A stretch of 4,084 bases of DNA from a virus. Lineage: Duplodnaviria; Heunggongvirae; Uroviricota; Caudoviricetes. Positions 1 through 4,084 of this stretch are shown piece by piece (positions within the stretch are counted from its first letter, which is position 1; each line of letters begins with the position of its first letter). Made by a program: the position numbers and the translations under genes. The notes beneath the pieces were generated by a model. That model was not told where the DNA came from, ran no database searches, and saw only the letters and a program-made list of their open reading frames with translations. The stretch is from the IMG/VR virus record IMGVR_UViG_2703718816_000009. One strand, written 5' to 3'.

Positions 1-48
1 TCTCCAGGATTTCCGGGGCGGTTCAATCTGATAAACACAGAGGTGACT

Positions 49-309
49 ATGGATTACACAAATCTACCAAAACAAACTTTTGCTGATTTAATCGCACTCA
101 GGCAAGCAGTCGTAGCTCTAATCAACTTGTTGCCGGAGAAGGAAAAGGAATTAGTTAAAGCGCTTCTTAACAGAACTGCCGCCGATTTTTCATCATATCC
201 ACTGACAGATGACCTTGCGGACCTTCCTGAATTAATTGCAGCGTCCGCCATTAAGCTTACTGAAGAGATTTACCCTCCTCAAAAATCTTCACAAAATTCC
301 TGCGAGTAA
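49..309 (+). CDS. Hypothetical small acidic, predicted helical protein (86 aa from ATG 49; ORF track starts at GTG 43); function unknown
   Basis: ATG at 49 preceded by GAGG (40-43) with a 5-nt spacer. The product (MDYTNLPKQTFADLIALRQAVVALINLLPEKEKELVK...) has protein-like composition with about 13 acidic and 8 basic residues and no hydrophobic segment, whereas the antisense ORF 54..251 is Ser/Ala/Arg-rich. TAA at 307-309 is followed about 20 nt later by a strong intrinsic terminator (328-363). The frame is open back to position 1, so a longer N-terminus cannot be excluded. Confidence 0.5.
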   Translation: MDYTNLPKQTFADLIALRQAVVALINLLPEKEKELVKALLNRTAADFSSYPLTDDLADLPELIAASAIKLTEEIYPPQKSSQNSCE

Positions 310-808
310 CTTCAATGCAATAATCGTAAAACGCCGCAAACTGCTCATCGCGGCGTTTTTTTTCATCTTCAGAAGGGATCAGCACCGACAATTTTTTATT
401 CAGATCAGCGACGCTGCCCTCCAGTTTTTCAATGGGCGATTCAATATCATCTTTTTCTGACCGCAATGCCGTCGGTGGCGTCTTCAGAGAACCAGTAATT
501 CTTCCCGGTAGCTTTCCTTTGTAGGTTATCCACACATTCTGCGCCTCTAAAATTATGGGGCGCTTTTCCGGCGACTGCTCATCCCCTACACATAACCCGG
601 CAGCAACATCCAGGAATACCTGTCTGATTCTCATTCTGGCTGCTGCCTCATAAAACTCCAGCGCGGCACCTTCAACACGGTCCAGCGAGATGTCCAGGTC
701 AAAAATTTCACCGTCAAAGCGTTTTTTGTCCCGTAAGGCTACAGTTACCGCCACTTTATTCTCAAAATTGCGGACTCCTTTCACAACCAGTTCATAGTCT
801 TGTGTCAT
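257..808 (-). CDS. DUF1327 / YdfR-like prophage protein with an extra C-terminal extension of roughly 80 aa (183 aa from ATG 808; ORF track gives 190 aa from TTG 829)
   Basis: The N-terminal part (MTQDYELVVKGVRNFENKV...FDGEIFDLD...RVEGAALEFYEAAAR) matches my recollection of YdfR-type proteins that follow the holin in Qin-like prophages. ATG 808 lies 4 nt after the holin stop (813-815), with a purine-rich AGAAGAGAG stretch upstream, suggesting translational coupling. The frame stays open to TAA 257-259. The mid and C-terminal portion contains clustered rare codons (AGA, ATA, CTA, GGG) and resembles nothing I recognise. Confidence 0.6.
   Translation of the reverse strand: MTQDYELVVKGVRNFENKVAVTVALRDKKRFDGEIFDLDISLDRVEGAALEFYEAAARMRIRQVFLDVAAGLCVGDEQSPEKRPIILEAQNVWITYKGKLPGRITGSLKTPPTALRSEKDDIESPIEKLEGSVADLNKKLSVLIPSEDEKKRRDEQFAAFYDYCIEVTRRNFVKIFEEGKSLQ
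328..363 (+). terminator. Rho-independent terminator for the 49..309 gene, weaker in the opposite direction
   Basis: Inverted repeat aaaacgccgc (328-337) / gcggcgtttt (350-359) around a 12-nt loop, followed on the plus strand by a run of eight T (356-363). On the minus strand the same hairpin is followed by only four U. It lies inside the minus-strand ORF 257..808. Confidence 0.6.
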
Positions 809-812
809 TGGA

Positions 813-1028
813 TTACTCTCTTCTCGCAACCTTACGCTTGTCTTCTTTAATCTTGAAATAAAGGTTTGTCAGATACGTCAGCAGGCCAAAAACCAGACTA
901 CCCAGCACACCGATTGCAGCCCACTGTGACGGAGTTACTTTATCGAGTAACTGCAATGCCCAGAAACCAGCATTACCAGCCGATGTGCCATAGGCGATAC
1001 CTGTTGTTAACTTATCCATTGATTTCAT
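813..1028 (-). CDS. essQ: Class II holin (pinholin) of the phage 21 S21 family, EssQ/EssD-like, 71 aa with a dual-start motif
   Basis: Product [71 protein letters not shown]: 71 aa, two hydrophobic segments, charged C-terminal tail, and an N-terminal MKSM dual start (Met1 and Met4) as in the S21 antiholin/holin pair. ATG at 1026-1028 with GAGG immediately upstream. The essQ symbol is assigned from the cspB/cspF/Q context; essD-like would be equally consistent with the protein alone. Confidence 0.8.
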
Positions 1029-1246
1029 ATCCTCACCCCGATGTACACAGATGGTGCAATATGTTTGAAAAGATCGGAGTCTATGGGTTAGTTTTTATAG
1101 CAAACGTTGTTCTCAACGGCGCTAAAAAACAGACACATTAAAAATGTGGGTAATTATTTTAAAAGAAAATCATATATTAAATAATAATACGAGATATGTT
1201 TTCATATTTAGTGTACTGTATACGGCCATTTATACAGGAAAAGCCT

Positions 1247-1417
1247 ATGTCAGAACGTAAAGACTCAAAATCACGCCGTAATTATCTCGTTAAATGTTCC
1301 TGCCCAAACTGCACCCAAGAGTCAGAACACAGTTTTTCAAGAGTACAAAAAGGTGCCCTTTTGATCTGCCCTCATTGCAACAAAGTATTCCAGACAAATC
1401 TTAAAGCTGTAGCTTGA
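1247..1417 (+). CDS. Small zinc-ribbon protein (56 aa; two CxxC pairs), cold-shock-island associated; possibly YnfU-like
   Basis: ATG 1247 preceded by AGGA (1236-1239) with a 7-nt spacer. Product MSERKDSKSRRNYLVKCSCPNCTQESEHSFSRVQKGALLICPHCNKVFQTNLKAVA carries CPNC and CPHC about 19 residues apart, typical of a zinc ribbon. The ORF track starts earlier at ATG 1196 (73 aa) but that start has no SD and the extension is hydrophobic and odd. Stop TGA 1415-1417, then a terminator at 1481-1498. I recall a 56-aa zinc-binding small protein in Qin (YnfU) but cannot confirm identity from memory. Confidence 0.6.
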   Translation: MSERKDSKSRRNYLVKCSCPNCTQESEHSFSRVQKGALLICPHCNKVFQTNLKAVA

Positions 1418-1475
1418 TTGATTTTATTCGTAACAAGTATTTTTTATATTTTAATAACATATTTAAAGCAGATAA

Positions 1476-1500
1476 TAAAAAACCCGCCTGAGCGGGTTTA
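1476..1500. terminator. Bidirectional intrinsic terminator shared by the convergent zinc-ribbon gene (plus) and cspB (minus)
   Basis: aacccgc (1481-1487) / gcgggtt (1492-1498) stem with a ctga loop, flanked by an A-run (1476-1480, a U-run for the minus transcript) and ttaatatt on the plus side. Confidence 0.6.
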
Positions 1501-1780
1501 ATATTGTGGTACTTTTTGTGGGAGTCATCCACTTACGCACTTTGTTTTGCTATGCCAGCAGTTAGCTTCTGCTGTAAAACTATTCATGCAGCAAACCTGC
1601 ACTTCACCACAATGGTTAGCATACTTTTCCTGATTAAGTTATTGCCAAATATGCTGGCCATTGTTTCATGTATTGGACCTCCTTACTATTTATTAAAGAG
1701 ATCCAATATTCACCACTCAGTCTGTATCTCCACTCAGGCATCAGCCTTCTTCGTTATCGTATACAGACAAACTATGAATT

Positions 1781-1996
1781 TTAATCAGTAATTATGACAT
1801 TTGCTGCTGCAGGACCTTTAGCACCACTCTCTACAGAGAAGGTAACCTTTTGACCTTCAAATAAGGTTCGAAAATTATCATTCTGAATCGCAGAAAAATG
1901 CACAAACACATCTTTACTACCATCAACAGGAGAAATAAAGCCAAAACCTTTATCAGCGTTAAACCATTTTACTAAACCAGTCATTTTATTTGACAT
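1781..1996 (-). CDS. cspB: Major cold-shock protein of the CspA family, CspB-like, 71 aa
   Basis: Product [67 protein letters not shown]... has the RNP1 (KGFGFI) and RNP2 (VFVHF) motifs. ATG 1994-1996 with TAAGGAA SD 7 nt upstream. Divergently paired with a cspF-like gene, as in Qin. Assignment to cspB rather than cspG or cspI is by recollection. Confidence 0.85.
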
Positions 1997-2156
1997 TCTA
2001 CATTCCTTAACTTGAGCCTTTCGGCATAAATGGCTTGTATAACAGAAACGACTTCGTACTTAATTGGAGAGACTCAAAGAAGGAATAAGTGAATAACACC
2101 TGAAATGAGAACTGCTTTAGTAAACTACTTCGTATATCGTCTGTTCTTCAAACCGA
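1997..2156 (-). promoter_or_regulatory. Long (about 160 nt) cspB 5' UTR with a cold-box-like element near its 5' end
   Basis: Minus-strand sequence ggtttgaagaacagac...taaagcag (about 2120-2156) resembles the cspA cold-box region (GGTTTGACGTACAGAC...TAAAGCAG). The distance from the proposed start site to the ATG is about 160 nt, consistent with the long UTRs of cold-shock genes. Confidence 0.5.
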
Positions 2157-2162
2157 CGCAAT

Positions 2163-2192
2163 CATTAACGCATAGTTGAACATATGAAGCAA
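2163..2192 (-). promoter_or_regulatory. Putative sigma70 promoter of cspB
   Basis: On the minus strand: -35 TTGCTT (plus coordinates 2187-2192), 18-nt spacer, -10 TTAATG (2163-2168), similar to the cspA -10 context, with an AT-rich UP-like stretch upstream (aaaataaaca). Confidence 0.4.
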
Positions 2193-2237
2193 TGTTTATT
2201 TTAGACATCCAGCCATCTTCAACCCCATCAAAAAACT

Positions 2238-2266
2238 ATAGCTTTCTTCAGGAACGTGTGTATAGT
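2238..2266 (+). promoter_or_regulatory. Possible cspF promoter (-10 TATAGT, weak -35)
   Basis: TATAGT at 2261-2266 about 30 nt upstream of the start codon. No convincing -35 hexamer at the right spacing. Confidence 0.25.
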
Positions 2267-2296
2267 GCGCCCAGTTATCAGTATTAAGGAATTTTT

Positions 2297-2509
2297 TTGT
2301 CCCGTAAAATGACAGGAATTGTCAAAACCTTTGACGGCAAAAGCGGCAAGGGTCTTATCACCCCATCCGATGGTCGTATCGATGTCCAGCTTCATGTTTC
2401 AGCGCTCAATCTCCGCGATGCAGAAGAAATTACCACCGGATTACGCGTGGAATTTTGCCGGATAAATGGTCTGCGTGGCCCTTCAGCTGCCAATGTTTAC
2501 CTTTCATGA
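2297..2509 (+). CDS. cspF: Divergent cold-shock-domain protein, CspF/CspH-like (70 aa), apparently starting at TTG
   Basis: Product [70 protein letters not shown]. The 70-aa form needs TTG at 2297-2299, which has AAGGA (2286-2290) 6 nt upstream; the first in-frame ATG (2309) has no SD. The RNP1/RNP2 aromatic residues are replaced ([17 protein letters not shown]), as in the CspF/CspH subgroup. cspF versus cspH is chosen from the prophage context with cspB. Confidence 0.75.
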
Positions 2510-2563
2510 GCTATATTAAAGCTTTAATTTCAGGCCCCATCGAATCAAACATGGAGAGTTTTC

Positions 2564-2653
2564 ATGAATAACCCCGTCTGTCTTGATGACTGGTTGATTG
2601 GCTTTAAAAGCTTATGCTGTACTTTGACCGTAATAGCTCTGCTAATAATGTAA
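2564..2653 (+). CDS. Candidate small hydrophobic protein (29 aa), [29 protein letters not shown]
   Basis: ATG 2564 preceded by GGAGAG (2553-2558) with a 5-nt spacer. The C-terminal half is hydrophobic (LTVIALLIM), like a single-pass or membrane-associated micro-protein. It sits between cspF and the 2795-2820 terminator. Too short for the ORF track. Confidence 0.3.
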
Positions 2654-2794
2654 TATGCAGACTCATTGTATCTAGGGACATAGTACTGGAAGAAAACATT
2701 TTAAACATCAGGCAAAGTCACCCGATAAATAATAAGTAAACAAACATGAATCCCGGAATGAGATTCAACATCTCTATTACCCTATTTAAAGCAC

Positions 2795-2820
2795 AAAAAC
2801 CCGCTCATCAGCGGGTTTTC
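2795..2820. terminator. Bidirectional intrinsic terminator: tR'-like terminator for the short late-promoter transcript (minus) and terminator for cspF (plus)
   Basis: Perfect 9-bp stem aaacccgct (2797-2805) / agcgggttt (2810-2818) with a 4-nt loop. The plus side is followed by T-rich tctactttttct, and the minus side by a U-run from the A-run at 2795-2799. It lies about 60 nt downstream of the proposed late promoter. Confidence 0.6.
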
Positions 2821-2864
2821 TACTTTTTCTTAACGTCGGGTATATAAAGCCCATCGTTGAAAGA

Positions 2865-2892
2865 ATTTTATCCATATTTTTGAAAAATGCAA
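2865..2892 (-). promoter_or_regulatory. Putative late promoter (pR'-like) immediately downstream of the Q gene
   Basis: On the minus strand: -35 TTGCAT (plus 2887-2892), 16-nt spacer, -10 TAAAAT (plus 2865-2870). It begins about 30 nt after the Q stop codon and is followed by a -10-like TTTATATA in the initial transcribed region and then the 2795-2820 hairpin, matching the lambdoid Q / pR' / tR' layout. Confidence 0.4.
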
Positions 2893-2923
2893 GCATTACG
2901 TCGCCATCTTCGGCGAAAATCAT

Positions 2924-3676
2924 TTATCTCGTCACTTTTCTTAATTGCACCTCAGCATATGCTTCTTCCTGCCAGCACTTTGTAACCAGTTTATCAATGA
3001 CATCTGCATATCCTTTGTACCACTGATAATCAGTCAGGTCTGGTACCAGCTTCTGGACATGACACCGCGCCAGTGTCGTTGGTAAACGACTAAACCGGTT
3101 TCCATTGCAACGCCCACAAATCTTATAAACAGGCGCGCCATGAAGCCGGGTCCTTTTTTCATCCAGGACAATACCTTTACCCTTACACCCTCTGCACGCT
3201 GTGCTGACTTCTCCCTTACCATGACAATGCTGACATAGTTCCTTCACCCACTCTTCCTTGATAACAGACTCCCCGCTTCTGGAGTATTTCACCACTTCGC
3301 GCAATACATTATGAAATCCAGTACCAGCACAAGGCTCACAGCGAGCCTTACTTGCCGCAGACCTGGAATAATCAGCAAAGGCAAAACTCACAAGGTAAGG
3401 GATGATCTGTAACCGGATTTCTTCACTCAATTTGTTCAATGTCGGGTTATCCAGTGCCATCGCGTAATTGAGCAGACCTTCAATCGCAAACTGAGGATCC
3501 TGAACGCCAGCTTTTGCCAGGAATAAGGCAAACCCAAGCGGTGCTTTCGACTGCACCATCCCCTGCGCAGCCATCACATCCGTAATCGTTAAACCACCTG
3601 AGCCTGTCGCCGGTGCGGCATCACTCAATTTTGGAGATTTTGGGGAGTAATATTTTGGTAAGGCTTCAAGGTTCAT
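2924..3676 (-). CDS. quuQ: Late-gene antiterminator, Q family (QuuQ-like), 250 aa from ATG 3676
   Basis: Product MNLEALPKYYSPKSPKLSDAAPATGSGGLTITDVMAAQGMVQSK... with four CxxCxGxG-type cysteine motifs (CEPCAGTG, CQHCHGKG, CRGCKGKG, CGRCNGNR). ATG 3674-3676 has GGAG 7 nt upstream; the ORF-track GTG start at 3718 has no SD and would overlap the upstream gene. Its position directly upstream of a promoter/terminator pair and a holin matches Q of lambdoid phages. Confidence 0.85.
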   Translation of the reverse strand: MNLEALPKYYSPKSPKLSDAAPATGSGGLTITDVMAAQGMVQSKAPLGFALFLAKAGVQDPQFAIEGLLNYAMALDNPTLNKLSEEIRLQIIPYLVSFAFADYSRSAASKARCEPCAGTGFHNVLREVVKYSRSGESVIKEEWVKELCQHCHGKGEVSTACRGCKGKGIVLDEKRTRLHGAPVYKICGRCNGNRFSRLPTTLARCHVQKLVPDLTDYQWYKGYADVIDKLVTKCWQEEAYAEVQLRKVTR

Positions 3677-3689
3677 GCTCGTTCTCCAC

Positions 3690-4084
3690 TTACGCCAGTA
3701 CGCCAATTGCCAGCGCACGATCGATAAAACGAAATATCAGCTCCAGTTGGGAGCCATACTTCTCTTCAAATGTCACGGTATCCGCATGCAGCTCGTCGTG
3801 ATGCTTTCTGCACAAAGGCAACACAAAGAGATCATGCGCTTTTGTACCCATTCCACCCTGACCGTGGCCTATCAGGTGGTGGGGATCATCAGCTGGCTTT
3901 CCACAACATGCGCACGGCTGCGTCTTAACCCAGCGCGTGTACTTTTCATTAACCCAGCGGCGACGTTTGGGGCGTAACATAAAAGACTCCGGCGACTCCG
4001 GATCCACTTTCAGCACCAGCACCTTTTTCGCTTTATCCTGGATGATGCTGGTGGCAGGAACTGAACCGCCCCGATTTTCCTGGA
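3690..4084 (-). CDS. ydfU: C-terminal part of a DUF968 / YdfU-like prophage protein with an HNH-like Cys/His motif; 5' end lies beyond the window
   Basis: The reading frame is open from the window edge (4084) to TAA 3690-3692; the ORF-track 'start' at 4022 is an internal GTG. The C-terminus CACCGKPADDPHHLIGHGQGGMGTKAHDLFVLPLCRKHHDELH looks like an HNH/His-Me finger. It sits immediately upstream of Q, as ydfU does in Qin. Confidence 0.7.
   Translation of the reverse strand, partial: QENRGGSVPATSIIQDKAKKVLVLKVDPESPESFMLRPKRRRWVNEKYTRWVKTQPCACCGKPADDPHHLIGHGQGGMGTKAHDLFVLPLCRKHHDELHADTVTFEEKYGSQLELIFRFIDRALAIGVLA

What the first reader, a model, noticed from the sequence alone, without database searches (positions are those of the whole stretch)
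1..830. Convergent small acidic ORF with its own terminator sits where the endolysin is expected
After an S21-type pinholin one expects a SAR endolysin, sometimes after a YdfR-like gene. Here the YdfR-like frame runs on for about 80 extra codons and meets head-on a plus-strand gene (49..309) for an 86-aa acidic, helical protein. That gene has a good SD and a strong terminator (328-363) placed inside the minus-strand reading frame, and no lysozyme-like sequence appears in the window. Small acidic phage proteins with independent transcription are often host-interaction or anti-defence factors (for example DNA-mimic anti-restriction proteins), but nothing here shows that function; this is an unassigned candidate cargo gene.
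Basis: partly seen in the sequence, partly recalled or inferred. Interest (0 to 1): 0.6.

Follow-up and report, generated by a model that had tools for sequence, protein, structure and literature searches.

The report
Small cargo gene beside prophage endolysin
The 86-codon reading frame is a real but uncharacterised small acidic protein gene, one of several interchangeable "cargo" genes found next to the endolysin gene in E. coli/Salmonella lambda-like prophages; the endolysin only seems absent because an insertion sequence ends the sequence there.

Summary
ORF 49-309 (86 aa, pI 4.6, three predicted helices), its GAGGTG ribosome site, hairpin 328-363 (-14.6 kcal/mol, then U8) and the 183-aa YdfR-like frame that overlaps it by 53 nt are all present.

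The ORF is a genuine gene. Relatives at 41-57% identity keep the frame open, with dN/dS about 0.3. The antisense ORF 54-251 carries stops in those relatives. It belongs to phrog_2572 (unknown function) and occurs in 315 of 5,426 complete E. coli genomes.

Three parts of the interpretation need correcting.
- **Endolysin:** it is not replaced. Window 1-25 and 4062-4084 are termini of an IS629-like element. In intact relatives the lysozyme gene starts about 113 nt left of the ORF.
- **The "extra 80 codons":** these are a recurrent helical module. Elsewhere it is a stand-alone 67-73-aa gene, always overlapping this ORF tail to tail.
- **The upstream leader:** a conserved leader with promoter-like hexamers precedes this ORF and at least five unrelated small ORFs. 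This is a cargo (moron) slot. The IS has removed the leader here.

No evidence supports a DNA mimic or anti-defence role. Function remains unknown.

The parts
1..25 (.). Terminus of an IS3-family, IS629-like insertion sequence (the end next to the transposase start). It replaces the native leader and the endolysin side of the locus.
   Evidence: It forms an inverted repeat with 4062-4084. It has 1 mismatch to the end of the 1310-bp IS copy in L090, which is annotated 'IS3 family transposase'. No genome or phage match covers 1-22.
26..48 (+). Remnant of the native 5' leader of the small gene, including the ribosome site GAGGTG (39-44).
   Evidence: Identical to CFT073 and phage sequence from position 23 onward. 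The full leader of about 113 nt is seen only in relatives.
49..309 (+). Gene Y: 86-aa acidic three-helix protein, family phrog_2572, function unknown. This is the cargo of the slot.
   Evidence: phrog_2572 E = 1.2e-53 over the full length. Homologues at 41-57% identity. dN/dS 0.31-0.35 between three clades, with the frame open in all. AlphaFold2 pLDDT 71.8. 108 of 119 E. coli-type loci are intact.
328..363 (.). Terminator-like hairpin (A4-CGCCGC / GCGGCG-T8) lying 19 nt after the stop of Y and inside the coding sequence of module X (codons KKRRDEQFAAF).
   Evidence: -14.6 kcal/mol (+ strand) and -18.7 kcal/mol (- strand). Present in all three clades, 87% of cells paired, two pairs changed on both sides. 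This is not statistically distinctive: 79 of 500 shuffles reach it.
257..478 (-). Module X: about 70-residue, two-helix C-terminal extension of the YdfR-like protein. Its last 53 nt overlap the end of Y.
   Evidence: In frame in four contexts. Stand-alone as a 67-aa gene right after the holin (P0058) and as a 73-aa gene in Salmonella and metagenome loci. Helices 123-143 and 147-182 in a low-confidence model. Selection signal is weak, omega 0.34-0.97.
257..808 (-). YdfR-long: DUF1327 domain (residues 1-112) fused to module X; family phrog_2091.
   Evidence: PF07041 E = 1.8e-41. phrog_2091 E = 4.7e-112 over 1-183 of 183. An identical 183-aa gene is called in O157-type genomes.
813..1028 (-). S21-type class II holin (essQ).
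   Evidence: PF04971 E = 1.1e-33. Annotated essQ in CFT073 and K-12.
4062..4084 (.). Other terminus of the same IS type, cutting the DUF968 gene. It bounds the 4036-bp prophage piece on the right.
   Evidence: Homology to CFT073 stops at 4061-4065.

Best explanation
49..309 is a genuine small-protein gene, called Y here (phrog_2572). It is the cargo of a conserved 'moron slot' in the lysis cassette of lambda-like prophages of E. coli and Salmonella.

In intact relatives the unit reads as follows. A conserved leader of about 110 nt abuts the endolysin start codon. It carries promoter-like hexamers TTATCG-16 nt-TATGTT, and then a ribosome site. Next comes a small ORF transcribed against the late operon, then a GC-rich hairpin with a U-run. 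For Y that hairpin lies inside the coding sequence of a helical module, called X here, whose 3' end overlaps Y by 53-59 nt. X is either its own gene or, as in this window, fused to the DUF1327 domain of YdfR.

The inferred working is this. Y is made from its own promoter in the lysogen. Its transcript stops at the hairpin before running antisense into the holin gene. Q-modified late transcription reads through in the other direction. The product is a cytoplasmic acidic three-helix protein that most likely acts by binding another protein; its target is unknown.

In this window an IS629-like element has replaced the leader 23-26 nt upstream of the ATG, so this copy has probably lost its promoter. 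The endolysin is simply on the far side of the IS or contig end.

Shown here: gene reality, conservation, the slot architecture and the IS boundary. Inferred: promoter activity, termination, timing of expression and mode of action.
For: Gene reality.
- Exhaustive HMMER and a profile search find relatives of 89-93 aa at 41-57% identity in Salmonella and metagenomes.
- Between the three clades the Y frame has dN/dS 0.31-0.35, the highest amino-acid identity of all six frames, and no stops. The antisense frame has 2-3 stops.
- The start codon and ribosome site are conserved. Acidity is conserved at pI 4.6-4.75.

Slot architecture.
- K-12 Qin lacks the 658-bp segment.
- The endolysin lies 113 nt to the left in CFT073, and likewise in PhiR12_2 and O157-type genomes.
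- The same leader precedes Y in all three clades. It also precedes other ORFs of 90, 104, 87-91, 98, 105 and 210 aa. hhalign finds no relationship between these families, probability 2.4% or less.
- Other cargoes are also followed by hairpin-plus-T-run terminators, for example in L181 and L219.
- At the putative -10 position, 35 of 44 distinct leaders read TATGTT, while there are 19 different spacers.
- About 617 complete E. coli genomes hold most of the leader, against 294-315 that hold Y.

Hairpin.

IS boundary.
Against: No transcript, transcription start, 3' end or protein data were available. The promoter-like hexamers are weak (3/6 and 4/6 matches to consensus) and fell below the consensus scan. 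The whole first 45 nt or so of the leader is conserved, not only the hexamers, and in E. coli it abuts the endolysin ATG, so it could be conserved for endolysin expression instead. The U-run after the hairpin is strong only in the E. coli clade. In L004 the same hairpin lies about 470 nt from the cargo gene, so it is not always the cargo's terminator. Hairpin covariation is not significant. Some copies carry ACG in place of ATG (7 of 119) or a stop at codon 19 (2 of 119), so selection is not strict everywhere.
Confidence: 0.65

Rival explanations
1. Y and module X form a functional two-gene unit. X is a late-expressed coiled-coil protein of the lysis cassette (alone or fused to YdfR). Y is its lysogen-expressed acidic partner or antagonist, or the Y mRNA acts as an antisense RNA on the 3' end of X. 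The tail-to-tail overlap and shared hairpin would couple their expression.
For: In all three diverged clades, and at two different genome positions (between holin and endolysin; after the DUF2514 spanin-like gene), Y is found with X, convergent and overlapping by 53 or 59 nt. The hairpin is kept through an R-to-H plus A-to-V change in X that preserves pairing. Y is acidic while Salmonella X is basic, pI 9.1.
Against: The X core also occurs with other cargo genes or other tails (L004, L005, L181). The co-occurrence is therefore partly a trivial result of physical overlap and shared recombination breakpoints. Evidence that X is under protein-level selection is weak, omega 0.34-0.97 and not better than other frames. 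E. coli X is itself acidic, pI 5.0-5.5. A complex prediction could not be run.
Confidence: 0.2
2. Y is an anti-defence or host-takeover factor, for example a DNA-mimic anti-restriction protein.
For: It is small, acidic and helical, and lies in a slot holding several unrelated, fast-swapping small ORFs. Such hot spots often carry defence or counter-defence genes (general knowledge).
Confidence: 0.07
3. 49..309 is not a gene. It would be a chance ORF, or the mirror image of a real minus-strand gene (ORF 54..251 or a longer YdfR read-through).
For: ORF 54..251 stays open in all E. coli alleles, and its third codon positions coincide with those of Y, so both frames look conserved among close alleles (window versus L086). 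Some copies of Y have lost the ATG.
Against: In the two diverged clades the antisense frame has 2-3 stops, while Y is open with its own start and ribosome site. The replacements in Y between the window and L086 are more conservative, mean BLOSUM62 +0.62 against -1.0. ORF 54..251 has no PHROG or Pfam match. The YdfR-long frame stops at 257.
Confidence: 0.05

Closest known systems
Morons of lambda-like phages (lambda bor and lom; the HK97/HK022 morons defined by Hendrix and colleagues). This comparison rests on my knowledge, not on a paper read here.
   Same: An extra gene present in some relatives and absent in others at the same spot, flanked by promoter-like and terminator-like signals. It sits in the late region and, like bor, points against late transcription, so it can be expressed from the prophage.
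   Different: The slot lies inside the lysis cassette, between a holin-proximal accessory gene and the endolysin. The terminator-like hairpin is embedded in, and the cargo overlaps, a late-strand coding sequence. The product is cytoplasmic, not a lipoprotein or outer-membrane protein. Expression is untested.
PHROG family phrog_2572 (86 aa, unknown function); RefSeq WP_001306174.1 'hypothetical protein'
   Same: Full-length match, E = 1.2e-53. The CFT073 copy is annotated at the same place, and the window protein sequence is on at least 1000 contigs.
   Different: Nothing differs. This is the family, and it has no described function.
YdfR / DUF1327 (Qin prophage, K-12) and phrog_2091
   Same: The N-terminal 112 residues of the neighbouring gene are a DUF1327 domain. 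K-12 YdfR residues 1-72 bind the RNase E catalytic half and may bind RNA (PMC13232886).
   Different: K-12 YdfR (103 aa) has a different C-terminus and directly overlaps the lysozyme gene. The window form carries the extra X module and is separated from the lysozyme by Y and its leader.
Type I toxin-antitoxin loci with convergent, 3'-overlapping transcripts (for example txpA/RatA and bsrG/SR4 of B. subtilis prophages; my knowledge)
   Same: Two convergent units overlap at their 3' ends around a shared hairpin, in a prophage.
   Different: Both partners here are soluble, conserved protein-coding frames. There is no small hydrophobic toxin. No PADLOC or Pfam toxin or antitoxin match.
DNA-mimic anti-restriction proteins (Ocr, ArdA)
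   Same: Small and acidic.
   Different: No sequence or fold similarity, and only a modest net charge.

Membership tests
Moron (independent cargo unit in a lambda-like phage) | Gene present in some closely related phages and absent from others at the same position | tested here: met
   K-12 Qin has 93 bp where CFT073 and the window have 658 bp. Other cargo ORFs occupy the same slot.
Moron (independent cargo unit in a lambda-like phage) | Own promoter upstream | tested here: inconclusive
   A conserved leader carries TTATCG-16 nt-TATGTT in relatives, but the match to consensus is weak and it is not called by the scan. It is absent from the window, replaced by the IS end.
Moron (independent cargo unit in a lambda-like phage) | Own factor-independent terminator downstream | tested here: met
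   Hairpin 328-363, -14.6 kcal/mol, followed by U8, 19 nt after the stop. This is sequence evidence only; termination was not measured.
Moron (independent cargo unit in a lambda-like phage) | Expressed from the repressed prophage | not testable with these tools
   No transcriptome or proteome data were available. Literature searches found nothing on this gene.
phrog_2572 | Full-length significant match to the family profile | tested here: met
   E = 1.2e-53, residues 1-86 on profile positions 1-86 of 86.
DUF1327 / YdfR family (neighbouring gene) | Match to PF07041 above the gathering score | tested here: met
   140.7 bits against a cut-off of 25; profile positions 1-92 of 93.
S21 pinholin / SAR-endolysin lysis cassette | Class II S21-type holin | tested here: met
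   PF04971, 115.4 bits.
S21 pinholin / SAR-endolysin lysis cassette | Endolysin gene downstream of the holin | tested here: not met
   Not in the window. It is present about 113 nt beyond Y in CFT073, PhiR12_2 and O157-type relatives. The window is cut by the IS end before it.
DNA-mimic anti-restriction proteins (Ocr/ArdA) | Sequence or fold similarity to a known mimic, and a very high negative charge | tested here: not met
Toxin-antitoxin or known defence system | Match of either partner to a known toxin, antitoxin or defence profile | tested here: not met
   PADLOC gives no match for the window's Y, YdfR-long or X (P0058). The only match is a weak one of the Salmonella Y homologue P0025 to DrmA (E = 0.0042, 12 bits), taken as chance. 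Pfam gives none.
IS3 family, IS629-like element (window ends) | Terminal inverted repeats matching a known copy | tested here: met
   One mismatch in each terminal stretch (25 and 23 nt) to the two ends of the 1310-bp element in L090, which is annotated IS3 family transposase. The body of the IS is outside the window. The name IS629 is from my memory.

The most novel reading that the evidence does not exclude
The conserved leader-to-hairpin unit next to the endolysin gene may be a previously undescribed diversity hot spot of lambda-like prophages, exchanging small lysogen-expressed proteins. Within it, Y and the helical module X (sometimes fused to the RNase E-binding YdfR domain) may be a coupled pair. 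In that reading, a prophage-expressed acidic protein controls a late lysis-cassette accessory protein, either by protein binding or through 3'-overlapping antisense transcription around a terminator written into a coding sequence.
Probability: 0.15. Interest if true: 0.6.

Novelty: new member of a known kind. Interest (0 to 1): 0.3.

Why it matters
For annotation, the result removes a false puzzle. The lysis cassette is ordinary and has been interrupted by an insertion sequence. The small ORF is a real gene that annotation pipelines already call "hypothetical".

It also suggests that PGAP's label for the neighbouring gene ("YdfR family, incomplete, missing C-terminus") may be wrong. The gene looks like an intact 183-aa fusion of DUF1327 with a recurrent module.

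For phage biology, it defines a compact, testable unit: a conserved leader, a swappable small ORF and a hairpin inside a late gene. About 6% of complete E. coli genomes carry Y, and about 11% carry most of the leader. If the cargo proteins are expressed in lysogens, they are candidates for lysogenic-conversion or phage-phage conflict functions. That is still only a possibility.

Tried and rejected
- **Function by sequence.** Pfam, NCBIfam, PADLOC and PHROGs gave only families of unknown function.
- **An apparent repeat-protein homologue.** A 975-aa TPR/CHAT-like protein (P0019) matched Y in 8 stretches. I judged this repeat-helix similarity rather than homology and did not pursue it.
- **Structure of YdfR-long.** The model was too poor to use for fold search (pLDDT 45.7).
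- **RNA families.** Rfam found nothing in 1-830. The GcvB hit (E = 0.77) is chance.
- **Hairpin covariation.** Two double-sided changes were found, but 79 of 500 shuffles do as well, so this is not evidence on its own.
- **Selection on module X.** The result was ambiguous, confounded by the overlap and the hairpin.
- **Homology between the alternative cargo families.** hhalign found none.
- **Species survey.** Only E. coli among 185,579 species representatives carries Y.
- **Literature.** Searches on DUF1327, accession numbers and morons in lysis cassettes found nothing on Y. The one useful paper concerns K-12 YdfR.
- **The 'DUF1823' label.** The PhiR12 phage records give Y this label, but my Pfam scan does not reproduce it.
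Full report
**What the window is.** The 4,084 bases are the late-regulatory and lysis region of a Qin-like lambdoid prophage of E. coli.
- On the minus strand: a truncated DUF968 gene, the Q antiterminator, cspB, an S21-type holin (813-1028) and a YdfR-like gene (257-808).
- On the plus strand: cspF, ynfU and the 86-codon ORF at 49-309.
- Thousands of E. coli genomes match the window, but every match runs from 23 to 4065 only, as do all phage and metagenome loci fetched later.
- The two unmatched ends form an inverted repeat, 3-25 against 4062-4084.
- Each end differs by one base from the termini of a 1,310-bp element found inside the same gene neighbourhood in an EHEC genome (L090 3417-4726). 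That element is annotated as an IS3-family transposase. From memory its ends and length are those of IS629.
- Both copies face the same way. The window is therefore a 4,036-bp prophage piece lying between two copies of one insertion sequence, most likely a short-read contig that broke in the repeats.

**The observation.**
- The ORF encodes 86 aa with pI 4.57 and net charge -5.5.
- The ribosome site GAGGTG lies just upstream of the ATG.
- The hairpin at 328-363 folds at -14.6 kcal/mol, followed by eight U, with z = -3.8 against shuffles.
- The minus-strand frame carries a DUF1327 domain in its first 112 residues. It then continues for about 70 more, through the hairpin, and overlaps the plus ORF by 53 nt.

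**Where the endolysin is.**
- In CFT073 the same DNA is annotated, on the late strand, as essQ, a 'YdfR family' pseudogene, a hypothetical protein (WP_001306174.1, the 86-aa ORF, on the other strand), then lysozyme rrrQ and rzpQ. The lysozyme start codon lies 113 nt to the left of the ORF's ATG, and the two genes diverge.
- Phage PhiR12_2, O157-type prophages and Stx phages show the same order.
- The window diverges from these sequences 23-26 nt upstream of the ATG, where the IS terminus begins.
- So nothing has replaced the endolysin. The sequence simply stops at an IS.
- Compared with K-12 Qin, where ydfR overlaps rrrQ directly, the window-type prophages carry 658 bp in place of 93 bp. This segment holds an alternative end of the DUF1327 domain, the extra module, the small ORF and its upstream leader.

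**Is 49-309 a gene?**
- A word-indexed search found only E. coli proteins at 85% identity or more. Among such close alleles the antisense ORF 54-251 also stays open, because its third codon positions coincide with those of the plus frame. That test alone could not decide.
- An exhaustive HMMER search and a profile search then found relatives of 89-93 aa at 41-57% identity in Salmonella prophages and gut metagenomes.
- Across the three clades, the plus frame is open in every sequence and has its own start and ribosome site. It also has the highest amino-acid identity of all six frames and dN/dS of 0.31-0.35. The antisense frame contains 2-3 stop codons.
- Acidity is conserved. AlphaFold2 gives three helices at moderate confidence.
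- The protein matches phrog_2572 over its full length.
- It is present in 315 of 5,426 complete E. coli genomes, but in only one of 185,579 species-representative genomes, E. coli itself.
- Of 119 E. coli-type copies in fetched loci, 108 are intact, 7 have ACG in place of ATG, and 2 have a stop at codon 19.
- I conclude that it is a real, narrowly distributed gene under moderate purifying selection.

**The 'extra 80 codons'.** The C-terminal part of the YdfR-like protein is called X here; its core reads EKLE..LNKKLSVL.PSEDEKKRRDEQFAAFYDYCIEV.RRNF.
- It recurs in frame in other contexts: at the end of other DUF1327 proteins (phrog_2091, 183 aa), and at the start of a 213-aa protein.
- It also occurs on its own. 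One form is a 67-aa gene beginning 4 nt after the holin stop in EHEC prophages (P0058, on about 393 contigs). Another is a 73-aa gene after the DUF2514 spanin-like gene in Salmonella prophages.
- In-frame indels occur, such as the 21-nt deletion at 398-418.
- The low-confidence model shows two long helices.
- The extension is therefore a gene-fusion module, not a run-on.
- The evidence that X is selected as a protein is weak, however. Omega is 0.34-0.97 and no better than in other frames, and the overlap and the hairpin confound the measure.
- PGAP's call 'incomplete, missing C-terminus' for this gene probably reflects comparison with the short YdfR forms.

**The hairpin.**
- It is written in the X codons KKRRDEQFAAF.
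- It is present in all three clades. In the most distant clade CGCCGC/GCGGCG becomes CGCCACC/GGTGGCG. That costs R-to-H and A-to-V changes in X but keeps the pairing.
- On seven distinct sequences, 87% of cells pair and two pairs change on both sides. However, 79 of 500 shuffles do as well, so this is suggestive only.
- The U-run on the Y strand is strong only in the E. coli clade.
- In one relative (L004) the hairpin sits far from the cargo gene.

**The slot.**
- Upstream of Y, all three clades share a leader: ATATTTATCAGGnTTTATCGG, then 16 nt, then TATGTT, then a CCAGTG-GTGGG-CACTGG palindrome.
- In E. coli the leader abuts the endolysin ATG. In the Salmonella clade it travels with X and Y to a different place, between the spanin-like gene and the terminase genes.
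- The same leader precedes a 104-aa ORF (phrog_1853) in one Stx2a phage and an unannotated ORF of about 210 aa in a Stx1a phage.
- I scanned IMG/VR for the leader block. Besides Y (86-93 aa), the leader was followed by ORF families of 90, 104, 87-91, 98, 105 and 210 aa. In 40 loci no ORF of 50 aa or more started within 50-230 nt.
- hhalign finds no relationship among these families.
- Several are followed by clean hairpin-plus-T-run terminators, again sometimes inside the late-strand ORF.
- Of 44 distinct leaders, 35 read TATGTT at the putative -10 position, with 19 different spacers. The whole first 45 nt or so is conserved, so the promoter reading is plausible but not shown. The consensus scan does not call it.
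- About 617 complete E. coli genomes hold most of the leader, roughly twice the number that hold Y.

**Mechanism, with its status.**
- Shown: a conserved small gene, in a position where related phages carry other small genes or none. It is bracketed by a conserved leader and a terminator-like hairpin, and is convergent with and overlapping a late-strand module.
- Inferred: Y is transcribed from the leader in the lysogen, against the silent late operon, and stops at the hairpin before entering the holin gene. Antiterminated late transcription reads through the hairpin and would occlude the Y promoter.
- Inferred: the product is a soluble acidic helical protein that acts by binding a partner.
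- Inferred: in this window the leader is gone and the adjacent IS end is the one at the transposase start, which points away from Y. This copy is probably silent.

**Rival readings.**
- A functional X-Y pair is the most attractive alternative. It would explain their joint movement and the constant 53-59-nt overlap. But X also pairs with other cargo genes, and its coding signal is weak.
- An anti-defence or DNA-mimic role has no support.
- The 'not a gene' reading is contradicted.

**Comparison with what is known.**
- The unit works like a classical moron of lambdoid phages, and like lambda bor in pointing against late transcription (my knowledge).
- Two of the four features I listed for a moron are met here in sequence (for presence and absence; for the terminator). 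The promoter is inconclusive and prophage expression is untested.
- The protein is a member of phrog_2572, and its neighbour is a member of DUF1327 and phrog_2091.
- The only experimental information nearby concerns K-12 YdfR. Its residues 1-72 bind the catalytic half of RNase E and may bind RNA (PMC13232886).

**Verdict.**
- The 'missing' endolysin is an IS and contig-end effect.
- The long YdfR frame is a known fusion form.
- The small ORF is an already catalogued hypothetical gene.
- What remains is modestly interesting: a compact cargo slot beside the endolysin gene, with a terminator written into a late coding sequence, and a small acidic protein of unknown function.

I rate interest at 0.3 and file it as a new, uncharacterised member of a known kind.

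Noticed in passing
window 1-25 and 4062-4084: The two window ends are the opposite termini of one IS3-family (IS629-like) element, in the same orientation. The prophage piece therefore lies between two IS copies, and the DUF968 gene (3690-4061) is cut by the right-hand copy.
   Followed up: yes
L090 3417-4726 (= window ~465); protein P0012: The same IS type has inserted independently into this neighbourhood in other genomes. One insertion lies between the DUF1327 domain and module X. Another lies inside Y after codon 64, where the protein reads ...ELIA then VNRPGFPGE, the translated IS end. This may be an insertion hot spot.
   Followed up: partly
window 355-362: The A8/T8 run that forms the terminator tail lies inside the X coding sequence (codons EKKR). 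Its length varies (T7, T9) in metagenome loci L147 and L117, which would shift the X frame. The cause could be sequencing error or slippage.
   Followed up: no
L001 5914-6026; L086 2884-3000; L004, L005, L163-L282: The conserved leader next to the endolysin start has a direct repeat of GATAAAT (read on the late strand) and a perfect 6-bp palindrome CCAGTG-GTGGG-CACTGG. Their role (operator, RNA structure or endolysin translation signal) is unknown.
   Followed up: partly
L005 3041-3673 (minus strand of the locus), Stx1a-converting phage Stx1_699: An unannotated ORF of about 210 aa follows the leader and overlaps about 250 nt of the annotated 263-aa 'hypothetical protein' (2501-3292). One of the two calls is probably wrong.
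   Followed up: no
L163 and 27 other IMG/VR loci: The commonest cargo in the sampled slot is a 90-aa ORF (MDNNTISLQELLDSISRLRE...). It is not detectably related to Y by hhalign and was not characterised further here.
   Followed up: no
window 1718-2157 (-): Rfam cspA thermoregulator (RF01766, 157 bits) covers the cspB 5' untranslated region and gene start, as expected for this cold-shock paralogue.
   Followed up: no
window 1477-1499 and 2796-2818: There are two similar GC-rich hairpins flanked by A and T runs (AAAAAACCCGCCTGAGCGGGTTT and AAAACCCGCTCATCAGCGGGTTT). The first lies after ynfU and the second after cspF and a ynfS-like ORF. They look like bidirectional terminators.
   Followed up: no
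window 257-808 (-); CFT073 C_RS30310: RefSeq marks this gene as a YdfR pseudogene 'missing C-terminus'. However, the 183-aa frame is intact, matches phrog_2091 end to end, and is called as a gene in other assemblies. This is probably an annotation artefact.
   Followed up: partly
PhiR12 phage records (PV340549-PV340554): These records label the 86-aa protein 'DUF1823 containing protein'. My Pfam scan at E <= 0.1 gives no DUF1823 match.
   Followed up: partly

Follow-up and report, generated by a model that had tools for sequence, protein, structure and literature searches.

The open reading frame on the minus strand at positions 257-808 of the window, as the whole 4,084-nt stretch of viral DNA analysed here is called (IMG/VR record IMGVR_UViG_2703718816_000009), is best read as a genuine coding gene in the late (lysis) operon of a Qin-like lambdoid prophage, whose product is a long-form YdfR/DUF1327 protein built by in-frame module exchange; a probability of about three in four is estimated for this reading. 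The protein itself is already known, catalogued and ordinary. According to this reading the gene would be expressed with the late operon, directly behind the pinholin. Residues 1-112 constitute the family domain, and residues 113-183 represent a separate module, B, which in related lambdoid and Stx phages serves either as the N-terminus of stand-alone B-C proteins or as the linker between YdfR and a further domain, C. In this lineage C is absent, with a convergent 86-aa gene in its place and a terminator-like hairpin inside B. Less appreciated than the protein are the in-frame modular shuffling of this slot, the annotation of its long forms as pseudogenes and the prevalence of module B in E. 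coli. The features discussed below are collected in Table 1.

Table 1. Features of the locus and breakpoints against related loci, with positions given as those of the window
Feature	Position	Strand	Basis or remark
IS3-family insertion sequence end	1..25		replaces the DNA leading to the endolysin gene rrrQ in CFT073
Convergent 86-aa ORF	49..309	+	PHROG 2572, match 1-86/86, E 1.2e-53; PGAP WP_001306174.1
Long-form YdfR-family ORF	257..808	-	183 aa plus stop; ATG 806-808, TAA 257-259; ORF list
C-terminal extension (module B), residues 113-183; 113 to about 179 in protein alignments	260..472	-	linker, heptad helix, KKRRDEQFAAFYDYC helix, short tail; mosaic breakpoints and recurrence in other proteins
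Hairpin AAAACGCCGC-(12 nt)-GCGGCGTTTT, then T8	328..363		arms 328-337 and 350-359; T-run 356-363 on the + strand
Heptad repeat I122 I126 L129 V133 L136 L140 L143, spacing 4-3-4-3-4-3	380..445	-	translation
Rare-codon patch, residues 58-112	473..637	-	AGA x4, ATA x2, GGA x2, CTA, CCC; inside the DUF1327 domain
DUF1327 domain, residues 1-112	473..808	-	Pfam PF07041, profile 1-92/93, 140.8 bits
Predicted core of three strands plus a long helix, residues 1-73	within 473..808	-	82% identical to K-12 YdfR
Module A (DUF1327 core), residues 1-83		-	protein alignments
Module a' (second sub-block), residues 84-112, or alternative block x	within 473..808	-	common to the 114- and 116-aa forms; protein alignments
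Module C, about 130 aa, or alternatives c and d			ends GLTYLKGRI; protein alignments
Spacer TCCA between essQ TAA (813-815) and ATG (806-808)	809-812	-	4 nt; junction sequence
essQ, P21-type pinholin, 71 aa	813-1028	-	class II holin, dual start MKSM; PF04971, E 1.1e-33
cspB	1781-1996	-	cspA-type thermoregulator leader, Rfam RF01766
cspF, ynfU		+	
Q antiterminator	2924-3676	-	
DUF968 gene, 3' part		-	
Breakpoint against K-12 Qin	603		
Breakpoint against the 116-aa form	473		
Breakpoint against the 211-aa form	394/365		84-nt in-frame module
Breakpoint against the 296-aa form and Stx1_499	318/317		
Breakpoint against the stand-alone protein of phage Stx2_12E129_yecE	276		

Genomic context of the locus

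The window differs from E. coli CFT073 only at its ends; between position 23 and about 4061 it matches, with 99.9% identity, a Qin-like lambdoid prophage found in that strain and in many others. Positions 1-25 and 4062-4084 are inverted repeats of each other and the same terminal sequence also closes an IS3-family transposase element; both ends are thus IS3-family terminal inverted repeats, and the window is a 4-kb prophage remnant that has been cut off from its endolysin gene. In CFT073 this gene, the SAR-type lysozyme gene rrrQ, is found about 65 nt beyond what is the left edge of the window. The insertion sequence end has likewise cut off the upstream region of the convergent ORF, and the reading frame at 257-808, intact as it is, may have no role in its own genome. 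The left junction between insertion sequence and prophage was sought in complete E. coli genomes and in a set of genomes with one per species, and neither gave a match. The only real Rfam match in the whole window is the cspA thermoregulator at cspB; over positions 257-808 nothing significant was obtained, GcvB scoring 18 bits, far under its threshold of 42.

The long form as a member of the YdfR family

The 183-aa frame on the minus strand is present in the program-made ORF list, and its product matches PHROG 2091, a group of 183-aa phage proteins, from end to end (1-183/183, E 4.7e-112). It is a member of that group without any structural difference from it, the copy in this window being distinguished by a valine at residue 74, where at least 90% of the aligned homologues carry glutamate. 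The exact protein sequence occurs in at least 1000 public contigs, in which it is named 'YdfR family protein', and the phage records PhiR63_1 and 2H10 hold copies that are 97-98% identical to it. Among the three readings of the frame that had been put forward in the earlier note, that of a genuinely longer family member is borne out by this abundance of full-length homologues with the same C-terminus, and the question of the 183-aa frame is thereby settled as one of a catalogued family member without anomaly, an outcome of modest practical value.

The N-terminal assignment to YdfR/DUF1327, which had been made from the sequence alone, is confirmed by a PF07041 score of 140.8 bits for residues 1-112 against a gathering threshold of 25 bits. 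The accompanying claim that family resemblance ends near residue 60 proved wrong, as the Pfam match runs to residue 112 and the family members of 114 and 116 aa, which end right after SLKTPP, are 86-92% identical to the protein across residues 1-112. The figure of about 60 residues arose from a comparison with K-12 YdfR, which is atypical and diverges after about residue 68; the idea that YdfR proteins measure about 100 aa is corrected in the same way. A cluster of rare codons had also been ascribed to the extension. The cluster is real, with 10 rare codons among the 55 of residues 58-112 compared with 2 of 57 in residues 1-57, but it lies inside the DUF1327 domain, and the extension proper (residues 113-183) holds only 3 in 71. 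The AF2 model of the protein has a mean pLDDT of 53.7, with residues 1-70 at 67-85 and residues 72-183 below 50, and is usable for residues 1-70 only.

With regard to its surroundings, the gene has the position in the lysis cassette that is typical of the family, the holin adjoining it upstream and rrrQ following downstream in the 99.9%-identical CFT073 locus. Its start codon follows the essQ stop by 4 nt, and in all of the roughly 100 loci that could be scored, namely those in which the C-terminus of the holin is recognisable, the distance from holin stop to start codon is 3-4 nt whichever module comes first. The frame is therefore placed for translation together with the holin, as expected for a translationally coupled pair; of the coupling to the pinholin that had been proposed, the junction is thus observed here and in relatives, and the coupling itself is predicted from the spacing.

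K-12 YdfR and a possible link to RNase E

Among the closest known relatives is YdfR of the E. coli K-12 Qin prophage (P76160; PF07041), whose gene sits, like the one studied here, between essQ (pinholin) and rrrQ (endolysin). It has been demonstrated by two-hybrid assays and co-purification that residues 1-72 of this protein bind RNase E 1-597, that the tagged protein co-purifies RNA and that its overexpression changes few transcripts, with little effect on the transcriptome (2026 study, PMC13232886). A literature search returned this work on K-12 YdfR and RNase E as relevant and nothing on the long forms. By BLASTP, 60 of the 73 residues at the N-terminus of the long form are identical to K-12 YdfR (82%), and because of this identity the N-terminal domain of the long form may similarly bind RNase E through the catalytic half of the enzyme in late infection, and might bind RNA as well. 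By analogy, RNase E binding would be the best functional lead for the long form; if it extends to the long forms, their variable C-terminal modules would be the natural place in which to seek a role in late development.

The two loci differ beyond this shared domain. At the DNA level K-12 Qin is about 93% identical to the window from essQ to position 603 (about codon 68), where identity stops, to resume only about 10 nt before the start of rrrQ. K-12 YdfR has 103 aa, of which the final 35 or so bear no relation to anything at the locus under study, and neither the a' block nor module B nor the convergent gene is found with it. Phage and host modulators of RNase E such as phiKZ Dip, T7 gp0.7 and RraA/RraB have no sequence relationship to YdfR, and fold matches are at noise level.

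An in-frame modular slot

To place the extension among its relatives, 155 loci from viral contigs and phages were gathered by tblastn in the module-B frame. The commonest architecture in this sample is that of the window, A-a-B with 183 aa (64 loci), followed by B-C with 185 aa (42), B-c with 213 aa (13), x-B with 169 aa (7) and A-a-B-C with 296 aa (3); B-d and x-B-d forms and a few broken copies also occur. The 183-aa form is intact in 64 of the 66 full-length copies examined. In the stand-alone B forms, B has its own ATG 3 nt past the holin stop. Insertions and deletions within B are all in frame (-21, +84 and -15 nt), and the 183-aa (AaB), 169-aa (xB) and 211-aa forms have kept an identical tail and stop codon. 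The mosaic breakpoints against the different relatives coincide with the module borders (Table 1).

The profile of the 296-aa A-a-B-C proteins, PHROG 1085, matches the protein only over profile positions 1-173 of 296, and alignment shows that the C domain (EWECNRP...GLTYLK) is missing from it. Module B with its in-frame indels and the same start after the holin are common to the long form, to PHROG 1085 and to the stand-alone B-C proteins of Stx phages (for example that of Stx2_12E129_yecE, 213 aa). On the other hand, PHROG 1085 and the B-C proteins carry the C domain of about 130 aa, which is under purifying selection, whereas the protein of this window does not. The AF2 model of the 296-aa form, with a pLDDT of 41.7, was too poor for a fold search with module C.

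The border at codon 112 also bears on a second reading of the earlier note, namely that the long frame is a fusion created when a short ydfR lost its stop codon and was read through into a formerly separate downstream gene. It may be said in its favour that the short forms end just past SLKTPP (114 and 116 aa) and that B also starts independent proteins. This origin is nevertheless hardly credible, given that the 116-aa form shares no DNA with the window past codon 112 (position 473) until upstream of the lysozyme gene, and that a ydfR gene followed by a separate module-B gene was found in none of the 155 loci, the only split copies among them being one disrupted by an insertion and one 183-aa type with a 1-nt frameshift. 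Such a clean end, with homology resuming only upstream of the lysozyme gene, indicates a junction of recombination or replacement and not a point mutation. Stop-loss fusion was thus rejected, and the term domain fusion applies to the protein only insofar as modules were exchanged in frame.

When 1.84 billion representative proteins were scanned in full with HMMER, module B turned up in only 17 clusters, among them one with B behind an unrelated N-terminus (P0122) and one with B ahead of the a' block (P0135); B is thus a mobile protein module of narrow distribution, specific to Escherichia phages. Its DNA occurs in about a fifth of complete E. coli genomes (1086 of 5426). Pfam gave no match within module B, module C or the convergent 86-aa ORF, and NCBIfam has no model for any of these proteins.

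Evidence bearing on translation of the extension

Module C is under clear purifying selection, with a pooled pN/pS of 0.27 in frame compared with 0.97 and 2.10 for the two alternative sense frames; variable sites number 36, 26 and 55 at the three codon positions. To reach C from the start codon, translation has to pass in frame through B, whether B comes first, as in the B-C proteins, or follows A-a, as in the 296-aa form; B is therefore translated in those proteins. Module B itself is weakly constrained, and clear purifying selection is not seen in it: over 37 distinct sequences its pooled pN/pS of 0.70 is not separable from the 0.77 and 1.05 of the wrong frames, and variable sites number 32, 27 and 37 by codon position. 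The comparison of synonymous and non-synonymous changes that had been suggested for the extension thus does not set B apart from the wrong frames, and the coding claim for B draws on module C, frame continuity, in-frame indels and start context, and not on the dN/dS of B. The frame is open in all 37 distinct sequences (0 stop codons, compared with 145 and 270 for the two alternative sense frames), a count that is biased by the collection of the loci by tblastn in this same frame. By the author's estimate, an open frame of 71 codons would arise by chance in such composition in about 2% of cases. In the part of the extension that lies outside the overlap, copies of the 183-aa type segregate at 7 sites (2 synonymous, 5 non-synonymous), too few to give any power, and pairwise Nei-Gojobori dN/dS on the extension ranges from 0.35 to 1.1 over 43-51 codons, with too few sites to decide. 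The tail of the C-less 183-aa form is probably translated too.

It could be argued instead that the frame is open merely by chance past codon 112, the product being of about 112 aa or the gene a pseudogene, and positions 257-472 being the 3' UTR and terminator of the convergent gene; this was the third reading of the earlier note. RefSeq annotation seems to speak for it, as in each of the four RefSeq genomes inspected PGAP labels the long forms pseudogenes ('incomplete; missing C-terminus') that extend no further than codon 112, with a span of exactly codons 1-112 at this locus type and with modules B and C left unannotated. The same call is, however, made on a locus of the 296-aa type, and therefore reflects a short reference protein and not biology; such pseudogene calls on long YdfR proteins are a recurrent annotation problem. 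A hairpin resembling a terminator does lie within 257-472, as does the 3' end of the convergent ORF, and B lacks a selection signal, but codon 112 and its neighbourhood contain no stop, the same sequence runs in frame into the selected C domain in the 296-aa and B-C forms, its indels are all multiples of three, and it opens with its own ATG just after the holin stop in stand-alone forms. Chance openness is therefore improbable and has been largely refuted; what survives of it is the terminator-like hairpin inside the reading frame.

The convergent gene and the hairpin inside module B

Where the C domain would be expected, the 183-, 169- and 211-aa forms have the convergent 86-aa ORF. Its coding signature is mild (pN/pS 0.50; 11, 7 and 15 variable sites by codon position), and a promoter scan gave no convincing promoter for it. 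The two frames overlap by 53 nt, corresponding to the last 17 codons and the stop of the convergent ORF. Homology to the B-C proteins runs on to position 276, within the last 11 codons of this ORF, which thus ends in antisense B sequence.

The hairpin starts 18 nt past the stop of the convergent ORF. The charged stretch EKKRRDEQFAAF, which had been pointed out as a low-complexity tail and is indeed present, encodes it together with the T-run, the minus-strand reading corresponding to E149-F160. The stem has 10 pairs (6 G-C), a 12-nt loop and eight T residues on the plus strand, and folds at -17.9 kcal/mol on the plus strand (z only -1.6) and at -23.1 kcal/mol on the minus strand (z -2.5). A terminator scan did not report it, the loop limit of the scan being 3-8 nt compared with the 12 nt found here. 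The stem is perfect in 65 of 71 loci with the convergent gene, while its GC core is intact in only 14 of 84 loci without it, where the loss is mostly a synonymous change of an alanine codon from GCG to GCT or GCA; with so few lineages involved, the association is a suggestion and not a statistical result. The 296-aa form, from which the KRRDE codons are missing, has lost the left arm. The hairpin is a likely candidate for the intrinsic terminator of the convergent gene. Q-modified late transcription would then read through it, and antisense transcription from the convergent gene would stop there. A role as an RNA element of the sense strand was considered and rejected, as the variants are single-sided only and include no compensatory pairs.

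A convergent ORF with a terminator-like hairpin between two lysis genes is reminiscent of the morons of lambdoid phages, which are extra genes with their own terminator lying between essential phage genes, and the sharp homology breakpoints at module borders that characterize lambdoid mosaicism are seen here as well. The locus departs from typical morons in that no convincing promoter was found, in that the convergent gene has its 3' end and its terminator-like hairpin inside a neighbouring coding sequence, and in that exchange has taken place in frame within one ORF and not between genes. Segregating sites number 7 in 159 nt of the extension, compared with 55 in 336 nt of the core and 64 in 216 nt of essQ. 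The extension and the convergent gene thus form a block of low diversity, which indicates a recently spread cassette that recombined onto diverse holin and YdfR alleles.

These observations also lend some weight to a different account of the extension, in which it is translated but vestigial. It would be what remains of the N-terminus or linker of a B-C unit after recombination at about position 276 brought in the convergent-gene cassette and displaced the functional C domain, and it would have been kept only for the terminator and 3' end of the convergent gene. The contrast in pN/pS between B (0.70) and C (0.27), the arrest of B-C homology inside the convergent ORF, the low-diversity and apparently young block, and the perfect hairpin that tracks the convergent gene are all compatible with such a history. 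It is a tentative alternative, distinctly less probable than a gene built by module exchange, given that the 183-, 169- and 211-aa forms keep the same tail and stop, that the 183-aa form is the commonest in the sample and almost always intact, and that heptad positions are conserved across B alleles.

Returning to in-frame module exchange as the preferred origin of the gene, a much broader proposition can be derived from it, although it is speculative and unlikely to hold as a whole. The slot between pinholin and endolysin in P21-type cassettes might be a locus of in-frame module shuffling that combines an RNase E- and RNA-binding DUF1327 domain with interchangeable modules B, C, c and d to yield late modulators of host RNA decay or of lysis timing; B would act at once as linker, as recombination joint and as terminator of an antisense moron, and the family would have been hidden by RefSeq annotation.

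Structural features of module B

Within the extension, AF2 places helices at residues 123-141 (pLDDT 40-50) and 147-182, both of low pLDDT. In the alignment of module B, the heptad positions L129, L136 and L140 are invariant (seen as L17, L24 and the leucine after NKK), and residues 122-143 form a possible short coiled coil, as far as can be predicted from the translation. The extension would accordingly be pictured as a weakly constrained helical or coiled-coil appendage, which might serve in dimerisation or as a tether. The tryptic peptides of residues 113-183 include DDIESPIEK and DEQFAAFYDYCIEVTR.

Annotation and natural variants of the long YdfR forms

The long YdfR forms are treated as pseudogenes by PGAP ('incomplete; missing C-terminus') at four RefSeq loci, among them a 296-aa-type locus, none of these calls reaching beyond codon 112, and modules B (residues 113-183) and C (the C-terminal domain of the B-C and 296-aa forms) are left without annotation at these loci. 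The pseudogene call seems to be an artefact, caused by the shortness of the reference protein. Disruption of the 183-aa type was found in 2 of ~66 copies, at the sampled loci L022 (IMG/VR 2622736468_000007) and L064, one of the two carrying an insertion of ~770 bp at CDS position 223-231 (9-bp overlap) and the other lacking 1 nt at CDS position 245. Furthermore, natural variants such as the 172-aa protein P0077 (...SEDEKNTAMSSLRRF...) possess a frameshifted tail that begins at the A8 run inside the ORF, and indels or transcriptional slippage may be concentrated at this run. With regard to single residues, position 74 is Val in the window copy (codon GTA, 587-589) as well as in CFT073, and Glu (GLCEGDE) in at least 90% of the aligned family members.

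Repeats, antisense frame and a protein resembling module B

The 9-mer GATGAGCAG, which encodes Asp-Glu-Gln, is present twice in the 183-aa gene. An antisense ORF lies opposite module B, and the corresponding antisense frame contains only four stop codons across the 37 distinct module-B sequences; this ORF probably arises secondarily from the codon pattern of the sense strand. In addition, the unrelated secreted or OmpA-like protein P0125 (622 aa) carries nine tandem repeats (…KQEKLEGSVTDLREGLEKRFAAFG…) similar to the KLEGSVADL...FAAF part of module B, a likeness that is probably due to coiled-coil convergence.

Features located in the window and PGAP calls at RefSeq loci
Feature	Position	Strand	Remarks
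cspA thermoregulator	window 1718-2157	-	Rfam, 157 bits vs gathering score 78
Hairpin, AAAAACCCGC...GCGGGTTT type	window 1478-1500		after ynfU
Hairpin, AAAAACCCGC...GCGGGTTT type	window 2798-2822		between cspF and Q gene
GATGAGCAG, copy 1	window 578-586		minus-strand codons 76-78; DUF1327 core
GATGAGCAG, copy 2	window 343-351		minus-strand codons 154-156; hairpin loop
Antisense ORF, 74 codons	window 236-460	+	opposite module B
A8 run inside ORF	window 356-364		minus-strand codons 149-151, GAAAAAAAAC
PGAP pseudogene call	L001 8451-8786		RefSeq locus
PGAP pseudogene call	L017 1341-1676		RefSeq locus
PGAP pseudogene call	L018 1402-1650		RefSeq locus
PGAP pseudogene call	L019 1411-1752		RefSeq locus

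Window ends and other elements

Positions 1-25 and 4062-4084 of the window are mutual inverted repeats (TCCAGGA..CGGGGCGGTTCA), the CFT073 sequence departs from the window at both of these ends, and the 23-mer at the right end exactly matches the terminus of an element whose annotation reads IS3-family transposase. These inverted-repeat ends and the 23-mer identity mark the window as a prophage fragment with an IS3-family end on each side, the left one separating the fragment from the endolysin gene and the right one truncating the DUF968 gene. The Rfam cspA thermoregulator match spans the cspB leader and 5' region, as would be expected in the Qin cold-shock gene cluster. Both AAAAACCCGC...GCGGGTTT-type hairpins look like bidirectional terminators.

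Follow-up and report, generated by a model that had tools for sequence, protein, structure and literature searches.

The slot between the antiterminator gene Q and the holin gene of lambdoid phages gathers cargo that either profits from late transcription or needs insulation against it. The arrangement considered here, a group of cold-shock genes placed in this slot, is already known from E. coli K-12, where it is annotated in the Qin prophage in the order ydfT(quuQ)-ynfS-cspF-cspB-ynfU-essQ. A matching layout is annotated in CFT073, and the cargo also occupies the Q-to-holin slot of the plaque-forming phages 2H10, Tritos, PhiR42_1, PhiR63_1 and HannyBb. The cspB and cspI genes of Tritos have been described as morons expressed in the lysogen, with cspB transcription reaching 59-fold over the prophage background in LB (PMC9928086). 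An increase of cspB, cspF and cspI in long-term stationary phase, together with the reduced fitness that follows the loss of cspB or cspI, has been reported as well (PMC7406224), and tagging and ribosome profiling have revealed the YnfU protein (10.1101/511675). The literature search returned no experimental study of a Qin-type late promoter, and nothing specific on the function of QuuQ or on csp genes in the late path.

Cold-shock cargo between Q and the holin gene

In the window, that is, the whole stretch of 4,084 nucleotides that was analysed, late transcription is directed along the minus strand, and the interval 1029-2923 is the exact gap between the stop of Q (2924) and the ATG of the holin gene (1028). 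This gap is the well-known cold-shock cargo (cspF, ynfS, cspB, ynfU) of Qin-type lambdoid E. coli prophages. It contains cspF and ynfS on the plus strand, cspB on the minus strand, ynfU on the plus strand and two strong hairpin terminators, so that three of the four cold-shock genes are antisense to late transcription. An earlier note on this DNA had described the gap as an island of about 1.9 kb, and the elements that it named are all present where it had placed them. Its count of three genes was too low: cspB, cspF and a zinc-ribbon gene were confirmed, the last of these being ynfU, whereas the fourth small gene, ynfS, had been overlooked.

The cspB coding sequence (1781-1996, minus strand; CSD PF00313, E 8.4e-32) is the one that lies sense to late transcription, and 69 of the 71 residues of its product are identical to K-12 CspB. 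The gene is reportedly cold-induced in K-12. In the window it is preceded by a 5'UTR of the cspA thermoregulator type (1997-2157, minus strand) with a cold-box hairpin at its 5' end. The Rfam model RF01766, which includes the long 5'UTR, was matched at 2157..1718 (-) over model positions 1-428 with 157.4 bits, above the gathering threshold of 78, and its alignment places model position 1, the start of the leader, at 2157. The leader of about 160 nt proposed earlier is thus borne out, with a length of 161 nt by the Rfam match. It is also the best-conserved stretch of the cargo, a comparison of eight relatives having given 0-2 variable sites per 40 nt, and the sequence upstream of it looks, by eye, like a cspA promoter. 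Downstream of cspB, an 11-codon reading frame with a perfect Shine-Dalgarno sequence was rejected as a conserved protein because 3 of its 11 residues differ from K-12, against 95% identity in the DNA around it.

The cspF gene (2297-2509, plus strand; CSD, E 4.5e-22) is divergent from cspB, and its product is identical to K-12 CspF at 70 of 70 residues. It is followed by ynfS (2564-2653, plus strand; PF23697, E 1e-21), which encodes a small protein of 29 aa and is annotated in K-12. On the other side of cspB, ynfU (1247-1417, plus strand; PF23499, E 2.5e-31) encodes a zinc-knuckle protein of 56 aa, 55 of which are identical to K-12 YnfU.

The cargo proper, a stack of morons on both strands, was delimited by its mosaic junctions with other phages to 1041-2791 (1751 bp). 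On the Q side, the homology of SfV, Ayreon and phiSTEC1575-Stx2k to the Q module stops at window position 2792; these phages share Q, PR' and tR' up to that point and then continue with other cargo. On the holin side, the homology of the Ayreon holin module ends at 1040, which leaves 12 nt of it in front of the ATG. Three of the properties by which morons are recognized were noted at this locus. On the flanks, the Q module recurs in SfV, the Stx2k phage and Ayreon, and the holin module in Ayreon, with other content in between. The base composition differs from that of the neighbouring phage genes, with 31-39% GC over 1001-2300 and 2501-2900 and 45-54% in Q, ydfU and the holin/ydfR pair; cspF, at 43-50%, is above the rest of the cargo. 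A promoter and terminators of its own are predicted in silico from the start of the cspB leader and from the two hairpins, with z from -4.0 to -7.4. The cargo, counted when at least 80% of 1041-2791 was covered, occurs in 1619 of the 5426 complete E. coli genomes searched.

Late promoter, terminators and the late transcript path

The Q antiterminator gene (ydfT/quuQ, 2924-3676, minus strand; PF03589, E 1.3e-52) is of the lambda-Q family; its product is 34% identical to lambda Q (BLASTP, E 2e-40), from which it is distinguished by an extra zinc-finger insert of 48 aa, and 233 of 250 residues are identical to the K-12 protein. Directly downstream of Q, the late promoter PR' (2850-2892, minus strand) was assigned by homology to lambda PR'. 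It is composed of the -35 hexamer TTGCAT at 2892..2887 (-), a spacer of 16 nt, the -10 hexamer TAAAAT at 2870..2865 (-) and, 6 nt further, the -10-like sequence AACGATGGG at 2858..2850 (-), a predicted sigma70-dependent pause element, whose sequence and spacing are invariant in lambda PR' and 10 relatives; the transcript is predicted to start at about 2858 (-). The homology to lambda was used for this assignment, the generic sigma-70 scan being of no use here: it gave 7 promoter-like sites in the window, under the shuffle expectation of 8.0, and missed PR' because the -35 of this promoter agrees with the consensus at only 3 of 6 positions.

The intrinsic terminator expected between promoter and first late gene in a late operon of the lambda type is represented by the tR' hairpin (2796-2819, minus strand), with dG -21.0 and z -7.4 on the minus strand and dG -14.1 and z -6.1 on the plus strand, where its other face also ends the cspF-ynfS unit. 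The hairpin, read as 2819..2796 (-), is followed by UUUUUGUGCUUU. It has been conserved together with Q in SfV, Ayreon and phiSTEC1575-Stx2k, the SfV and Ayreon records listing it as a terminator, and it is part of the Q module rather than of the cargo. The unit of Q, late promoter and tR' described in the earlier note is accordingly present in full, and it is because the lambda-like PR' lies directly after Q, with tR' next, that the cargo stands in the late transcript path.

The second hairpin (1480-1499) is shared by the convergent cspB (-) and ynfU (+), with 452 nt between it and the downstream holin ATG. Its dG is -15.5 on the minus strand (z -5.6) and -14.9 on the plus strand (z -4.0). 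The terminator scan gave a stem of 8 bp and a good U-run, TTTTTTATTAT, on the minus strand, and a weak tail, TTTAATATT, on the plus strand. Both of the terminators that had been called bidirectional therefore exist as hairpins, but the one at 1480-1499 has a good U-run on the minus strand only. Weak Rfam matches (Trp/Leu leader, GcvB, Flavi_CRE and similar), which mostly fall on terminator hairpins, were rejected as chance, with E values of 0.28-0.93, far below gathering.

The best explanation, which we hold to be very probable, is that of a stack of self-contained morons placed between Q and the holin gene of a lambda-type late operon, as in K-12 Qin. By homology to lambda, RNA polymerase would start at PR' (about 2858, minus strand), pause at the AACGAT -10-like element and, where Q is lacking, halt about 65 nt on, at tR' (2819..2796). 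In the lysogen, transcription of cspB would set out from its own promoter, run through the thermosensing cspA-type leader and end at 1499..1480 (-), while cspF-ynfS and ynfU would be expressed from the opposite strand and would end at the other faces of both hairpins. We suggest a protective role in cold-shocked lysogens for the terminator after cspB, in that it would keep the cold-induced cspB transcription off the lethal holin gene. On induction, the polymerase modified by Q would read through tR' and the downstream terminator, i.e., it would pass tR', the antisense cspF and ynfS, the sense cspB, the second terminator and the antisense ynfU, and would then continue into the holin gene and the remaining late operon. 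The benefit of the cargo, in the form of RNA chaperones for cold and stationary phase, would be the host's and would not consist in the control of lysis.

State of the source copy and other readings

On the holin side of the cargo, essQ (813-1028, minus strand; PF04971, E 1.1e-33) encodes a class II holin of the P21 type, identical to K-12 EssQ at 67 of 71 residues, and is the first lysis gene of the late operon. It is followed by a gene of the ydfR family (DUF1327; 257-808, minus strand; PF07041, E 1.6e-41) in a variant of 183 aa, whose homologue in CFT073 and 2H10 carries the annotation YdfR family. On the Q side, only the 3' part of ydfU (the DUF968 gene; 3690-4061, minus strand; PF06147, E 8.6e-64, profile positions 49-171 only) is present, as it is truncated by the right-hand IS; the gene is full-length in CFT073.

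The ends of the window fit IS629/IS1203-like elements of the IS3 family in direct orientation, with 25 nt of the IRL and 23 nt of the IRR included. The IRL (1-25) lies outside the prophage, and its element extends to the left of the window: TGAACCGCCCCGGAAATCCTGGAGA, the reverse complement of 1-25, runs on in other contigs into ...CTAAACTTCCTGAGAAAGAGGTAAACAGGATGACTAAAAATACTCG. It is absent at the corresponding position of CFT073, and an exact-string search of the GTDB representatives for the left IS junction found no match. The IRR (4062-4084) belongs to an element extending to the right, with TGAACCGCCCCGATTTTCCTGGA running on as GAGTGTTTTATCTGTGAACTCAGG... in 10 metagenome contigs; these 10 matches of the right IS-end string in the JGI metagenomes did not include one with the flank of the window. 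Alignments of the whole window to the complete E. coli genomes and PLSDB plasmids end at 23 and 4065 and so fall short of the IS ends on both sides, and the PLSDB plasmids gave partial matches only. A composite transposon was considered for the segment of about 4 kb between the IS ends and rejected, as no second IS-segment-IS copy was found in these searches.

These ends bear on a reading for which we see the chances as evenly balanced, namely, that the source copy is a fossil, a prophage fragment bracketed by IS elements, without working late transcription and kept for the use of its csp genes by the host. It is a reading of the condition of this copy and can stand beside the explanation given above for the type of element. 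It is favoured by the IRL and IRR themselves, which truncate ydfU and part the holin and ydfR genes from the endolysin gene, and by the annotation of K-12 Qin, with its like layout, as a cryptic prophage. It is also favoured by a private deletion of 1 nt in the PR' spacer, which measures 16 nt here against 17 in every relative compared; the deletion is absent from all 5426 complete E. coli genomes searched. With IS elements on both sides and this deletion, a working late path in the source genome is doubtful. However, all reading frames (Q, holin, the csp genes, ynfU and ynfS) are intact, the rest of the prophage may continue past both IS copies, and the deletion, which sits in a homopolymer run, could be a sequencing error.

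A very unlikely alternative is that the holin gene has a promoter of its own in the AT-rich region 1029-1250, which would leave the cargo outside the functional late path. This region has 31% GC and does contain hexamer look-alikes, such as TTAATA-16-AATAAT at 1180..1153 (-), a match at 9 of 12 positions; such sites are, however, no more frequent in the window than chance, as the scan against shuffled sequences given above indicates. The homology of Ayreon begins just 12 nt before the ATG, and it follows that no conserved promoter travels with the holin gene, while SfV and Ayreon have an annotated terminator right upstream of their holins. A constitutive holin promoter would, moreover, presumably be harmful to the lysogen. 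A late promoter immediately upstream of the holin was what the earlier note had said would take the island out of the late path, and the sequence argues otherwise, since a lambda-type unit of PR', pause element and tR' comes straight after Q.

It is just as improbable, if not slightly more so, that the cargo is wired into the control of lysis, CspB or the cold-induced Csp pool aiding the read-through of terminators or melting structure in the late mRNA: cspB is indeed sense to late transcription and flanked by terminators, a further cold-shock cluster (cspI, ynfQ, gnsB) lies behind the lysis genes of the matching prophages, and members of the CspA family reportedly act as transcription antiterminators, but no sequence feature requires this role, the lambda-type Q-modified polymerase already ignores intrinsic terminators, phages with the matching Q/PR'/tR' module function with wholly different cargo, Tritos still makes plaques although it lacks window positions 2500-2749 (the 3' end of cspF and ynfS), and cspB behaves as a moron expressed in the lysogen. 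The associated proposal that Csp proteins could help polymerase and ribosomes through structured late RNA in the cold, with lysis timing dependent on temperature as the outcome, has correspondingly slim chances.

Comparison with related prophages and host loci

The importance of the arrangement beyond the confirmation of a textbook pattern is small: the layout had been correctly described in the earlier note, but it is ordinary. The by-products include the precise module boundaries at 1040 and 2792 and the placing of the Qin-type late promoter at the level of sequence. In K-12 Qin the gene set, order and orientations are those of the window, with 93.8% DNA identity over window positions 603-4007, and PR' and tR' are likewise shared apart from the spacer of 17 nt. 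Qin differs in having a short ydfR of 103 aa, an intact ydfU and no flanking IS629-like ends. The closest phages are 2H10 (Glaedevirus), at 99.5% identity, and Tritos (E. coli LF82), at 94.8%, with matching cargo in the matching slot; both are complete, viable phages, and in both cspI is found after the lysis genes.

The reputation of the Q-S slot as an insertion hotspot, to which the earlier note had appealed, is upheld by the other contents found behind the identical Q/PR'/tR' module, namely tRNAs with stx2k or, in SfV and Ayreon, a methylase-like gene. Cold-shock genes are thus found here behind the module by which stx2 is driven in some phages. In phiSTEC1575-Stx2k and the Stx2c phages it is 93-94.5% identical to that of the window, with the homology ending at 2792. 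The holin of phiSTEC1575-Stx2k is of the same class II family, and its late-path slot is occupied by other cargo (the Stx2c records are unannotated there), which amounts to about 4.3 kb and includes tRNA-Met, two tRNA-Arg, stx2AB and an iraM-like gene. This cargo is mostly sense to late transcription and expressed through it, whereas the cargo of the window is antisense for three of its four genes; tRNA genes of the kind found in the slot of Stx phages were absent from five related loci.

In lambda, Q is homologous and the promoter layout alike: AACGATGGG again follows the -10 at a distance of 6 nt, and S is preceded by an intrinsic terminator. The Q-S interval of lambda, however, measures 676 nt and is without autonomous cargo, its -35 is stronger than the TTGCAT of the window, and its terminated PR' RNA is 194 nt long, against the RNA of about 65 nt predicted here between PR' and tR'. 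A relative of the cargo is also found outside prophages, on the E. coli chromosome, where the cspG-cspH pair is likewise divergent and shows 77-78% DNA identity with window positions 1882-2505, which cover the 5' half of cspB, its leader, the intergenic region and cspF. The chromosomal pair is followed by ymcF-ymcE-gnsA, and the paralogues of this group, ynfQ and gnsB, stand behind cspI, beyond the lysis cassette of the prophages.

Gene content and state of the window copy

The minus strand, which is that of late transcription, carries the 3' part of ydfU (DUF968; 4061..3690), cut by the right IS end at 4061/4062, the Q antiterminator gene (3676..2924; PF03589), a class II P21-type holin gene (1028..813; PF04971) and a ydfR-family gene (DUF1327; 808..257) that is unusually long, with 183 aa. 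Between Q and the holin (1029-2923) lie cspB (1996..1781, -), in the sense of the late direction, and the plus-strand genes cspF (2297-2509), ynfS (2564-2653; PF23697) and ynfU (1247-1417; PF23499). The three genes and two hairpins described for this interval in the earlier note were confirmed, but one gene, ynfS, had been overlooked. Its cold-box leader of 160 nt for the cspB-like gene agrees with a full-length match of the Rfam cspA thermoregulator (2157 to 1718), which scores 157.4 bits, the gathering score being 78, and whose start gives a leader of 161 nt. An 88-aa ORF without a Pfam match (43-309, +) overlaps the 3' part of the opposite-strand ydfR-family gene (257-808), which is a partial pseudogene in the CFT073 annotation and is annotated as a gene in its 183-aa form in phage 2H10.

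The window ends are not of prophage origin: 1-25 and 4062-4084 are IRL and IRR of an IS629/IS1203-like element of the IS3 family, in direct orientation, and such elements cut ydfU and part holin/ydfR from the endolysin. Thus, the 4036-bp Q-csp-holin segment has an IS copy on each side, or else a single IS borders it at both ends in a circular or repeat-collapsed assembly; the IS-prophage junctions were absent from every collection searched. The prophage part shows five differences in all from CFT073, two of them within the late promoter PR'. One of these two is common to other strains, whereas the second removes 1 nt from the A-run of the spacer (2871-2886, -), leaving 16 nt versus 17 in lambda and ten relatives of the element. 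No relative and none of the 5426 complete E. coli genomes has this deletion, which may reflect genuine decay of the promoter or an error in sequencing a homopolymer.

Late promoter and its terminator

The Q protein is a true homologue of lambda Q (34% identity, E 2e-40), with an insert of 48 aa bearing extra CxxC pairs. Directly 3' of its stop, on the minus strand, PR' comprises TTGCAT (2892..2887), the 16-nt spacer and TAAAAT (2870..2865), followed after 6 bases by AACGATGGG (2858..2850). The lambda promoter reads TTGACT-17-TAAATT-6-AACGATGGG, with the identical nine-base block at the same 6-nt spacing, and both block and spacing are invariant in lambda and the ten relatives. The lambda block resembles a -10 element; by retaining sigma-70 it brings about the pause where Q loads. 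The tR' hairpin (2819..2796) stands about 40 nt past the block, so that an unmodified PR' transcript would measure about 65 nt. From this layout the late promoter lies next to Q and not immediately upstream of the holin (about 1029-1200), which upholds the placement of the cargo in the late transcript path. A generic promoter scan upstream of the holin gave nothing above chance, and the holin module does not bring a promoter along with it. No experimental study of a Qin-type Q or late promoter was found in the literature.

Cargo boundaries, terminators and proposed passage of the late transcript

The DUF968-Q-PR'-tR' module is 94-96% identical in SfV, in Ayreon (isolated on K-12) and in phiSTEC1575-Stx2k, and in all three the homology stops at 2792, within the U-run of tR'. 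What follows in SfV and Ayreon is orf47/orf48, annotated in Ayreon as a putative DNA methylase, with an annotated terminator just upstream of their holins, whereas phiSTEC1575-Stx2k has three tRNAs, stx2AB, an iraM-like gene and then a class II holin of the window's family. On the other side, homology to the Ayreon holin reaches only to 1040, leaving 12 nt ahead of the ATG. These limits define the cargo proper as the 1751 bp of 1041-2791, for the greater part of which GC is 31-39%, compared with 45-54% in the flanking regions. One Q module with different cargo in these phages bears out the view of the Q-to-S slot as an insertion hotspot. In PhiR63_1 (3961-5512 of its locus, L031) and HannyBb, the csp cargo is preceded by a further, ORF-poor cargo of 1.55 kb, with a repeat of the 3' part of Q and an additional PR' at its flanks; this extra cargo is found in 40 of the 5426 E. 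coli genomes. It gave no tRNA or Rfam match, and its ORF of 61-94 aa, antisense to late transcription, has a C-terminal membrane anchor and is ElaB/YqjD-like by eye.

On either strand, the two hairpins that the earlier note took for bidirectional terminators, at 2796-2819 and at 1480-1499, are much more stable than shuffled sequences (z between -4.0 and -7.4); at 1480-1499 the U-run is convincing on the minus strand only. A stretch of 280 nt separates the 1499..1480 terminator from the cspB stop. The hairpin directly after that stop (1768..1716; dG -16.7) lacks a U-run, and cspB may accordingly possess a long 3'UTR. Within 1634-1669 (-) there is an 11-codon ORF (MKQWPAYLAIT) with a perfect Shine-Dalgarno TAAGGAGGT 7 nt upstream of its ATG; K-12 keeps this signal, but the peptide there is MKQWLAYLAKS, with 3 residues changed. 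An A-rich tract directly before tR' (2820-2835) provides the T-run for plus-strand termination of cspF-ynfS and occurs in all eight csp-bearing Q-module variants, not in SfV, Ayreon or the Stx2k phage. It fits insulation of the cargo and may be an adaptation to bidirectional use, but could also be mere lineage history.

In the mechanism that we consider most probable, PR' transcripts would end at tR' without Q. In the lysogen each cargo unit would have its own promoter and use a single face of either hairpin as its terminator; the one at 1499..1480, strong on the minus strand, would stop cold-induced cspB transcription short of the holin, 452 nt further on. After induction, Q-modified polymerase would pass both terminators and the antisense genes to reach the lysis genes; in lambda, such polymerase passes intrinsic terminators without help. 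The earlier note was correct in its anatomy and framework, a Q-to-S hotspot cargo in the late transcript path, and its only novel element, the coupling of lysis-gene expression to temperature by the cargo, is a speculation that we consider very improbable: the sequence favours it only in that cspB is sense to late transcription and a second cold cluster follows the lysis genes, but unrelated cargo works with the same Q module, Q-modified polymerase suffices at intrinsic terminators in lambda, and Tritos forms plaques though lacking 250 bp (window 2500-2749) with the last cspF codons and all of ynfS, which are therefore dispensable for the phage.

Chromosomal and prophage cold-shock loci

The chromosomal order cspH>|<cspG<ymcF<ymcE<gnsA looks like a prophage late region minus the lysis cassette. 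Window 1882-2505, the CFT073 prophage locus (L001 5461-6521 and 9759-10487) and the chromosomal locus (L033 2336-3613) were compared. The cspG leader and the divergent cspH/cspF partner are common to the cspB side only (83% and 77% identity), and the downstream genes to the cspI side only (YmcF/YnfQ 43/62, GnsA/GnsB 36/57); at informative sites the cspG coding sequence is closer to cspB over its initial 70 nt (9:3) and to cspI thereafter (26:15). Such an architecture would result if the direct repeats cspB and cspI recombined, in one direction or the other; no paper on such an event was found.

Among the 5426 complete E. coli genomes, 1619 have the cargo over at least 80% of its length, and it occupies the same Q-to-holin slot in the viable phages 2H10, Tritos, PhiR42_1, PhiR63_1 and HannyBb. 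During long-term stationary phase, a joint rise of cspB, cspF and cspI has been reported, and strains that have lost cspB or cspI compete less well (PMC7406224); YnfU has been detected as a zinc-knuckle small protein (10.1101/511675). The lysogen of plaque-forming Tritos transcribes the morons cspB and cspI 59-fold and 93-fold, respectively, over the prophage background (PMC9928086). E. coli K-12 has the window order annotated in its cryptic prophage Qin (ydfT, ynfS, cspF, cspB, ynfU, essQ), and so has CFT073 in a complete prophage, which is 99.85% identical to the window. Thus, neither the arrangement nor the status of cspB as a moron is new, and the window is the known, annotated arrangement of the Qin/Tritos type.
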